A DNA stretch of 64,000 nt. Origin: a virus. Lineage: Duplodnaviria; Caudoviricetes. Made by a program: the position numbers and the translations under genes. The stretch's first letter is position 1. Every line of letters begins with the position of its first letter. Below are positions 1 through 64,000 of this stretch, one piece after another. The notes beneath the pieces are model-generated. The model had not been told where the DNA came from and searched no databases. It was given only the letters and a program-made list of their open reading frames with translations. The stretch is taken from IMG/VR virus record IMGVR_UViG_640069307_000003, positions 1 through 64,000 of that record. One strand, written 5' to 3'.

Positions 1-2
1 GC

Positions 3-1433
3 TTAGAAACTCCACATGCCGTCGTTGTACGTCGCCTGCGTCACGTTGACGGTAAGCGACGCCTCCGACACGTAGCGGTACTGTTCGGGCAGCGTGACGG
101 GGAGCGCGGCAAGTGACACCTGAAGGTCCGAGCCGTCGTCTTGCAGGGCCACGACGTTAGTTTTCAGGGCGTCCGACAGCTTCTTGTTGTTCATCGCCAT
201 CATGCCCTTGGCAGCGGCCTGCGAATCCTTGCCGTACAGGCGATAGACCACGTCGCGGATTTTCGCCTCAACGTCACCCACATCATGCACGACAGAGACT
301 TGCGCGTTGATCGTCAGCGGCAGTTCGGTCGGGACGGCATTGACGAAAATAGCTGAGTACGAGTCATCGGCGAGCTTGATGATGCGGCGGATTTCGCCCT
401 GAAGCCACGTCGTATCAACGCCGTCCATGAGGGCCGACACGAACAGCTTGTTGATGTTCGCCACGCTCGGGCCGCGCACGGACTCCTCGACCTGTTCATT
501 CCAGACCGAGAGAAAGCGCAGCGGGAACACGTTGCGGCGGATCAGAAAATCGAAGTTGCCGAGATAGACGGCGGACGAATCGTAGGTGCTCGGATACTTC
601 GCATACTCGCGCAGCGTTTCGATATCCAGCGGGTCGGCCCCGGCGAAGATGACCGACGCGAGCTTGAGCGTCGCAATCCGGTCCGCGCTCGATACCGATG
701 ACTCGAACGTAAAAGAGGCATCGACCGAAAGCACGTTCGCGCCGAATGTCTCCTCGACCGTGAAGTCAATCTGCGTGCCGTTCGAGGGCTGAACGCCGAC
801 AACATTAGCCCATCCAAACTTGACCCAAAGCCGCCGCTGCTCGTCCGTTTCGAGCGAATAGCCTGCCGCACCCGCGGCAAGGTTCTGGAATTCCGGCGTG
901 TACGGATAGGGCACACCGCCGATGCTCACGTAAATGCCGCTGATGACCTGCTCGGTGTCGCTGTTGGGCGGAATCTGCACGCCATAGAAGGCGACTGAGT
1001 TCGATACCGTGTGCGAGAAGGTACGCGTCGTTACCTGCTTGACGTTGACGGTTGCGGTCTGTCCCGCGGGGATGCTCGCCTGTGTTTCGGTCACGTAGAC
1101 GCGGCCGTTCTGGTCGATGACGTTGCGCCCTACGGCGATATTGAGCGTCGTCACATCGTTGTTCGTGACCGTGAGCGCGAGGCGCGGCGGGCGCGCAAAC
1201 GGCAGGATGCCTTTCATGCTCGCATCGGCGAGCACGGTCGTATCCCGCGCCTTGATGAACGGCTCCATGCTCTCTGTGTCGATCTGCTGCGAGAGCATCG
1301 CGAGCATGGTTGCCATCGCATTCAGTTGCGCGAGCAGGCGAGGGTCGCCAGCCTGATAGTACTGCGCGGCGAGCGGTTGGTTCGATACCTCCGCGGCAAT
1401 GGCCGTCATGAAGTCATCGCGCGAATACGACAT
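3..1433 (-). CDS. bplA: Baseplate wedge protein (gpJ-like, P1 BplA-like), 476 aa
   Basis: Start moved to MSYSRDDF (ATG 1433), directly after the upstream gene's stop. Size and position after a pmgA-like gene match P1 BplA. The N-terminal extension of the track ORF overlaps the upstream gene. Confidence 0.7.
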   Translation of the reverse strand: MSYSRDDFMTAIAAEVSNQPLAAQYYQAGDPRLLAQLNAMATMLAMLSQQIDTESMEPFIKARDTTVLADASMKGILPFARPPRLALTVTNNDVTTLNIAVGRNVIDQNGRVYVTETQASIPAGQTATVNVKQVTTRTFSHTVSNSVAFYGVQIPPNSDTEQVISGIYVSIGGVPYPYTPEFQNLAAGAAGYSLETDEQRRLWVKFGWANVVGVQPSNGTQIDFTVEETFGANVLSVDASFTFESSVSSADRIATLKLASVIFAGADPLDIETLREYAKYPSTYDSSAVYLGNFDFLIRRNVFPLRFLSVWNEQVEESVRGPSVANINKLFVSALMDGVDTTWLQGEIRRIIKLADDSYSAIFVNAVPTELPLTINAQVSVVHDVGDVEAKIRDVVYRLYGKDSQAAAKGMMAMNNKKLSDALKTNVVALQDDGSDLQVSLAALPVTLPEQYRYVSEASLTVNVTQATYNDGMWSF

Positions 1434-1726
1434 TACTTGCCTCCAATATCGACTGTCTGCCCGGACAGGTCGATGAAGTACCGGCGTTGATCCGGCCCAG
1501 TGTCTTGCGAGTAAAGATTGACCGAGCCGCGCGGCATGGCCGCGAGCAGTGGCACATCGGTTTTGAGCTTCGCGATGACCGCATCCGCGCCGCCAGTGCG
1601 CAGCGGCGTTTGCAGCAGGTCGGGGAAGTTCGAGCCGTAGTCCGAGCCGAGATAGCCGTTCACTGGCGTTTCGAGCCAGTGCGAAACCATGTCCTGCGCG
1701 TCGGCGGTCGTGATCTTTGTATCCAT
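1433..1726 (-). CDS. Small baseplate protein (gp25/PmgA-like), 97 aa
   Basis: MDTKITTADAQDMVSHWLETPVNGYLGSDYG motif; first gene after a late-promoter motif and coupled to the baseplate gene. Confidence 0.6.
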   Translation of the reverse strand: MDTKITTADAQDMVSHWLETPVNGYLGSDYGSNFPDLLQTPLRTGGADAVIAKLKTDVPLLAAMPRGSVNLYSQDTGPDQRRYFIDLSGQTVDIGGK

Positions 1727-1733
1727 GCGCCTG

Positions 1734-1775
1734 ATGGTACGGGGCCGCGCGGCGGCCATAGGCGTTTCGTTTTCC
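1734..1775 (-). promoter_or_regulatory. Putative late promoter (GGAAAA-N30-TACCAT)
   Basis: Same motif and spacing as upstream of the capsid, tube and portal genes. Confidence 0.6.
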
Positions 1776-1788
1776 CGCCCCTCTAAAT

Positions 1789-1802
1789 ATAGACATTTCT
1801 AT
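1789..1802. promoter_or_regulatory. Repressor operator ATAGA-CATT-TCTAT
   Basis: 14-bp palindrome that recurs at the cro/cI switch and other early promoters; overlaps the -35 box at 1802. Confidence 0.75.
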
Positions 1803-1830
1803 TGCATGTAGCCTGAATCGATATTAGTAT
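1802..1830 (+). promoter_or_regulatory. Early sigma70-type promoter TTGCAT-N17-TAGTAT
   Basis: Canonical spacing; same operator/-35 overlap as the promoter at 31073. Confidence 0.65.
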
Positions 1831-1864
1831 TTCGATATTCCAGAGTGACACGGGGCGTCTGTCG

Positions 1865-2077
1865 ATGGCCGGGCAATTGAAGTTCATATGTCGCAAGTGC
1901 GGCGCGATGCACGAGCGGCGCAATCAGGCCGTCGAATGCTGCATGGCGGGCGAAGCACTCACGGCAGAGGAGCTTGAGGCCATCGGACAGCAGCGGCTTT
2001 TCGATGACGCGCCGACCGCACCGGCACTCGCGCCGCTGGAATGCGAGCCGGGCGGCCCGCAATTGCGGCTTTTCTGA
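1865..2077 (+). CDS. Hypothetical phage protein (CxxC, small)
   Basis: First ORF after the early promoter. Confidence 0.5.
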   Translation: MAGQLKFICRKCGAMHERRNQAVECCMAGEALTAEELEAIGQQRLFDDAPTAPALAPLECEPGGPQLRLF

Positions 2078-2088
2078 GAGGCAAGCGC

Positions 2089-2448
2089 ATGAATTTCGAC
2101 CTGAAAAAGCCCTGCAAAGACTGTCCGTTTCGCAGCGATATCACGTTCCACCTCAACACGGAACGTGTCGAGGAAATCTGCGACGCCATCACGCGAAAGC
2201 AGCAGACGTTCGCCTGCCACAAAACGACGCAACACGACGACGAAACCGGCGATCACATTCCGCACGACAAAGAGCAGCACTGCGCGGGCGCGCTGATCCT
2301 GCTCGAACGGATGAATAAGCCGAACCAGATGATGCGCATCGCCGAACGGCTGCGCTACTACGACCGCCAAGCGCTGCACATGGACGCGCCGGTATTCGAG
2401 ACACCCGAGGCGATGATCGCCCACTTTCGAGCGCTGAACGATGAATGA
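2089..2448 (+). CDS. Conserved phage protein with KPCKDCPF / FACHKT motifs
   Basis: Start at MNFDLKKP; Cys/His motif pattern typical of phage early proteins. Confidence 0.7.
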   Translation: MNFDLKKPCKDCPFRSDITFHLNTERVEEICDAITRKQQTFACHKTTQHDDETGDHIPHDKEQHCAGALILLERMNKPNQMMRIAERLRYYDRQALHMDAPVFETPEAMIAHFRALNDE

Positions 2449-3073
2449 AGCCAAACAAAAGCCGCTGAAGGCGTATCAGGTTGATCACTACGAGGGGCCG
2501 TGTGAAGGCTCCGCGCTTGTGTTCGCGAAGTCGAACGCGGCGGCGCGCACCGAGGGCGCGAGCGAACTGGGCCTTGGTTGGGATGACGTTTCAGCACATC
2601 GCTCGGCGCAATTCGATCATTACGCCCCCGGCCCGGTGCCGATCATGGCGCTGATTGACGGCGGATGGACGTTCCATTGCCATTTGCACGAGTGCCAGTC
2701 TCCGATTACGCGCGAGCACCACAACGACGACGGCGACGAGGTTGACACCGCGGAGCGCGCCATCGTGCGCGGGCGGAAGGTGTTCTGCGATGCCTCGTGC
2801 GCGGCAATGCACGACGCCTCCAAGCGCCGCCGCGCCGCCGCCGAGGCTGCGCTTATCGAACTCGTCGAGGCGAAGTTTCCCGGCTGCACGATTACGCGCA
2901 TTCACATTTGCCACGACCGTCTCGAACCGACCGAACCGAACCACGGAATCATGTGTAGCGCGGAATTCAAGTTCCCCGGCGCGAAATACGGCGCGACCTA
3001 TATCTACGGCGAGGGCAACGTGGCGCGTGTCGCGCAATACGACCTCGAAGCATTCAAATCTATCTACCAGTGA
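2441..3073 (+). CDS. Hypothetical phage protein
   Basis: 210-aa ORF overlapping neighbours by 4-8 nt; GC3-rich codons. Confidence 0.65.
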   Translation: MNEAKQKPLKAYQVDHYEGPCEGSALVFAKSNAAARTEGASELGLGWDDVSAHRSAQFDHYAPGPVPIMALIDGGWTFHCHLHECQSPITREHHNDDGDEVDTAERAIVRGRKVFCDASCAAMHDASKRRRAAAEAALIELVEAKFPGCTITRIHICHDRLEPTEPNHGIMCSAEFKFPGAKYGATYIYGEGNVARVAQYDLEAFKSIYQ

Positions 3074-3081
3074 GAACCATC

Positions 3082-3789
3082 ATGGCCACCCTGAAAATAA
3101 AGCGCCTGCACCCGGACGCGGTGATCCCCAAGTTCGCGACGGAAGGCGCGGCCTGTTTTGACCTCGTCGCTATCGACGTGGACAACGCAGTTGCGCACCC
3201 GAACGACAGACAGGCGGCGATTGTCCGCACTGGCTTGGCTGTTGAAATCCCGCCCGGCTACGTGATGAAAATCTATTCGCGCAGCGGCCACGGCTTCAGG
3301 GACGCCGTGCGACTCTCGAACTGCGTCGGCATCATCGACCGTGACTATCGCGGAGAAATCAAGGTTGCGCTGCGCGCTGATGGCGGGAACTACGTCGTCA
3401 ACAATGGCGACCGCGTTGCACAGGCCATGCTCGAACTCGCGCCATCCGTCCAGTTTGCCGAGGTCGAGGACTTGAGCGAAACGACACGAGGCGAGGGCGG
3501 TTTCGGCTCGACGGGAACCGGCGCGCTGCCCGCCGACACGGCGGCTACGGCCGTGCTCGACACCAACGGCTACGAGCGCGACGACGAGAGCCTTCAATGC
3601 GCGCTCGAACTCGTCGGGTATGAGGTTCCGCTCGACGTGATCGGGTATTGGCCGCTCGAAACGTGCATCGCCGTCCATGACTGGGCGCTCGCCGCGCATT
3701 TGAAGGCATCGGATAACGACGTGGTTGTGCCGGAGTGCCCGGCCTCGCTCGCCCGATTCGCTCCCAAAGGCTGCTCCTACACAATCTGA
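3082..3789 (+). CDS. dut: Trimeric dUTPase with ~85-aa C-terminal extension
   Basis: dUTPase motifs ACFDL, YSRSGHG, GIIDRDYRGEI, RVAQAM and TRGEGGFGSTG. Confidence 0.92.
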   Translation: MATLKIKRLHPDAVIPKFATEGAACFDLVAIDVDNAVAHPNDRQAAIVRTGLAVEIPPGYVMKIYSRSGHGFRDAVRLSNCVGIIDRDYRGEIKVALRADGGNYVVNNGDRVAQAMLELAPSVQFAEVEDLSETTRGEGGFGSTGTGALPADTAATAVLDTNGYERDDESLQCALELVGYEVPLDVIGYWPLETCIAVHDWALAAHLKASDNDVVVPECPASLARFAPKGCSYTI

Positions 3790-3796
3790 CCAGGCC

Positions 3797-4099
3797 ATGA
3801 ACACGAACCTCGACGCACGGCGCGCCGCGCTGCGCGACGCTGAAGGCGTGATGATCGACGGACCGCGCATCGCCGCGCCCGGCGCGCGCATCGATGCAAG
3901 CGACCTCGCTCAGATGCTTACCGACGCGATGCGAGCCTCGCGCATTCCGCGGCTCACCTTGCTTGCCAATGCCGTGCGCGAGGCTCCCGTCGTTGATCTA
4001 CTCATTGCGCTCGCGCCGATGGCCGATGCCATCGCGCGGCACTATGCCCGCTCAATTCCGGAAACCGCGGCAGAAAGCCCCACGACTTCGCGCGATTGA
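3797..4099 (+). CDS. Hypothetical phage protein
   Basis: Start at MNTNLDARR, 7 nt after the dut stop. Confidence 0.55.
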   Translation: MNTNLDARRAALRDAEGVMIDGPRIAAPGARIDASDLAQMLTDAMRASRIPRLTLLANAVREAPVVDLLIALAPMADAIARHYARSIPETAAESPTTSRD

Positions 4100-4154
4100 A
4101 CGATCAGGAAATTTATAAAATCTCGCGCTCGAATGCGCGTTTTCGGACCACACC

Positions 4155-5558
4155 ATGAGTCAAGACCACCAAAACCCCCGCGTTCTCGGCCGCCTTTCCA
4201 CACTCAACGCCGACCTGCCTACGTTTCAGGACCGCGTACAGCCTTGGCTGATGGAGTGCTTTGGCCCGGTGATCGCGGGCGACCGCGAGGAGCGGAACCA
4301 TCGCTTTTTCGAGGAGGCCGCCGAGCTTGTGCAGGCATGCGGCATGACCGCAAGCGAGGCGTTCCAACTGGTCAATTACGTCTGGAACCGGCCCGTCGGC
4401 GAGCCGCATCAGGAAACGGGCGGCGTAATGGTCACGCTCGCGGCTCTGTGCCTCGCCAATGGCCTCGACATGCACGAGGCGGCAGAGACGGAACTGGCAC
4501 GCGTATGGACGAAGGTAGAGGCGATCCGCACTAAGCAAGCGGCGAAGCCGAAGCATTCGCCGTTGCCGCAGGCAGTCGAAACGCAACCGATCATGCGCTT
4601 CAACCTCATTCCGGGCGGTTTAATCAACCCCGAGCCGAACGGCCTGTATGTGCGCTTTGAGGATCATATCCGCGCGCTCAACACGCCGCGCGCAGCCGCA
4701 CCGGTACAGACGGGCGACCGTCTGACCGACGTGAAGGCGAACGATATCGTAGCGCGCGGTGGCTACAAGGTGACGGGCGCAGTTCTCGCGAACGAGGAGG
4801 GCAGCCGCTGCATCGTCGAAATGAGCGCCGTTCGCTGGCTCGACAATCAGGAAATGTGGCGTCTGATGCACCCTGACGCGCAGGCCGCGCAGCCGGTCGC
4901 GAGTGTGACTATCTCGAAGCCGGGCGATAGCGTGACGGGCATCGTATTCATGGCGCTCAACGAGCACGGCCGCGCCACGCTCGGCAAGGGCAAGCATCAG
5001 CTCTATGCGGAGCAGCGCGCCACCACGAACGCCGATACGCTCGTTTCCCTGCTGCGCTCGATCCGCCCGAACTTCGGCGACGTGGGAACGCGAGACGCGG
5101 ACGTGCGCCGCAAGCAGGGATACATCGACGAGGCGATTGCGCTGCTCACGACTGGGCCGGGCCTCGCGCCGAGCATCACGCCGAACCTCGAAGGGCTGAA
5201 AGCGCGCCTGCTCGCGCCGCGCTGGCCGCTGACGCGCAACGCGGACGGCGCGCTCTATCACCCCGACATGCCGGTAATGGACGAGGGAACGGACTATGCG
5301 GGCTTCCTGAAAGCGTTCGGCCTCGAATGCTGCTTCACCACGCTCGAATCCGAGGATTCGGACAAGTCGGAGGCGTATCACGAGGGCCGCATGACGCTCG
5401 CCGAATGGACGCCAGCCTATCCCGCGCACGAGGAGGGAACTCAGCCTTTCACGCTACTCGAAGTTTTCGACACCGAGGACGGCCCGATGGCGACATTCAT
5501 TCGCCCGATGCAGGCCGCGCCGCGCCGCCGCAGAACCGCCGCGGAGAACAAGGCTTGA
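4155..5558 (+). CDS. Mosaic phage protein with N-terminal MazG-like (NTP pyrophosphohydrolase) domain
   Basis: RFFEEAAELVQA...EPHQETGGVMVTLAAL acidic helix pattern of MazG-like domains, followed by unrelated modules. Confidence 0.65.
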   Translation: MSQDHQNPRVLGRLSTLNADLPTFQDRVQPWLMECFGPVIAGDREERNHRFFEEAAELVQACGMTASEAFQLVNYVWNRPVGEPHQETGGVMVTLAALCLANGLDMHEAAETELARVWTKVEAIRTKQAAKPKHSPLPQAVETQPIMRFNLIPGGLINPEPNGLYVRFEDHIRALNTPRAAAPVQTGDRLTDVKANDIVARGGYKVTGAVLANEEGSRCIVEMSAVRWLDNQEMWRLMHPDAQAAQPVASVTISKPGDSVTGIVFMALNEHGRATLGKGKHQLYAEQRATTNADTLVSLLRSIRPNFGDVGTRDADVRRKQGYIDEAIALLTTGPGLAPSITPNLEGLKARLLAPRWPLTRNADGALYHPDMPVMDEGTDYAGFLKAFGLECCFTTLESEDSDKSEAYHEGRMTLAEWTPAYPAHEEGTQPFTLLEVFDTEDGPMATFIRPMQAAPRRRRTAAENKA

Positions 5559-5707
5559 AACTCGTTGCACTGATTCTGTTGCTAACGGCCGCAGTCGAGT
5601 TCGCTTGCGCGGCCGAGTTTCGCACCCTGATTAACGTCGAGGATGCGTGTAACGTCGATGACGCCGCGGTATGCACCGAATCCCTCGCGTGGCTGGATCG
5701 CGAATGA
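5555..5707 (+). CDS. Small protein with hydrophobic N-terminus (TTG start)
   Basis: TTGA overlap with the upstream stop; signal-peptide-like LKLVALILLLTAAVEFA. Confidence 0.4.
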   Translation: MKLVALILLLTAAVEFACAAEFRTLINVEDACNVDDAAVCTESLAWLDRE

Positions 5708-5886
5708 ATTGCACCGCCATCGACCTGCGGATAAAGGCGGAGCACATCATCCGCACTGACCGCATCGAAGCGGGACGCGACGTGTCGCACCTGAATTTCG
5801 AGCGGCAATACAAGAGCGCGATGCGCGAATACCTCGCGGCCCTTCAACGCATCAACCAAGTAGCAGGTATTCTCTTTCCTGACTGA
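5704..5886 (+). CDS. Hypothetical phage protein
   Basis: ATGA overlap with the upstream ORF. Confidence 0.5.
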   Translation: MNCTAIDLRIKAEHIIRTDRIEAGRDVSHLNFERQYKSAMREYLAALQRINQVAGILFPD

Positions 5887-5888
5887 GC

Positions 5889-6545
5889 ATGGATACAAAG
5901 CCAACCCCTGAAGTCGCCGCAGAACCGGCACCCCTATCGCTTGCTCGCGTTTCGCAGCGCACACACGACCGGGCGGCGCGCGTCATCGAGCGCTGTAGAT
6001 TCCATGTTACCGGGTACGTGCTCAGTGACGTATGGGATTTGCGCAAGGCCATTGTTGAGGAGGGGGCGGTGCGCTGGCTCCCCAATCGCGAGGACTTCAC
6101 TCGCGTAATGGCATGGCAGGACACCAAAGGCCCGAACACGCCGCCCGACGAGGCAATTGGCGACGAGCTTATCGGCACGGCAGCGCAGGCCGTCAGCGTG
6201 CCTCCTATCGTGCTTGCTGCGCCAGCCGCCGAGCCATCGCGCCCAGTGCTCACCGCGCCGCCGTCTGCACGCCTGCTCGAATCGACAGAGGAGGCGCTTG
6301 GCGTGCTCGCGGGCGAGCTTGGATGCGTTCGCAACGAGGATATCCCGCACAACGCGGGCTGGTTCGTACCCGGCAAGGCCACGGCATACGCGAGCGCCCT
6401 CGACGCCATCAAAGGGCTTGTGTCGAGCCTGAAGCAGGGCGGGACCGTATTTGATTGCGCTGGTAAGAGCGGTGCGGCCGAGAAGTTGCCGAAGAAGGTG
6501 GATCAGCCAGTCGCACTCGAAGCGAATCAGGCTGACCTTTTTTAA
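5889..6545 (+). CDS. Hypothetical phage protein
   Basis: 218-aa ORF; shares a ~45-aa segment (VTGxVL...AVRWL) with the 4155 protein. Confidence 0.65.
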   Translation: MDTKPTPEVAAEPAPLSLARVSQRTHDRAARVIERCRFHVTGYVLSDVWDLRKAIVEEGAVRWLPNREDFTRVMAWQDTKGPNTPPDEAIGDELIGTAAQAVSVPPIVLAAPAAEPSRPVLTAPPSARLLESTEEALGVLAGELGCVRNEDIPHNAGWFVPGKATAYASALDAIKGLVSSLKQGGTVFDCAGKSGAAEKLPKKVDQPVALEANQADLF

Positions 6546-6675
6546 CTGCTGTGGGGAGAGCGTGGGCCGAAGTAACGGATCAGTCTGAAGCAGTAGAATG
6601 GCGGCGGGGAACCGAAACCACGGTTTCATTAGCGCCACGCATAGCCACCATAAAACCAAAGCCACCACAAAAATA

Positions 6676-7413
6676 ATGAAACTTTCAACCGATAAAATCC
6701 TGAAAAAGGTCGTTCAACTGGCTCACACGCTTGCTCCAACGGGAAAGACCCACCTCGACATTGGGTCGGGCACTGGCGAGCTAATTGCCTTGCTTCGGAA
6801 CGCAAATGGCATGACCTCCCGAGCCTGCGATTACACCGACGAACTGATGCGACTTCCGGGGCAGAAAGTCGATATCGTCAACCTCAACGTAGACTCGACG
6901 CTCCCGTATGACGGGCAATCGTTCGACGTGGTGACGTGTACCGAAGTCGTCGAACACCTTGAAAACTACCGCTCGCTTGTTCGCGAGGCGTATCGCGTGA
7001 CAAAGCCGGGCGGCGTGGCGATCTTTACAACGCCGAATGTCCTGAACCTGAAATCGCGGCTCCGCTTCATGTTCTTCGGCTTCTGGAACCTGTTCGGCCC
7101 GCTGCCGATCACGCGGAGCGAAAACTTCTCGACGGCTGGGCACATCACACCCGTACCGTACTTCTACCTCGCGCACGCACTGCACGAAGCCGGGTTCAAG
7201 TCCGTCGAGCTGGAAATCGACAAGGTGCAGCGAAGCGCAATCCCGCGGCTGTTTGTGTGGTGGCCGTTTATCTCGCTGCTTAGTCTGAGCAGCAAGCGCC
7301 GTGAGGTGAAGAAGTACAAGACGGTAGACGCGGGGAACAGCAAGATCGTCGACGACATGAACACGCTGAAGATGCTCACGGGACGCACGATCATCGTCTC
7401 CGCGCGACGCTGA
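6676..7413 (+). CDS. Class I SAM-dependent methyltransferase (Methyltransf_11-like), moron
   Basis: Motif I HLDIGSGTG, FDVVTCTEVVEHL and RVTKPGG..FTTPN; AT-richer upstream region; start at MKLSTDK. Confidence 0.85.
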   Translation: MKLSTDKILKKVVQLAHTLAPTGKTHLDIGSGTGELIALLRNANGMTSRACDYTDELMRLPGQKVDIVNLNVDSTLPYDGQSFDVVTCTEVVEHLENYRSLVREAYRVTKPGGVAIFTTPNVLNLKSRLRFMFFGFWNLFGPLPITRSENFSTAGHITPVPYFYLAHALHEAGFKSVELEIDKVQRSAIPRLFVWWPFISLLSLSSKRREVKKYKTVDAGNSKIVDDMNTLKMLTGRTIIVSARR

Positions 7414-7460
7414 GACACCGCGGCCGAGCTACGTCGCACGATGATAGTAGGGAGGCCGGT

Positions 7461-7572
7461 CATCAGGTAAGCAGACGCAGGCGGCATCAGTATGTTGCCG
7501 GGCGGGTCGTAGACAGGGGGATGCGCGCCTGACCGGCTAACTCCAGACATGCCCGTGCCTGCTTACCTGATG
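7461..7572. repeat. 14-bp perfect inverted repeat (CATCAGGTAAGCAG / CTGCTTACCTGATG) closing a long hairpin
   Basis: Arms at 7461-7474 and 7559-7572, with imperfect extension on both sides. Confidence 0.75.
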
Positions 7573-7887
7573 GGCCAATCACGCCCATAAATTGTTAGGA
7601 CTCCTGCATGATTTGACATAAATACAATTATCGAACAGCCACGGGAATCCTCGAAAACGAGGGAGGTAGCGCGAAATTCCGCGCCGGGCTTATAGCCCGG
7701 AGGGTCCGTCATTCCCAATCGAGGAATGCAACAGGCTTCGCCCGGCAATCAGGTATCTCCGCAATACCTGCCTCGACTTTCGCGCCGCGGCTTGAGCCAC
7801 GCATGAGACGGGTCAACTGTAGCTGGCGGCGCGCGAAGAATGCGGCTGTCGTTTTCCAAACGTATGAAGTTTTTTTGTTCTGCCCCC

Positions 7888-7916
7888 TTGCGTTAATTTG
7901 TGTGAGCGCATACAGT
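7888..7916 (+). promoter_or_regulatory. Promoter TTGCGT-N17-TACAGT with conserved spacer GTGAGCGCA
   Basis: Near-identical ~50-bp copy on the minus strand at 60459-60500. Confidence 0.65.
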
Positions 7917-7949
7917 AATGACTCAGCAGCAAACGAACTAGGAGAAACG

Positions 7950-8084
7950 ATGCTTGTACGCAAATTGATAATACGGCCCGCTCCGGTGCCCCCTCGGGCA
8001 TGCGGAGCGGAAAACGGAAAGACAGGAAGGCGGAATAACCGGCCGCGTCTCAGACGCTATGAGCAGCGCGTACCAGACATATAG
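7950..8084 (+). CDS. Small basic protein, 44 aa
   Basis: AGGAG RBS before the ATG; first ORF after the promoter at 7888. Confidence 0.45.
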   Translation: MLVRKLIIRPAPVPPRACGAENGKTGRRNNRPRLRRYEQRVPDI

Positions 8085-8165
8085 ATTGGCGACGATGCCA
8101 TGCCGACAACCAAAGCCGCGCAGCGGCGCTAACTGGGCCGTGCAATGAAGGGGAACAAGGGGCTT

Positions 8166-8363
8166 ATGCCCAAACGGATAATATCGGGCGTCTCACGCAT
8201 TGAGGCGCGCCGTGCGATTGGGCCGAATGGCGGCACGATCAAATGGGCCGTGTACATCAACGGCACCATCCTGCGCGAGCACGGTTGCGTCATCAGGCGC
8301 AGCACGCAGCATGAAGCACTCGAATATGGGAACGCCTATGTGGCGCGCAATGTGAATTCATGA
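8166..8363 (+). CDS. Hypothetical phage protein
   Basis: G-rich RBS; ATGA overlap with the next gene. Confidence 0.5.
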   Translation: MPKRIISGVSRIEARRAIGPNGGTIKWAVYINGTILREHGCVIRRSTQHEALEYGNAYVARNVNS

Positions 8364-9478
8364 AAGACAGAAGGAGCCGCATTATGACCACCGATAAGAG
8401 CCGCGCTGATGCGCTGACGGGCGACAAGCGTCAAGCACTCGGCGAAGCATTGACCGAATACTTTGCCGAACTGGATCGCGACATCGGGATCGATACGCCC
8501 GACCGAATTCTGTCCTTGATCGACTATCACGATGAGCGCTTCATCTACGACCTGATCGACCGCGTGATCGTCCCGACTATCGCCGCATCCCCTGTCGAGC
8601 AGCACGAAGCAGCGCCGGCCGGGATCGAGCCGCCACGGCACATCATCGACGCGGCAATGGATGTTGCTCGCGACCAGTATGGACATGGCGTTACCCGCGC
8701 CAGCATCGTCGCAATCTGGAAAGCGCTCGGTAGGCCATGGGCCGCCCCGCTCGAAGGCACGGGCAATGGGGCGGATGAGCGGGCGGCCTGCGAGAAAGCG
8801 TATCAGGCGACTGCTAGTAATCGTAGGACCGATGAGCTCAGCTTCGAGGCCGGATGGGAATGCGCTGTCGAATGGGCGCATGCCCGCGCCCCTCGCACTG
8901 AGGTGGCGGGAGCGGTGCCGAACCCCACGGGCGACCAACTCCGCGCGGCGGTGAGAAGCGTCGGCAGTCTCGGCACGAACCATGCCGACGCACCGCACGA
9001 ATATGTGCTCGCAGGCTGGCGCGCGGCGATGCGTGCTGCCGCACCCTCCGCAGATGCAGCGGCAGCGTCGCAGCCCGTCTCGTGCAAGTGCCGTAGGCTT
9101 GGAGACTGGGACGGCGCGCATCACCCGCTTTGCGACGGAGCAGCACCGCATCCCGCAGCAGCAGCGGGGCAAGAGGCGGTGGAACCGGTGGCGACAGGAC
9201 ACGGACTTAGCGGCATCCCGCGCGCAGCATTCGGCCCACATACCGAGGCCGATCGTATCGACCATTGCGGCGCGTGCGGCGCTGAGAACGCACCTCAGAA
9301 AGACGACGTGTGCCCGACCTGTGGTGCGACCTGCTCGCTCGTCTCGACGTGGGGAGGATTCCAGCACGAGCGCTATCGGAACGGCCAGCGCTACGCGAAC
9401 AACGGCCCGCAGTGGTGGGAAGACGGCCCGCAGCCTGCCGCCCCGACAACCGCTACTTCCCCGTCTGCCGAAGGATAA
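8360..9478 (+). CDS. Mosaic Ead/Ea22-like early protein with Cys-rich modules
   Basis: Ala/Pro-rich linkers (PVEQHEAAPA, PRTEVAGAV) between short modules, including CKC..H..LC and CxxC..CxxC. Confidence 0.65.
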   Translation: MKDRRSRIMTTDKSRADALTGDKRQALGEALTEYFAELDRDIGIDTPDRILSLIDYHDERFIYDLIDRVIVPTIAASPVEQHEAAPAGIEPPRHIIDAAMDVARDQYGHGVTRASIVAIWKALGRPWAAPLEGTGNGADERAACEKAYQATASNRRTDELSFEAGWECAVEWAHARAPRTEVAGAVPNPTGDQLRAAVRSVGSLGTNHADAPHEYVLAGWRAAMRAAAPSADAAAASQPVSCKCRRLGDWDGAHHPLCDGAAPHPAAAAGQEAVEPVATGHGLSGIPRAAFGPHTEADRIDHCGACGAENAPQKDDVCPTCGATCSLVSTWGGFQHERYRNGQRYANNGPQWWEDGPQPAAPTTATSPSAEG

Positions 9479-9626
9479 GCGCACCGCGCCGATGGCCCAA
9501 GCTCTCAAGCTGGTTCCTTCGGCCGCAGTGCGGGCAGAACACGTAGATGCCGAACGAATCGATTCCGATTTTCTCGGCGTCGAAAGCCCATTCCTTGTGG
9601 CACTTGATGCACAGCCAAGTATTCAC
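9453..9626 (-). CDS. Small antisense zinc-ribbon protein, 57 aa
   Basis: GGAGG RBS 5 nt before GTG; CIKC...CPHC; fills the gap between two + strand genes. Confidence 0.65.
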   Translation of the reverse strand: MNTWLCIKCHKEWAFDAEKIGIDSFGIYVFCPHCGRRNQLESLGHRRGALILRQTGK

Positions 9627-9656
9627 GACGACCTCCGAAGGCCGGAAGGACAGGAA

Positions 9657-10184
9657 ATGAACGATAGGACAAACCCGGTGGAAAGCAAGGCCGCGCAGGC
9701 AGCGGAACCGGTCACGCAATGGCAATACCGGACGAAGGTTACGACCGGCGTGTGGTCGCACTGGCACAACTGCAAGGAAGCTCAGGCGCAGCGGCTCCGT
9801 GAACCGGAATATGCGACATACAACCAAGTACGCGCGCTCTACGACACCCCGCGGCCTACGGCGCAGGCAGACTATCGAGGCGAAGATGCCTACGTCACGA
9901 AACGTCTGTCGGAGGCACTGGCCAGCGTCTACACAACGCTCATCGGCGACGACAAGGCGGACGTAGACGAGAACATGAACGCATTCGAGCGCGTCGAGCG
10001 GGCCGCTCAGGTGATCCGCCTCGAAGTAGAGCTTTATCGCGGACAGGCAGACGCTCGGGAGGGGCTGACGGCCGACGACGTGAGCGAATTGAAGGGCATG
10101 ACGAGCGATCCGCGCCTGTTTGAAGCCGAGCGCGAGGCTATCCGAAAGGCTGTTGCCCTTCTCCAAGGAGCCAACCAGTCATGA
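9657..10184 (+). CDS. Mosaic early phage protein
   Basis: AGGA RBS; start MNDRTNPVES; linker motifs AEPV / QADAREGLT. Confidence 0.6.
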   Translation: MNDRTNPVESKAAQAAEPVTQWQYRTKVTTGVWSHWHNCKEAQAQRLREPEYATYNQVRALYDTPRPTAQADYRGEDAYVTKRLSEALASVYTTLIGDDKADVDENMNAFERVERAAQVIRLEVELYRGQADAREGLTADDVSELKGMTSDPRLFEAEREAIRKAVALLQGANQS

Positions 10185-10336
10185 CCGAACGCACCGACGC
10201 CTACGAAGAAGGGCGAGAAGCATATCGACTCGGGTTCAGCGATGCCGACAACCCGCATCTCAACGGCTCGGACGAATCGATGGATTGGTTTGATGGGTTC
10301 AACGATGAAGAACGCGGAGCCAACCATGCCGAATAA
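10181..10336 (+). CDS. Ribosome modulation factor (RMF)-like small protein, 51 aa
   Basis: Not in the ORF track. AAGGAG RBS and ATGA overlap; MTERTDAYEEGREAYRLGFSDADNPH...DWFDGF resembles the RMF pattern. Confidence 0.55.
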   Translation: MTERTDAYEEGREAYRLGFSDADNPHLNGSDESMDWFDGFNDEERGANHAE

Positions 10337-10862
10337 CAACGTGCTGACGGCTGGCGAGCGCAACGCGATCGAGCGCGCGATCAGCGAGGTCGAATTGTGC
10401 TGCCAGTTCTCGCTGGCAAACGAGTTGCGCGCCCTTCTCGCCGCCCATCCGGGCCAGCCGGAGCCACGCGACGCAATCGCACGCTCGAAGCGAATCCTCA
10501 TGCTGGTCGATGAGTATCACGATAACCCGACGAGCGACACGCGCACGGCCCTTCGCGTCGCGCTGATGGACGAGTTTCAACCGGAGCCGCGTGCCGAGGT
10601 GGCGGAGGAACAGCCGAGCCTCACGAACCCGCTGACGCCTTACGGCATGCTCGTCCGCGCGCTGCGCGTCGCCGCCAAAACGACGCTGAACGACATGGCG
10701 AAGCATATGCAGTGCGGTCCCGCAGCCCTGTCGGCGGTCGAATTCGGCCGCAAACCGCTCACGGACGCGATGGTTGCTGATACGGCGGCGTACTTCTCCA
10801 GCGTCGGTATCCATGACACGTTACACGCATTGAACGCCGCCCGCGCAGGAGACGCATCGTGA
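10326..10862 (+). CDS. Mosaic early protein with C-terminal XRE-type HTH
   Basis: C-terminal YGMLVRALRV...TLNDMAKHMQCGPAALSAVEFGRKPL. Confidence 0.6.
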   Translation: MPNNNVLTAGERNAIERAISEVELCCQFSLANELRALLAAHPGQPEPRDAIARSKRILMLVDEYHDNPTSDTRTALRVALMDEFQPEPRAEVAEEQPSLTNPLTPYGMLVRALRVAAKTTLNDMAKHMQCGPAALSAVEFGRKPLTDAMVADTAAYFSSVGIHDTLHALNAARAGDAS

Positions 10863-11224
10863 GCAAATACGGAAAACTCGCCGCGCCGTCGATAACGGAC
10901 GGCATCATCCGGACTTCGCGCGGGCGCGCCTACGTGCTCAGTGACTGGCCTGACGGCGGCCGGCCGACCGATCATTTCGATCAAGGTCGGTGGGCGGACT
11001 GCCTGCACGCATGCCTGTTCGCGGCATCGCTGCGCGGAATCCCCGCGGATATCGAGGACGACGGCCCGGTGCACGAACTCTCGCACCTCGTCTGCGGCAT
11101 CCCGATCTGCACCCACAACACGATGGAGAATCTTCGCGAGCAGGTACACGAGCTGGAGCTTTTCGTATCAGACTTCGTATCGCGCGCCGGGCTGAATCCC
11201 GCTCCGGCAGGGAGAGGAGCATGA
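10859..11224 (+). CDS. Hypothetical phage protein
   Basis: GTGA and ATGA overlaps on both ends. Confidence 0.55.
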   Translation: MSKYGKLAAPSITDGIIRTSRGRAYVLSDWPDGGRPTDHFDQGRWADCLHACLFAASLRGIPADIEDDGPVHELSHLVCGIPICTHNTMENLREQVHELELFVSDFVSRAGLNPAPAGRGA

Positions 11225-11544
11225 GCAAGCGATTCGAGTTCGAGCGGTTCGACGTGCGCGGGTGCGCATGCGATGAATGCGATACAGGCGTGACGCCCAG
11301 CGCAGAGTTCGATGGTGAATGGGTCAAGGCGCAAGCCGCGCTCGACCGCGAGGCCGTATTGCAGGCGCAGATTCGCACGCTGGAAGTACAGTTGAAAGAG
11401 ACGCGCGCACGCGCACTGGATGAAGCAGCCGCCGCAATCTCGGACCACCGCCGCGCCGGGCGCGAATGGGTTCCAGCGAGCTTTTGGGCGAACGTCACGA
11501 ACGAGGCAGCCGCGCGCATCCGCGCACTGAAGGAGGCGAAGTGA
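11221..11544 (+). CDS. Hypothetical phage protein
   Basis: GGAG RBS; start MSKRFEFERF; coupled overlaps. Confidence 0.6.
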   Translation: MSKRFEFERFDVRGCACDECDTGVTPSAEFDGEWVKAQAALDREAVLQAQIRTLEVQLKETRARALDEAAAAISDHRRAGREWVPASFWANVTNEAAARIRALKEAK

Positions 11545-11990
11545 GAGAACTGGAACCCTGCCCTACCTGCGGTTCGGGCGACGTCGGCGGCGCGAGCGGC
11601 ATCGTGCATTGCTATCGGTGCAAGGCTGAAATGCGCGCCGCCACCACGCCGGAAGCAGCCGAGCGCTGGAACATTCGCGCGGTTTTCATCCGCCACGGGT
11701 TCATCATCCCGACGGACAGCGAAGCCATCTATAGGGCTGCGCGCGCGTTGCTTGAACACGACCGCGAGCGGCGCGGCAATCCGGGCGAGGATGCCATGCA
11801 GACGGCGGCGCGCGACCTTCCCGACGGCTACGAGCTGCGCGTGTGCCTCGAACGCGGCGCGGGATGGGTAGAGTTTTATGCGCCGGATGGCGAAGCAGTC
11901 GATCTGGCGGACGATACCGATGACGGCATGACCGGGCGCATCCGCAGCGCGACCCAAGCCGCCATCGAGCACGCAAAGGAGCGGACATGA
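11541..11990 (+). CDS. Lar-family restriction-alleviation-like zinc ribbon fused to a second module
   Basis: ELEPCPTCGS...HCYRCKA...EAAERWNIRA pattern; AAGGAGG RBS with GTG start. Confidence 0.6.
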   Translation: MRELEPCPTCGSGDVGGASGIVHCYRCKAEMRAATTPEAAERWNIRAVFIRHGFIIPTDSEAIYRAARALLEHDRERRGNPGEDAMQTAARDLPDGYELRVCLERGAGWVEFYAPDGEAVDLADDTDDGMTGRIRSATQAAIEHAKERT

Positions 11991-12196
11991 GCATCGTCTA
12001 TACCGCCGACGTGTTTTGTGATGGCGACGACTGCTCGCAATGGACGAACGGCGTAACTGGCGTGAAGCCGCCTGAGAAATGGCGTGCTCGCGAGCGGGCG
12101 CAGCACGAACGGTGGATTCACGTCGGCGGGAAAGACTACTGCCCCGCATGCGCAAAGGTGCGCGGCCTGCTGCCGGTAAAGGATGCAGCGCAATGA
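11987..12196 (+). CDS. Small zinc-binding phage protein
   Basis: VFCDGDDC...GKDYCPAC; AGGAG RBS. Confidence 0.6.
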   Translation: MSIVYTADVFCDGDDCSQWTNGVTGVKPPEKWRARERAQHERWIHVGGKDYCPACAKVRGLLPVKDAAQ

Positions 12197-12372
12197 AGCG
12201 TGAGCCGGTCTACGAGGGCGGGCGGCTGACCGGACACAATGTCCACTACCCGCCCTCATACATCACCGTGCGCGACATACGCGGGTACGAATCGCTGATT
12301 CAGGTGAGGCCCGCACGGACGGTTTTCGAACCGGTCGAGCGCCAGAGCAGCATGTTTGACGACGAGGAGTGA
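12193..12372 (+). CDS. Hypothetical phage protein
   Basis: ATGA overlap; start MKREPVY. Confidence 0.45.
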   Translation: MKREPVYEGGRLTGHNVHYPPSYITVRDIRGYESLIQVRPARTVFEPVERQSSMFDDEE

Positions 12373-12659
12373 CCATGCCGAAAGGACGGCGGATTTACGG
12401 CGTGTTCGCCAACACGTCATACGAGGGCGGCGATATCGTCTGCTCGTTCGATAGCGAAGACGACGCCAAGGCGTTCGCGCAGAAGTGCCGCGACTACGAA
12501 GAAAAGCGCCCTGCCATGCTCGACGCTGACGCGACTGACGCGGACTGGGATGCGTACATCAAGCGCAATGCGAACTGGGAGAAGCGGCACCCCGCGCGCC
12601 CGTATTTCATGCGCGATTACGCCGTTGCTCCATTCCCGCATCACACGAAGAAGGATTGA
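12369..12659 (+). CDS. Hypothetical phage protein
   Basis: GAGGAG RBS; coupled. Confidence 0.6.
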   Translation: MTMPKGRRIYGVFANTSYEGGDIVCSFDSEDDAKAFAQKCRDYEEKRPAMLDADATDADWDAYIKRNANWEKRHPARPYFMRDYAVAPFPHHTKKD

Positions 12660-12896
12660 ATGACCTACATGGCACGTAATCAACGCGACACGCCGCCGCT
12701 GAAGGACGGCGAATACTGGGCGACCTGTAAAGAGCGCAGCCCGATGGCGGCGATTTTGAACGGGCATGGCGCAGTCTTCCCTCAATCTCGAATGACGGTG
12801 CGCGATGGATGGGCCTATTTCATGAGGGACGGCAAAGAGGTGTGGCGATGCAACGCCCGCTATGCCGCATTCAATTTCACGATTCAGGACGCTTGA
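12660..12896 (+). CDS. Hypothetical phage protein
   Basis: Directly follows the upstream stop. Confidence 0.55.
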   Translation: MTYMARNQRDTPPLKDGEYWATCKERSPMAAILNGHGAVFPQSRMTVRDGWAYFMRDGKEVWRCNARYAAFNFTIQDA

Positions 12897-13210
12897 TGAA
12901 GAAACCGTATCTGGTCGAAATGACCTTCACGATTGCCGTCATGGCAAACGACGAGAATCACGCCGCCGAGGTCGCGGAAGAGCATGCGTGCGAGGCTGTG
13001 ACGCATGGTGACATTCCGCCAACCGCCGGCTCGATCGATCTGCTCGACCGGCTAGATAAGCTGCGCGATGGATGGACAGGCGACTGCGTGCCCTACGGGG
13101 CCGACGACGACGCAGACTTGAAGATCCTCATCGCCGAACAAACCGGCGGCCCGGCTGGCACGCTCGACACTCACACGATTGACATGTTCAAGGAGCAAGT
13201 AGCGGCATGA
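12896..13210 (+). CDS. Hypothetical phage protein
   Basis: TGATG overlap; start MKKPYLVEM. Confidence 0.6.
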   Translation: MKKPYLVEMTFTIAVMANDENHAAEVAEEHACEAVTHGDIPPTAGSIDLLDRLDKLRDGWTGDCVPYGADDDADLKILIAEQTGGPAGTLDTHTIDMFKEQVAA

Positions 13211-13521
13211 AAGTATCCGAAATGAGCGGCGCATCGCTCAACTACTGGGTTGCTCGCGCGGAAGGCGTAGACCACGCCATCGCCACGCGCGACGCGATGA
13301 ACTACCGCCCATCGGAAGTCTGGTCGCAGGGCGGGCCGATTATCGATCGCGAGCGGATTACGGTAAACGCGTGGCAGGATGGGTCCGGCGAATGGACAGC
13401 AGACGTTGAGCGCGCAACGGGCCCGATCGCTGCCTACGGCGGAAAAACCGCGCTCATCGCCGCGATGCGCGCCTACGTAGCTTCCAAATTCGGCGAGGAG
13501 GTTCCCGATGCAGGTATCTGA
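13207..13521 (+). CDS. NinX/DUF2591-family protein (copy 1)
   Basis: LNYWVARAEG...WSQGGPII...ALIAAMRAYVASKFGEEVPD. Confidence 0.75.
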   Translation: MKVSEMSGASLNYWVARAEGVDHAIATRDAMNYRPSEVWSQGGPIIDRERITVNAWQDGSGEWTADVERATGPIAAYGGKTALIAAMRAYVASKFGEEVPDAGI

Positions 13522-13879
13522 ACTGACGGGCGCAATGCTCGATTACTGGGTTGCGCGCGGATGGGAACTGACGGACCCGGTTATCGGAAGCGATGACGTG
13601 TGCCGCGTGCTCGTGAAGCCCGCGTTTGAATCGCAGCCGCGTCGCGTGAACTACCTGCCGTCGTCCTCGTGGGTGGATGGCGGGCCGATCATTGAACTCG
13701 GCCACATATCCGTCCGCTGGATCGACGATGAGACGCTTTACGGCCAGCCTGTGCCGCCGCACTGGGTAGCCGAGCACCCGAGCGTCAACTATGGGATCGA
13801 GGGCGCTACGGCGCTGGAAGCCGCGATGCGCGTCTACGTCGCCAGCAAGTTCGGCGACACCGTACCCGACAACGAATAA
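13508..13879 (+). CDS. NinX/DUF2591-family protein (copy 2)
   Basis: LDYWVARG...WVDGGPII...ALEAAMRVYVASKFGDTVPD; paralogue of the upstream gene. Confidence 0.75.
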   Translation: MQVSELTGAMLDYWVARGWELTDPVIGSDDVCRVLVKPAFESQPRRVNYLPSSSWVDGGPIIELGHISVRWIDDETLYGQPVPPHWVAEHPSVNYGIEGATALEAAMRVYVASKFGDTVPDNE

Positions 13880-13913
13880 CCACCGCCCACCGGGCACAAC
13901 CGAGGGAATACCA

Positions 13914-14183
13914 ATGAGAACGACCATTACGGCCGCTATGCTGGCCTGTGCCGCGCTGACCGCGTGCGGGCACCAACCGGTAGTCGAGAACAACGAAATC
14001 GGCTACATGAGCCGTCAGGAAGTCTCAGCAGCCATCGCCGACTGCGAGAGCGCCGGGCAGCGCGCGAGCGTGATCTATGCAAAGGCCGACTGGCGCGGCA
14101 AAAAGGTTCCGGTGCCGGTCGATGTGCAATGCGCTCCGCGCGGGCCGGGCAACTATCGTATCGGCCTGCAACGCGACGAATAG
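13914..14183 (+). CDS. Putative lipoprotein
   Basis: GAGGG RBS; signal peptide with lipobox LTAC. Confidence 0.65.
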   Translation: MRTTITAAMLACAALTACGHQPVVENNEIGYMSRQEVSAAIADCESAGQRASVIYAKADWRGKKVPVPVDVQCAPRGPGNYRIGLQRDE

Positions 14184-14242
14184 CCGCCAGCGCGGCATAG
14201 CCTTCCGGGCACTCCCCTGCATAAGGGCAGCGCCATTCTTTA

Positions 14243-14425
14243 TTATTCGAGCGCGGTTTTCACGAGCACGGCGAGGCGCAGATATTCGCCGACCCACTTC
14301 GGAAATTTCGAGCGGCCGGACACCCATCGGCTAACAGTCGTAGGATCGACGCCAAGGCGGCGCGCGAACTCGGCTTGCGACCACCCGAGCACGGCGAGGG
14401 AGTGAGATAAATCAGAAGCTTTCAT
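14243..14425 (-). CDS. Small XRE-family HTH protein
   Basis: LGWSQAEFARRLGVDPTTVSRWVSG; divergent from the ncRNA promoter. Confidence 0.75.
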   Translation of the reverse strand: MKASDLSHSLAVLGWSQAEFARRLGVDPTTVSRWVSGRSKFPKWVGEYLRLAVLVKTALE

Positions 14426-14468
14426 GACCGCCATCTTAGCAAATTGCCGATGTTTTTCCCGGCATGTA

Positions 14469-14497
14469 TAGGCATTTCAATATTTCGCCGTTATACT
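14469..14497 (+). promoter_or_regulatory. Promoter TAGGCA-N17-TATACT, upstream of the structured RNA cluster
   Basis: Strong -10 box, 4/6 -35 box and 17-bp spacer. Confidence 0.5.
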
Positions 14498-14616
14498 GGC
14501 GACGCTTTCAGGCGAGGCGGCTAGGCCATGAGCGCATCATGGGGACGGGCCGGGCATTTCAATGCGCTGACGCCCGGCACGTTCGCGTTATCCGCCTCTC
14601 TGAAAGCACTCTCAGA

Positions 14617-14742
14617 ACGGCCGTAGCTCAGTCAGGTAGAGCGCCCCTCGTATGGGGAGCGGAGCACGCACACGGGAGCACCCGTGCTGCTATCTCCGGG
14701 TATCGGCCGGTACGCGCGTAGGTTCGAATCCTGCCGGCCGTT
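14617..14742 (+). ncRNA. tRNA-like element (Thr CGT-derived), atypical anticodon arm and ~60-nt variable-region insert
   Basis: Acceptor ACGGCCG/CGGCCGT; D arm TA-GCTC-AGTCAGGTA-GAGC; T arm GTAGG-TTCGAAT-CCTGC; anticodon arm only CCC-CTCGTAT-GGG; no encoded CCA. Confidence 0.75.
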
Positions 14743-14743
14743 C

Positions 14744-14909
14744 TGAGGGTGAATGCGCAGGCTGATGCGCGCGCAACGGATTAGTGCTCAGGGCTTCATA
14801 TTCGCCGGCCGTCGGCCGGAGGTTCGGACCTAGCCCGCCCGAGGTATCCGCCCCGTGTGGTATTGGAAATCTAGATAAGGAATGCCGGGATCAGCTCCGG
14901 CCACTCTCA
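14744..14909 (+). ncRNA. Structured RNA motif, copy 1 (kissing-loop architecture)
   Basis: P1 TGAGGGTG/CACTCTCA; hairpin GCGCA-GGCTGA-TGCGC; hairpin GCCGG-GATCAGCT-CCGGC; loops GCTGA/TCAGC are complementary. Confidence 0.75.
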
Positions 14910-14988
14910 CATCTTCACGCATGGCGATTGCCCGTAGGTGCGAGCGCGCGGAGCACGGCGCGCAGGGCCGAACGCAAGTCGCCATGCT

Positions 14989-15142
14989 TGAGGGTGAATG
15001 CACGGGCTGACGTGCGGCGGATGGAAGCGAACCGGCGGCGACGAATGTCCTAGGCTGTACCGCGCGCGAGCGCGAGCGAAGCGGCTACGATAAAAAATCA
15101 CCGCGCCCCTATGCCGGAAGAATTCAGCACCGGCCACCCTCG
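14989..15142 (+). ncRNA. Structured RNA motif, copy 2
   Basis: P1 TGAGGGTG/CACCCTCG; hairpin GCACG-GGCTGA-CGTGC (compensatory changes versus copy 1); hairpin GCCGG-AAGAATTCAGCA-CCGGC. Confidence 0.75.
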
Positions 15143-15279
15143 ACGATCCGCATCCGTCGGAATCAATCCGAGCCGCATACACTCCTCCCCCTCCCGCCAC
15201 TTCACAATCGCGCTTGCTCGGTTGTGCCATCCCGCTTCACGGGGTAAATTCGTCAGACGGAAACAGCGGAGCGTCCCGA

Positions 15280-15996
15280 ATGGCCTCTGTGACAATCGAA
15301 TTAGGATCTGGAAAGCGCGCGACGCTGACCCGCGCGAGCGGTTCCGCCGGCGCGAACCTGTCGGCCGGTCAACGCAGCGACGTATCCGAATTGATGCTGC
15401 ACTGGCCGAAGTACGAGGGCCTGACGGCGAACGCGCGGGAATACCTGCGCCAACTGGGCCTAGACGCGCTCCAAGGCGCGCCGCTCGATGCGCTCAGGTC
15501 CGCCATCGAAGAAGGTCGCGTTGCGGTCGAAATCAGCCGCCATGTGGTCGGCGGCGGCGCGTCTGGTGGTCAGCCCTCAACCCCACCTTTCCCGCGGGCC
15601 AGCAGGCTCGCCAGCGTGCCGGGAGTGGCCTCGCTGCCGGTGGACAAGCCTCTCCCAAGTTGGGCCACGCCGAGCGACGTGTCGGCAGGCGAACTGATAA
15701 GCTATTTGGAGAGCGTCGTAGGCGGGGCTGGCGCTACCCTTGCCGATTCCGCGTCCGGGCTGGTTGACGGCACGCCGCTCGGCGACGCTGCACCGTTCTC
15801 GCTGGATGATTCGCCACTGGGTGACGTACTAAACGTGGCGGCCGTGGACCCGTTCCAAGAAGAACAGTGCTTCGCGCGATACGAAATCGACATGGAAATG
15901 TGCGCGGCGGCCGGCGCAATGTACAAAGACCCACGGACCTACGCGCTATGCTCGCAGCGGGCCTTCGACAAATACCAGACTTGCAGAGGAATGTGA
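15280..15996 (+). CDS. Hypothetical protein, possible polymorphic-toxin-like architecture with Cys-rich C-terminal domain
   Basis: GGAG RBS, start MASVTIELG; low-complexity linker TPLGDAAPF; C-terminal C-x10-C-x13-C-x10-C. Confidence 0.55.
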   Translation: MASVTIELGSGKRATLTRASGSAGANLSAGQRSDVSELMLHWPKYEGLTANAREYLRQLGLDALQGAPLDALRSAIEEGRVAVEISRHVVGGGASGGQPSTPPFPRASRLASVPGVASLPVDKPLPSWATPSDVSAGELISYLESVVGGAGATLADSASGLVDGTPLGDAAPFSLDDSPLGDVLNVAAVDPFQEEQCFARYEIDMEMCAAAGAMYKDPRTYALCSQRAFDKYQTCRGM

Positions 15997-15997
15997 C

Positions 15998-16306
15998 ATG
16001 AGCAAACCGCAACGCGCGACCATCGTGTTCTACGACGAGGACACCGAACAGGTGACGCTGTGCACCGTGTTCCGCAAGGACGTACAGGCCGTCCTCGACC
16101 GCGAACTAAATGCAGGCGTCGCCATCACGATCCCGCCGCACGCCGAGCCGAACGACGGGTGCGAGATTACCGACGAGGACGCGCGCCGACTCGGCGGTAT
16201 GGCGCTGCTGATGCAGGCGGGCGCACACCCCGAATTGCGCGACCGGCTGAAGTTCGCCGAAGCTGGTTCCGTTGACTGGTCGCCCGTCCGCCGCCCTGAC
16301 GCCTGA
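15998..16306 (+). CDS. Small acidic protein, possible cognate partner or immunity protein
   Basis: Starts 1 nt after the upstream stop; AGAGGA RBS. Confidence 0.55.
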   Translation: MSKPQRATIVFYDEDTEQVTLCTVFRKDVQAVLDRELNAGVAITIPPHAEPNDGCEITDEDARRLGGMALLMQAGAHPELRDRLKFAEAGSVDWSPVRRPDA

Positions 16307-16328
16307 CACTACCCGCTACCCGCGCCGC

Positions 16329-16955
16329 CTAGGACGGCGATTCAACCTTCTGCGCCGCTGCGCGCACGCGCTTTACGGTCGCCGGGCTGCACCCGGCAAG
16401 GCGGGCTGCGTCAGAAACACCGTGGCCGCCGGCCAACAGCGCCAGCACACGCCGATGCACCGCTTCGTCCGGCTTACGGCCGGCGTAGCGCCCGTCCCGC
16501 TTCGCAATCGCAATGCCCTGCCGCTGGCGCTCGCGCCGATCCTCGTAGTCATCGCGCGCCGCCTGCAGGGCGACCTTCAGCAGCATGTCCTGCACCGATT
16601 CGAGCACGACCTTAGCGACGCCGCGCGCATCGGCCGCTAGGTCGGTCAGGTCGACGATGCCCGGCACGGCGAGGCGCGCGCCCTTCTCCCGGATCGACGC
16701 GACAAGGCGCTCGGCATCAGCCAGAGGCAGGCGGCTGATGCGGTCGATCTTCTCCGCGATGACCACCTCGCCCGGCTGGAGGTCCGCGATCATGCGTTGC
16801 AGTTCGGGACGATCAACGCTCGCGCCTGAAGCCTTCTCGCGGTACACGCCCGCGACGTAGTAGCCGGCGGCGCGCGCGCCCTCTACGATGCCTTCCTGCC
16901 GCTCGATATCCTGCTGCTCGGTGCTAACGCGCAGGTAGACGCGTGCGACTTTCAT
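16329..16955 (-). CDS. Serine resolvase (RP4 ParA-like multimer resolvase)
   Basis: YLRVSTEQQ catalytic Ser motif, REKASG, IDRISR, C-terminal HTH. Confidence 0.92.
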   Translation of the reverse strand: MKVARVYLRVSTEQQDIERQEGIVEGARAAGYYVAGVYREKASGASVDRPELQRMIADLQPGEVVIAEKIDRISRLPLADAERLVASIREKGARLAVPGIVDLTDLAADARGVAKVVLESVQDMLLKVALQAARDDYEDRRERQRQGIAIAKRDGRYAGRKPDEAVHRRVLALLAGGHGVSDAARLAGCSPATVKRVRAAAQKVESPS

Positions 16956-17248
16956 TCCAAGTCCTCCTTCATCGCATCAAGCTTGCCAATCTCGTCATCC
17001 ACCCAACCCTGATACCGGGCAACCTCTGCTTTCAGCTCCGCAAGGCCATCATTGCCGTCGTCGGAACTTAGGGCATCCATCGCCATCGACATGCCGACCC
17101 CATGTAAGCGGAAGTTCTCCAGAATCCGCCTGCGATTGCGCATGAAGTGCAGCTTGAATTCATCGAGCATCGGCACCTTCATGTCGATAGCATCGCGATT
17201 CAACTGCATAACCATGCGGAGCGTTTCAACTTCAACCTTGATCGTCAT
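16952..17248 (-). CDS. Hypothetical protein in the resolvase operon
   Basis: GAGG RBS; ATGA overlap with the resolvase. Confidence 0.6.
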   Translation of the reverse strand: MTIKVEVETLRMVMQLNRDAIDMKVPMLDEFKLHFMRNRRRILENFRLHGVGMSMAMDALSSDDGNDGLAELKAEVARYQGWVDDEIGKLDAMKEDLE

Positions 17249-17263
17249 GGAATCCTCGCGCTA

Positions 17264-17761
17264 TCAACGCTTATCGGCGCGGGCCTGCTCGACGTCCTCG
17301 GCCGTTTCGCCGATCAGGACGTAGGCAACCGGCCCGCGCGCCGAGCCGGGCGAACGGAAGAAAGACGCGCACGACAGGCCAAGCGCTTCGGCATCGCGCA
17401 TCAATTGGGTGATCCTTTCCCGCAGAGCGTCGAACGGTTCGCGCTCGCGTAGCTCGCCAGCGTCCAGCGTGCCGCCTACCCATTCCTCCCCGGCACCGAG
17501 CGCGGCGGCGTGGGCTTCGCTATCGAGATACGCAGCCCAAGCATCGACCGCCTTCCCTGTATCGCCCGCACGCTTCATCCACTCTGCTCGATCGGACTCG
17601 GCCAATCCGTTCCACCAGTACATGCCGGCATGGGGATCGCGATGCGGATCGGCAGGGAACGCGCCGCCGCCCATCTCGATACCGTCGCGATAGAACTTGA
17701 CGTTCCAACCGCCACCGGCCTTCTCCAGCCGCTTTGACACTTCGAAAGTTTGCTCCGACAT
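17264..17761 (-). CDS. Hypothetical protein in the resolvase operon
   Basis: GAGGAG RBS; first gene after the res site. Confidence 0.65.
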   Translation of the reverse strand: MSEQTFEVSKRLEKAGGGWNVKFYRDGIEMGGGAFPADPHRDPHAGMYWWNGLAESDRAEWMKRAGDTGKAVDAWAAYLDSEAHAAALGAGEEWVGGTLDAGELREREPFDALRERITQLMRDAEALGLSCASFFRSPGSARGPVAYVLIGETAEDVEQARADKR

Positions 17762-17780
17762 ACTGGCTCCTCGCGGGTCG

Positions 17781-17866
17781 GTTCATTTGGGTACACCTTA
17801 ATGAGCGACTATGACACGACCGGCTCAAAATGAAAAGCCCGACTCAAATGAGCCGGGCCTTTTTGA
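17781..17866. other. Putative res (multimer resolution) site; the distal palindrome may also act as a terminator
   Basis: Site-I-like dyad GTTCATTTGGGT-AC-ACCTTAATGAGC resembles the RP4 mrs crossover site as recalled; further GGCTCA/TGAGCC dyads at 17820-17860. Confidence 0.6.
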
Positions 17867-17880
17867 ACCATCCATGTGAG

Positions 17881-18153
17881 CTATCGAGCGCCGCGCTGCT
17901 GTGCCTTGATGCGCGTGTTGATGTGGGCGTTATTGCGACGCTCTCGCCACCTGTTCTCGCGCCGCAAGTGCGCGACCTCGCTTTCCCGCTCGTAGTCGTA
18001 GTCGCGCGCCTCTACCTTGACCGGCTCGGCGTACCTCTCGCGCACGCGCCCGAAGTCATCCGCAGTCACGATGACCGAGCCATCGGCCAGACTGCGTGCG
18101 ATGGCAGCGCCAAGTGCGGCCGGACCGAGAACGATCAGCGTGCGTGTCGTCAT
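17881..18153 (-). CDS. Hypothetical phage protein
   Basis: GAGGG RBS; start MTTRTLIVLG; basic C-terminus. Confidence 0.5.
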   Translation of the reverse strand: MTTRTLIVLGPAALGAAIARSLADGSVIVTADDFGRVRERYAEPVKVEARDYDYERESEVAHLRRENRWRERRNNAHINTRIKAQQRGAR

Positions 18154-18166
18154 GGTCGCGCCCTCA

Positions 18167-18793
18167 TCACGCCTGCGCGGCGAATTGCTGCGAAGCCGCC
18201 AGCAAGTCGGCACTCGACAATTCCGCATTGGCGTCCTGTCGCCCGCACGCGGTCGACTCGCTCGCGCCGCCCAGTTGCGCGACCATCGAGCCGTGATGCG
18301 CAGCAAGCGCTCCATACTCCGCCTGCGCCTTGGCAATCAGGCCGCGCAGGTCGCTGACAGCGCGGTTGCGCGACTCGCGCCCCGCCAGAAAAGCCAGCGC
18401 GGCGAGGCAGACGAGAAAGCCGAGCACGAGCAGCGCGTCAGGAACCGCCCATGAATGCGCCTCGTGATACGAGCCGATATCGCGCCATGCGAACCATGCG
18501 AAGAACGCGAGCACGGCCATAAGCACGGTGCGCCAGCACAGCAACATGCCGCAGATGCGCCCGAGCGCGCCGAGCTTGCCGCGAATGTGCTCGTCAGCCT
18601 CCGCGCTGCGATAGGTGCGCGCCACGTTGTACACGAACGCGGCAGCGACTGCCGACCAAAAGCCCACCATCGTCAGCTTGCCGCCGAGCGTGTCGAACAG
18701 CCAGCGCGAGCCGAGCGCGATGGCCTCGACCATTGCGAGAGTGACGCCGATGGTGAGCGCCCAGTACGTCGAGTGATTGAACAGTTTGCGCAT
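18167..18793 (-). CDS. Membrane protein (about 4 TM segments) with C-terminal coiled coil
   Basis: Hydrophobic stretches; GGAG RBS. Confidence 0.65.
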   Translation of the reverse strand: MRKLFNHSTYWALTIGVTLAMVEAIALGSRWLFDTLGGKLTMVGFWSAVAAAFVYNVARTYRSAEADEHIRGKLGALGRICGMLLCWRTVLMAVLAFFAWFAWRDIGSYHEAHSWAVPDALLVLGFLVCLAALAFLAGRESRNRAVSDLRGLIAKAQAEYGALAAHHGSMVAQLGGASESTACGRQDANAELSSADLLAASQQFAAQA

Positions 18794-18858
18794 ATGGTTC
18801 TCCGTTGAATTTAAGCGCCTAGACGGGCCTCTGGCGGATGCCGCGACCTTACCCCTTG

Positions 18859-19449
18859 TTATGCAGCAGCGGCCCGCGCAGGCAGCGACAGGCGGCCCGA
18901 GTAGCGGCGAATGAGAACCGCGGTCAGGATGACGCCACCAGCCAGCGCGAACGCCACGAGTCCAATCACGAGCATCACGATTGCGCCGCCGTCGTCGTCT
19001 TTGCTATCGGACTTGAACAGGTCGCCCACAACGGAGAACGCCTCGCCGATTCCGCTGACCGCGTCGACCATGTTCTTGACCTGCGCGAACGTGTTGTATG
19101 CGGCAATGCCCATGTCCAGAATGCGACGCGTGCGGAACGCGACAATCCACGACTGGATCGTGAGCACGAGGCCCGTTCCGATGGCCGGGACAATCACGAC
19201 CAGATACCAGAGCGAGGCCGCCGAGCGCGCTGCCGCTGGCGGCAGATGCCCGGTTGCGTATAGCGCATAGCCCGCGACGAAGCCAATCACGCTGCTGAAG
19301 CCAATCGCGGACTGCGCCGCGGCGCACCACGCCACGAGACGAATCCATCCGCCCAAAGCCTTCGATTCCTGCCAGATGCCGCCGACCGACCAACAGTTGA
19401 GCCAGCTAATGCCGAAGTTCAACGCGAGTACCAATGCAAAGCCCATCAT
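18859..19449 (-). CDS. Integral membrane protein (about 4 TM segments)
   Basis: Alternating hydrophobic helices; GAGG RBS. Confidence 0.7.
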   Translation of the reverse strand: MMGFALVLALNFGISWLNCWSVGGIWQESKALGGWIRLVAWCAAAQSAIGFSSVIGFVAGYALYATGHLPPAAARSAASLWYLVVIVPAIGTGLVLTIQSWIVAFRTRRILDMGIAAYNTFAQVKNMVDAVSGIGEAFSVVGDLFKSDSKDDDGGAIVMLVIGLVAFALAGGVILTAVLIRRYSGRLSLPARAAAA

Positions 19450-19751
19450 TCCGCCTCTCCCTTGTTTGCCACTGCCACGTCTTTTTGCTCCGCCTGCCGG
19501 ATCAGTTCGCCGAGAAAGGCCGTAAGCCGCTGCTCGAATCCGAAGTTGCCGGAATGCAGCACGTCCATTTGCGCCATCGCTTTGAGTTTCAGCGCATCAG
19601 CCTTCCCGATTTGCTCACGTACAGTCTTTAGTCGCTCCTCCGCGGCCTTGACGGCCTGCTCAAGATCGGCCTGTTCCTCGCGCAGGGCGTTCGCACGGCG
19701 CACATGCGCGAGCACGCCCGCGATGCCCTCCTTGTTCGGGCGGCCGCTCAC
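19446..19751 (-). CDS. Coiled-coil hypothetical protein
   Basis: Coupled overlaps. Confidence 0.55.
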   Translation of the reverse strand: MSGRPNKEGIAGVLAHVRRANALREEQADLEQAVKAAEERLKTVREQIGKADALKLKAMAQMDVLHSGNFGFEQRLTAFLGELIRQAEQKDVAVANKGEAE

Positions 19752-20380
19752 GATTGCGTCTCCGCTACCAGCGGTCGATTGCCAGCCTCAAGCGCACGCA
19801 CCTTCCCGGCCGCATCGTCCTGCGCACCGACGGCGATCCCCATGCGCGCACCCATCAGCCGCACGTTGTCCCAAAACGCGCGCGCCGCCTCATCGGGCGT
19901 CACATCGTCGCCCAGCTCCACGCGACCGTCTGCGCGAATCGAAAACAGCACGCGAGGTTGCTCCGCCACTGCACGAATGACCAGAGACGGTTTGAGCGCA
20001 TCAGCATTGGCGATTGAGAGCGCACCGCGCTGATACCAGCGGAGAGGCGTAGCGTCGGATTCGCCGCACTCAGCGGGTGCGTCCGGCACATCGACGACGC
20101 GCTTTTCGCCCTCCATCCAGCTATCCTCCATGTTGATCGGCTCCGGGCCGGACACGCACACGGCGCGCTCCTTCACGTCCGACCAGTTCATGTTGTTCGA
20201 CGCCCATTCGGCAGCCTCGGACGGGTCTTTCTCGAACTGCGCAAGAATCCCGCTCAGTGCCGCGTCAGCGTCGCCGCCGAAGTCGATTGGCGCGTAGTAG
20301 TCGGCGCAGTTGCGCGCGATGACCTCGACCGGGATATTCCACTTGCTGCCGTCGAGCGCAGTCAGTTGCAGCACTTTCAT
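19748..20380 (-). CDS. Two-domain hypothetical phage protein
   Basis: GAGG RBS; DGSKWNIPVEVIA...WASNNMNWSDVK motif. Confidence 0.65.
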   Translation of the reverse strand: MKVLQLTALDGSKWNIPVEVIARNCADYYAPIDFGGDADAALSGILAQFEKDPSEAAEWASNNMNWSDVKERAVCVSGPEPINMEDSWMEGEKRVVDVPDAPAECGESDATPLRWYQRGALSIANADALKPSLVIRAVAEQPRVLFSIRADGRVELGDDVTPDEAARAFWDNVRLMGARMGIAVGAQDDAAGKVRALEAGNRPLVAETQS

Positions 20381-20577
20381 GCCTCACCTCCCACCGACAG
20401 ATGGCGCGGAATCGGACGCTGGCTCTCGCGCGCCGCGTGCGCCGCATCCAATGCGCCGTCGAGCGTCGAGCATTCGCCCCTCGCCTCCGGCACGTCGGGG
20501 AAAGTGACGGTCCAGCGTTTGGTGCGCGGGCACTGACGGCCACGCGGCTTGATGACGGTCTTGCGAATCAGGTGCAT
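20377..20577 (-). CDS. Truncated HicB-like protein
   Basis: WTVTFPDVPEARGECSTLDGALDAA resembles the HicB N-terminal fold. Confidence 0.4.
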   Translation of the reverse strand: MHLIRKTVIKPRGRQCPRTKRWTVTFPDVPEARGECSTLDGALDAAHAARESQRPIPRHLSVGGEA

Positions 20578-20595
20578 GTCTATGGTTCCGATGAG

Positions 20596-20949
20596 TTACT
20601 GCTGGTTCTTGGCGGCGCGGTAATCGCGCATCCGTTTCTTGATGGCCTCCGCGTTCTCCTCGTAGTACTTCTTTTTCTTCGCGAGGATTTCCGCGGCGTG
20701 CCGCTGGTAATGCCGTTTCACTGATGCTGCGATGGCGGCGCGCCGCGCGGCCGGGTCCGTCTGCATGGCCTTCTTGTAGCTCGCATACGCGCGCCGCCGC
20801 TCGCACTCCACGCACCTACGGCTTTTTGTGTTGCGCTCCGCTATGTGCCCGTTACGGCACGCCTCGCCAGTGAAGTAGCGTGTAAGGCCCTGCTCTGCTG
20901 CCTGTTCCCGAGTGATGATTGTCGGGGGCGGTTCCTGCATCGAATCCAT
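20596..20949 (-). CDS. Cys/His zinc-motif protein resembling the N-terminus of HNH homing endonucleases
   Basis: GLTRYFTGEACRNGHIAER...CVEC plus a KKYYEEN basic repeat; no HNH core. Confidence 0.6.
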   Translation of the reverse strand: MDSMQEPPPTIITREQAAEQGLTRYFTGEACRNGHIAERNTKSRRCVECERRRAYASYKKAMQTDPAARRAAIAASVKRHYQRHAAEILAKKKKYYEENAEAIKKRMRDYRAAKNQQ

Positions 20950-20959
20950 TGCGTTTTCC
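20918..20959 (-). promoter_or_regulatory. Putative late promoter (TTAGGAAAA-N30-GACAAT) at the terminase 3' end
   Basis: Identical boxes and spacing to the capsid promoter. Confidence 0.5.
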
Positions 20960-22488
20960 TAAGCGGTAAGTCCCATTGACGCGAGCAGGGCTTGCCGCGC
21001 GATTTCCTTTTGGTCGCCCGCATCGACGACGGTTTCCTCGGCGAGGGAGTAATGCGCGTCCTCCAGAAAGGCGAACGAGAGCGCATCGAACACGTCAGGC
21101 GACGGGAGGTTTTCTTTCTCGCGCATGTCCTCCTTTTTCATGATCTGGCGGCGCGCCTTCTCGTCCCAAAAATAAGGAATTCGCGATCCCTGCTTGACGA
21201 GCTTTTTGACGAACGACTTCGGCACGTCGGGATTGATGCCGAAGCGGCCCTCGGTAATGGCGCGAGCGAAGCCGCAGCACGCCTGCGCGCGCTGGTTCAC
21301 GTAGCGGTCCTTGTATTCCTTGGCGAAGTTGGGATTGCCCCAGTTCACCTTGCGGTATTGGCTGAAGCCGTCGAGGTCAAGCTGTTTGCAGACGATCAGG
21401 CCCATACCGCCCGCGTCGATCATGGCCGTTGCATTGCTGCGCTCGCGCGCGGCATGAACGATGACGCCGTGCAGCTGCGCCGGGTCTTGCGTGTTGGAGT
21501 GCAGCGGCACGCTGATAAGCTGCGCGCGCCGTGCGTCCATCCCGTACTCGCCGCGGCCGATGACGTGCAGCGCAGGCATAACCGTTTCGTCGCGCCATCC
21601 GCCGCCGCCCACGTCCACCGGGAGCAACCAGCCCCAGTGCTCGTCCGGCTTGATGACCGTGCGCCCGACGCATGCCTCGATGGCCTGCGGCCCCACAAGG
21701 TACTTCGACGAGTTCTCCGGGAACCGGCCCTGCACCTTGATCTGATACTCCTCCTCCGTGTATTGCAGCTTCTTTTCGGCGATGAACTTGGCCGAAACGA
21801 TGGGTGAGAATTCGGAGTTGAATACGAGGTTGTTCCACGGCCCGCCCTCTGCGCGCGAGAGGGCGTGGTGTGTTTCGTAAAAGAAGCCGCTTGAGCGCGT
21901 CGGCTGCGACGCCAGACACATGCGGTTGCGCTCGTCGGTCAGCGAGCCGGTGATAACGCCGAAGTTGTCGTCTGGAATGCCCGACGCCTCGTCCGCGAGC
22001 CACAGAAGCCAGTCACGGTGCGCGCCCGCGAGGTTTTCCGGGCTGCCGCGCGGCGCGGACTTGGCGATGACGAACCAGTTCAGCTTGTAGCCGCGCACAT
22101 ATACGCGCTCGGACTCGATGACGAAGTACTCCCATATCCACGACTGCGGGCCGTTCGATATCTTCGTCGAGAGGTCGGCGAATTCTTTCCACACGCCATC
22201 CGACACGGTCGAGATTTTCGGCGCGGTCAGGATCGTGTTGGAGAGGTAGTAGCAGAGCAGGTGCCACAAGGCGATGATGGCAAAGCCGGACGTTTTGCCC
22301 GTGCCGTGACCGGACGATACGGACGTGCGCGAGCCTTGCTTGCTCACGCTGTCAAACATCTGGATCTGATGATGCGTCGGCGCTTTCAGCCCGCATACCT
22401 CGATGGCAAAGCGCGTGCAGTCATCCGCATACCGCTCGACGAACGAGAGGTAGCGCGGGTCTTGCAGCAGCGTGCGCCTACTCGCCAT
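20959..22488 (-). CDS. pacB: Terminase large subunit (P1 PacB-like)
   Basis: Walker A SGHGTGKT, Walker B LADEASG, nuclease VDVGGGG and SPDVFDAL. Confidence 0.9.
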   Translation of the reverse strand: MASRRTLLQDPRYLSFVERYADDCTRFAIEVCGLKAPTHHQIQMFDSVSKQGSRTSVSSGHGTGKTSGFAIIALWHLLCYYLSNTILTAPKISTVSDGVWKEFADLSTKISNGPQSWIWEYFVIESERVYVRGYKLNWFVIAKSAPRGSPENLAGAHRDWLLWLADEASGIPDDNFGVITGSLTDERNRMCLASQPTRSSGFFYETHHALSRAEGGPWNNLVFNSEFSPIVSAKFIAEKKLQYTEEEYQIKVQGRFPENSSKYLVGPQAIEACVGRTVIKPDEHWGWLLPVDVGGGGWRDETVMPALHVIGRGEYGMDARRAQLISVPLHSNTQDPAQLHGVIVHAARERSNATAMIDAGGMGLIVCKQLDLDGFSQYRKVNWGNPNFAKEYKDRYVNQRAQACCGFARAITEGRFGINPDVPKSFVKKLVKQGSRIPYFWDEKARRQIMKKEDMREKENLPSPDVFDALSFAFLEDAHYSLAEETVVDAGDQKEIARQALLASMGLTA

Positions 22489-23378
22489 TACGCGCCCACT
22501 CCGCCGTTTTCCATGCCCTCAACGCCTGCTGCTGCGGCGCGGGCCTTCGCCTCCTCCTCCGCCTGCTTGGAACGCTCGCGCGCCTTTTCATAGATCGCGT
22601 CGAGGTCGGTCGTGTTGACCGCCGTAATGGTTTGATCCACGACCTGCTCGATTTGGTCGCGCCAGCCGATCAGGTTCTTCGTCGCGAGCGTGGCGAAACG
22701 GGACTCGTAAGCGCCCGCCATACCGCCCTCCTGAAGCAATGCAGCTTGGAGGTCGCGCGCGCGCGCGTAGGCGTAAGAAAATTCCGGGTGCCGAAGGGTG
22801 GGGCCATCCGGTGTATCTACCGTCGCGTGTGCCCAGTCGTAAAGCGTCTGGCGGGTCACGTCGATGGAGTCGGCGAATCGTTCGAGCGTCGGGAAGGTGT
22901 TGAGCACCTTGACCATTTCGGTTTTGGTGCCGCCCTCGCTCGACGGATCAGGCACAACCACCGCCTCAGTGCGCTCTACCTCAATACGGAAGAACGCAAT
23001 CAGGGCGTCGCAGAACTCAGGGCGGTAGACAGACGGGCGACCGACCGGGCGCTTTACCTCCGGCGTGGCGACCGTATCGGGCGCTTTAGGTAGCAACTTC
23101 CCATCGGCGGCTACCTTTCCATTGGACGGAGCCTTGTCGGCCTTTCTGGCGGGTTTCTTGGCCGCGGGTGCGCCCTTGGCTTGCGGCTTGTCGGCCGGGG
23201 CCTTGCGCGCGACCTTGCGCGGCGCTTTGCCCGGCTCGTGAATGGTCGAGCCACCGGGGCCGCGAACCTCGACCGTCTGCCCCTTGGCGTTCGCCTGCGC
23301 GATTTCCTCTTTCTGCGCGGTCGTCTTGCCTGCGCGCCGCCCGGAAGCCGCGACCGGCGCTTTACTGCGTGTTGCCAT
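22488..23378 (-). CDS. pacA: Terminase small subunit
   Basis: GRPSVYRPEF and HPEFSYAY motifs; coupled to terL. Confidence 0.8.
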   Translation of the reverse strand: MATRSKAPVAASGRRAGKTTAQKEEIAQANAKGQTVEVRGPGGSTIHEPGKAPRKVARKAPADKPQAKGAPAAKKPARKADKAPSNGKVAADGKLLPKAPDTVATPEVKRPVGRPSVYRPEFCDALIAFFRIEVERTEAVVVPDPSSEGGTKTEMVKVLNTFPTLERFADSIDVTRQTLYDWAHATVDTPDGPTLRHPEFSYAYARARDLQAALLQEGGMAGAYESRFATLATKNLIGWRDQIEQVVDQTITAVNTTDLDAIYEKARERSKQAEEEAKARAAAAGVEGMENGGVGA

Positions 23379-23387
23379 TTCGTTTCC

Positions 23388-24137
23388 TTAGAAAGCCATC
23401 TTGAATTGCGCGTGGCGCTCGGACAGGTACGTGATTGCGGGCATGCGGCCCTGCTTCACGTCGTCGATGTACGCCTCTACGTTCTGGAAGTGCCTGAGCT
23501 TGTCGCGGATCGGCTCGGCGAATGCGGATAGCTGCTCTACGGCGGCGAGCACCGGCGCGCTGCCGGGCACGTCATCGAATCCAAATCGGTCGCGCATGAC
23601 GGACACGGCTTGATCGACGCGCTCGACGGCCGTGAGCATCCGCTGGTATTCGCTGGCGACGGGATGCGCCTGTTCCGTGTACTTGACGATGGCGGTCGTG
23701 AGGATGGATGCGATGCCCTGCCCTATGTCCTCGATGCCGCGCGCCATCGCGTGCTCGTGCGCCACGCGGGCGGACTCATCAACGTGCGGCGTGAGGCCGA
23801 GCAGGAAGTCGACCGAGCACGAATAGACGCGCGCGCAATCCATGAGGAAGCGATAGCTGTCGGGCGTCTTGCGCTCGCCGGACTCGATCAGGCTCAGCTG
23901 CGTGCTGTTCGCGTAACCGAGCTTCTGCGCGGCCTCAACGGCGGTCAGCCCTGCCATGACGCGCGCAACGATCAGGTTGTAGCGGAGCTTTTCAAGGTCG
24001 TCCGGCTTGCGTGGGTCGCGCTTGAAGCGCCGGAGCGATTCACGAACGAGCTTGTCGCGCTGCCCTTCCGTCATTTCCGGCTTCTTCCGGCTCGCGCTCG
24101 TGCCGTAGCCCTTGGGGAGATTTTTGGAAACTTTCAT
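23388..24137 (-). CDS. XRE-HTH regulator; candidate late-promoter activator
   Basis: LTAVEAAQKLGYANSTQLSLIESGERK HTH; occupies the position of P1 lpa just upstream of pacA. Confidence 0.65.
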   Translation of the reverse strand: MKVSKNLPKGYGTSASRKKPEMTEGQRDKLVRESLRRFKRDPRKPDDLEKLRYNLIVARVMAGLTAVEAAQKLGYANSTQLSLIESGERKTPDSYRFLMDCARVYSCSVDFLLGLTPHVDESARVAHEHAMARGIEDIGQGIASILTTAIVKYTEQAHPVASEYQRMLTAVERVDQAVSVMRDRFGFDDVPGSAPVLAAVEQLSAFAEPIRDKLRHFQNVEAYIDDVKQGRMPAITYLSERHAQFKMAF

Positions 24138-24595
24138 GAGCAGAATCCCAGTACGCGATTGATGACTTGGTCGAGGTCCGCCCGCGTGTAGCGCGTGAGA
24201 ACCTTTTGCAGCAGGACATTCGCGACGGCGTTGTAAAGCCGCTCGAACTCGTCCTGTTTCATGGAGGCGAAGCTGATGCTTTGTGCGCGCAGGCGCACGC
24301 TGCCGTGCAGGTTGGTCGTGACGACGTAGAACCCGGCCGCGATGGTCACGTCCTCGCGGAAGTGCTCGAAGTCCTTTTGAACCTCGAAGCCCTTGTATTC
24401 GAGAATGGGCGGCTCCCACGACTCGAAACCGAGCGTGAGCAGCGCGAAGAACTTGCGGTGAAAGCGCGGATTGCGGACCTGCTTGACCTCGCATCGAATG
24501 AGCGTGTCGGTCGCATAGCGCTTGAGCAGGTCGGCTTGAGCCTCGTCGAGCGGGCGCAACGTCCCGTCCGCGGCCTTGGTGAGCAGTATTTCCAC
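24134..24595 (-). CDS. DUF1367-family phage protein
   Basis: RNPRFHRKFFALL...SISFASM...FERLY motifs. Confidence 0.75.
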   Translation of the reverse strand: MEILLTKAADGTLRPLDEAQADLLKRYATDTLIRCEVKQVRNPRFHRKFFALLTLGFESWEPPILEYKGFEVQKDFEHFREDVTIAAGFYVVTTNLHGSVRLRAQSISFASMKQDEFERLYNAVANVLLQKVLTRYTRADLDQVINRVLGFCS

Positions 24596-24598
24596 GGC

Positions 24599-25090
24599 TC
24601 AGACCTCGCGGATGATGATGTTGTGGACAGACTTCATGAGGTGCTTCTTGTCGCGGTAGGAGCGCGTGCGAAAGCCCTTGGCGTCCTCGACGACCTGCTC
24701 GCCGGTTGCGCCCTCGACATAGGCGAAGTCAGCGATGTAGCGCAGCGCGGGCTTCTTCCGCGCCTCACCGATATCGACTGCGGGCGCGAGCACGAACACG
24801 ACCTGCAAGCGCAGGTCACGGATCAGGCCCGCCAGTTCCATGCGGCGCAATTCCTGATAGCGCGCCGCCTCGCGCTTGGAGTCGAATTTGATGGTGCCGA
24901 CGTAGGTAGGCTTGGCGTTGTACTTGCCGCGGCGCGCGGGCACGTCGTCGGCAGGCTCGGCGGGCGCAACCGCACCACCGGCAACCGTCGTCGAGGTTGC
25001 GCCCGGCCGGTTCGCGAGATACGCGGCAAGCTGCGCCGCGGACCAGCGAACCACGCCTTTCGAGCCTTTCTTTTTCCCGCCTTTCGCCAT
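24599..25090 (-). CDS. DUF1064-family nuclease-like protein
   Basis: KYNAK...FDSKREA...YIADFAY...VVEDAKG. Confidence 0.8.
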   Translation of the reverse strand: MAKGGKKKGSKGVVRWSAAQLAAYLANRPGATSTTVAGGAVAPAEPADDVPARRGKYNAKPTYVGTIKFDSKREAARYQELRRMELAGLIRDLRLQVVFVLAPAVDIGEARKKPALRYIADFAYVEGATGEQVVEDAKGFRTRSYRDKKHLMKSVHNIIIREV

Positions 25091-25133
25091 CCACGAACCC
25101 CAAATGAAATATCTATTTGTTGCCGTGGATTAT

Positions 25134-25147
25134 ATAGAGACTTCTAT
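25134..25147. promoter_or_regulatory. Repressor operator ATAGA-GACT-TCTAT overlapping a minus-strand TATAAT
   Basis: Palindrome; -10 box at 25129-25134; weaker second site at 25103-25116. Confidence 0.7.
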
Positions 25148-25148
25148 T

Positions 25149-25406
25149 TCAGGTGGCGAATTTTTTGTTTAGGAGAATGAGAATTTCCGCCCCTCGCTCA
25201 GGCGACAAACCGGCCTTGACGAGGATCATCGCCGGGTCATCCGTTGGATGCGAGCAAAGCACGTCATCAAGCGCAGACTCAAGCGCAGCAAGGCGCTTGC
25301 GCTCCTCGTCGGCGGCGTTGGTGTTGAATCGTCGGTCGTAAAACGTCAGCGTCGATTCGAGCTTGGCAATGCGCTCGCGCAATAGTCGTTCTCGGTTATC
25401 GTCCAT
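25149..25406 (-). CDS. Hypothetical protein flanked by operators
   Basis: 85-aa ORF between two operators. Confidence 0.5.
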   Translation of the reverse strand: MDDNRERLLRERIAKLESTLTFYDRRFNTNAADEERKRLAALESALDDVLCSHPTDDPAMILVKAGLSPERGAEILILLNKKFAT

Positions 25407-25408
25407 TT

Positions 25409-25422
25409 ATAGAAATCTCTAT
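25409..25422. promoter_or_regulatory. Repressor operator ATAGA-AATC-TCTAT
   Basis: Palindrome 2 nt upstream of the ATG at 25406. Confidence 0.7.
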
Positions 25423-25459
25423 ATTTCAGAGTAAAAATAAAGCGCTGATTGAGCGCCGG

Positions 25460-25693
25460 TCATTGGCTTTTACGCGCCGCCATATAGGCAATTCGCCGAT
25501 GGTATTCCGCGGCGATATCGGCTTTCAGCTTTTCGGCCGCCTCGATTCCCTGCTCGGCGCGCACCTTATTCATGGCCGCCACGCGATGCGGTTTCGGGCT
25601 GTTCGCGAGCATGCGCACGGTGCAGCATCGGTTCTGTTTCCAGTAGAGGCCAGAGAACGTCTGGCAGCGCTCGCACGGGGCCGCGTCGCTCAC
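25460..25693 (-). CDS. Hypothetical phage protein
   Basis: GAGG RBS, GTG start; CxxC...CC. Confidence 0.55.
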   Translation of the reverse strand: MSDAAPCERCQTFSGLYWKQNRCCTVRMLANSPKPHRVAAMNKVRAEQGIEAAEKLKADIAAEYHRRIAYMAARKSQ

Positions 25694-25965
25694 GCTGATA
25701 CCTCGCCTGTCAGTCGTGCGTCGCGCTCGATGCCATCGACAGGCGGCGGCTCGTCGCGGCGGCGCAATTGATATTCGAGCGCCGAGCGGCGTGCACCATC
25801 CTCGAACTCGATGCCATAGAACGTGCCGTGCTCGTAGCCCATCGCGACCGGGTCAACCGATACGTCGCGGTACTGCATCACGAGGCATTCCATGCCGTTA
25901 CGCTCCGGCTCGTGCCGGGCCTTTTGAAAGATCAGGATTTCGCCAATAGCGTACTTGCGGGTCAT
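25690..25965 (-). CDS. Hypothetical phage protein
   Basis: Coupled overlaps. Confidence 0.55.
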   Translation of the reverse strand: MTRKYAIGEILIFQKARHEPERNGMECLVMQYRDVSVDPVAMGYEHGTFYGIEFEDGARRSALEYQLRRRDEPPPVDGIERDARLTGEVSA

Positions 25966-26384
25966 GCTGCGGCCCTCGGCGCGTTGGCATAGGGCGATGG
26001 CGCAAACGTGAACCCGGCGCGGCGCGCCAGTTCAATGCAATCCTCTCGGCGCAATGCACGGTCGGCAAGCACGCTTGCAAACGAGCGCGATGGGAACGCC
26101 GATTGAATGTCCGCGTGCGCGCGCTGCTCCTCGACCGGCACGCCCCATACATGCACGTCGCCCGGCATGTCGAAAGAGAGCCATTTCGCCGACGAGGCGG
26201 AAATGACCGGAACGCCGAGATAGCGCGCCGCCTGCTCGATGAACTCATCCCCGAAAAGGCGATGCGCGACGACGACGAGCGGCAGCGGATTCGCTTGCGC
26301 ATCGTTCTCGCGTATGGCGAGCTTCGCGGCAACGAGGGCGCAAGGGTCGATAGCCAGCCAGCAAACAATGCGGCGATGGTTCAT
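25962..26384 (-). CDS. Degenerate PAPS-reductase-like (adenine nucleotide alpha hydrolase) phage protein
   Basis: RIVCWL...VAAKLAI...DVHVWG...EE...LRREDC..L..RAGF follows the family outline but lacks the SxG and Cys motifs. Confidence 0.45.
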   Translation of the reverse strand: MNHRRIVCWLAIDPCALVAAKLAIRENDAQANPLPLVVVAHRLFGDEFIEQAARYLGVPVISASSAKWLSFDMPGDVHVWGVPVEEQRAHADIQSAFPSRSFASVLADRALRREDCIELARRAGFTFAPSPYANAPRAAA

Positions 26385-26395
26385 GGTGCGGCTCC

Positions 26396-26740
26396 TTATT
26401 TGTGGCTGATGGGGGTCATTTCCCCGCAGTGTCGGCACTTGGTCCGACTGCGCTCGGCGAGGCGCTTCATTTCCTCCTGATACCGCGCAAAGTGCGCGTG
26501 CCATCGGTTCTCCTTCTGCACGAGCTGCTTGAGCACCCACATGGGGTTGAGCTTCTGCTTGCACCTCCCGCATGTGACCTCTGCGAGCGTGTCATCCACG
26601 AGAAACGGACCGTTGAAGTGCTGACACTCGGCGACCGGCGCGACGAGATAGCGCTCCTCTGGAACAGGTGCCTTGAACGGCGTCCTGAGCTTGACGACGT
26701 TGTCGACCTCCTCATCGAGCTTGATAGGCGGCAGGATCAT
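26396..26740 (-). CDS. Zinc-binding phage protein
   Basis: CQH...VTCGRC...LNPMWVL...KCRHC; GGAGGAG RBS. Confidence 0.7.
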   Translation of the reverse strand: MILPPIKLDEEVDNVVKLRTPFKAPVPEERYLVAPVAECQHFNGPFLVDDTLAEVTCGRCKQKLNPMWVLKQLVQKENRWHAHFARYQEEMKRLAERSRTKCRHCGEMTPISHK

Positions 26741-27765
26741 GCGGGCGCTCCTCCAAAGGACTGTTTTTTGAGCAGGTCTTTCACGCCAGCCATTGCCGAG
26801 CGTGATGCGTCGGACGGGCCGGTACGCGGCGCATCCGCGGGCGGCACGGGGCCAGGTACAGGGATGGGGTCGAGCGGGGTGACGGCTTGCGGGCGCGGAA
26901 CGGGCGGCGCGCCGCCGTTTTCGATGGCAGCCTGAATGCGAGCGTGCCACGCATCGCGGCTCTCGCTCGGGTGCGCGCGCCCCACGCCGACCTCATTGGC
27001 CTTGGCAAGCGCCGCCTCGTCAGACGCACGCCAGTTTCCGCCGCCAGCCCCGCCCTTGCGCGCGGCGCGCATCGGTCCGGCATTGCGCACCCAGTTTCGC
27101 CATGTCGCAGGCCAGTCAGTTTTCGTCGCATCCTTGCCGGACTTCGCGGTCCAGTAATCGCGGAACTTCTCGGCCTCGAAAATCACATGCTGGATCGACC
27201 ATGCGCCGCCAGCCCACTCGTCAAGGTTTGCCGCGTAGGTTTCGGTCACTGCGACGGTTCGCTGAATCGCTTCGGCAGACAGTTCCCAGTCTTTCGTCAG
27301 GCGCGTGCCGCGCCCACTATCTGCTTTCTTATTTGCGTTTACATCTGTAGTGGTTAGAGATGCGGCGGAATCGCCCCCTGCATTTGGCGATTTCGCCACA
27401 TGAGCATTTGCACTTTTGCCCTTTCCATTTTGCGATTTCGCCAATTCGGGAACGTCCTGCAAAAAGGCTTCTTCGTCCACGAATGCATACCAAAGCGTGC
27501 GATCCGTCGCGCGCTCGTTGAAATTACCGGACTGTATGACGCCTTGCTTCATGAGGCTCGCGAGCGTGCGACGGATGCGGTCGCGCGACAGGTACGGGAA
27601 CTGTTCCGAGAACGCATTGATGGAGTTGTAGGACCATGTGCGGTCCTCCCGAAAGTTCTCACCGTTCGCCCGATTGCGCACGATCCAGAATTTCAGGTTA
27701 TTGATGAGCACGGCCTCCTCCAGACCGTAGAGGCGCGCGTGCTCTGTGTCGAACATGTGATGCAC
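26737..27765 (-). CDS. Phage replication initiator / replisome organiser (lytic, O-like)
   Basis: N-terminal wHTH motif LYGLEEAVL...WIVRN...W.YNS...FPYLS...RTLWY; internal iterons; C-terminal DWPATWRNW. Confidence 0.8.
   Translation of the reverse strand: MHHMFDTEHARLYGLEEAVLINNLKFWIVRNRANGENFREDRTWSYNSINAFSEQFPYLSRDRIRRTLASLMKQGVIQSGNFNERATDRTLWYAFVDEEAFLQDVPELAKSQNGKGKSANAHVAKSPNAGGDSAASLTTTDVNANKKADSGRGTRLTKDWELSAEAIQRTVAVTETYAANLDEWAGGAWSIQHVIFEAEKFRDYWTAKSGKDATKTDWPATWRNWVRNAGPMRAARKGGAGGGNWRASDEAALAKANEVGVGRAHPSESRDAWHARIQAAIENGGAPPVPRPQAVTPLDPIPVPGPVPPADAPRTGPSDASRSAMAGVKDLLKKQSFGGAPA
27381..27443. repeat. Three iteron-like repeats inside the initiator gene (putative lytic origin)
   Basis: CATTTGGCGATTTCGCCA, CATTTGCACTTTTGCCC, CATTTTGCGATTTCGCCA, next to an AT-richer stretch at 27321-27360. 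Confidence 0.6.
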
Positions 27766-28337
27766 TAGCGCCCTCCGAACGGGCGGGATTGCAGGCGGTT
27801 TGCAGACTGGAGCTTGCGCTTGCGCTTGGGCCAGCGGCTTTCAGTGGTGGTGCGTGTGCTCATGCTCGTTCCTGTTGCCATCGGGCGCGAGGCCGGGCGC
27901 GGTTTGCGCTCCTCGCGTGCTCGCTCCTCGAGTGGCGTTACCTTTTTGACGATCGCGCGCGCGGCAGCGGCCGTCATCTTCTTTTCGATGGGCTTGTGTG
28001 CCGTGACGGGCTTGCGCGCAAGCTGCTCGTCGGTCGGCCACAGGCCCTTGTCTTTCAACTTCTGCGCGGACTCCGCGCGTGCGAGCAATTCCGCCTCGCG
28101 CACCTGTTCGAGCGCCAGATGCGCCGGGCGCTTCGCCTGACCGTCCAAAACCATGTGGCAGGAGTAGCAGGCGTAGCAGCCGATATGGTCGTAACGCAGC
28201 AGCTTTTTGCCCTTGGCCTTACCGCCCTCAACGTCATTTCCATGCGCCCATACCGTCGTTTCAGGGTCGCGGTTGCAGACTCCGGGCAAACGCAGGGCGC
28301 AAGTCTCCCCGCGTGCCGAATCGGTGATTTTCGACAC
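27765..28337 (-). CDS. DUF1364/YbcO-like protein with basic C-terminal tail
   Basis: SARGETCALRLPGVCN.DPETTVWAH...GCYACYSCH..LDG. Confidence 0.8.
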   Translation of the reverse strand: MSKITDSARGETCALRLPGVCNRDPETTVWAHGNDVEGGKAKGKKLLRYDHIGCYACYSCHMVLDGQAKRPAHLALEQVREAELLARAESAQKLKDKGLWPTDEQLARKPVTAHKPIEKKMTAAAARAIVKKVTPLEERAREERKPRPASRPMATGTSMSTRTTTESRWPKRKRKLQSANRLQSRPFGGR

Positions 28338-28367
28338 GTTGCTTTCTCTCGAATGGGATGGGAAGGG

Positions 28368-28547
28368 TTACGACTTGGGCTTGGCGATTTCCCGGATGCA
28401 GCGGGCGCACTTGCCGTAGCGCTTAAGGTCGATGGCGGTTGCGACCTTGCCGCATCCGCAACGCCTACGCTTGTGGGTGTAAACGGTCGATTTCGACGTT
28501 TCCTCGCGATACATCGCGATGGCGTTCGGATGCGACGAGGCGATCAT
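28368..28547 (-). CDS. Small Cys-rich phage protein, 59 aa (not in the ORF track)
   Basis: ATGA overlap; MIASSHPNAIAMYREE...RCGCGK...GKCARC. Confidence 0.6.
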   Translation of the reverse strand: MIASSHPNAIAMYREETSKSTVYTHKRRRCGCGKVATAIDLKRYGKCARCIREIAKPKS

Positions 28548-28930
28548 TGCAGGGCGGACCGGCGTGCGTGTTTGCGAGCTTTTTTCGTCGCCGGATAGCG
28601 GCGCGCAAGCCAGACTTGGCCCTCCGGCAGCACGAGCACTTCAGACGTGCCCGCGTCGGACATGACGACCGTGAGGTATTCACAGTCGCGGTAGTGTTGG
28701 TACGGCATTCCGTCGGCCATCAGCAAGCCGTCGTCGATCATGGTTTCACGCAAGTCCGCGTGACCCAAGGTCGCACCGATTTTCTCGATGGTGTAGCAGG
28801 TCGATACGTCCACCACGCGCGCGCGGCTCGTGAGCGGGCGTGCAATGGTGCGGTGATACGTGCGCTGGCCAATGGCCGCGCCGAGCGAATTGTGGCCGGT
28901 AACGCTGTTGATGCTTTTTATTTGATTCAT
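28544..28930 (-). CDS. Hypothetical phage protein
   Basis: Start uncertain (MNQIKS used). Confidence 0.45.
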   Translation of the reverse strand: MNQIKSINSVTGHNSLGAAIGQRTYHRTIARPLTSRARVVDVSTCYTIEKIGATLGHADLRETMIDDGLLMADGMPYQHYRDCEYLTVVMSDAGTSEVLVLPEGQVWLARRYPATKKARKHARRSALQ

Positions 28931-29007
28931 CACAGATAATCCGATAAGTCGTGCTCCCCGAACGGGCACGCGAAACAACTTGGTGCGCTGCTACGTGGCC
29001 CGTCGCA

Positions 29008-29550
29008 TCAGGCCGCCATCGCCTCCTCTTCGTTCATCACGTCGCCAGCCCTCTGCCTGCGCGTAACCTCGGCGCTCGCCGAAATCAGATGGCCCGCACC
29101 AGCTACCTGCATTTGTGCGGAATGGATTTGATACGCGCGGCGGATAGCCTGAAGCCCGACCGCATCGAATCCGAGCGTCTTGCCCGCGCGCTTGCGAAAG
29201 TGCGCGCGCATCAGGGCTTGCTGCGCCGCGATAATGTCCGGCTCGTACTGCTTGCCGAAATCGAGTTCTTCGGTCGAGCGCTCGCACAGCACGCGCGAGA
29301 CGTTCGCCATGAATCCGAGTTGCCCCAAATCCTCGGCGTCACCCATACCCTTCGACATGCGGTCAATCGCGACGCCGTAAGCAATGGCGATATCGCGCTG
29401 CTGATCGTCGTCGAGCACCACGTCATAGTTTGCGTTGAGTGCGTTCAGCGTGTGATTGCGCTGAATCTTCAGGAAAGAAATTGCGCGCTGCACTACCGGA
29501 GAAAATTTAGGACCACTGTATTTCTTGCGTGGTTTCTTGTTGCCTGCCAT
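29008..29550 (-). CDS. Hypothetical phage protein downstream of cro
   Basis: GGAAGG RBS; start MAGNKKPRKKY. Confidence 0.65.
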   Translation of the reverse strand: MAGNKKPRKKYSGPKFSPVVQRAISFLKIQRNHTLNALNANYDVVLDDDQQRDIAIAYGVAIDRMSKGMGDAEDLGQLGFMANVSRVLCERSTEELDFGKQYEPDIIAAQQALMRAHFRKRAGKTLGFDAVGLQAIRRAYQIHSAQMQVAGAGHLISASAEVTRRQRAGDVMNEEEAMAA

Positions 29551-29564
29551 GCCCTTCCCCTTCC

Positions 29565-29765
29565 TTACTGCACAACCGGGACGCCGTGCTTTGCACACAG
29601 CGCCTTGAGGCCATCCACCATAGCCGCCGACGTGCGCGGCTTCTTCACATCACCGTGTTCGAGGTAATGCACATGCGGCTGCGAACAGCCAAGCGCGCTG
29701 GCTATCTGCTTCTGCGTGAGCTTCGCCTTGGTCCGCAAGGCGCTGATGGTCTTACTTGTGTGCAT
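29565..29765 (-). CDS. cro: Cro-like HTH repressor
   Basis: LTQKQIASALGCSQPHVHYLEHG; divergent from cI. Confidence 0.8.
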   Translation of the reverse strand: MHTSKTISALRTKAKLTQKQIASALGCSQPHVHYLEHGDVKKPRTSAAMVDGLKALCAKHGVPVVQ

Positions 29766-29799
29766 GTTCGGTTACAAGGGTCAGTTGAAAGGCCAATGA

Positions 29800-29941
29800 A
29801 GTATAAACATATCTATTGTGTCACTCAAGTAACAAAATCGGCATTTCTATCGTTTGTAGCGATGACGCGCCACGCTTGTATAGAATTTTCGTTCGCTGAC
29901 GCCTTTTTTTCTGTCTATATGCGTGCTATAAGGATGTCTAT
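29800..29941. promoter_or_regulatory. cro/cI switch region with divergent promoters and four degenerate operators
   Basis: Minus-strand TTGAGT-N17-TATACT (29828-29800); operators at 29803, 29837, 29880 and 29928. Confidence 0.75.
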
Positions 29942-29988
29942 GTCGCGATAAGCATCCTTATAAAACAACATTAGGAAGGAGCCATCCA

Positions 29989-30696
29989 ATGGCTGCACCA
30001 GCAGACTCGGTCGGCGCGCGCGTGAGCGCCCGTCGAACCGAGCTAGGTATCTCTCAGAAAGAGCTTGCTCGCCGCGTGGGCCTCACGCAGCCAACAATCT
30101 CCGCACTGGAAAAGGGCAAATCCAATACATCTGGCAGCATTGCCTCACTCGCCAAGGCGCTTGGCGTGGTGCCCCTGTGGCTTGAAACCGGATTGGGCGA
30201 CAAGGAACCGGGCGCGCGGGAATACCGGCGTGTACTTGACGACGGAACGCAAACCAGCGTGATTGAATTCGAGGTCACAGTTCTGGCCTCGGATGGCAGT
30301 TGCGGCGGCGGCGCGCCGGGCCAGACGGTAATTGCCGACGTGCGGACCAAGGTAGGCCCTGTTATCAGGGATCAACGCTTCTTCGAGCGCATCGGGGCAA
30401 GTCCCGAGCACGTCTTTGCCATCTTGGGCGATGGCGATGGCATGGCGCGATTCATCGAGCACGGCGACATGGTCTTTTTCAGCAGCGCTGGCTGCGACCG
30501 GCTCGTGACAGGCCAAATCTACGCCTTTGAGACTATCGACGGCCCCCGGATTAAACGGGTACATCGGCGCGCTGACGGTCATGTGATCCTCTCTAACGAT
30601 AACCCGGACAAGAACCGCTACCCTGACGAGATCTACAGCCAAGCCGATGCCGAAGCATTGCACTGCTTGGGAGTTTTTCTCTACCGGGAGGGTTGA
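29989..30696 (+). CDS. cI: CI-like repressor (HTH + S24 peptidase-like domain)
   Basis: N-terminal HTH ISQKELARRVGLTQPTISALEKG; C-terminal S24 fold (GDGM...GDMVFF...IKRV...LSNDNPDK..YPD). Confidence 0.88.
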   Translation: MAAPADSVGARVSARRTELGISQKELARRVGLTQPTISALEKGKSNTSGSIASLAKALGVVPLWLETGLGDKEPGAREYRRVLDDGTQTSVIEFEVTVLASDGSCGGGAPGQTVIADVRTKVGPVIRDQRFFERIGASPEHVFAILGDGDGMARFIEHGDMVFFSSAGCDRLVTGQIYAFETIDGPRIKRVHRRADGHVILSNDNPDKNRYPDEIYSQADAEALHCLGVFLYREG

Positions 30697-30734
30697 CCTG
30701 TAACAATTTGTAAGGCAGCAGTATTCCATATGTC

Positions 30735-30760
30735 AGACCCGCTTAGGCGGGTCTTTTTTT
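30735..30760 (+). terminator. Rho-independent terminator after cI
   Basis: AGACCCGC-TTAG-GCGGGTCT followed by a T run. Confidence 0.8.
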
Positions 30761-31059
30761 GCCCACAGAAGCGGACTCCCTTCCCTAAACAGCGCCCAAG
30801 TCCGGCCAAAAATAGCAATCCAGCTTTCATCATACTTAATACAAAAGAAAGGGCCTGATCGCAAACCCGCGCCACCTTTGAACATTTGTTCGCTATGTGG
30901 TCGCAATACACCATTCCATGCAAGCAAATCATTTCTGATTCCGAAAAAGTCTTTTTTCGTGGAAGGGAGCAATCGAAATGCCTGTATAGGCGCGCGGCGC
31001 GTTGCGCCTCCGCAACATAGGCGTAATCCGCCATCCATCGGCCCCGCTCGCTCCGAAAT

Positions 31060-31121
31060 ATAGATATTTCTATTGCACAGAGGGAAAGCAATCGCTATAG
31101 TCTCGACATAGACACTTCTAT
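31060..31121 (+). promoter_or_regulatory. Early promoter TTGCAC-N17-TATAGT bracketed by two operators
   Basis: -35 at 31073-31078, -10 at 31096-31101; ATAGA-TATT-TCTAT at 31060 and ATAGA-CACT-TCTAT at 31108. Confidence 0.8.
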
Positions 31122-31155
31122 ATTTGAGGCGTCGCCAACCACCGGGAGCCGGGCC

Positions 31156-31296
31156 ATGAAGTCGTTTCAAGTGATCGTCAAAACCCCCGATTCGATGACG
31201 CTGTCCTACCCCGCCATCGGTGCGTGCTCCATCGACGTGCTCATGGATGCACTCGAACAGCACGGCCTTTGCAAGGTTACGGTCCGCCCGCTCTAA
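31156..31296 (+). CDS. Small phage protein, 46 aa (not in the ORF track)
   Basis: GGAG RBS; MKSFQVIVKTPD...CKVTVRPL; first ORF of the early operon. Confidence 0.6.
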   Translation: MKSFQVIVKTPDSMTLSYPAIGACSIDVLMDALEQHGLCKVTVRPL

Positions 31297-31344
31297 CCCC
31301 TCTTTTATGCAGCACAAACCCACCACTTTTAGGCCACGCATAAT

Positions 31345-32676
31345 ATGAACGCACCCACCCCTATCGCTCTGCTCGAACATCCCGCCGCCGAGCCGGCTGT
31401 TGTGTCCTCGGTCGATATCGACGCCATCCTCGAAGGCTCGATTGTTCTATCGAGCGAGCAGCGCGAAACCCTCAAGATCAGCGAAATCCTCGACGCCGCG
31501 CCCAAGGGCGAGAAAGGCGACGCCATCGCGACCATCACGCCGTTCGCGCTTGGCATGACTGGCGAAATGCTCGCGCTGCTGCAAAACACGTATGGCGGCG
31601 CAGTGTTCGACGTGAAAGACCCGGCCGGAATGAAAGAGGCCAAGGCGACTGTGAGCCGCCTGACCAAGCTGAAAACCAGCTTGGAGGAAGCCTATACGGA
31701 ATGGAACGCGCCGATTCAGACCATGACGAAGCTGGCCCGCGAGCAGCGCGACCATGCGACCGCGGCCATCCTCGCACTGCGCGACCCGATCAAAGAGCAG
31801 GTCGACGTTCAGCAAAAAGAACTCGACCGCATCAAGAATGAGAAAGCCGTCGCCGAAAGCCGCCGCATCGAGACGCATCAGGGCGAACTCACGAAGCTGC
31901 AAAAGCTGCCCGAGCAGTTTATGAGCGCGCCGTCGGCTGATATCGAGGCGCAAATCCGCGAACTGGATTCGTTCGAATACCTCACGCGCCGCGACTGGGA
32001 GGAGTACATGCCCGCGGCACAAGACGCCGTGCGCGCCGGTATCGAAACGCTCAAGACGCACCTGACGAACGCCAAGGCGCGCGAGGAGTTGGCGACGCTT
32101 CAGGCCAAGGCCGCCGCCGAGCAGGCCGAGCGTGACCGCACCGCCGCCGCTGAAGCTGCCGAGCGCGAGCGCGTCGAGAAGCTGCGCGAGCGCATCAACA
32201 ATATCCGCCTCGCGCCGACGACCTGCATCGGCCTGCCCGCAGCGCAGATCGAGCGCACGATTGGCAAGCTCGACGCCGTCGCACTCAACGAGTTCGCGGA
32301 GTTCGAGACGGAAGCACGCGAAGCCATCGAAGGCGCGCGCTCGAACCTCTCGACGATGCTCGAAGCGGCGAAGGATGCTGAAGAACTGGCGGTGTTCCGC
32401 GCGCAAAAGCAACGCAACGAGCAGGCTGCACAGGAGGCCGCAGAACGCGCCGAGCGCGAAGCGAAGGAGGCCGCGGAGCGCAAAGAGCGCGAGGCCCGCG
32501 AGGAGGCCGAACGCATCCAGCACGAGCGCGATGAAGCCGCGCGCATCGCCCGCGAGCGCGCCGAAGCGCACGCCGAATTGTTGCTCTCGCTGCTCGTTGA
32601 GGCCGCGCCGCACGTCACCGACATGGACCTGCGCCACCGCATCCACGTCGCCATCGACGCAGCCAAGGGAGAGTAA
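31345..32676 (+). CDS. Long coiled-coil protein of the recombination module
   Basis: 443 aa, E/A/R-rich helical; directly precedes erf. Confidence 0.7.
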   Translation: MNAPTPIALLEHPAAEPAVVSSVDIDAILEGSIVLSSEQRETLKISEILDAAPKGEKGDAIATITPFALGMTGEMLALLQNTYGGAVFDVKDPAGMKEAKATVSRLTKLKTSLEEAYTEWNAPIQTMTKLAREQRDHATAAILALRDPIKEQVDVQQKELDRIKNEKAVAESRRIETHQGELTKLQKLPEQFMSAPSADIEAQIRELDSFEYLTRRDWEEYMPAAQDAVRAGIETLKTHLTNAKAREELATLQAKAAAEQAERDRTAAAEAAERERVEKLRERINNIRLAPTTCIGLPAAQIERTIGKLDAVALNEFAEFETEAREAIEGARSNLSTMLEAAKDAEELAVFRAQKQRNEQAAQEAAERAEREAKEAAERKEREAREEAERIQHERDEAARIARERAEAHAELLLSLLVEAAPHVTDMDLRHRIHVAIDAAKGE

Positions 32677-32679
32677 GCC

Positions 32680-33387
32680 ATGAACGCACCGACCACACTC
32701 CCGCCCGAAGTTATTGCGCAGAAGCCGACCGTCGCAGACATGAACCTGTTCGACGGCGGCAACCCGGCGAACCTTGGCGAAATGTTCGCAGCCCTCGCGC
32801 TCGCGCAAGGCGGGTTCGATCCTATCGTCAAAAACCGCGAGGTCACGGTTCAACCGAAAGACCAATCGAAGCGCGCCTACAAATTCAAGTACGCGGACCT
32901 CGAAGAAATCCGCAGCAAGACGACGCCGCACCTGTCGAAAAACGGCTTCGCCCTGCTCTCGCTCGTGACGACGCACACGACGGGCGGTGTGCATATCCGA
33001 ACGATCCTCGCGCACAAGACGGGCGCGCGTATCGAGTCGGATATGGACGTGAATCGCATCGGCGGCGAAATCAAGGACTTCGGCGCGACTATCACGTACC
33101 TGCGCCGTTACGTCGTGAGCGCGTTGCTTGGCGTAGCGGCCGATGACGACCTCGACGAGGACGGCCAAGAGCCGGGCGCCGGTGGCGGATCGAGCGCGGC
33201 CGTCGGCGTTGCCGTCCACAAGGGTCTGAAGGATGCCAAGACGCTCGGAGAACTGGGCAAGATCATGGCGGGCCTGCCGAAAGACGAGAAGGCGAAGTAC
33301 TCGGCCTATTACAACCAGCGGCAAGACGAACTCGAAGCCGAGCAACGGGACGCGGGCGGCAAACCGGCAGGCGGAGACGATCTGTGA
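32680..33387 (+). CDS. erf: ERF-family ssDNA annealing protein
   Basis: YKFKYADLEEI...GATITYLRRYVVSALLGVAADDDLD. Confidence 0.88.
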   Translation: MNAPTTLPPEVIAQKPTVADMNLFDGGNPANLGEMFAALALAQGGFDPIVKNREVTVQPKDQSKRAYKFKYADLEEIRSKTTPHLSKNGFALLSLVTTHTTGGVHIRTILAHKTGARIESDMDVNRIGGEIKDFGATITYLRRYVVSALLGVAADDDLDEDGQEPGAGGGSSAAVGVAVHKGLKDAKTLGELGKIMAGLPKDEKAKYSAYYNQRQDELEAEQRDAGGKPAGGDDL

Positions 33388-34097
33388 TTGTCGTCGAATG
33401 CCAACAGGGCACGCCGGAATGGCTTGCCGCGCGTGCGGGCGTCACCACGGCGAGCAATTACCGGATCGCCCGCACGCTGGCACGCGACGGCCGCACGCCG
33501 AGCGATACCGCCCGGCACCTTGCATTTCGGCTCGCCATCGAGCGCATTAGCGGCGTGCCGCTCGATGACGATGCACCGGAGACGTGGCAGATGAAGCGCG
33601 GTCAGCTTCTCGAAGACGACGCGCGGATTCTGCACACGTCTGAAATCGGCCTGCGCGTCAAGCCGGTCGGGATCATCCTGACCGACGACCGAAAGTTTGG
33701 TGCGAGCGCTGACGGCTGGATCGAGTGCCCGCGACTGGGGCCGGGCGGCGCGGAATACAAGTGCCTCATCGGGCCGAAGGAACTGGAAGCCGTCTATATC
33801 GACGATGACCCGTCGAAGTACATGGATCAGATTCAGGGAAACCTCTGGCTCTCCGGTCGCAAGTGGTGGGACTTCTGCGTGTACTGCCCGGCGCTTGAAT
33901 CCATCAACCTGCACTTCTACCGGCAGCGCGTCATGCGTGACGATGACTACATCGCGGAGTTGGTGGCAGACCTCTGGAAGTTCGATTGCATGGTCGAGGA
34001 GTTCCGCGAAAAGCTGCTGGTCCGGCAGGCGCGCCGAGAAGGCCGTGAGTTTGTAGCCGAGGCTGCCGACGAGCTTGGAGTCGACACCCCTTATTGA
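33384..34097 (+). CDS. YqaJ-like (lambda exo-type) exonuclease
   Basis: QGTPEWLAAR.GVTTAS, GASADG, EYKC, QIQGNLW. Confidence 0.88.
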   Translation: MIVVECQQGTPEWLAARAGVTTASNYRIARTLARDGRTPSDTARHLAFRLAIERISGVPLDDDAPETWQMKRGQLLEDDARILHTSEIGLRVKPVGIILTDDRKFGASADGWIECPRLGPGGAEYKCLIGPKELEAVYIDDDPSKYMDQIQGNLWLSGRKWWDFCVYCPALESINLHFYRQRVMRDDDYIAELVADLWKFDCMVEEFREKLLVRQARREGREFVAEAADELGVDTPY

Positions 34098-34160
34098 TTC
34101 AAGGCCGCCCGCTCGCGGGCGCGCCCTCCCCTTTTACCGACAACGGATAACAACATCATC

Positions 34161-35270
34161 ATGTGGTTCAAGAACCTCACGCTGTTCAAACTGACCGACT
34201 TCGCCATAGATGCACAGACGCTTTCCGACAAGCTCGCGAAAGCCGCATTCTCGCCCTGCACGGACCTTCAGGAAAAGTCAGTCGGCTTTGTCACGCCGCG
34301 CCCCGATAGCCCGCACGTCTATGCGGTCAACGGCGAATTCCTGATCGCACTGCGCACGCAAAAGCGCAACCTGCCCGGCTCGGTCGTGAAAGAGGAAGTG
34401 GCGCGCCGCGCGGCGGAGTATGAGAAGGAATACGGACACAAGCCCGGCCGCAAGATGCTGAAGGAACTCAAAGAGCAGTCCATCGACGCGCTCTTGCCGC
34501 AGGCGTTCAAGACAAGCCGCACCACGCACGCATGGATTTCGCCCAAGGCGGGCCTGCTCGTGATCGACACGGCATCTACGGCCATCGCCGACGATTTCAT
34601 TGGCGCGCTGCTGCGCGCGATTGAAGTGCCCGTCAAGCTGCATCCGCTCGCAACCAATACCGCGCCGAGCGCGGCCATGTCGAAATGGCTGCTCGACGAA
34701 CCGCCCTCGTTTCTCACCATCGACAGCGACGCCGTTTTCGTGACGACGCACGGCGGCAACATTAAGTATTCGAATACGCCCGTCGAGGGCGACGACGCCA
34801 AGCGCCAGCTTGAGGCAGGCCAGCGCGTGTCGAGCCTCGCGCTGACGTGGGATGACAAGGTTTCGTTCGTGCTCGCAGGCAAGGGAACCATCAAGCGCGT
34901 GAAGGCGCTCGACGTGCTCAAGGGCGAGGCCGCCGACAAGGCCGACGAGGATTCGTTCGCGTCTGATTTCCTGCTGATGGCGGGCACGCTCGCGCAGATG
35001 GTCGGCGAACTGGTCGAATCGCTTGGCGGCGAGCGCGAGCCGGAACACGATATCGCCGACGCAGCCGATGACAGCGACGATGAACTGTACGGCAAGGCCC
35101 GGCAGATCGTGATCGAGAACGAGCGCGCGTCTATCTCACTCGTGCAACGCCATTTGCGCATCGGCTATAACCGCGCCGCGCGACTGCTCGATTCGCTCGA
35201 ATCGCATGGGGTCGTCAGCGCGATGGATTCGAGCGGCAATCGCCGCGTGCTCGCAACGGAGGCAGCATGA
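34161..35270 (+). CDS. rdgC: RdgC fused to a C-terminal FtsK-gamma domain
   Basis: MWFKNLTLF...GFV.P RdgC N-terminus; C-terminal DELY..A...ASISLVQRHLRIGYNRAARLLD.LE..GVV. Confidence 0.88.
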   Translation: MWFKNLTLFKLTDFAIDAQTLSDKLAKAAFSPCTDLQEKSVGFVTPRPDSPHVYAVNGEFLIALRTQKRNLPGSVVKEEVARRAAEYEKEYGHKPGRKMLKELKEQSIDALLPQAFKTSRTTHAWISPKAGLLVIDTASTAIADDFIGALLRAIEVPVKLHPLATNTAPSAAMSKWLLDEPPSFLTIDSDAVFVTTHGGNIKYSNTPVEGDDAKRQLEAGQRVSSLALTWDDKVSFVLAGKGTIKRVKALDVLKGEAADKADEDSFASDFLLMAGTLAQMVGELVESLGGEREPEHDIADAADDSDDELYGKARQIVIENERASISLVQRHLRIGYNRAARLLDSLESHGVVSAMDSSGNRRVLATEAA

Positions 35271-36160
35271 AACTGCGCGAAACCAATCTCGTCAGCCTGA
35301 AGAAGATCGCCGAGGACAAGTCTCAGGACGCCATCGGCATCAAAAAGGTCACGCACTACATGCTGGACCCGCGCGCGATCCGCATTGAACCGGGCTTCAA
35401 CGCGCGCGACATGGTCAACATGAGCGAGCGCACTCGCGCGCACATCGACCAAATGAAGGTCGCGATTCGTGCGGGTACGGTCATGCCCGCAATGAAGGTA
35501 CGCGTGTCCGGCGACACCATCTATGTCGTCGAGGGCCACTGCCGCCTGACCGCGTACATGGAACTGATCGCCGAGGGCCTTGAAATCCTGCTCGTTCCGG
35601 TCGAGCAGTTCAACGGCAACGACGAGGACCGCGATTTTGAAGTCCTGAATAGCGCGAGCCAGTTGCACCTGACGCGCCTCGAACAGGGCCGCATCTACAA
35701 GCGCCGCGTCGCGTTCGGTTGGTCGGTCGCGCAGATCGCCGCACGCGCGTTCAAGTCGGCGAGTTTCGTCGAGCAAAACCTGATGCTCGCGAACGCCGAT
35801 TCGGACGTGCAACGCCTGCTCGAAGCCGACAAGGTATCGGTCAAGGTCGCACTGGACGCCATCCGCAAGCACGGCGACAAGGCTGGCGCGAAGCTCGCCG
35901 CCCGCATCGAGTCAGAAGGCGGCGCGAAGCTGACCGGCGCGAGCCTCACGCGCGCGCTGCCGTCCAAGGTCGTGCGCAATGTCACGGCCGCCGTAAGCGA
36001 CCTTTTCGGCGACACACAGAGCATGTGGGCCGCGCGCATCCGCGAGTGCTCCGATAGTGGCGCAGTTCAGATGATGGTGCCGGTATCAGTCATGCGCGCG
36101 CTGCTCGACGCGCACGAGGCCGCCACGCACGCCAGCGCGCCTGCAAAGGAGGCCGCGTGA
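35267..36160 (+). CDS. ParB/Srx-like N-terminal domain protein (phage type)
   Basis: EPGFNAR...YVVEGHCRLTA motif. Confidence 0.7.
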   Translation: MKLRETNLVSLKKIAEDKSQDAIGIKKVTHYMLDPRAIRIEPGFNARDMVNMSERTRAHIDQMKVAIRAGTVMPAMKVRVSGDTIYVVEGHCRLTAYMELIAEGLEILLVPVEQFNGNDEDRDFEVLNSASQLHLTRLEQGRIYKRRVAFGWSVAQIAARAFKSASFVEQNLMLANADSDVQRLLEADKVSVKVALDAIRKHGDKAGAKLAARIESEGGAKLTGASLTRALPSKVVRNVTAAVSDLFGDTQSMWAARIRECSDSGAVQMMVPVSVMRALLDAHEAATHASAPAKEAA

Positions 36161-36558
36161 GCACGGAACGCGTCAACACGGGCGAATATTTCACGATAGA
36201 GCAGGCAAGCGCGCATGCCGCCGAGTTTTGCCGCAAGCACCCGGCATGGATTCGTGTGTGCGACATGCCCGACACGGAAGAAGTGAATCGCGCGCTCTAC
36301 GTCCATTGGGACGAGTTGAGCAAGCGTGCTCAGGACTACTGGGGCAGCGAGTATGCCTATAACGAATTCGCGACGAAGCGCTGCAAGGTCAAGCAGGGCG
36401 TGATGACCGGCAAGGGCGAGCTGTACGACAGCATTATCCAAGCGCCCTTGTTCCACAACGTCATGTGCATGTACCGGGTCGGCGTAAGCCGGGCGCGGGA
36501 ATGGTCCGCGCAGCGCGCGAAAGAACGTGAGGAGGAGCGTGCGAAATGGAGCAAGTGA
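36157..36558 (+). CDS. Hypothetical phage protein
   Basis: AGGAGG RBS, GTG start. Confidence 0.6.
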   Translation: MSTERVNTGEYFTIEQASAHAAEFCRKHPAWIRVCDMPDTEEVNRALYVHWDELSKRAQDYWGSEYAYNEFATKRCKVKQGVMTGKGELYDSIIQAPLFHNVMCMYRVGVSRAREWSAQRAKEREEERAKWSK

Positions 36559-36986
36559 CCCTGCCGCCACCCATCGTGCCGGTCGAGGACCGTAGCGCAT
36601 GGCAATGCCCGTCGCACGGCGCGGGTACGCCGCTACGCCTGTTCGGCTCGACCCTGCATTGCGTGCTATGCGGCGAGCAGTGCGAGCCGCGCCCGTCCGT
36701 CATCGCCGCGCAGCGCCACGCAGCGCGCGTGGTGCCCACCGTCGGCACGGTTCGCGGCGCACCACCCGCCCGCAACGGCTGCTATGACCGGCCCGCCAGC
36801 GCCCCGCCCTACTTTGCTCAGGACGGGTACGAGGAGGCGGTAGATCAGGGGTGGGGCACTTTCCACCGCACGACCCGTTACATCGAGGTCGAGCACGTCA
36901 TGAGCGAGGATTGCCAATACAGCGAGCACACTGTCGACCCGAAGTGTGCGGGCTGCCGATGGAACAAACAGGAGGCCAGCAAGTGA
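36546..36986 (+). CDS. Cys-rich hypothetical phage protein
   Basis: GGAGGAG RBS; CPSH..CVLC, C..Y....DPKCAGC. Confidence 0.6.
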   Translation: MEQVTLPPPIVPVEDRSAWQCPSHGAGTPLRLFGSTLHCVLCGEQCEPRPSVIAAQRHAARVVPTVGTVRGAPPARNGCYDRPASAPPYFAQDGYEEAVDQGWGTFHRTTRYIEVEHVMSEDCQYSEHTVDPKCAGCRWNKQEASK

Positions 36987-37207
36987 TACGCGTTATCAGC
37001 GAACTGCCTACGTGGGCGCTCGCATGGGCACTCGCCTTCGCCTTTCTCGCCATGCAGGCGCACATGCGCGACGTTGAGAACCGACCACACCAGTCTGGCA
37101 ACAGAATGCCCTGTGACGACCGCGCCGATCTGCACTCGACCGGGTCAAATCAATACCGTACACGCCTGACCTATTGCAGCCGAACCCACCCGAGCCTAGC
37201 CGCGTAA
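36983..37207 (+). CDS. Small membrane-anchored protein
   Basis: AGGAGG RBS, GTG start, hydrophobic N-terminus. Confidence 0.4.
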   Translation: MIRVISELPTWALAWALAFAFLAMQAHMRDVENRPHQSGNRMPCDDRADLHSTGSNQYRTRLTYCSRTHPSLAA

Positions 37208-37860
37208 AACCACCACATACCCGACCTTACCTATACAAACCGCGTAACACCTATACGATCCTGTATTGACCTAAACTGTTCTGTACAGGTTTGCCACCCC
37301 CCCCATCGAACTGACGCCCTTACACCCAACGCAAAGACGCTCATTTCGACCCGAATCCGTGTGTTTGGACAGATTTCGACCGATTCAAGCCAGAATTGGT
37401 CAGAAGCCCTTCCCTCACACGGATTTTTCATTTGTTCGAGCCAGAATCGAACGCACGAAACCCGAACAAACAAAGCCTGAATTGACAAAACCGCTAGTGT
37501 TTCGACTGATTTTAGTCAATTTTGACGGAAACAAGCCTTTACACGCTCGGTTTTTACAAAATAGGTCCAGTTTTGTCTGTTTCGTACACTCCTCACCCGG
37601 CCAGAATCGACCACACCCAACCAAACCCACCCAAACCAAACCTATATTGGTTAGGTGTGTACTGTACAGGTGTATATAGGTGTGTTTTGACTTGGTTCGG
37701 TCGAGTGTCGTTCATTTTCTTCTGGTTTGACCTGATCTGGTCTGACTCAAAGTGTTTCGTATTGAACACATCGAACCGAGTTGATCTTAGTCCGGCCAGT
37801 ACAGGCCACATCTGACGTTGTGTGAAATGGTCCGTTCAAGTATAAGGATACTGATACAAT
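37199..37860. repeat. AT-richer non-coding region of degenerate 5/10-bp periodic repeats; candidate partition centromere
   Basis: 10-bp phased units from 37229 (ACCTATACAA, ACCGCGTAAC, ACCTATACGA, TCCTGTATTG, ACCTAAACTG, TTCTGTACAG); (CCAAA)n at 37611-37645; inverted AGGTGT units at 37653-37683; directly upstream of parA. Confidence 0.6.
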
Positions 37861-37899
37861 TCGCACCGCATCAGACTCGAACGATAAGGACCGGACCGA

Positions 37900-38577
37900 A
37901 TGCCTATCTACCTGTTCGCCCATACCAAGGGCGGCGTCACCAAGACGACGACTGCCATCAACATGGCCGCCATGCGCGCGGCCGACGGCCGCCGCGTGCT
38001 CCTCGTGGACAGCGATTCGGGCCAGTCCGCAACCGGCTTCGTCAATACGCGCAAGCTCAAGGGCTTGCCCGACATTCCGCATGTCTCGCTTGTCTCGTAT
38101 CTGACCGATGACGAAGGCTGGTATCGCATCGACGGCGACATTCTGAAGCTCGCGAAGTCGGGCAGGTATGACGACATTCTGATCGACGCGGGCGGGGAAG
38201 GGCACGGCTCACCCGAGATTCGCGCTGCGCTCACCGTCGCTGACAAGGTCGTGACGCCGTGCGGAACGTCGAGCGTGGACACGGTGCGCCTCGCTCCGAT
38301 GAACAGCATGATCGGCGAAGCGCGCACGCTCAATCCGAAGCTGAAGGCGTTTCTATTCGCCTCGCGCGCGAGCACGAATGCGCGCTCGTCTGACGTAATC
38401 GAGTTCTACAAGGACGTGGCGAAGTTCCGCAACTACACGGTCATGGAGTCCGTCATCCGCGCCCGCGACTGCTACACGAAGTGGGAAAAAACCGGCGAGG
38501 CCGTTTTCGAGCAGAAGCGCGGCATCAAGGCCGCCATGCAGGAAATGGCCGACCTGTACAAAGAGGTGTTCGCATGA
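37900..38577 (+). CDS. parA: ParA partition ATPase (short, type Ib-like)
   Basis: KGGVTKTT deviant Walker [15 protein letters not shown]. Confidence 0.9.
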
Positions 38578-39071
38578 CCGACAAGCCATTGAGCGCCGCC
38601 GAGGCGAAACGCGCGCGAGAATTGGAAGCCCGACGGGCCATGTTCACGCAGGGCGATGCGCGCCCGGCAAATACCGACCTTTCGACCATTCTCGGACCGG
38701 AGGAGGGCGCGCAGAAGGGCATGACGACCGAGGAGCCGCCCGCCGATACGGCCGCGCCGGAACCAGCCGCGCAGGAGGCCGCAGAAGCGTCCGCCATGCC
38801 CGCGGACACCCCGAACCCCATGCCGACGGCAGAAAAGCCCGCCAAGGCCCCAAAAACCGCCTCACCGGGGAACCGGAAAGCGGAACGTAAGCCGTGGGAT
38901 GAATACCTGCCGACAGAGGCAAAGGGTTTTACGACCAAATTCGACCCGGAGCTACACGCGAAACTGGTCTGGATTACCGAAAACGTGCCGAAAATGTCGA
39001 TTCAGAAGATCGTCAAGGCGGCCGTTGCCGAGTTCGCCGACAAAACCATCGCGGAGCGATACAAGCCATGA
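38574..39071 (+). CDS. Partition adaptor with disordered N-terminus and C-terminal ribbon-helix-helix (copy 1)
   Basis: RKPW...[17 protein letters not shown]...[10 protein letters not shown]; ATGA-coupled to parA. Confidence 0.7.
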
Positions 39072-39412
39072 ACGTGCGATACGAACTGAAGAAGGGCGTT
39101 CGTCTGAGCGCCGAGGACGTGACCATCGTGCCGGTGGAGCAGCCGCGTGCCGACGCGCCCACACGCGATGCACGACAGGTGCCGCTCGACCTGAAGCCGC
39201 GGCCCGAGCGCGAGCGCCGACCGTGGGAGGACGCAAACCCGCGCGTCAAAACGTCGATCCGCCTCGAAATGGACGAAGTGCTGAAGCTCAAGCTCGACTG
39301 GATCAAAGAGCACTTCCCGAACAGCGCCATCAGCGCGGTTTGCCGCCGTGCCGTCGAGAAAGAGGCCGCGCGCCTAATCGCCGAATGGGATGCAACGCAT
39401 CCGAGCGCCTAA
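39068..39412 (+). CDS. Second ribbon-helix-helix protein (copy 2)
   Basis: RRPW...TSIRLEMDEVLKLKLDWI...SAVCRRAV; paralogue of the upstream gene. Confidence 0.7.
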   Translation: MNVRYELKKGVRLSAEDVTIVPVEQPRADAPTRDARQVPLDLKPRPERERRPWEDANPRVKTSIRLEMDEVLKLKLDWIKEHFPNSAISAVCRRAVEKEAARLIAEWDATHPSA

Positions 39413-39413
39413 G

Positions 39414-39427
39414 ATAGGAATGTCTAT
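39414..39427. promoter_or_regulatory. Repressor operator ATAGG-AATG-TCTAT
   Basis: 13/14 match to the palindrome; right after the par operon. Confidence 0.6.
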
Positions 39428-39431
39428 CGCC

Positions 39432-39470
39432 AAACCCGACGAGCCTCGCGCCGTCGGGTTTTTTGTTTTT
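39432..39470 (+). terminator. Rho-independent terminator of the par operon
   Basis: AAACCCGACG...CGTCGGGTTT plus T runs. Confidence 0.75.
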
Positions 39471-39479
39471 TGGGGGTGT

Positions 39480-39910
39480 CTCTTCTAAAAAGCAACAACA
39501 TCCGGTTGTTGACCTTTAGAAAAACAACACCTTTAAAAACCTTTAGGAGCGCGAGATCCTTGCCTGACAAGGGATTGCCGGGAGATACAGCATACTTTTC
39601 GGGACCAAAGAGCATAGTTTAGGGGACGGTTCGCCGACCAAAGAGCATAGTCTGCGGGATAGAGCATAGTTCTCGGGATAGGCCATAGCCTCGACCAGAA
39701 AACGCACGTAACTACATGATTTAAAATGATATAGATGCTTCTATATGCCGCCCTCCGAGATGTCAAGAGCATAGTATTCGGGGCATAGAGCATAGTTTGC
39801 GGGACGAGCGCACCGCGGACGCGCCATAGAGCATAGTTTGCGGGATGGAGCGCCCACTAGCATAGAGCATAGTTTGCGGGATAACTTAAAGCATAGTTCT
39901 ATCTTGCGGA
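39480..39910. repeat. Plasmid origin: AT-rich repeats plus about 8 iterons (AGAGCATAGTTTGCGGGA consensus)
   Basis: AAAACAACA/CCTTTA repeats at 39480-39550; AGCATAGT cores near 39611, 39641, 39661, 39765, 39787, 39827, 39863 and 39888; directly upstream of repA. Confidence 0.85.
39731..39744. promoter_or_regulatory. Repressor operator ATAGA-TGCT-TCTAT inside the iteron array
   Basis: Perfect half-sites between two iteron clusters. Confidence 0.7.
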
Positions 39911-39958
39911 TATGCTTTACACCATCTACACTTCCCGGCATCGAAAGAGGGGATTGAG

Positions 39959-41167
39959 ATGGGAAAGGTTATCAAGAGCAAGGCGTCAGCCGTTGACACT
40001 CGCTCGCCCGAACTGGCGAAGCTCGACGAGCGCGAGCTACGAAAGCATGTCGCGACAATCCATGTCAGCGGCAGTCTGTCGCTCGTTGAACGCAAAATCG
40101 TCAACGTCCTTTTGCTGCACGCATACGACGATCTGCTCACAAAACGCGAGCACACAATGTCGGTGCGGTTCCTTTGCGAGGCCATCGGATGGGACAGCAG
40201 CAACGACCATAAGAAGCTCGCCGAAGCGGCCGAAAACATCATGCGGAACATCGTGACCGTCAACATGTTTTCCGACGGCAGCGAGGAATGGAAGAAAACC
40301 GCGCTCGTGTCGTCTGTTGGCGTGAAGAATGGTCGCGTGACCTACGCCTACATCGAATGGCTTGCAGAGCGCCTTGCGCGCCCGGAGGTATTCGCCGCCA
40401 TTGATATCAAGATTCAACGCCGGTTCAAGAGCGGCTATGCGCTCGCGCTCTACGAGAACTGCATCCGGTTCAAGGGCGTCGGTCAAACCCGGTACGCGCC
40501 CGTCGATACGTGGAAGGAGATTCTTGGCGCGACGGGAAAAATGTACGAGGAGTATCGGCACTTTTCGAACCACGTTCTGAAAACCGCAATCAAGGAAATC
40601 AACGACGTAGCGGATATCGACGTAGACCTGCGCGTGAAGAAGGATGGCAGGCGGATCGTTGAGATTCAATTCGGCGTGAAAGAGAAGGCGCAGGCCGAAC
40701 TCCCATTTGAAGGCGACCCGAAGGAGGAGCAGACGCGCGAGGAGTTGCAGCGCATCGGCATTGGCGCGAACACCATCAAGCGCATTCTCGCCAAGAACCC
40801 ATCGCGCGCATGGCTCGCAGCGAAGGTCACGCGCGAGCGCGAGACGGCCGGGAAAATCAAGGATTCGGCGGCAGGCTATTTCATGAGCATCTTCGAGAGC
40901 GATTCCGTTCTCGAACTGCCCGCCGAGCCACCCAAACCGGAGCAGAAAGAACCCGCACGACCATCTGCCGAGGAGCTAGAGAAAGACCGGAAAGCGGATG
41001 CCGCACGCAAGGCTACAGCGGCACTCACCGAGGAGAAGCGGGCCGAACTGCGCGCGGCCTACATCGCGAATAATCCGGACGCGGCATACAACGAGGAAAC
41101 CGGGAGGTGGAACAAGGCGGCTCACACGACCGGGTATCGGGCGTTCGAGCGAGCGCAGAGCGTATAA
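39959..41167 (+). CDS. repA: Plasmid replication initiator (Rep_3/RepB-like)
   Basis: LSLVERKIVNVLL, KSGYALALYE, F...VLK.AI.EIN motifs; downstream of iterons. Confidence 0.88.
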   Translation: MGKVIKSKASAVDTRSPELAKLDERELRKHVATIHVSGSLSLVERKIVNVLLLHAYDDLLTKREHTMSVRFLCEAIGWDSSNDHKKLAEAAENIMRNIVTVNMFSDGSEEWKKTALVSSVGVKNGRVTYAYIEWLAERLARPEVFAAIDIKIQRRFKSGYALALYENCIRFKGVGQTRYAPVDTWKEILGATGKMYEEYRHFSNHVLKTAIKEINDVADIDVDLRVKKDGRRIVEIQFGVKEKAQAELPFEGDPKEEQTREELQRIGIGANTIKRILAKNPSRAWLAAKVTRERETAGKIKDSAAGYFMSIFESDSVLELPAEPPKPEQKEPARPSAEELEKDRKADAARKATAALTEEKRAELRAAYIANNPDAAYNEETGRWNKAAHTTGYRAFERAQSV

Positions 41168-41170
41168 GAC

Positions 41171-41195
41171 AAGGCCCGCACGAATGCGGGCCTTT
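41171..41195. terminator. Bidirectional terminator between repA and the lysis operon
   Basis: AAGGCCCGCA-CGAA-TGCGGGCCTT. Confidence 0.75.
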
Positions 41196-41197
41196 CG

Positions 41198-41848
41198 TCA
41201 GGTTGTCGCCGCGCTGGCGGCCTGCGGCGTGTCAGCCTTCATAGGTGGGTCCGCGAGGATCGGCGGCGGCACGTAGTCGGGCGGCGCGGGCATAAATCCA
41301 TGCTTGACCGCCCATTCCTGCACGGTCCTGAAATCCTCGACTATCGCGTCGGCTTCATGGGCGGAGGCGCGAAGGTGTCGTTGAGTGTCGTCAGGAAGTG
41401 CGACGGTGGCGGCAATCCACGCATCATAGCGGCCGGGACTTGCGGCTTGGGTTCCGGCAGGCACGCTGCCACTACCGGCGCTTGCGGCTGCTGTGCAGAC
41501 GGTGGTTGGAATGCGCAGCCCGCCGTATTCGCGAGCAGCAGCATCGAGAGCAGCAATACGCTGCCTGAGCGAAGAAACGGCTTTTTCATGGTCCTGTTGC
41601 ACCTGTAGGTTGTTCGCGTCGATTTTCGCCTGCTTCGCCGCGTTGTCCTCGGCACGCTTCTGCGTTGCCGCGGACTCGAACGCCGTGCGGGCGACTTCTT
41701 TTTGCTGCCATACCGTGCGCTCTGCCAGTTGCCCCGCCTGATACGACGCCGATAGCTGGCCGTCGTACCAATGCAGGACAAAATAGCCAAGCGCGCCGAC
41801 TGCCGCGAGCAGCAGCGCGGCAATCGCCAACTTCACATACCCGCTCAT
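41198..41848 (-). CDS. Rz-like i-spanin
   Basis: N-terminal TM segment, periplasmic coiled coil, embedded lipoprotein gene. Confidence 0.8.
   Translation of the reverse strand: MSGYVKLAIAALLLAAVGALGYFVLHWYDGQLSASYQAGQLAERTVWQQKEVARTAFESAATQKRAEDNAAKQAKIDANNLQVQQDHEKAVSSLRQRIAALDAAAREYGGLRIPTTVCTAAASAGSGSVPAGTQAASPGRYDAWIAATVALPDDTQRHLRASAHEADAIVEDFRTVQEWAVKHGFMPAPPDYVPPPILADPPMKADTPQAASAATT
41341..41589 (-). CDS. Rz1-like o-spanin embedded in Rz
   Basis: Alternate frame; signal peptide MKKPFLRSGSVLLLSMLLL with lipobox TAGC; Pro-rich mature part. Confidence 0.75.
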   Translation of the reverse strand: MKKPFLRSGSVLLLSMLLLANTAGCAFQPPSAQQPQAPVVAACLPEPKPQVPAAMMRGLPPPSHFLTTLNDTFAPPPMKPTR

Positions 41849-42174
41849 TCGTGTCCGTCTCCTTCAAAGTGATGGATGGTGGTGGTGCTCGAAAACACGT
41901 AGCCCTCGACGCCGTAGCGCTTCGCGACCCAAAGCGGAAATGGCATGTCGTGAATGCCGTCGTTCTTCGCCGTAGGGTAGTGGTGCGCTTCGAGCGGATG
42001 GCCGCTTTCCTCTGCCGTCGCGCCGGAAATCCAGCAACGCCCGCCCTCGCGCTCTATGAGCTGCTTTTTCGAGTGCGAGAAAAGCGCCGTCGTCGTGCGC
42101 GCCTCGTGGCCCGGAATGTTGACCTCGACCGAGAGCGTTTCGCGCTCGACGTGGACCTGCGTAACCTCACTCAT
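41845..42174 (-). CDS. HNH-like accessory protein in the lysis cassette, apparently shortened
   Basis: GGRCWISG...LEAHH...GIHDMPFP; start MSEVTQ overlaps the endolysin stop. Confidence 0.55.
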   Translation of the reverse strand: MSEVTQVHVERETLSVEVNIPGHEARTTTALFSHSKKQLIEREGGRCWISGATAEESGHPLEAHHYPTAKNDGIHDMPFPLWVAKRYGVEGYVFSSTTTIHHFEGDGHE

Positions 42175-42812
42175 ACAATCACTTCCTTTGCGATTTGCCA
42201 CAGACCAAGGCGCTCGTTCGCGCCAATGCTGCCGCCGTTGATAACCTTGGTCGTACCCGCGAAATTGCCGCTGTCCGCAAGCTGGTTCAGGTTGTGCGCA
42301 TTCCAGAACCACGCAGCAGACTGGCAGGCATGCTCAGGCTGTTCGAGCAGTTCCGGGTGCTCGATAACGTCGAGGTGGAGCGCCATCAAGCAGGCGACGT
42401 AATTCGCCTTGCCGGTGATCTGAAATCCGCCGCGCCCGCGGTATTTCCAGCCGTCGCCGCTCGCCTCGTTGCCGTTGCCGAGTCGGTCGGCATACACGTT
42501 GTTTGCGATGGCGACAGGGTTGCGATTCAGGCGCATGGCGAGCGTGTTGGGCGCGCCCGCGGCCTTGCCGGTGGTTGAATAGCGGTTCGGCCAGGTATTC
42601 GCCAATCCTTGCGCCGAGTAGTTGAGGTTTTCGACAAGGCGCGATAGCTGACCGGTTTCATGCGCGAACTGCGCGAGGAACATTTCCACGCGCTGCTCCG
42701 TCGTGATTCCCCATTGCTGCATTGCCGCGTTCAGCGGATCGACGAACGCAGGGATGATGCGCGCCGCGAGCGGCATGATCCGCTGAAGCTGCGATGCCGT
42801 GACGACCGTCAT
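42171..42812 (-). CDS. Endolysin, glycoside hydrolase family 19
   Basis: FLAQFAHET, ENLNYSA, GDGWKYRGRG..QITGKANY, SAAWFW, INGG. Confidence 0.92.
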   Translation of the reverse strand: MTVVTASQLQRIMPLAARIIPAFVDPLNAAMQQWGITTEQRVEMFLAQFAHETGQLSRLVENLNYSAQGLANTWPNRYSTTGKAAGAPNTLAMRLNRNPVAIANNVYADRLGNGNEASGDGWKYRGRGGFQITGKANYVACLMALHLDVIEHPELLEQPEHACQSAAWFWNAHNLNQLADSGNFAGTTKVINGGSIGANERLGLWQIAKEVIV

Positions 42813-43225
42813 TGAGCCCCCCCGCCAACAAACTTCGAGAGACGGTCAATCAGAGCGGACAAGACGGGTTCGAGCACACGCGAGCCACCATAGCCTGCGA
42901 GCGTAATCAGCCCTGCCTGCGCGACCGCAGCCCAGTTGAAGTACGAGCCGATACAGAAAACGAGCAGGCCCGCCACAATCGAATTGAGCACGTCGCGAAT
43001 GATCGTCTTGACAGGGCTGACAATCGTCACGGCCGGGTCCGCGATTTTCTGCGCGGTGAATGCTGCGCCGCCGATGATCGACAGCAGGCACGAGATTGCA
43101 ACCGCGACGGGCGGAATGTCGCTCAGGTCATGTACGAAAGTCGCTTGTGCGGCATAGGCCGCGACCGACCAGAACAGCATCAGCCAGATAAACACGAGGC
43201 GCTTTAGTTGCAGGCTTGCAGGCAT
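42809..43225 (-). CDS. Putative holin
   Basis: 3-4 TM segments directly upstream of the endolysin. Confidence 0.7.
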   Translation of the reverse strand: MPASLQLKRLVFIWLMLFWSVAAYAAQATFVHDLSDIPPVAVAISCLLSIIGGAAFTAQKIADPAVTIVSPVKTIIRDVLNSIVAGLLVFCIGSYFNWAAVAQAGLITLAGYGGSRVLEPVLSALIDRLSKFVGGGAQ

Positions 43226-43635
43226 GTTGCGTCCTTTGATCGTTGGTGAGCATCAATAAGAGAAAAGGCGACGACCAAAAGGGCGTTCCAGAGCGAGTAC
43301 GCAGCCATCCACGGTGATTTGACGGATAGGGCCGCGATGAAAATCTGACAGACGTAGCAGAAGGCGAGGCCGGAGAATCCGAAGTGCCGATGTGTGCGCG
43401 CTGCTTCGATGCGAAAGCGGAACAGGCCGGTGTCGTTGATGAGTACGTCGGCGATGCCAACTAGCCCGCACGCGAGCATCATCCAGAGAATCAGTGCGCC
43501 GCCATCGGTGCGCATGAGGAGCGCAGACATTGACCGCTCCTCGAAATACGCGATAAACCACATCATCACGGCAACGCCGCACACATACAGACGGAATACG
43601 GCACTTGCCAGACACACTTGCGGTCGATTCGTCAT
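43204..43635 (-). CDS. Putative holin/antiholin partner (membrane protein)
   Basis: About 4 TM segments; first gene of the lysis cassette. Confidence 0.6.
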   Translation of the reverse strand: MTNRPQVCLASAVFRLYVCGVAVMMWFIAYFEERSMSALLMRTDGGALILWMMLACGLVGIADVLINDTGLFRFRIEAARTHRHFGFSGLAFCYVCQIFIAALSVKSPWMAAYSLWNALLVVAFSLIDAHQRSKDATCLQACN

Positions 43636-43672
43636 TTCCGCGCCCTACAGTCAAAAACTTGGGTGGAAGCGG

Positions 43673-43840
43673 CTACATGCGCCGCTTTGTTAAGACGTTC
43701 CCAAGATTGCCGAGAGTGCGAATGATGTTGTCGAGCCGGTCACAGATCGCGAGGTACAGCTTGTTCTTTGCCTCGCGCGATTTTTTCCAGTCCTGATAAG
43801 CCTTGCTTTCGAAAATCGTTCTGATATCCGACTGCCGCAT
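43673..43840 (-). CDS. Small morphogenesis-associated protein (start uncertain)
   Basis: FESKAYQDWKKSRE motif; the frame stays open upstream across the end of the previous gene. Confidence 0.5.
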   Translation of the reverse strand: MRQSDIRTIFESKAYQDWKKSREAKNKLYLAICDRLDNIIRTLGNLGNVLTKRRM

Positions 43841-43898
43841 CTGTAGCGCCTTGTGGAAGTCGATACCAAAGTTTAAGAACAGACTCGCGGCCGTCTCG

Positions 43899-44657
43899 TT
43901 ATGATTTTCCAGTGAGCGAGAGCGCCAGCTCAGAGAGGCAGGCAAGAACGAGAAATCGCGCGGGCGACAGTGGATCGCCCGCCTCCTTTGGCAATACGAT
44001 GATGCCCTCACCATCGAACCAGACCCGGAAAAACTGCATCGCCTGCGCCTGCGCATCGCGATACTTCGCGAACAGTTCCGACGTGACCGAGCCGGGCAGC
44101 GCGCGCATGACGGCGTGGCGCGTGCGCAGCCAATCGATGTACTCGGTCGGGTTTGCTACTGCATCGGGCGCGGTTTCGCCCGGCCGCTTCAGTTGCGCTG
44201 CGAGCAGGCCCATGAGCCAGAAGCTATGTCCGTTCAGATCGCTTTCTAGTTGCAGCGTTTCGAGCGCTTCGGCCTCCGCTCCGATCAGCGGATGAACCGT
44301 CCATTGATCGCCGCACGCATCAAACGTAGGCAGCGCGCCGGGCAGGTCGCGCGACATATCGAGGTAGTCGAACAGCTTGCCAGCCTCCGTCACGGCGTAA
44401 TTCGGGCCGTCGCTCGCGGTGTGCGTCGTGTAGTGCGCGAGCACGAGCAGGCGCTCCGATACCGTCCACGCGCGCGGGTCCGCGATGTGTTTCGGCGAAG
44501 GCGTACTCGCCGCTTTGATTGCGCACTGCAGGAATGCCGTAAGCGCCTTTTCGTGCGCCTTGTCGGGCAGGTAGCACAGCGCGATTTCATCGCCAATGCC
44601 CAATTCATGTAGCGTCACATCGAGGCGGCGCGTGCTCAGTGGTGAAAACACGATCAT
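43899..44657 (-). CDS. Putative tail/baseplate assembly protein (P1-like)
   Basis: Within the structural operon; ATGA-coupled. Confidence 0.55.
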   Translation of the reverse strand: MIVFSPLSTRRLDVTLHELGIGDEIALCYLPDKAHEKALTAFLQCAIKAASTPSPKHIADPRAWTVSERLLVLAHYTTHTASDGPNYAVTEAGKLFDYLDMSRDLPGALPTFDACGDQWTVHPLIGAEAEALETLQLESDLNGHSFWLMGLLAAQLKRPGETAPDAVANPTEYIDWLRTRHAVMRALPGSVTSELFAKYRDAQAQAMQFFRVWFDGEGIIVLPKEAGDPLSPARFLVLACLSELALSLTGKS

Positions 44658-45538
44658 GCGTAGATCCTTTGAATGTCTCGACGGTCGATAGCCGTCAACG
44701 TGGCGAGCGTCACGTTCACGCTGCATGAAATCATCACGCCGTCCACGTCGCGCGGCCCGGTAATGGGATCAGAAACAGATTCGATGACAAGCGGCTCATA
44801 GGTCATGTCGCCGTAGCGCATGCCGATGATTTGCGGGGCCATCGACGGGAAAATGGTTTGCACGATGCCGTCTTTCGAGCCGTTTTTGATCGCGTTCGCC
44901 AACACTCCATCGGCGGCGAGGTATTGCGGCACGGCCCATTGCTTGAGCATCGAGATGGGCGCCTTGACCTCTGTAACGGGGTCAATCAGCGCACGAAAAT
45001 GCAGCATCATCGACAGCTTGACGGGCGGCATACCCTGAAAAACTTGCGTCGAGTTCAGCTTGGTAATGCCGACACGGCCCTCCGCCGAGGCGAGCGCTGC
45101 GCTTGCCGAATCCGTGGCGGAAGTCGCACCGGTCTGCTCGCCAATGGCCTGCACGGCAGGCGACAGTGAGCCGGATTGCAGCATGGACGAAACCGTTGGC
45201 GCTTTCGATTCCGCACCCGCGCCCTCGAACGGCGAATGCCAATTCAGCGACATTTCGCTTTGCCCGTCCGTGATCGGGCACCAGACCTCGTAGCCGTCAT
45301 CGACTGTGAAATTGTCCGCGGCGGAAAGCTGCCTAACGTCATTGCTTTGCGTCCAGCCGTCGGACGTGCGTTTGAGTGGATAGAACTTCGCGAGCAGGTT
45401 TGGATTGAGGCCGGTCCAGTCGGATTTCAGCACGCGCGTCGTCAAGAGCCGTTGCACACTCTGCGCGGCACGGTCGAGAGAAAACGAGCTACCCACCGAA
45501 CTAGGCAGCGTGGAGGCAATGGAGTCGAAAATCGACAT
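44654..45538 (-). CDS. Putative baseplate / tail-tube-initiator-type protein
   Basis: Tube-like beta motifs (LSMMLHFRA...PLVIESVS); located after the sheath cluster. Confidence 0.55.
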   Translation of the reverse strand: MSIFDSIASTLPSSVGSSFSLDRAAQSVQRLLTTRVLKSDWTGLNPNLLAKFYPLKRTSDGWTQSNDVRQLSAADNFTVDDGYEVWCPITDGQSEMSLNWHSPFEGAGAESKAPTVSSMLQSGSLSPAVQAIGEQTGATSATDSASAALASAEGRVGITKLNSTQVFQGMPPVKLSMMLHFRALIDPVTEVKAPISMLKQWAVPQYLAADGVLANAIKNGSKDGIVQTIFPSMAPQIIGMRYGDMTYEPLVIESVSDPITGPRDVDGVMISCSVNVTLATLTAIDRRDIQRIYA

Positions 45539-45615
45539 AGCGGCGGCAGGGAAGGGGTAGGAGCCGATGCGCGCCCGCGGGCCTTGGCGAGGCCGCGGGC
45601 GCGGGCGCGAGCCTA

Positions 45616-46323
45616 TTACAGGCCCGCGCGCTTGCGGATGCGCAGCGACTTCATGCGCCGCATCATGGCCGCAGCCGAATGTGACTTGCGGATCATTTTG
45701 CGCACCGCGACTTTTTGTTTCGCCGACAGGCGGACCGCGCCGGAAATCCGCTTGTTGATGCGGACTTTCTTACCGGCGCGCACGACGACCTTTTTCCGGT
45801 AGACGGCATCGGTGATGAGTTCGCCAGCCGAATCGAATACGGATTGCTCCGCGTCGGTATCGAATGCGAACGCATCGAGGTCGTCGAGCGCGGCGTCATC
45901 GTCGCCCGATACGCCCGAGTCGGCGAGCAAGTCGCGCACGCGAGCGGCGGCGTCTGCGTCCCAGTCGTTGAGCAGCGCGTTGCAATCCTCGTCCGATACG
46001 CCCTTGTCCAGCAGGTAATCCCACATGGATTCGAGCAGCGCGTCGGCGGCGGCCTGCTCATCGTCGGAGAGTTCGCCATCCTTGTCTGAGTCGATGATGC
46101 CCACCACGAGCATCAGCAGGCGGTCGGCCAGCGATTCGCCGTCGGCGAGGTCATCGGTCGACGTACCTGCGAACTCTTGCAGGATCGAGGCTGCTTTCAT
46201 GCGGATATCAGCCGAAGCGTAATCGGCCGCCGCGCTGCCTTCTTCCTCGTCGGCCGCACTATCGAGCACGACTTCCGGCTTGCGCGTGAGCAGCGTGCGC
46301 ATCTTGTGCTTGTAGTCGATCAT
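45616..46323 (-). CDS. Acidic structural protein with basic tail (P1 gp21-like position)
   Basis: Follows the sheath as in P1 order 23-22-21; GGAGGG RBS. Confidence 0.55.
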   Translation of the reverse strand: MIDYKHKMRTLLTRKPEVVLDSAADEEEGSAAADYASADIRMKAASILQEFAGTSTDDLADGESLADRLLMLVVGIIDSDKDGELSDDEQAAADALLESMWDYLLDKGVSDEDCNALLNDWDADAAARVRDLLADSGVSGDDDAALDDLDAFAFDTDAEQSVFDSAGELITDAVYRKKVVVRAGKKVRINKRISGAVRLSAKQKVAVRKMIRKSHSAAAMMRRMKSLRIRKRAGL

Positions 46324-46339
46324 GTTGCGTTTCCCTCCC

Positions 46340-47959
46340 TTATTGCGACAGGGTTTGTTGAACGTAGGTCGCACGGTTCACGCCGTCATAGTGCGTGCCG
46401 TAATTCACGTCCATGCGGTCGGCCGGGCGTTGCGCATTGCGCGTGACCGTGAAGGTCCAGCCCGCATCGCCCAACACCGGATCGTTCGAGGCAACGAGCC
46501 AGTTCGATGCGCGCATGGCGGTGAGCGTGAACTTCAGGAACGCCGTCATGCGCTTGATGGCAATGTCCATCGGCAGTTGCAGGCATTCCTTGCCGTACTT
46601 CACGACCATGTCATCGAGGCTCGCCGACATTTCTGCAACAGAAATCAGCTTGCGGTACGAGGTCGTAACCTGCGCAGCCGTGAGCGAGTCCACGAACACG
46701 TACTTGCTGCCGCCCGTATAGCGTTCGAGAATGACCGGGTTGATCTTCGCGAGCGCGAGGTCGCTCTTTTGAACGTCGCTCGGCGTGTACAGTTGCACGA
46801 CACCGGTACGGTTGATCGGCCAGTCCTTACCCGCAATCGGGTAGTTCTTCGGAGCGAGGCCGTACGAGTTCGTCTGCGCATTGCGCGCGCAGCGCTGACC
46901 GGCTTGGAAGCCGCCGAGGCCAATGATGGCCTTGCCGCCATTGACTGGGTCATTCGTATTGAGCGGTGCCCAGTAGATGCTGACGTAGTGCGTATCGAGG
47001 CCCAGTTGCGACACGAACGTTTGAGCCGCGTCCGGCGTAAGGCTGCCCGGCACGTCGAGCACGAAATGCCGGTTTGCACGCACGCACAACGCCGCCAGCT
47101 TCGAGAGCAGGGCGACAGCCTGCGAGCCGCCGCTAATCAGGTAGCCGAAATCGAGCGTGCCGTTTTCGAGCTTCGAGATAGCCGCGTCGTAATCGGTCGA
47201 TGCATACGCGGTGCCGCCTTCCGAGAACAGCACGAGGTTGCTCGATGCAACGAATTTGTCGGTGCCGTCGGTATTGCGGCCGTAGCAGTCGGCATTAGTT
47301 GCGACAGCCGCGGTAGCGGAGACGGAAACCGTAATCAGGTCCGTCAGTTCGGCAAACTTCGATCCGATGAAATAGTCGTTGCCGTATTCATCGACTGCGG
47401 TTTGATCGAGTGAGCCTGTCACTTCGTAGCGCACGTTGCCGTTCGGCTCTTTCACGCGAATCGTGACGATTTTCGACGGGGCCGGTGCGCCCGCACTCGT
47501 CGCTTTCTTCGCGTTGACTTCGAGCAGCACGCCATCGTTAAAGCATTCGAGGTCGTCGAGGTAGAGCAGGTAGTTTGCCGTCGGCGCAGTGGGGGACACG
47601 CTGAAGGTGCTTGCACCGCTCACGTCGTCGATCTTGAGCACGGCAAAGGAGCGCGCAGCAGCAGCGGGTGCGAGGCGTTGCACGACCGCCGACACTGCGC
47701 CGTTATTCACGGCCTCGTACAGTTGGACGTATGCCTCGTTGAGCGCCGACACGCGTAGCGATTCAGGCGCGCCGAGCTTGGACTTGAGCGTGCCGCGGTC
47801 CACGACAAACGGCGCGTCGATGCGCCCGCGCTTGAACCGGCCAACGATACCGACGACCTGATCGCCATTGCCAGCGGAAAAGCCGTCGGTGTTGTCCTTC
47901 AGCGGATTGAGTTGAACGCCCGACTGCGCCCCGAGACTACGGGTATGCGAATAGAACAT
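46340..47959 (-). CDS. Contractile tail sheath protein (P1 gp22-like)
   Basis: 539 aa; sheath-type C-terminus (INPVI...YVFVDSLT); follows the capsid gene. Confidence 0.8.
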   Translation of the reverse strand: MFYSHTRSLGAQSGVQLNPLKDNTDGFSAGNGDQVVGIVGRFKRGRIDAPFVVDRGTLKSKLGAPESLRVSALNEAYVQLYEAVNNGAVSAVVQRLAPAAAARSFAVLKIDDVSGASTFSVSPTAPTANYLLYLDDLECFNDGVLLEVNAKKATSAGAPAPSKIVTIRVKEPNGNVRYEVTGSLDQTAVDEYGNDYFIGSKFAELTDLITVSVSATAAVATNADCYGRNTDGTDKFVASSNLVLFSEGGTAYASTDYDAAISKLENGTLDFGYLISGGSQAVALLSKLAALCVRANRHFVLDVPGSLTPDAAQTFVSQLGLDTHYVSIYWAPLNTNDPVNGGKAIIGLGGFQAGQRCARNAQTNSYGLAPKNYPIAGKDWPINRTGVVQLYTPSDVQKSDLALAKINPVILERYTGGSKYVFVDSLTAAQVTTSYRKLISVAEMSASLDDMVVKYGKECLQLPMDIAIKRMTAFLKFTLTAMRASNWLVASNDPVLGDAGWTFTVTRNAQRPADRMDVNYGTHYDGVNRATYVQQTLSQ

Positions 47960-47986
47960 GAATTTTCCTCTTGTCCCGTTGTGGGA

Positions 47987-48274
47987 TTAGTCCGCATCCA
48001 CAATGCGCAGCGGCTTGACTTCCGCATCCTTGTAGCTGTCGTTCAGGAACAGCAGGTGCGCGATGTCCGTTTCGTGCCGCGCCAGTTCGTCCTCGTTGGC
48101 GACCGTGACCGGCTTGCTTTCTCCCGGTGCGACGTGCGTGCGCGCGACGACATACGGCATGGCCGTTTCGTTCACGAGCGTCATCTCGCGCGGGAAGGCG
48201 GGCTTCGCCGTGGCGGCCTTTTTCGAGGGCGCAGCCTTCGCGGTTGCCTTGGTTTCTTCGTTCGGAGTTTCCAC
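47987..48274 (-). CDS. Small head-associated protein (putative)
   Basis: AAAGGA RBS; between capsid and sheath. Confidence 0.5.
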   Translation of the reverse strand: METPNEETKATAKAAPSKKAATAKPAFPREMTLVNETAMPYVVARTHVAPGESKPVTVANEDELARHETDIAHLLFLNDSYKDAEVKPLRIVDAD

Positions 48275-48362
48275 AGTGATCCTTTCGGGTGATCTTTGAG
48301 AAGCGGCGGCATGGCGTGGTGCCTATGCCGCCGCGAGACTCACGGCGCGGGGCCGTGCGCGC

Positions 48363-49994
48363 TTACTTCAGGTTGATCGCTTGGATCAGCGCGCAACCGG
48401 CTGCCGACATGGCGTGCGGGTTCAGGTTCGTGAAGCTGCGGGCGTTGAAGCCATAGCCCTGCTTCAGGTCCGTAGCCATACCGAGCGGCTCGAAAATCGG
48501 CGCGCTGGCGTCGCCGAAAATGATCGGGCAGCGCGCCGTTTGCGACGAGCGGCCCACGCACAGGATTTCAGCCGAGGAGCCGTCGGCGGCTTCGTTCAGG
48601 CCCTTCGGCGTGTAGTACACGTCGTACTGGCCGAACAGGCGGCCGATGCGGTAGATACCCGCGCGGTCGGTCAGGCCCGACGGCTGGAACAGGTCGCTCG
48701 GCATCGAGCGGAACTGCGCCATCACGGCCTTGGTGACGTACAGGTGCGTCACGCCATGATCGGCGGTCTGCTCTGCCATCTTTTGCGATACGACGCCCAG
48801 CACCGCTTGGAAGTCCTGCCAGATTTGCGCACGGGTCTTTTGCAGGATCTGCTCGGCGTACTGGAAGTCGTATTGCGCGGTGTTGTTGAAGCGGCCAACC
48901 ATCTTCGCCTTGTTGATGGCGTTGTAGTGGCGCTCCATCGCGTACTGGTTGCGGACGACCATCATCGCTTCAGCCGACGGGTCAACGCCAACTTCGTTCG
49001 CGAACTGCGAGCGGGTTTCCGGCGTGCTCTGGAACACGGCGCGGTACGGTGCGGCGAACATCTGATAGACCATCGCCTGCACCGCCATCTTCGGCGTGAC
49101 GCTCGGCTCGATTTCGAAGTCGACGAACGCTTCGCAGTTGACGACAGTGCCGGCGGGGAAGGGTGTATCCGGCGTAATCGACACTTCGCCGGTTGCGGGC
49201 TTGACCGTGCCCGTCAGGTTGTAGGTCGTGCCAGCGAGCACGATGGAGCCGACGATCGGCACGCTTGCGGCCGTGCTCGGACCGTTGGAGATTTCGACCG
49301 CGGCGATTTGTCCGTTGACGTACACGATCGAGCGGCCGCGCAGCAGGTTCAGCGCAGCACCAGCGCCTTTCTGTGCCTGAAACGTGAACTTGTAGGCGGC
49401 GGTGTCGTTCGGGGCCGACAGTTCAAGCGTGCGAGCCGCGCCGAGGTACGAGCCGCCCGAGGCGATGCCGTCCATCAGGTCGCCTTGGGTGTAATCCCCC
49501 CAGTTCGAACCGGCTTGGTGCGACACGATGATGAGTCGCGCCTCGTTCGAGCCGCGGTCAGCAGGCAGATAGCCTGCGAACGGGCACGCTTCAGCCATCG
49601 AGCCGAGGATAGCGACGACCGGCGCATTCGGCACGAGCGAAATTTGATCGTGGTGGCTGTTGTTTGCCGAGTCGTACAGGCTGTATGCCTGATCGACAGC
49701 GGACAGCAGCAGGTCGCCCGACGGTGCGAAGCCATGTTCCGTCTGGTAGTCGCGTGCGCCGTCGAACAGCGCCTGCACGATGGCCGGTTCGTCTTTTTCC
49801 GACGCCTTGCCGAGCAGTTCGTCGAGCACGCGCGGCGTCGCGCCCGATTCGCTCTTGATCGACTCGAATGCAGCGCTCGCGGCCGATGCCGAATCGAGCA
49901 CCATGCCGTTGGTGTGGGCGGCAGCTGCGCTGCGCACGAACCGTTCGAGTTCGTGCTGATGTTCCACGGTGTACTTCGAGGGAGTTCCGCTCAT
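48363..49994 (-). CDS. Major capsid protein (P1 gp23-like)
   Basis: 543 aa with VLDSA prohead-type leader; T4-like capsid C-terminus (YDVY...ILCVG); late promoter upstream. Confidence 0.8.
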   Translation of the reverse strand: MSGTPSKYTVEHQHELERFVRSAAAAHTNGMVLDSASAASAAFESIKSESGATPRVLDELLGKASEKDEPAIVQALFDGARDYQTEHGFAPSGDLLLSAVDQAYSLYDSANNSHHDQISLVPNAPVVAILGSMAEACPFAGYLPADRGSNEARLIIVSHQAGSNWGDYTQGDLMDGIASGGSYLGAARTLELSAPNDTAAYKFTFQAQKGAGAALNLLRGRSIVYVNGQIAAVEISNGPSTAASVPIVGSIVLAGTTYNLTGTVKPATGEVSITPDTPFPAGTVVNCEAFVDFEIEPSVTPKMAVQAMVYQMFAAPYRAVFQSTPETRSQFANEVGVDPSAEAMMVVRNQYAMERHYNAINKAKMVGRFNNTAQYDFQYAEQILQKTRAQIWQDFQAVLGVVSQKMAEQTADHGVTHLYVTKAVMAQFRSMPSDLFQPSGLTDRAGIYRIGRLFGQYDVYYTPKGLNEAADGSSAEILCVGRSSQTARCPIIFGDASAPIFEPLGMATDLKQGYGFNARSFTNLNPHAMSAAGCALIQAINLK

Positions 49995-50065
49995 TGGTTC
50001 ACGTACCTAATAAAGAGGGTTATCAAACAAGAGCACGGAACTCCGTGCCTTTACTTTGAGATTTC

Positions 50066-50107
50066 ATTGTCGAGGGCGAATTTCGGGGGTCTCGCTTTCC
50101 CTTTTCC
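50066..50107 (-). promoter_or_regulatory. Putative late promoter (GGAAAA-N30-GACAAT) of the capsid/sheath operon
   Basis: Motif shared with four other sites. Confidence 0.7.
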
Positions 50108-50116
50108 TAACGGAGT

Positions 50117-50599
50117 TCAGGCAGCGAGCGCCTTCAATTCGTCGCGTCTCATAGTGGCTTCGGAGATTGCTTCGTCGATGGCGGCGATCTTGTCGCGCAG
50201 CACCTGTTCGAGCTTGGGCGCAGCCGTGCGGATACCGGGCGGAAGCGCGACCTTGGCTTTGGCGAGCGCTGCCTGAAACTTGCTGCGGCCCTTGACCATG
50301 AGGGCGGATAGCTCCTCGATAGCCGCGCCGTGGTCGTCGGGGTTCTTCAGCGGGACCGCTTTGCCGTTGAGCTTGACTTGCGCCACGTCGCCGGTAGCGT
50401 TGACGCCGAAGCGGATCGTCTGGCTATCAGCAAAGCCGAATTGCACTTCGCGATACTCGACGCCAAGCGTCTTTTTCGTCTTGGCGTCCACGTCCACAGA
50501 GGTCACTTGCGCGCCCGCGCGCGCGAAAGCGCGCTTGGCCGCCGCAATGGCCTTGTCTTTGTGGGAGAGGTTGTAAATGTCGAAAATCAGGTTTTTCAT
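50117..50599 (-). CDS. hdf: Hdf / DarA N-terminal-domain protein
   Basis: GDVAQVKLNGKAVPLKNPDDH..AI.E...GRSKFQ..LAK motif of the P1 DarA_N family, as recalled. Confidence 0.7.
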   Translation of the reverse strand: MKNLIFDIYNLSHKDKAIAAAKRAFARAGAQVTSVDVDAKTKKTLGVEYREVQFGFADSQTIRFGVNATGDVAQVKLNGKAVPLKNPDDHGAAIEELSALMVKGRSKFQAALAKAKVALPPGIRTAAPKLEQVLRDKIAAIDEAISEATMRRDELKALAA

Positions 50600-50607
50600 A
50601 GAATTCC

Positions 50608-51237
50608 TTATGCTTGCGATCTTGTTGTCGGCGCGTTCGATCCTTGCGCGGTGTGGTGGTGGCCCTGCACGCTGATGTTTCCGGACTTCACGTCGTTGGT
50701 GAAATTCGCGCCGCCCGTCACGCTCATATCGCCGGTCACAGTCATGGCCGCACCGCCGCCCGCGCCGCCCTTGCCGGTCATGCCGCCGTTGAACGTGAGC
50801 AGCTTTTCAACCGTCATCGTTCCGGTAACGTGCGTCTGATCGGCCTCTATTTCGAGGAGCGGCGTCTTGATATGGACCTGCGAGGCGGCGATGACCTCGA
50901 ACATTCCGCCGTCAGCGCTAAACTGAAAGTTTCCGTGCTCAAATCTGCGCCAGTCAGTTCCGTTTTCCTGATTCTTCGGCCGGTAGCCCATGATTACGGG
51001 ATAGCGCGGATCGCCGCCGTTGAACGCAATCCATACCCGGTCATCGACCTTGATACGGATTTCGGTGTGCTCGCTCTTGTCGCCGACTGGGTTGCAGAAT
51101 TCGGCCTCCGGCAATTCGGCCGCGCCGTCGGTGAGGCCGGGAATGCGCACGCGCGCAATGCGCCGCTCGCGGTCGATGCTCGCGACTTCGGCTGGCATGA
51201 GGGCAAGCAGCACGCCGCCCAAGTTGAAAGCATTCAT
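50608..51237 (-). CDS. Baseplate spike (gpV/gp5-like)
   Basis: N-terminal OB fold (RVRIP...DRVWIAFNGGDPRYPVIMG), beta-helix repeats, C-terminal HHH metal motif. Confidence 0.85.
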   Translation of the reverse strand: MNAFNLGGVLLALMPAEVASIDRERRIARVRIPGLTDGAAELPEAEFCNPVGDKSEHTEIRIKVDDRVWIAFNGGDPRYPVIMGYRPKNQENGTDWRRFEHGNFQFSADGGMFEVIAASQVHIKTPLLEIEADQTHVTGTMTVEKLLTFNGGMTGKGGAGGGAAMTVTGDMSVTGGANFTNDVKSGNISVQGHHHTAQGSNAPTTRSQA

Positions 51238-52109
51238 TGGGTCGGACTCCCTAGCCAAAGGCGCGTGTACTGCTCAGTGCCGCCGCCGTCGGTGCCGTTC
51301 TGCATGTGGTGCGCCGCGGTCATGACGACCAATGGCGTGCCGCTAATGTTTGCCACGTCGCCCGCGCGCACGGCCGGGTTTGCCTTGGTCGTGATGACCT
51401 TGCGCCGCACGAGAACGCGGCCCATGAAGTTGAGCGAGCGCGCATCCTTGCGCGGGCTGAATGCAACCGACTGCGTATCGTTGCGGCGCGCCCCCGACAG
51501 AAATTTGCCGTTCGGCCCGACCGACACATAGACGGGAACCTCGTCTGATTCGAGGAAGTCGCTTTTAACGTCCTCTGCGCCGTCAATATCGAGTTTGTCG
51601 ATAGGCGTTTGCGCCATGAGGTCGCGCAGGTTCATCGCTTGTAGCTTGGCTTTCCGCCACATGACGACGGCGGACTCCTCCTGAAGCACGCGCGCAATGC
51701 CGAACGTCGGCACGTTGCCAACGAAACACGCATACCGGGAGATTGCGAAGTCGCCCACGAGCGGCGCACTCGCGCCGCACGCGCGATAGATACCGGAAAG
51801 GCTCGCGTTCTGGAAAATCACGGCCGTCCGGCGCGGCCTCGCGACCTCGACGACACTATCGGGGAACGCAGTGATGTGGACGGCACTCAGCGGCTCCTTT
51901 CCCTGCACGGCGACGTTGCGCGTCGGCACGGCCTTGACGATGCGAAACGGAATCTCGTTGACCTTGATAACGCTGCCGTCGCGATAGTCGGCGGCCGTCT
52001 GCTGTGTGAGGCGAATGTTCGCTTCGAACGTCAGCGGGATCGGCGCGAGGTCATAGCGCAGGTCCGCAGAAATGATGAGGTCGCCGCGCAGGCCGTTGAC
52101 ATCGAACAC
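51234..52109 (-). CDS. Baseplate hub protein (gpD/gp27-like)
   Basis: Directly upstream of the spike; LRGDLI.SA.LR.DLAP motif. Confidence 0.65.
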   Translation of the reverse strand: MFDVNGLRGDLIISADLRYDLAPIPLTFEANIRLTQQTAADYRDGSVIKVNEIPFRIVKAVPTRNVAVQGKEPLSAVHITAFPDSVVEVARPRRTAVIFQNASLSGIYRACGASAPLVGDFAISRYACFVGNVPTFGIARVLQEESAVVMWRKAKLQAMNLRDLMAQTPIDKLDIDGAEDVKSDFLESDEVPVYVSVGPNGKFLSGARRNDTQSVAFSPRKDARSLNFMGRVLVRRKVITTKANPAVRAGDVANISGTPLVVMTAAHHMQNGTDGGGTEQYTRLWLGSPTQ

Positions 52110-52364
52110 TTACGCAGCGCCCCCATGCGCGAGGCCGCGGGCATACCAGTGCGCTCCGACGGAATCGGCCTCGCCGCCGCAATGCGTGCAGCGGTGGCGC
52201 GAGAACAGCTTGCCCGGCTCAACCGGCTCGAACGCATGGCGCGCGCACGATTCGAGGCGGGAGCGGTTGGCTTCCGCCTTTGCGTGGATCGCAGTTACGT
52301 CCTCTTTCGTGAGGCCCGTTACATGCGTAAGCAGGTCGATACCGTTCGGTGTCTTTTGCGTCAT
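52110..52364 (-). CDS. Small zinc-binding protein inserted in the tail operon
   Basis: SCARHAF...HRCTHCGG; start MTQKTPNG. Confidence 0.55.
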   Translation of the reverse strand: MTQKTPNGIDLLTHVTGLTKEDVTAIHAKAEANRSRLESCARHAFEPVEPGKLFSRHRCTHCGGEADSVGAHWYARGLAHGGAA

Positions 52365-52366
52365 AG

Positions 52367-52882
52367 CTAGATGGTCTGTGCGTCCTGTTCGAACGCAAGG
52401 CGGGGCAGGTCTTGCGTTTCGTACTGGCGAATGTCCTGCTCGATCTGCGACACATCGCGTCCGTACACGTCTACGCCAAGCCCGCGCGATGCTTCGAGCG
52501 CGCGCGCGTTCTCCCGCTCGATGTAGAGCATGTAAAGCGGCTTGATGAGCGCCCATTCGCTGTTGGTTATGTCGGTGTCGGCGGACAGCCCTTCAGGAAC
52601 GGGCGGCGGGTCCGTATCGGTCGCGGGCGGCGTGTAGGGCGGATGCGTGCCATCGACGACGGATATGTACTGCCCGCCATAGATGCCGCCGTACCATCCC
52701 AAAAGCGGGTCGTACAGCACTTGTGGTGGCGGATCGTCAGGCTCGACCGGCTCCATGCTCGCGACGGCTCCCCATCCGAGATAGAAGCGCGTCGCGTTGA
52801 TGGCTTGCTTGGTTTGTTCGGCCTCGTCGATGACAAGGCCGAACGCCCACGAGCAAGACGCCGCAAGTTCTTGAAGCGTCAC
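52367..52882 (-). CDS. Putative head-tail connector (P1 PmgC-like)
   Basis: Next to the tail tube gene; EWALIKPL..LY.ERE.A..LEASR..G. Confidence 0.55.
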   Translation of the reverse strand: MTLQELAASCSWAFGLVIDEAEQTKQAINATRFYLGWGAVASMEPVEPDDPPPQVLYDPLLGWYGGIYGGQYISVVDGTHPPYTPPATDTDPPPVPEGLSADTDITNSEWALIKPLYMLYIERENARALEASRGLGVDVYGRDVSQIEQDIRQYETQDLPRLAFEQDAQTI

Positions 52883-52890
52883 GGTGCGCC

Positions 52891-53382
52891 TTACGGGGTG
52901 TTACCGGCTTCGTGATCGCCGAAGTAGTGGAAGAACAGCGTGCCGCTGATCGTCGTCACTTGCGAGCGGTTTTCCCAGTCGCGGTCCGGGTTGTCGAGTT
53001 GCAGGAAGCAATCGACGATGTTGCAGGCACGCTGGTACTTGTCCATCGTGCCCTCGTACACCTTCGCATTGAAGCGCCCGCCCGATGCGATGATCTTTTC
53101 GAGGAACGCTTGCATGTCGCCCCTGCGCGTCTCGTAGAACTGCATCTGGCCTTGCTGCGCGATCTTGACCTGCTGCGGCTGGAACTGCGTCATGCCGAGC
53201 GGGCCAGCGATTTCGATTTCGCCCGCCGAGGTCAGGGTGGGCCACGGGAATTGCTTGGTCAGAAGCCGCAAATCCTCGAACCCTTCGATGACGAATTGCG
53301 CATCGCTCGATACGCTCTTGTCGCCAAGGGACTTGATCTGGTTGTAATGCTGCTGGAGATAAGCGCCGGTCGATACGGTCAT
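52891..53382 (-). CDS. tub: Tail tube protein (P1 Tub-like)
   Basis: 163 aa; LLTKQFPWP...GEIE..GPLG; own late promoter. Confidence 0.75.
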   Translation of the reverse strand: MTVSTGAYLQQHYNQIKSLGDKSVSSDAQFVIEGFEDLRLLTKQFPWPTLTSAGEIEIAGPLGMTQFQPQQVKIAQQGQMQFYETRRGDMQAFLEKIIASGGRFNAKVYEGTMDKYQRACNIVDCFLQLDNPDRDWENRSQVTTISGTLFFHYFGDHEAGNTP

Positions 53383-53418
53383 TGGTTCACCTTAGAGTCT
53401 GGATTTACTACCCAATGC

Positions 53419-53459
53419 ACTCTAATGGCCGTTTTTTTTCGTCCGCGTTGACCTTTTCC
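53419..53459 (-). promoter_or_regulatory. Putative late promoter (GGAAAA-N29-TAGAGT)
   Basis: TTAGGAAAAGG box as at the capsid promoter. Confidence 0.6.
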
Positions 53460-53521
53460 TAACGCGAGAGGACGCAAAAAAGCCCGCGCTCGGCGGGCTT
53501 GTATAAGGCAGGGAGAGCGGA

Positions 53522-53947
53522 TCAGGAAAGGTCTTTGATCTTCCCGCCGACGTACTTCGCGCGCGTGATGATGTACGGGTTGAACTCCTCCGGCAGAGAG
53601 AGAACCCGTGCACGTTCGAGGTTGTACGCCGCGCGCGTCGCGATTTCCTGATTGCTGAAATACTTCGGCGAATCGTGTGGCACTCGGCCCGCCTTGTTGA
53701 GCAGTCTGGCCGAGGTCATCTCGAACGCAAAGCAGTAGTCGAGCTGGTCGCCCGCGCTCTTGTCGCGCCCGCCGTGCGTATCCACGCCCGAATAGCAGAG
53801 TTGGGCGCGCGTCACGAGCGCATCGGCGTCACTGCCGCTCCTGAATGCCGTCACAGCGTCTCTCACGCCGCGGTCGAGGTCGTCGGTGTCGGCGAACGCC
53901 GGGGCGGCGAGCGAGGCGAGCAGGGCGGCAATTACAAAACGCTTCAT
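53522..53947 (-). CDS. Secreted/periplasmic moron protein
   Basis: Sec signal peptide MKRFVIAALLASLAAPAFA; two Cys; own terminator at about 53476-53500. Confidence 0.75.
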   Translation of the reverse strand: MKRFVIAALLASLAAPAFADTDDLDRGVRDAVTAFRSGSDADALVTRAQLCYSGVDTHGGRDKSAGDQLDYCFAFEMTSARLLNKAGRVPHDSPKYFSNQEIATRAAYNLERARVLSLPEEFNPYIITRAKYVGGKIKDLS

Positions 53948-54006
53948 GGGGTTCCCCTTGTGTAAGTTTTCCGCAAGTATGCCATCCCTGATCTGTTTTC
54001 CTAGCG

Positions 54007-56871
54007 TTACGCAGCAATGCCACCCGTTGCAATCATCGACAGGCGGCGGTCACGCAAGTCTTGGCCGACGGGCTGATCGTTAGACACATGCACCTCCATC
54101 GGCCCGGCGCTATTCATCGGGACCGGGATCGACGCTTGCGCCGCGGGCGGTACGTTGGAAGGCGCAGGCACGCTTGCCGCCGCAATGCTCACGCGCGGTG
54201 GCGAGGGCGGTGCGGCGGCGGTCACTACCGGAGGCGGCACGACCGGGGCGGGCGAGGCGGCCACGGCCACAGTCGTCGACGCGAGCGCGGGCGGCACGCC
54301 CGGCTGCACGCTGGTAGCGGGCGAGGGCGAGGGCGAGGGCGAGGCGGGCGCGACAGGCTTCGTCGGCGCGTTCGAGGCGACAGCAGTAGCCTTGTCGGCG
54401 GGCTTTGCGCTCGCTAAAGCGGTCGCGGGCACGGACAGGTTCGACATATCGCCGACGACTGATTTGCCGCGCGCTTCGAGCGCCGCACTGTTTTTCGCAA
54501 GGTACTCGGCGGCCGTCGTCGAACCCTTGCCGTAGTTCAGCGATACAGCCTTTTGCGTGTTACCAGAAAGTTGCGAAATGTTCTTGCCGTCCTTCGCGCC
54601 CTGAATGATTTCCTTCGCTGCGCCCGGCCCTAGCTGGTGCATCATGTACAGGTTCGCCGCCGTGACCGGCAGCCCCGCTTTTGTCAGTTGCGCGGCGTTC
54701 GCGTTCGCCAGTTGCATCCCGCCTTGAATGTTCTGATCCGCGTTGAAGCGGTCTTTGATGCCAACGCCCGAAGCGGTCGAGCCAGTAAATTGAAAGATGC
54801 CGACTGCGCCAGTCGAGCTAATCGCGTTGGCATTGCCGCCGCTTTCCATCGCCGCGAATTCGAGCATTGTTTTCGGATCGAGGCCGTTTTTCTGCGATGC
54901 CGTGATGATTTTGTCGCGGATTTCAGGCTGCATTCCGCCCGGAAGGTTCGCGCTCGTGTTCGCGCCGCTCGCCTTCAGTTCCTTGATCTTGGCAGCCTCG
55001 TCGTCCGTATAGGTGCCGTACTTCGCAAGTGCGTCGCCGCCTTTCACACCGTCGAATGATTGCTTGCGGCGATATCCCTTGTTGAGCTTCGAATAGATGC
55101 CTTCGCCCCAATCCATGACCGCGCCGCCCGCGCGCGCAATCGGCGCGGCCATCTTCTCGACGCGCTCTTTGCCGTAGTCCACGGCAGCCTTGCCGATTTC
55201 CTTCGCCTTTTCCGCACCAGTCTTGGCGACATTGACAACTGGCTCGGCGGCCTTTTTCGCTTGATCGACCGCAGCGCCCGCGACTTCTTTGCCCTTCTGC
55301 ACGATGGCGTCAACGTCAATACCAAACTTGTCCTTCAGGAACGCTTTCGCGCCATCGACGATGCTTTTCCACGCATCGCTAACCGTCTTGCTGATCTCGC
55401 CGAGCTTGTCGGTGACGGTTTTCCACGAGTCTTTGAAGAACCCGACGGTAGACTTCCACGCACCGGTAATCGTGTCCGCGACCTTCGACCAATCGACGGT
55501 CGCAAGCCATGCGCCGACGAGTTCGCCGACCTTGTCGCCGAGCACGCCACCGACAACCGCTCCGACAGGTCCGCCTAGCAGCATACCGATGCCGCCGCCA
55601 AGCAGCGCGCCAATGCCGGAACCCGCGCCGGTAAAGCGGTCCTTTCGGTTTTCCTCATCGCTCTTGTTCGGGTCGCCCGGCCCGAACATCGAGGCGAGAG
55701 CCGAGCCGCCTGCGAACAGTGCGCCGAGTAACGGCAGGCGACGTAGCCCCAACTTGCCGAGTCCGAGCGCGCCGCGCCCGAGCAACTTGAGCAGTCCGCC
55801 CCCGCCGACGAACAGCCTCATGATGCCGCCGCCCATACCGCCGAGCAGCTTCGACATGCCGCCGCCGAGCAGGCCAAAAAGCCCGCCCTTGCCGCCGCCT
55901 TCCGCTACGCCCGTCTTGCGCTCGATTTCCTTCAGCGTGCGTTGCTCCGCAATGCCGAAATCACTGTGCTGGCGGCGCGTGAGGCGCAGTTCCGTAAAGA
56001 TGCGGCGATACCACGGGATAGCGCCATCCTTGCCGCCAAATCTCCCGGCAATGGACCTGCCGAGGTTGCCGAGCGTGCCGAGCGGCCCGCCGAGCATCTT
56101 GCCCATTTCATGTGCGGCCTCGATGGTCGGATCGACCTTGTCGAAGTCGCCCATGTCCGGTGCGCTTGGTCGCGAGAATAGCCCTTTGAGCTTCGAGAAC
56201 AGGCTGCGGCTGTCTCCGCCATCGCTTGCGCCGCCCGAGCCGAAACGCCCGCGCGCGTCGCGCGTCTGGTTGGCCGCGCGCGCCGCCGCAGCTTCATCTT
56301 TGCCCTGATTTTTTGCCGATGCCTGAGCGCGGGATTCTCTCGCGGCCTGCGCGGCTTGTGCGGCCTGCGCGCGGGTGAGCGAATTGACGGCCTGCGTGAC
56401 CGGCGTGAGGTCGGTCGACGGCGCGGGCTGCGCGGCGCGCGGCCGGCGCGGGGCGCGGCCATCAGTCGATGCGGGCGAGGCCGCATCCGGCGCGAGCGTC
56501 GGCGCGCGCATGGGCATGACAGACTCGGTCGCAGGCGCGCGCGCGACAAACCGCCCGCGCTCGTCACGCGCACGGTCCCATGCGGCCGTGCTTGCATTCA
56601 CGCGGGGCAAGGGGACCGAGGCCGTGCTCGGTGCGCCCGATGTGTTGCGCGCGTTGGCGCGCGCGCGGGGGGAGGCCGCCTGCAGGCTGCTCGCCCCTGA
56701 GTTGGGGTTCGGTACTTTCTGGCGGCGCAGTAGGCCCGTCTTGGCTCCATGTTGCAGCAGGGCGAGAATTGCGCCGGTGTCGCTCCTGATGCCGTTGAGG
56801 CCGCTTGTCAGGTCGCTGTGATCGAGCGCCTTGTCGGCAATCAAGAACCCTTGTGAGTCCGCTTTAATCAT
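54007..56871 (-). CDS. sit: Tape measure protein with lytic transglycosylase domain (P1 Sit-like)
   Basis: Gly/Ala-rich helical and TM region; SLT motif AMESGGNANAISSTGAVGIFQF. Confidence 0.85.
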   Translation of the reverse strand: MIKADSQGFLIADKALDHSDLTSGLNGIRSDTGAILALLQHGAKTGLLRRQKVPNPNSGASSLQAASPRARANARNTSGAPSTASVPLPRVNASTAAWDRARDERGRFVARAPATESVMPMRAPTLAPDAASPASTDGRAPRRPRAAQPAPSTDLTPVTQAVNSLTRAQAAQAAQAARESRAQASAKNQGKDEAAAARAANQTRDARGRFGSGGASDGGDSRSLFSKLKGLFSRPSAPDMGDFDKVDPTIEAAHEMGKMLGGPLGTLGNLGRSIAGRFGGKDGAIPWYRRIFTELRLTRRQHSDFGIAEQRTLKEIERKTGVAEGGGKGGLFGLLGGGMSKLLGGMGGGIMRLFVGGGGLLKLLGRGALGLGKLGLRRLPLLGALFAGGSALASMFGPGDPNKSDEENRKDRFTGAGSGIGALLGGGIGMLLGGPVGAVVGGVLGDKVGELVGAWLATVDWSKVADTITGAWKSTVGFFKDSWKTVTDKLGEISKTVSDAWKSIVDGAKAFLKDKFGIDVDAIVQKGKEVAGAAVDQAKKAAEPVVNVAKTGAEKAKEIGKAAVDYGKERVEKMAAPIARAGGAVMDWGEGIYSKLNKGYRRKQSFDGVKGGDALAKYGTYTDDEAAKIKELKASGANTSANLPGGMQPEIRDKIITASQKNGLDPKTMLEFAAMESGGNANAISSTGAVGIFQFTGSTASGVGIKDRFNADQNIQGGMQLANANAAQLTKAGLPVTAANLYMMHQLGPGAAKEIIQGAKDGKNISQLSGNTQKAVSLNYGKGSTTAAEYLAKNSAALEARGKSVVGDMSNLSVPATALASAKPADKATAVASNAPTKPVAPASPSPSPSPATSVQPGVPPALASTTVAVAASPAPVVPPPVVTAAAPPSPPRVSIAAASVPAPSNVPPAAQASIPVPMNSAGPMEVHVSNDQPVGQDLRDRRLSMIATGGIAA

Positions 56872-56873
56872 GG

Positions 56874-57719
56874 TCAGGTCTGGTCAAACATGAACGAGTC
56901 GAACTGAACGAACGACATTTGAATTTCCTGCATACCGTCCTCCGCCCGGTTCAGTTCGGTTTCGAGGCTGCCGCACCGCATGATGTACTTCTCCTCGTAA
57001 CCGCCGTAGCGCTGCATCACGTCGTCATTGATGGCGGCGTGAAGAATGCGGACCTGCACGAGGTAATCAGCCGGTACGCCGAATGTTCCATCGGAGTGCG
57101 CGAGCAGATCGCAGCGCGTCTGGAACCATCGCTTGATCGAACCGTATGAGTCGTCGAGCGTCGTGATGCGCATTTCTGTGCGCTCTGAACCGTGAATCAC
57201 GTCCATCACGCCAGCGCCGATGGCACGGCCTTCGCCCGAAATCGTGAGCGGGCCAATCGAAATGTTGGTCGCGAACAGGTTGAATAGGCCCGATGACTGG
57301 CCCTGCGTGCCGCCTTGGTCCGGGTAGAAGTCGAGGATTTCGACGAAAAACAGGTTCTTTTTCGCGTACTGCGTGGCCTGCACTTCAGCGCAAATCTGTT
57401 GCGCCTCGTAGGGCGTGATGCCGCCGAGCAGTTGGTTGCGATTGCTCTTGAAAAGCAGGTCTGAAATCAGCTTGCCATTGAGCGTTTGCTCGATTTTCTG
57501 GCCGATTTTGGTCTGGCGCAGCGCATCGAGGCCCGCGCCGAGATAGTCGCCATTCAGCGCCTTGTTGAGCGGACCGGACGCCTTCGGAGCGATCTTGCCG
57601 ACGGCCGTTTGCAGCAGCGCACGGCCCGCGCCGACGGCAGAAAATCCCGACACGAGGCGACCTACCCGACTCGCGATCTGCGACGAAACGCGCTGCGTGA
57701 CCTCGTCAAAAATAGACAT
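56874..57719 (-). CDS. Tail tube initiator / baseplate protein (P1 PmgB-like position)
   Basis: Directly upstream of sit as in P1; tube-like beta fold motifs. Confidence 0.6.
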   Translation of the reverse strand: MSIFDEVTQRVSSQIASRVGRLVSGFSAVGAGRALLQTAVGKIAPKASGPLNKALNGDYLGAGLDALRQTKIGQKIEQTLNGKLISDLLFKSNRNQLLGGITPYEAQQICAEVQATQYAKKNLFFVEILDFYPDQGGTQGQSSGLFNLFATNISIGPLTISGEGRAIGAGVMDVIHGSERTEMRITTLDDSYGSIKRWFQTRCDLLAHSDGTFGVPADYLVQVRILHAAINDDVMQRYGGYEEKYIMRCGSLETELNRAEDGMQEIQMSFVQFDSFMFDQT

Positions 57720-57721
57720 AC

Positions 57722-59341
57722 TTACTCCCCGTCGGCATTGCCGCTGCCCGGTTTGCCACCGCCAAAGCGGCTGCCGCCACCGCCACCAAATCCACCGCCT
57801 CCACCAAAGCCGCCGCCATCGTCCGGGGCTTCATCGGCAGGCTTCGGCATTCCCTTGACGATCAAATCAGCCTGATCCTCGTCGAGCAGCATGATTTTCG
57901 TGAGAATCTCGTGCATGGCCTTTTCGTCGAGGCCCAAGTCGCGCAGTTGTGCAAGCGTTTGAACCATGATGGCGGCCGAATTCATGGCCTCCGTCTTCGT
58001 GTGCTGGCGCTCGCTTTCGAGGGCGGAAATCGTGCCGTAGAAGTTGACGTGCCACGGCCTTTCATCCTTGGAGAACACCTCGCCATACTTGTGGAAGGTG
58101 TGAACGTCGATGATCGAGTTAAAGAAGTCGGTCAGCGCCACGCGCAGCAGGCGCGAGCGCTCCGCCGATTGCGCTGACGAGCGGAAGAAACCGCCATCGC
58201 CCAAGCCGCCAGAGAGCAGTTCTGCAAAGCCGATCATCGACAGGTCGATACCGAGCGCGCCCGATAGGAGCTTGGCGTAAAACAGCACGTCTTCGATGCT
58301 GACCGAGCCGCTAGGCCCGCGCCCTTGGCCGTTCGTGAGGCTCCCGTTGAGCGCCGTAAGCTGCTTTTCGCCGAACGTCGGGATGATGTGATAGATGCGT
58401 TCGAGGAAGGGCTTTCCGCTGCGAACCGCGGCCTCTGCGCGCGCCTTGCTCGCCTTCAGGATCTTCGTGATGTTCCTCATCACGTCGTCCCGTTGCTGCT
58501 TGGTCATGCCGTCCTGATTCATCGTAATCATCGACTCGTCGATGGAGTCGAGGACACGCTGGCCGGTCAGGCTGATAAGCGCGGTCGTCAGTTGGTCGAA
58601 TGGGCTTTCCGCGCCGTCGAGGAACGAGCCACCTACAAGCGAGGGCATGAGCGGCAGCTTGTTGATATCGTCCTCTTTGAGCGCGAGCTTGATGGCCTTT
58701 TCCACCGCGCGCACCTGTGGGATATAGACCATGCGCGGCATTTTCATGCGAGCCATCTGATGCAGGGAGAGCCTGTCCGATGACTTCGGGCCGGATGCCG
58801 CGACAAAGCCGACGGTCTGATTGCCGCGCTCGTAGGGCGTAATCATCGACGGATGCACAAGTTCATCCACGTACACATCGACGACACCGTTTCTGCCGTC
58901 GGTATAGATGCGCCCGTATGCGTCGCCAAACGCCGCGCCATTGAAGCCGACCGTGTACGCGATACGGTTGAAAATCGGCGCGAGGTTCGTGGAGATTTCG
59001 GCGGCGATTGCGGACTTTTTCTTGTCCTCCTTCGCACCCGGCGCAGTTTCGATGAACACCACATCGCCCGACGTTTCGTGACCGCCGAGCGCGGCCGTTA
59101 CGTGCAGGCGCATAGCCGTAGAAATGATCGGGTCGCCCGACATTTCCATCCACTTGTAGTAAAGCTGCTGGCGGTTACGAGCGGGGCGCTTCGCGTTGCC
59201 GAGCAGCATCGAAATGGTCATGCCGTCGGCGAATGCGTCGGCCTGTTCCGTTTCGGTAATGAGGTTGTTTTCTGCGCGGCTGCCGAACAGCTTCGACAAA
59301 AAGCCTTTGGACTTGCCGCGCGGTTCGTCAGGTGTTGGCAT
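57722..59341 (-). CDS. prt: Portal protein (P1 Prt-like)
   Basis: R..LY..W.EM..DPIISTAMRLHVTAALGG portal motif; start moved to MPTPDE, downstream of the late promoter. Confidence 0.8.
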   Translation of the reverse strand: MPTPDEPRGKSKGFLSKLFGSRAENNLITETEQADAFADGMTISMLLGNAKRPARNRQQLYYKWMEMSGDPIISTAMRLHVTAALGGHETSGDVVFIETAPGAKEDKKKSAIAAEISTNLAPIFNRIAYTVGFNGAAFGDAYGRIYTDGRNGVVDVYVDELVHPSMITPYERGNQTVGFVAASGPKSSDRLSLHQMARMKMPRMVYIPQVRAVEKAIKLALKEDDINKLPLMPSLVGGSFLDGAESPFDQLTTALISLTGQRVLDSIDESMITMNQDGMTKQQRDDVMRNITKILKASKARAEAAVRSGKPFLERIYHIIPTFGEKQLTALNGSLTNGQGRGPSGSVSIEDVLFYAKLLSGALGIDLSMIGFAELLSGGLGDGGFFRSSAQSAERSRLLRVALTDFFNSIIDVHTFHKYGEVFSKDERPWHVNFYGTISALESERQHTKTEAMNSAAIMVQTLAQLRDLGLDEKAMHEILTKIMLLDEDQADLIVKGMPKPADEAPDDGGGFGGGGGFGGGGGSRFGGGKPGSGNADGE

Positions 59342-59369
59342 GGCGATAGACGAGAATAGATCAGCGTTG

Positions 59370-59411
59370 ATCTTCGCTGCCGTTCTCGCGCGCGCTCGCT
59401 TTGCGTTTTCC
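59370..59411 (-). promoter_or_regulatory. Putative late promoter (GGAAAA-N30-GAAGAT) of the portal operon
   Basis: AGGAAAACGCA box identical to the 20954 site; 30-bp spacer. Confidence 0.55.
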
Positions 59412-59665
59412 TCGCGCGCCGCCAAAAGCAAAAAACCCCGAAAGGCGTGTTGCCTTCCGGGGTTTCTCGCTCAACTGCACTTCTACTTGATCGTGACGGT
59501 TTGGGCTGGCCTCCCTTGCCGTCGTGCGGGCTTTTGACCTCGCATCGCCGCGCTCACCACCACAGAAAGCGCGACAACGGGTGAGACTATACAGGGCACG
59601 CCAACGCGAGGGAAGGGCCAACTATACGATAGTTGCCGCCCCTTATATCTCGGAGTGAATCGCTC

Positions 59666-59812
59666 TTATTCGCGCTCGCAGTAGTAGCACTTGAATTGCG
59701 CGTGACGCGGGCTGCCGCACGTCTTGCACGGCACGATTTTCGGCGCGTACAGTTCGCGCACTTCCTTTTCGCGCTTGCGGTACAGCCGACCGTCTAGCTT
59801 GATTTTCTTCAT
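59666..59812 (-). CDS. Small basic zinc-ribbon protein, 48 aa (not in the ORF track)
   Basis: MKKIKLDGRLYRKREKEVRELYAPKIVPCKTCGSPRHAQFKCYYCERE; AAGG RBS. Confidence 0.55.
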   Translation of the reverse strand: MKKIKLDGRLYRKREKEVRELYAPKIVPCKTCGSPRHAQFKCYYCERE

Positions 59813-59856
59813 GGCCTTACCCGTGAGGCCCGGCTCGGGGCCGGGCCGGGTTGATA

Positions 59857-60183
59857 TCAGCAGCCCATGCGCATTTCTGCACGGCGTTCAGCGGCGAGGT
59901 AGCGGGCCGTTTCGGCGTCCTCGCGCCGCTCCTCCTCGCCTGCGCCCCACTCGCGCCTCTGCTCGGCCGTCATGGCTTCCTCGTCCACGACTTGAACCTT
60001 TCCAGTACCGTTGCAGTCGTCGCAGCGCACGTCATAGCCGCCCGCGAAATACGTGTCGCGCTCGTCTTGCGGCCAATCCGCCCATTCGCTCGACGTGATG
60101 CCGTTCGAGAATGCGGGGTGATCGTGCTTGCCTTCGCCCTTGCAGCGGCAGCAGATTTCCCATTTCATCGGAAAGTTCGACAT
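59857..60183 (-). CDS. Hypothetical protein with CxxCxGxG repeats
   Basis: CCRCKGEG and CDDCNGTG; AAAGGAG RBS. Confidence 0.7.
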   Translation of the reverse strand: MSNFPMKWEICCRCKGEGKHDHPAFSNGITSSEWADWPQDERDTYFAGGYDVRCDDCNGTGKVQVVDEEAMTAEQRREWGAGEEERREDAETARYLAAERRAEMRMGC

Positions 60184-60243
60184 TGCGTGTGCTCCTTTGC
60201 TCGGCGGATTTGAGAGGCCCGGCGCGCGGCCGGGCGAGGTTGG

Positions 60244-60423
60244 TTAGGCAGGGAATTCGGCGCGGCGGGCTTCCTGCTTCGCGAGCGCGGCGAACTGGCT
60301 GTGCGCCACGTCAGCCGCCGCAATCCGCTGGACGATCTGCATGAGATCGCTGTAGCTCGGGAGTCCAGCGTTTGTCGCGTGGGCGTCTGCGTTCGCGATT
60401 GCTTCGATTTGTGCTTCGTTCAT
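60244..60423 (-). CDS. Hypothetical phage protein
   Basis: First ORF after the promoter at 60487. Confidence 0.6.
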   Translation of the reverse strand: MNEAQIEAIANADAHATNAGLPSYSDLMQIVQRIAAADVAHSQFAALAKQEARRAEFPA

Positions 60424-60458
60424 CGTCGTTCCCATCCTTGTTGCGTTGCGTTTGTATT

Positions 60459-60487
60459 AATGTATGCGCTCACGAAAAATAACGCAA
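60459..60487 (-). promoter_or_regulatory. Promoter TTGCGT-N17-TACATT (second copy of the 7888 element)
   Basis: Shares CCCCTTGCGTTA...GTGAGCGCATACA with 7884-7914. Confidence 0.65.
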
Positions 60488-60524
60488 GGGGTTGGAACAA
60501 AATTTTTGTAGTGTCAAAAAGTAC

Positions 60525-60553
60525 TTGAATCCCCAACTTTCCGACACTACAAT
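60525..60553 (+). promoter_or_regulatory. TA operon promoter TTGAAT-N17-TACAAT
   Basis: Near-consensus boxes 9 nt before brnT. Confidence 0.75.
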
Positions 60554-60562
60554 AAGTGCTCT

Positions 60563-60841
60563 ATGGAAATCACATTCGACCCGGCGAAAGACGCCACCAA
60601 CAAACGAAAGCACGGCTGTTCACTCGCCGACGCGGCCCGGTTTGACTGGGACACGTTGATATACGAGGTTGATAGCCGTTTCGATTACGGCGAAACCCGC
60701 TATCGAGGCTTGGGCTACATAGGGGACCGGCTGCATCAGGTCGGTTTCACGTTCGAGGGCGAGGCATTCCGCGCAATCAGCCTGCGCAAGGCAAACCGCA
60801 GAGAGGTAAGGGCATATGAACAAGGTAACGCATCAACGTAA
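60563..60841 (+). CDS. brnT: BrnT-family ribonuclease toxin (DUF497)
   Basis: FDPAKDATNKRKHG..LADA...YGETR...ISLRKAN.RE. Confidence 0.9.
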   Translation: MEITFDPAKDATNKRKHGCSLADAARFDWDTLIYEVDSRFDYGETRYRGLGYIGDRLHQVGFTFEGEAFRAISLRKANRREVRAYEQGNAST

Positions 60842-61124
60842 GCATCCGGCGATTTCTGACGCCGAGGAGGCTGCAATCCAGCGCGGCATCGCCGCCGACC
60901 CGGACGCGGCGGAAATCCCTGCCGAGAACATCAAGGCCATGCGCCCGTTCTCGGAACTTGTCGCAAAGAAGCGCATGGGACGGCCGCCGTCGGAGAACCC
61001 GAAAGAGCAGGTCACGATGCGTTATGACTCGGACGTGCTCGCGGCCTTCCGCGCGACGGGCGCAGGCTGGCAGACGCGCATGAATGAGGCGCTTCGGACC
61101 TACCTGAAAGAGCACGCGCTATAA
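60816..61124 (+). CDS. brnA: BrnA antitoxin (DUF4415)
   Basis: GRP...PKEQVTMRYDSDVLAAFRATGAGWQTRMNEALR. Confidence 0.9.
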   Translation: MNKVTHQRKHPAISDAEEAAIQRGIAADPDAAEIPAENIKAMRPFSELVAKKRMGRPPSENPKEQVTMRYDSDVLAAFRATGAGWQTRMNEALRTYLKEHAL

Positions 61125-61148
61125 AAAAGCCCGGCACGAGGGCCGGGC
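61123..61148 (-). terminator. Terminator of the darB-ulx transcript, convergent with brnA
   Basis: GCCCGGC hairpin with a T6 run on the minus strand. Confidence 0.7.
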
Positions 61149-61222
61149 GAATGCAAATCGGGTTGTGTATCCGCCGCTTGTCGCGGTTCGAGATAGACCA
61201 CCTCCTTTCACGTTGCAATGCC

Positions 61223-61618
61223 TTACTTCTGCTCCTCCATGTCGGGATCGTAGAGGAGCAGGGTGATATCGTCTGTGAGGTCGTATTCGCGCGTCTGCAC
61301 GCCCCATGTGCCGCTTGAATCGTCGGAGAACTCCCACGCCGCGATCAGCGTCAGTTCGGGCATCTCGCACGCATATTCGTTCGCCCAAATGGGTTCCTGA
61401 TACGTGCCGACGCCCACACCTTGCTCGATCAGAATGCGCTTGACCGCCCACCAATACGGACCGTAGCGAAGGTATTGCTTCTTGTCGCGCGTGAGCACCT
61501 TCGCGGTTTGCGCAACGAAAATCGGCAGTAGTGCCTTGTCCGCGCCGACCTGTTGCTGATACTCCGCCTGCTTTGCCTGCAAATATGCAGGGTCCATCTT
61601 GAAAGCCGTAATCGTCAT
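61223..61618 (-). CDS. ulx: Ulx-like protein (Dar system)
   Basis: YLRYGPYWWAVKRILIEQG and PELTLIAA match the recalled P1 Ulx motifs YGPYW..IKK.L.E.G and P.LTLIAA; follows a very large ORF as in P1 darB-ulx. Confidence 0.7.
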   Translation of the reverse strand: MTITAFKMDPAYLQAKQAEYQQQVGADKALLPIFVAQTAKVLTRDKKQYLRYGPYWWAVKRILIEQGVGVGTYQEPIWANEYACEMPELTLIAAWEFSDDSSGTWGVQTREYDLTDDITLLLYDPDMEEQK

Positions 61619-61672
61619 GGCTCATGTCCTGTGTGAGGGGCCGCCGCTCGATACCGGGCTGCGGCCCGCCTG

Positions 61673-64000
61673 TTACGCCTGATAGTCCGCCATGCTCAGG
61701 CCAAGGTGATTCAGCAGGCTTTCCAGAGAGGCTACAGGACTGCCGTTGCTGAACGTCTGGCCGCTTTCCACGGCGATGCGGAACGCCTTGTTGCTGCTGT
61801 TGAACGTGCGGCCTTGCAGGCCCTCCGCGCCCTTCACGGCGATTTTGTTCGAGGCTGCGCCGCCTTGCACGAGAGCGAGATTCACATACTTGCCCGCCTC
61901 GTAGCGGAACGAGCCACGCGTCCACTTATCGCCCGGAAAGAAATAATCGTCCGTTGCGATCCGCGCAGAAATGACACCCGGCTGCTGTTCGAGCAACGCC
62001 AGAATACCCTTCACATCGGTTCCGGCCGTGTCCGCCGCGCGCGCAGCCTTCGCGACCTTCGCCCATCCCACCATGCTCGCCCACGAGCCGGAGAACAGTG
62101 CCATTGCCATATTGATGGCATCCGCCCACGTCTCAACGTACAGCCGTGCCGACTTCGGTACCATGAGCGCAGCGCGCACTTCATCGACGCCCACCTTCAG
62201 TTCGATATGGTCGCCTTCTTCGAAAAGCGTTTCAGCGAGCTTGCGGCTCACACCATCGGCGAGGAACGTAGTCGGCATATACGTCGCATACGAGTGGCGC
62301 GCGGCGGTCGCGAGAATTTCATCCACGAACAGCCCGCCCTCGATGGCGCGTTGCAGCGCGGCGCGCGCCGGGCCGCCGAGTGCCGTGCGCGCATCCGAGC
62401 CGACGCTGATCCAGCGTTCGCGGCCGTCGTCGATCTTGCTTTGCTGCTCACGATAGCGGCGCATGTCAAAGCCGAGCGCGTTCGAGAGGTCGCCCACTTC
62501 GAGCCATGCCGTCTGCGTGTTGAACCACGCGAGCGCCCACGCATCCAGTTCCTCCGGCGTCTTGCACGAGGCAACGCCATCGGGCAGGGCGGCAAAGAAT
62601 GCGTCATCGAGTCCGAGGCTTGACACGACTTCCTGAAGGGTCAGGTGCGAGTCAATCGAGGTCAAGTCCTGCCCGGTCGCGCGCACGTTATGCGTCAGAC
62701 AGTAGGCTTGGACGGCGGCGGCGCGAGCCTTCGTGCTCAGGTCCGTTGCCGGGCCGATCAGGCGAAGGTCGGAAACCGTCACGTAGCGGTCACGGCGCTC
62801 GGTAATCGCCGCCGCCTGTTCAGCCTTGATGCGCTCGATCAGCGCACCGCCTGCCGCGTTCGGTTCGAGCGCATACGGGAACATCGGGGTCTTGAACGCG
62901 AACGAGTCACGCCAGAGCGAGCTAGACGGAATCGCAACCGGCATGGCGTCGCGCACGTCAGACACCATCATCGAATACAGGTTGTCGCTATCGGCACTGA
63001 AGCCGTCCGTATTCGCCTCGATGGTTGCCACGTCGGCCGCGACCGCTCGGGAGACTGCATCGGTCCATCCTTCGCCGCCGCGGTCGATGAACTTCGCGCC
63101 CGTCAGGCGGAACAGGTCGGTCGTCGAGCGATCAGCCGGGTTGAAGCCGAGCAGGCCCGTATCGCCGTAGCGTGTCGGCTTTTGCACGACGAGCAGCGCG
63201 TTCTGGTGCTCGACGAGCGTGCCGACCGCAACAAGCGCGCCGTTGATGATCTGCGCATCACCCGCGCGGAACTTGTCGAGCGCTTCGGCCGCATAGCCGT
63301 CGTCGGTCCGGTTGTTGAACGATACCGCGGCCTCGTCCATCATGCGCCGCGCGATGTTGAGGTCTTTCCGATAGTTCGCATACGCGGCCGTTTCCTTTTC
63401 CGCATCGGTAATCGTCGCGTACCCGTTTCGCGTCTGCGGCAGGTGTTTCGGGCCGGTTGTCAGGCCCGCGAGCACGGCCACTTGCGATTCGAGCAGGCCC
63501 GACAGTTCGCGAATCTGCTTGCTCAGGCGCGCGGCCATGAGGTCAGATTTCGTCTCGTTCAAGCGCTCTTGCAGCGCGTCGATCTTGTCGCGCGTGCCAG
63601 TGACGACGGTGATTTTCGAGTTCACCCACGCCGCAAAGCCTTGGCGCTCGTCGCCCTTTGCATCCGCGCCGAAACGGCCGAGCCACTTCATTTGCGCCTC
63701 GATGATGCGCACGCTTTGAAGTTGGGTCGTGCGGCTCGTCGCGGCGCGCTGGCGCTTGTTGCGCAGCGCGATTTCCTCATTGATCCGGTCCATCGCCGAA
63801 GCGTCGCCGACCGCGTTGGCGAGCATTTCGTAATCCGACGAGGACATATCGCCCTCGATCTTGATCTTCGACGAATCGCCCTTCATGAGCGAGCCAATCC
63901 AGTCGGCCTTGATGCCAACGAGCTTGCGTTTGTACGCGTCGAAAGTGCCGTCCGCATCGTAGTGGTACACGTTGACGCTATCGACCGGGTTGCCTTGGCG
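61673..64000 (-). CDS. darB: C-terminal part of a DarB-like giant virion protein (5' end outside the window)
   Basis: Open frame running off the window edge (at least 775 aa); position before ulx. The methylase and helicase domains are not visible in this part. Confidence 0.6.
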   Translation of the reverse strand, partial: RQGNPVDSVNVYHYDADGTFDAYKRKLVGIKADWIGSLMKGDSSKIKIEGDMSSSDYEMLANAVGDASAMDRINEEIALRNKRQRAATSRTTQLQSVRIIEAQMKWLGRFGADAKGDERQGFAAWVNSKITVVTGTRDKIDALQERLNETKSDLMAARLSKQIRELSGLLESQVAVLAGLTTGPKHLPQTRNGYATITDAEKETAAYANYRKDLNIARRMMDEAAVSFNNRTDDGYAAEALDKFRAGDAQIINGALVAVGTLVEHQNALLVVQKPTRYGDTGLLGFNPADRSTTDLFRLTGAKFIDRGGEGWTDAVSRAVAADVATIEANTDGFSADSDNLYSMMVSDVRDAMPVAIPSSSLWRDSFAFKTPMFPYALEPNAAGGALIERIKAEQAAAITERRDRYVTVSDLRLIGPATDLSTKARAAAVQAYCLTHNVRATGQDLTSIDSHLTLQEVVSSLGLDDAFFAALPDGVASCKTPEELDAWALAWFNTQTAWLEVGDLSNALGFDMRRYREQQSKIDDGRERWISVGSDARTALGGPARAALQRAIEGGLFVDEILATAARHSYATYMPTTFLADGVSRKLAETLFEEGDHIELKVGVDEVRAALMVPKSARLYVETWADAINMAMALFSGSWASMVGWAKVAKAARAADTAGTDVKGILALLEQQPGVISARIATDDYFFPGDKWTRGSFRYEAGKYVNLALVQGGAASNKIAVKGAEGLQGRTFNSSNKAFRIAVESGQTFSNGSPVASLESLLNHLGLSMADYQA

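Follow-up and report, generated by a model that had tools for sequence, protein, structure and literature searches.

The window, by which we mean the whole 64,000-nucleotide stretch of DNA analyzed here, belongs to an 88-kb IMG/VR virus record and is DNA of a Burkholderia/Pandoraea-type phage-plasmid. On its + strand, a nin-type gene block that includes NinX is followed by a divergent small HTH gene (14243-14434, - strand), and the ~640 nt beyond that gene (14504-15141, + strand) hold no credible ORF. Three ORFs at 14464-14721, 14784-15053, and 14907-15230 were considered as protein-coding genes and rejected, as they have no Pfam match and failed our filter for high third-position GC (at least 0.75). 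Read from 5' to 3', the region shows a promoter-like site and a leader hairpin, then a tRNA-like element, a first cloverleaf-shaped motif, a long hairpin, and a second cloverleaf (Table 1). Repeat analysis recovered the cloverleaf motif twice, together with all the inverted repeats that had been named beforehand, and these two copies are the only ones in the window's own record.

Table 1. Features of the RNA array in the window and the evidence by which each was delimited
Feature	Position	Strand	Components and basis
Promoter-like site	14469-14497	+	TAGGCA-17-TATACT; 9/12 consensus matches, consensus match only
Leader long hairpin (first module)	14504-14607	+	Inverted repeats and MFE fold
Upstream competitor strand CACTCTCAGA	14607-14616	+	Pairs with 14742-14751, including the P1 5' strand of cloverleaf 1
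tRNA-like element	14617-14742	+	Rfam RF00005, 40.9 bits (cut-off 29)
Cloverleaf 1 (M1)	14744-14908	+	Covariance model R1, 81.8 bits
Cloverleaf 1, P1	14745-14751/14902-14908	+	
Cloverleaf 1, P2	14755-14759/14766-14770	+	
Cloverleaf 1, insert	14771-14883	+	
Cloverleaf 1, P3	14884-14888/14897-14901	+	
Cloverleaf 1, kissing pairs	14761-14765/14891-14895	+	GCUGA with UCAGC
Long spacer hairpin	14910-14996	+	Base formed by CATCTTCA (14910-14917) and TGAGGGTG (14989-14996); the latter is also the P1 5' strand of cloverleaf 2
Cloverleaf 2 (M2)	14989-15141	+	Covariance model R1, 76.1 bits
Cloverleaf 2, P1	14990-14996/15135-15141	+	
Cloverleaf 2, P2	15000-15004/15011-15015	+	
Cloverleaf 2, insert	15016-15112	+	
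Cloverleaf 2, P3	15113-15117/15130-15134	+	
Cloverleaf 2, kissing pairs	15006-15010/15124-15128	+	GCUGA with UCAGC

An earlier reading made from the letters of the DNA (hereafter, the sequence-only reading) had described this stretch as a continuous, non-coding structured RNA of 640 nt. Its non-coding and structured nature was borne out by the missing Pfam and third-position-GC support for ORFs, by the fold of the whole 651-nt stretch (z = -3.7), and by the covariation reported below. Continuity was not: other phages use the modules one at a time, within tRNA arrays, or directly ahead of terminators, so that we are dealing with an array of separable modules and not with one RNA machine. The array is real, strand-specific, and modular.

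The promoter called by the sequence-only reading corresponds to a weak sigma-70-like site, the only one of its kind in 14100-15500, from which transcription would start near 14504. The leader folds as had been proposed, with its arms GCTTTCAG/CTGAAAGC and GAGGCGGCTA/TATCCGCCTC present both as inverted repeats and in the MFE fold. Next comes the tRNA-like element, which was the single match of Rfam 15 over the window. Like members of the tRNA family (RF00005), this element scores above the Rfam cut-off and has intact acceptor, D, and T arms with genuine D and T arm sequences. Unlike them, it has an anticodon arm collapsed to 4 bp (CCCC/GGGG) and a 6-nt loop in place of the 5-bp stem and 7-nt loop of the decoding type, an insert of ~55 nt that makes two hairpins, no encoded CCA, and ends locked in a 17-bp stem; ARAGORN called no tRNA at this position. 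That long stem had been predicted as an extension of the acceptor stem to 16 bp, and we found CACTCTCAGAACGGCCG (14607-14623) to be 94% complementary over 17 nt to CGGCCGTTCTGAGGGTG (14735-14751), such that CACTCTCAGA and TCTGAGGGTG lengthen the acceptor stem to 17 bp (z = -4.65 for the fold with this closing stem). Similarly, the long spacer hairpin is capped by its base strand, as claimed beforehand, with CATCTTCACGCATGGCGA (14910-14927) complementary to TCGCCATGCTTGAGGGTG (14979-14996) over 18 nt (83%, G.U pairs included). The motif CTTCACGCATGG of its 5' arm also occurs in four other loci (L017, L026, L165, and L166). The fetched loci yielded no sequence homologues of the leader, the tRNA-like element, the spacer hairpin, or the M1 insert.

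The sequence-only reading had named a comparison with Rfam, including the ROOL, GOLLD, manA, and c4 models, as a check on its claim of an undescribed system, and the comparison gave no full-length match. More specifically, self-cleaving ribozymes, ROOL, GOLLD, c4, manA, and YrlA had no match at the gathering score across the window or at E<=10 in 14300-15400. ROOL and GOLLD are structured phage RNAs that often adjoin tRNA genes, and they are single units of 500-800 nt found mainly in phages of Firmicutes. The cloverleaves, in contrast, are units of 77-215 nt in phages of Proteobacteria, and neither of those two families matches them in Rfam. The structures of ROOL and GOLLD have been described (bioRxiv 10.1101/2024.12.08.627333).

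The cloverleaf itself is closed by a 7-bp stem (P1), whose 5' strand is followed by the joiner AAU and a 5-bp hairpin (P2). A hypervariable insert comes next, and then a second 5-bp hairpin (P3), which runs without a spacer into the 3' strand of P1. The insert measures 25-170 nt and is unalignable between most members, whereas the motif as a whole spans 77-215 nt, with a median of 127. L027:10474-10550 is an example of a 77-nt member. In both window copies, TGAGGGTG pairs with its own downstream CACYCTC to form P1, exactly as the sequence-only reading had it. The joiner and P2 are likewise present in both: M1 reads GAAU-GCGCA...UGCGC and M2 reads GAAU-GCACG...CGUGC, the two differing by compensatory changes. 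When folded alone, M1 gives P1, P2, and P3; M2 gives P1, and the nested model draws its loop-loop pairs as a helix instead of P2 and P3. The thermodynamic z-score of M1 alone is about 0. Since folding energy is uninformative in this GC-rich sequence, the case for the structure rests on covariation.

We assessed covariation with a covariance model, R1, built from 28 sequences (26 from other phages plus the window's two copies, both of which align across the entire model). Among 105 distinct sequences, double changes were found in 11 of the 12 base pairs of P1 and P2 (6/7 in P1 and 5/5 in P2), and 99.2% of paired cells across the alignment are indeed paired, versus 88.2% after shuffling; for P1 the figure is 98.6%. 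The sequence classes of P1 include GAGGGUG/CACCCUC, GUUGGUG/CACCAAC, GCAGAUG/CAUCUGC, and GGAGAGG/CCUCUCC. The conserved unpaired nucleotides are the AAU joiner and an A before P3, and a U lies directly 5' of P1 in 60 of 96 instances; as our sampling was seeded by exact patterns, such conservation of the core sequence is overstated. The G.U wobbles are compatible with the + strand only, and the opposite strand of one R1 match scored 7 bits versus 83.

In addition, the loops of P2 and P3 form a 5-bp Watson-Crick kissing contact, which in both window copies joins GCUGA with UCAGC. Our first two scans used fixed loops; in a later scan, P2 was given two free loop positions and the P3 loop was read independently. 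This analysis uncovered that, family-wide, a P2 loop of the form GUG-NN-GA is matched by a P3 loop of the form UC-N'N'-Y, in the classes CU/AG (21), AU/AU (9), GU/AC (7), GC/GC (2), and AC/GU (1). The pairing is exact in 40 of 45 members and of the wrong class in none, the other five showing a shifted register or a wobble. With five compensatory classes, the loop-loop contact is proven as far as covariation can prove a predicted structure. About half of the two-copy loci, among them L078, L092, L026, L094, L024, and phage P1, carry a second copy with a different, orthogonal loop pair.

These results bear on the idea that the inverted repeats act in DNA, as borders of a recombination cassette, an att-like site, or scars of homing endonucleases. 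The modules do give the impression of having been shuffled among phages, 7 loci have HNH endonuclease genes upstream of the motif, and phage Menos has only the 3' part of M2, beside its attP. We nevertheless find a DNA-level element hardly credible: the covariation involves many G.U pairs and is workable on one strand only, the loop-loop pseudoknot covaries as well, and the motif is always co-oriented with tRNAs.

With the aim of gaining insight into the distribution of the cloverleaf, we scanned IMG/VR with exact patterns. The 5' half was found in 31 contigs, in which the 3' half is present wherever the sequence reaches, and the 3' half gave at least 120 matches; R1 returned 107 matches at E<0.001 in 99 loci. 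In all, more than 150 IMG/VR contigs carry a cloverleaf. A search of GenBank phages with a 79-nt member matched 191 records (E up to 1), including phages of Pseudomonas (59), Klebsiella (54), and Escherichia (35), as well as Burkholderia, Salmonella, Erwinia, Aeromonas, and Stx2 phages. Among the matches listed in GenBank, the sites are unannotated or lie beneath a "hypothetical protein." A well-folded RNA present in hundreds of phages, with carriers that include model phage P1, Stx-converting phages, and phages of Klebsiella, Pseudomonas, and Burkholderia, has thus been missed by annotation or overlaid with doubtful ORFs.

Among 5,426 complete E. coli genomes, 229 also contain the cloverleaf or one of its conserved halves, for the most part on P1-type plasmids. 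Phage P1 holds R1 copies at L161:1681-1779 and 1942-2062 in the leader of the ban operon, where the modules come just after trnA and trnT and beneath the antisense ORFs plp and upl. Within Burkholderiaceae, 9 of the 151 sampled species genomes have the motif. A pattern scan of species genomes gave 7 matches, genuine only in two Pandoraea genomes; the five matches in MAGs scored 15-23 bits and were set aside as chance. No cloverleaf was found in the Q-S leader of lambda. Both temperate and virulent phages carry the family, and their hosts are many.

Bona fide tRNAs lie within 1 kb of the motif in 14 of 99 loci, every one of them on the motif's strand, and the gap between tRNA and motif is as short as 6-15 nt in six loci. 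The cloverleaf is therefore a widespread class that is associated with phage tRNA arrays. Such close spacing, along with a compact multi-helix junction, a tertiary loop-loop contact, and the conserved unpaired AAU and A before P3, might suggest a self-cleaving ribozyme that trims neighboring tRNAs, by analogy with the HDV-like ribozymes beside phage tRNAs. We regard this as very improbable, given that hammerhead, twister, twister-sister, hatchet, pistol, and HDV-like models had no Rfam match at E<=10 in 14300-15400, and that the topology is not HDV-like because the 3' strand of P1 stands at the very 3' end.

An intrinsic terminator follows within 120 nt downstream of 16 of 100 copies (within 4-16 nt for 11 of them), versus 3 of 100 on the antisense side, which fits stand-alone sRNA genes. 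We also looked for a conserved protein partner by clustering the 2,997 ORFs that lie no more than 5 kb from the motif across 99 loci, and discarded the idea. No family appeared in more than 13 of the 99 loci, indicating that the RNA has no fixed partner gene. The neighbors are ordinary lambdoid genes, such as those for a CI-like repressor, terminase, lysozyme, NinG, RecT, and HNH proteins.

The cloverleaf resembles a tRNA in several respects: a 7-bp stem is set on a 5-bp stem without a spacer, a hairpin occupies the D position, the loops make an elbow-like contact, and the motif sits in tRNA arrays. It differs from a tRNA in having no anticodon arm, no T-loop sequence (the 9-nt P3 loop reads AGAUCAGCR), and no CCA, and in that its loop contact is a Watson-Crick duplex; neither CCA nor a conserved discriminator base follows P1 in the cloverleaf instances. 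From the helix plan, we infer that the cloverleaf has the outline of a tRNA in which the anticodon arm is replaced by the variable insert. The stacked 7- and 5-bp helices and the elbow-like contact, the embedding in phage tRNA arrays, and the non-decoding tRNA look-alike in the window could also be read as signs of a tRNA mimic, a decoy that would occupy host processing or modification enzymes or tRNA-targeting defense nucleases so that phage tRNAs and translation survive. This seems decidedly improbable to us, as an RNA with no anticodon loop cannot decoy anticodon nucleases, the hypervariable insert would go unexplained, and the family, whose carriers infect many hosts and include both temperate and virulent phages, has no link to defense or counter-defense genes.

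A man-made parallel exists. In a "tRNA scaffold," foreign RNA takes the place of the anticodon arm in a tRNA body and is processed and stabilized by the cell; Ponchon and Dardel reportedly engineered it in 2007 for the expression of recombinant RNA. The proposed role of the variable insert is alike, though by analogy only, in that a payload would occupy the anticodon-arm position. The engineered scaffold is, however, a true tRNA, whereas the chassis of the cloverleaf is natural and has a kissing-loop elbow.

A literature search on the core sequences and on tRNA-like RNAs of phages returned nothing relevant. Among catalogued families, the closest in architecture is STnc100 (RF02076). Its model had no match to the window copies at E<=10 in 14300-15400, and on a third module of phage P1 it scored 33.4 bits, below its cut-off of 47, at coordinates identical to those matched by R1. 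The likeness between the window and STnc100 is hence one of architectures compared through this phage P1 bridge sequence and not a direct match. Positions 31-147 of the STnc100 model have the helices of the cloverleaf: within a 7-bp closing stem that ends in GGUG/CACC lie the joiner AAU, a hairpin of 5 bp, a variable central part, and a CCGG-stem hairpin that abuts the closing stem, with complementary loops GUGC/GCAC. In contrast, the window copies have another P2 sequence and another kissing pair (GCUGA/UCAGC), and they lie in a Burkholderia/Pandoraea-type phage, whereas STnc100 is catalogued as gammaproteobacterial.

STnc100 is the same RNA as EcOnc27 and sRNA103, an Hfq-bound sRNA encoded just downstream of stx2B (PMC7873438, PMC12711010), and a preprint by Zhu, Shabalina, and Storz connects it with PasD (bioRxiv 10.64898/2026.05.13.724894). 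The related PasD1 and PasD2 are prophage sRNAs. As far as the accessible portions of these sources go, STnc100, EcOnc27, and PasD are treated as Hfq-bound or base-pairing sRNAs (bioRxiv 10.64898/2026.05.13.724894; PMC7873438), and those portions make no mention of a tRNA shape, a kissing loop, a tRNA-array setting, or a competing upstream strand. STnc100/PasD and the cloverleaf are both borne by phages or prophages, in late or leader regions. The window copies are thus outside RF02076 as defined, and they are members of a larger, uncatalogued class with an STnc100-type architecture. Of the "undescribed system" claimed earlier, then, the absence of a full-length Rfam match stands, but the architecture is shared with an Rfam family, and the cloverleaf, as a presumed distant relative of the prophage sRNA STnc100, is not wholly new. 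An obscure sRNA family (STnc100/EcOnc27/PasD) found beside Shiga toxin genes may in this way gain a place in a far larger class whose three-dimensional plan is defined.

The central proposal of the sequence-only reading was a switch triggered by processing, with mutually exclusive pairings of the P1 5' strand. All of the named pairings were found. Neither upstream strand in the window is the end of a preceding cloverleaf; each is a dedicated copy, the one at 14607-14616 following the leader hairpin and the one at 14910-14917 following the end of M1. Elsewhere, the upstream strand of some arrays may be the P1 3' strand of the preceding module, left over from tandem duplication. In 34 homologues, a strong hairpin abuts the motif, and in 21 of these it continues into the 5' strand of P1 for 7 or more of 8 bp, versus 7.5% when P1 was swapped between loci as a control. 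The upstream partner changes with the class of P1, so that CACCAACA goes with TGTTGGTG and CGCCATCA with TGATGGTG. Likewise, when the upstream 220 nt were folded with the 8-nt strand (MFE), at least 7 of the 8 nt were paired in 45 of 99 cases versus 18 of 99 in the reversed-strand control. We relied on the anchored-helix and MFE tests since a plain search for 8-mer complements did not discriminate, as G/U-rich strands pair widely; a regex scan for the CGCATGG hairpin was dropped as too noisy. In about half of the homologues, then, the alternative pairing has been kept and covaries with P1. The other half has no competing strand, which makes the switch an accessory feature and not the defining core.

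G.U pairs are more frequent in the competing helix than in P1; of the 6.4 pairs that the competing helix contains, 5.3 are Watson-Crick. In a nearest-neighbor model of the full precursor, the state with competing helices has -306.8 kcal/mol versus -290.2 for the one with two cloverleaves, or about -301 kcal/mol after two 5-bp kissing duplexes are added to the latter. The full precursor is accordingly predicted by the model to favor the competing helices. Such arrangements have familiar counterparts. In three-strand attenuators, one strand can take either of two partners, and in rRNA and tRNA precursors, leader-trailer stems are cut by RNase III, a long stem that encloses a structured RNA being removed by processing. 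The array is similar to these in having a strand with two possible partners and a long stem around a structured RNA; it is dissimilar in that no terminator or ribosome is involved and in that cleavage is only predicted.

The flanking long stems, which at 17-20 bp resemble RNase III sites, raise the question of whether the modules lack any role in trans and act purely in cis, as processing or stability signals by which a long phage transcript of tRNAs and mRNAs is split up or its ends are protected. The location of the modules, be it in the leader of an operon or between a tRNA and a gene, would agree with such punctuation, as would the hypervariability of the inserts. We nonetheless deem it unlikely. 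Punctuation would need neither near-invariant loop and junction nucleotides nor a covarying kissing loop, some copies end at their own terminator, and insert types are conserved across genera, that of M2 being common to L016, L035 (Pandoraea terrigena), and L166. Moreover, the relatives are Hfq-bound sRNAs (PMC7873438).

Given these data, we postulate, at roughly even odds (about 0.5), that the locus is a phage gene array of modular noncoding RNAs, each with a tRNA-shaped chassis and an insert as its payload, whose folding is ordered by processing. A single precursor would be transcribed from the promoter near 14470-14497. In each cloverleaf, P1 would act as an acceptor-like stem, with P2 in the D-arm position and P3 in the T-arm position stacked on P1; the kissing contact would stand in place of the D-loop/T-loop elbow of tRNA, and an interchangeable insert would fill the anticodon-arm position. 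The constant chassis would allow excision and protection by the tRNA-processing and RNA-stabilizing machinery of the host, which may include RNase P at the 5' side and, for the long stems on the flanks, RNase III or RNase E. Recognition by RNase P is proposed by analogy, because the P3 loop is not a T-loop and there is no CCA or conserved discriminator base. The variable insert may be the working part, a base-pairing or protein-binding sRNA as reported for STnc100/EcOnc27 and PasD. We further propose that the P1 5' strand would first be captured by its upstream complement, which extends the preceding tRNA-like element or hairpin; a cut of that upstream element would free the strand, only then would the cloverleaf close, and the modules would mature in 5'-to-3' order. 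The array would in that case be a concrete example of RNA folding ordered by processing.

A broader version of this proposal, which we put forward tentatively and hold to be possible at best, is that the cloverleaf is a portable, natural "tRNA scaffold" combined with a three-strand timer and orthogonal kissing loops, in use by phages across Proteobacteria. Phages would thereby express interchangeable RNA payloads, borrowing host tRNA-processing enzymes for excision and stability. The timer would consist of the upstream strand and the 5' and 3' strands of P1, such that a module folds after the preceding module has been removed, and the orthogonal loop pairs of tandem copies would prevent cross-folding of neighbors. 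If the combination of chassis and payload is true, it would explain how phages shuffle and express small RNAs, and the tRNA scaffolds of RNA biotechnology would have a counterpart in nature.

RNA-seq contigs obtained from four runs of one study are identical to the window sequence and cover 9000-17820, with 17822-21000 almost bare, a weak sign of transcription in the lysogen. Contig ends at 14739, 14927/14966, and 15153 were considered as RNA ends and dropped, being unreadable as such. The deepest contigs of the region, which as contigs carry no information on strand, ends, or levels, lie over the array.

In arrays that carry several cloverleaf RNAs in tandem, the kissing-loop pairs formed between the P2 and P3 loops often differ from copy to copy and are mutually orthogonal, with the UCAGC type standing, for example, beside a CACCA, UCACC, or UCAUC type. 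This is what would be expected if selection acts against cross-pairing of neighboring copies.

The insert of the second cloverleaf in the window (M2) belongs to a type that is kept across Pandoraea-type genomes. Its closing helix covaries (GGCG/CGCC versus GGGG/CCCC), and it contains a purine-rich, GAAUGGAAACAACCG-like stretch that could serve as a functional region or seed. What Burkholderia phage Menos has in common with the window is limited to the 3' portion of the M2 insert, the P3-hairpin region, and the promoter-like stretch that follows; this segment appears to be what is left of a module or a cargo boundary common to both. In Menos, the attP tRNA-Ser fragment immediately precedes it, and three hypothetical cargo genes lie downstream.

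Features in the window and in the other loci and genomes compared (L handles)
Feature	Location	Strand	Remarks
ORFs of 104 and 123 aa	window 13207-13879	+	neighboring
ORFs of 260 and 102 aa	window 15214-16306	+	directly downstream of the array
Serine resolvase gene	window 16329-16955	-	
Tandem cloverleaf arrays	L078:7886-8103; L092:7674-8101; L026:2126-2509; L094:4971-5968		
M2-type inserts	window 15016-15112; L016:4988-5117; L035:6085-6214; L166 (G073:C1:3346953-3347081)	- (L166)	
Segment shared with Menos	L002:3001-3112 = OM638610 31603-31714		80% identity to window 15055-15170
plp ("putative lipoprotein") and upl ("unknown")	L161:1335-1904 = phage P1 NC_005856 69472-70041	antisense to RNA modules	annotation
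RT-15 RNA	L003:6593-6775	-	reverse-transcriptase-associated; Rfam RF03018, 143 bits

In the leader of the phage P1 ban operon, plp and upl are annotated antisense to cloverleaf and hairpin modules; they are probably not genuine genes.

Within the window, the 260- and 102-aa ORFs, neither of which has a Pfam match, sit between the RNA array and the serine resolvase gene, and RNA-seq contigs run on through both of them to ~17820. The N-termini of the 104- and 123-aa ORFs are alike and the second matches the Pfam family of P22 NinX; therefore, the pair may have arisen by tandem duplication within the nin region. Elsewhere, an RT-15 RNA was found ~5 kb from a cloverleaf on the same IMG/VR contig (L003), which has a counterpart in Pandoraea bronchicola.
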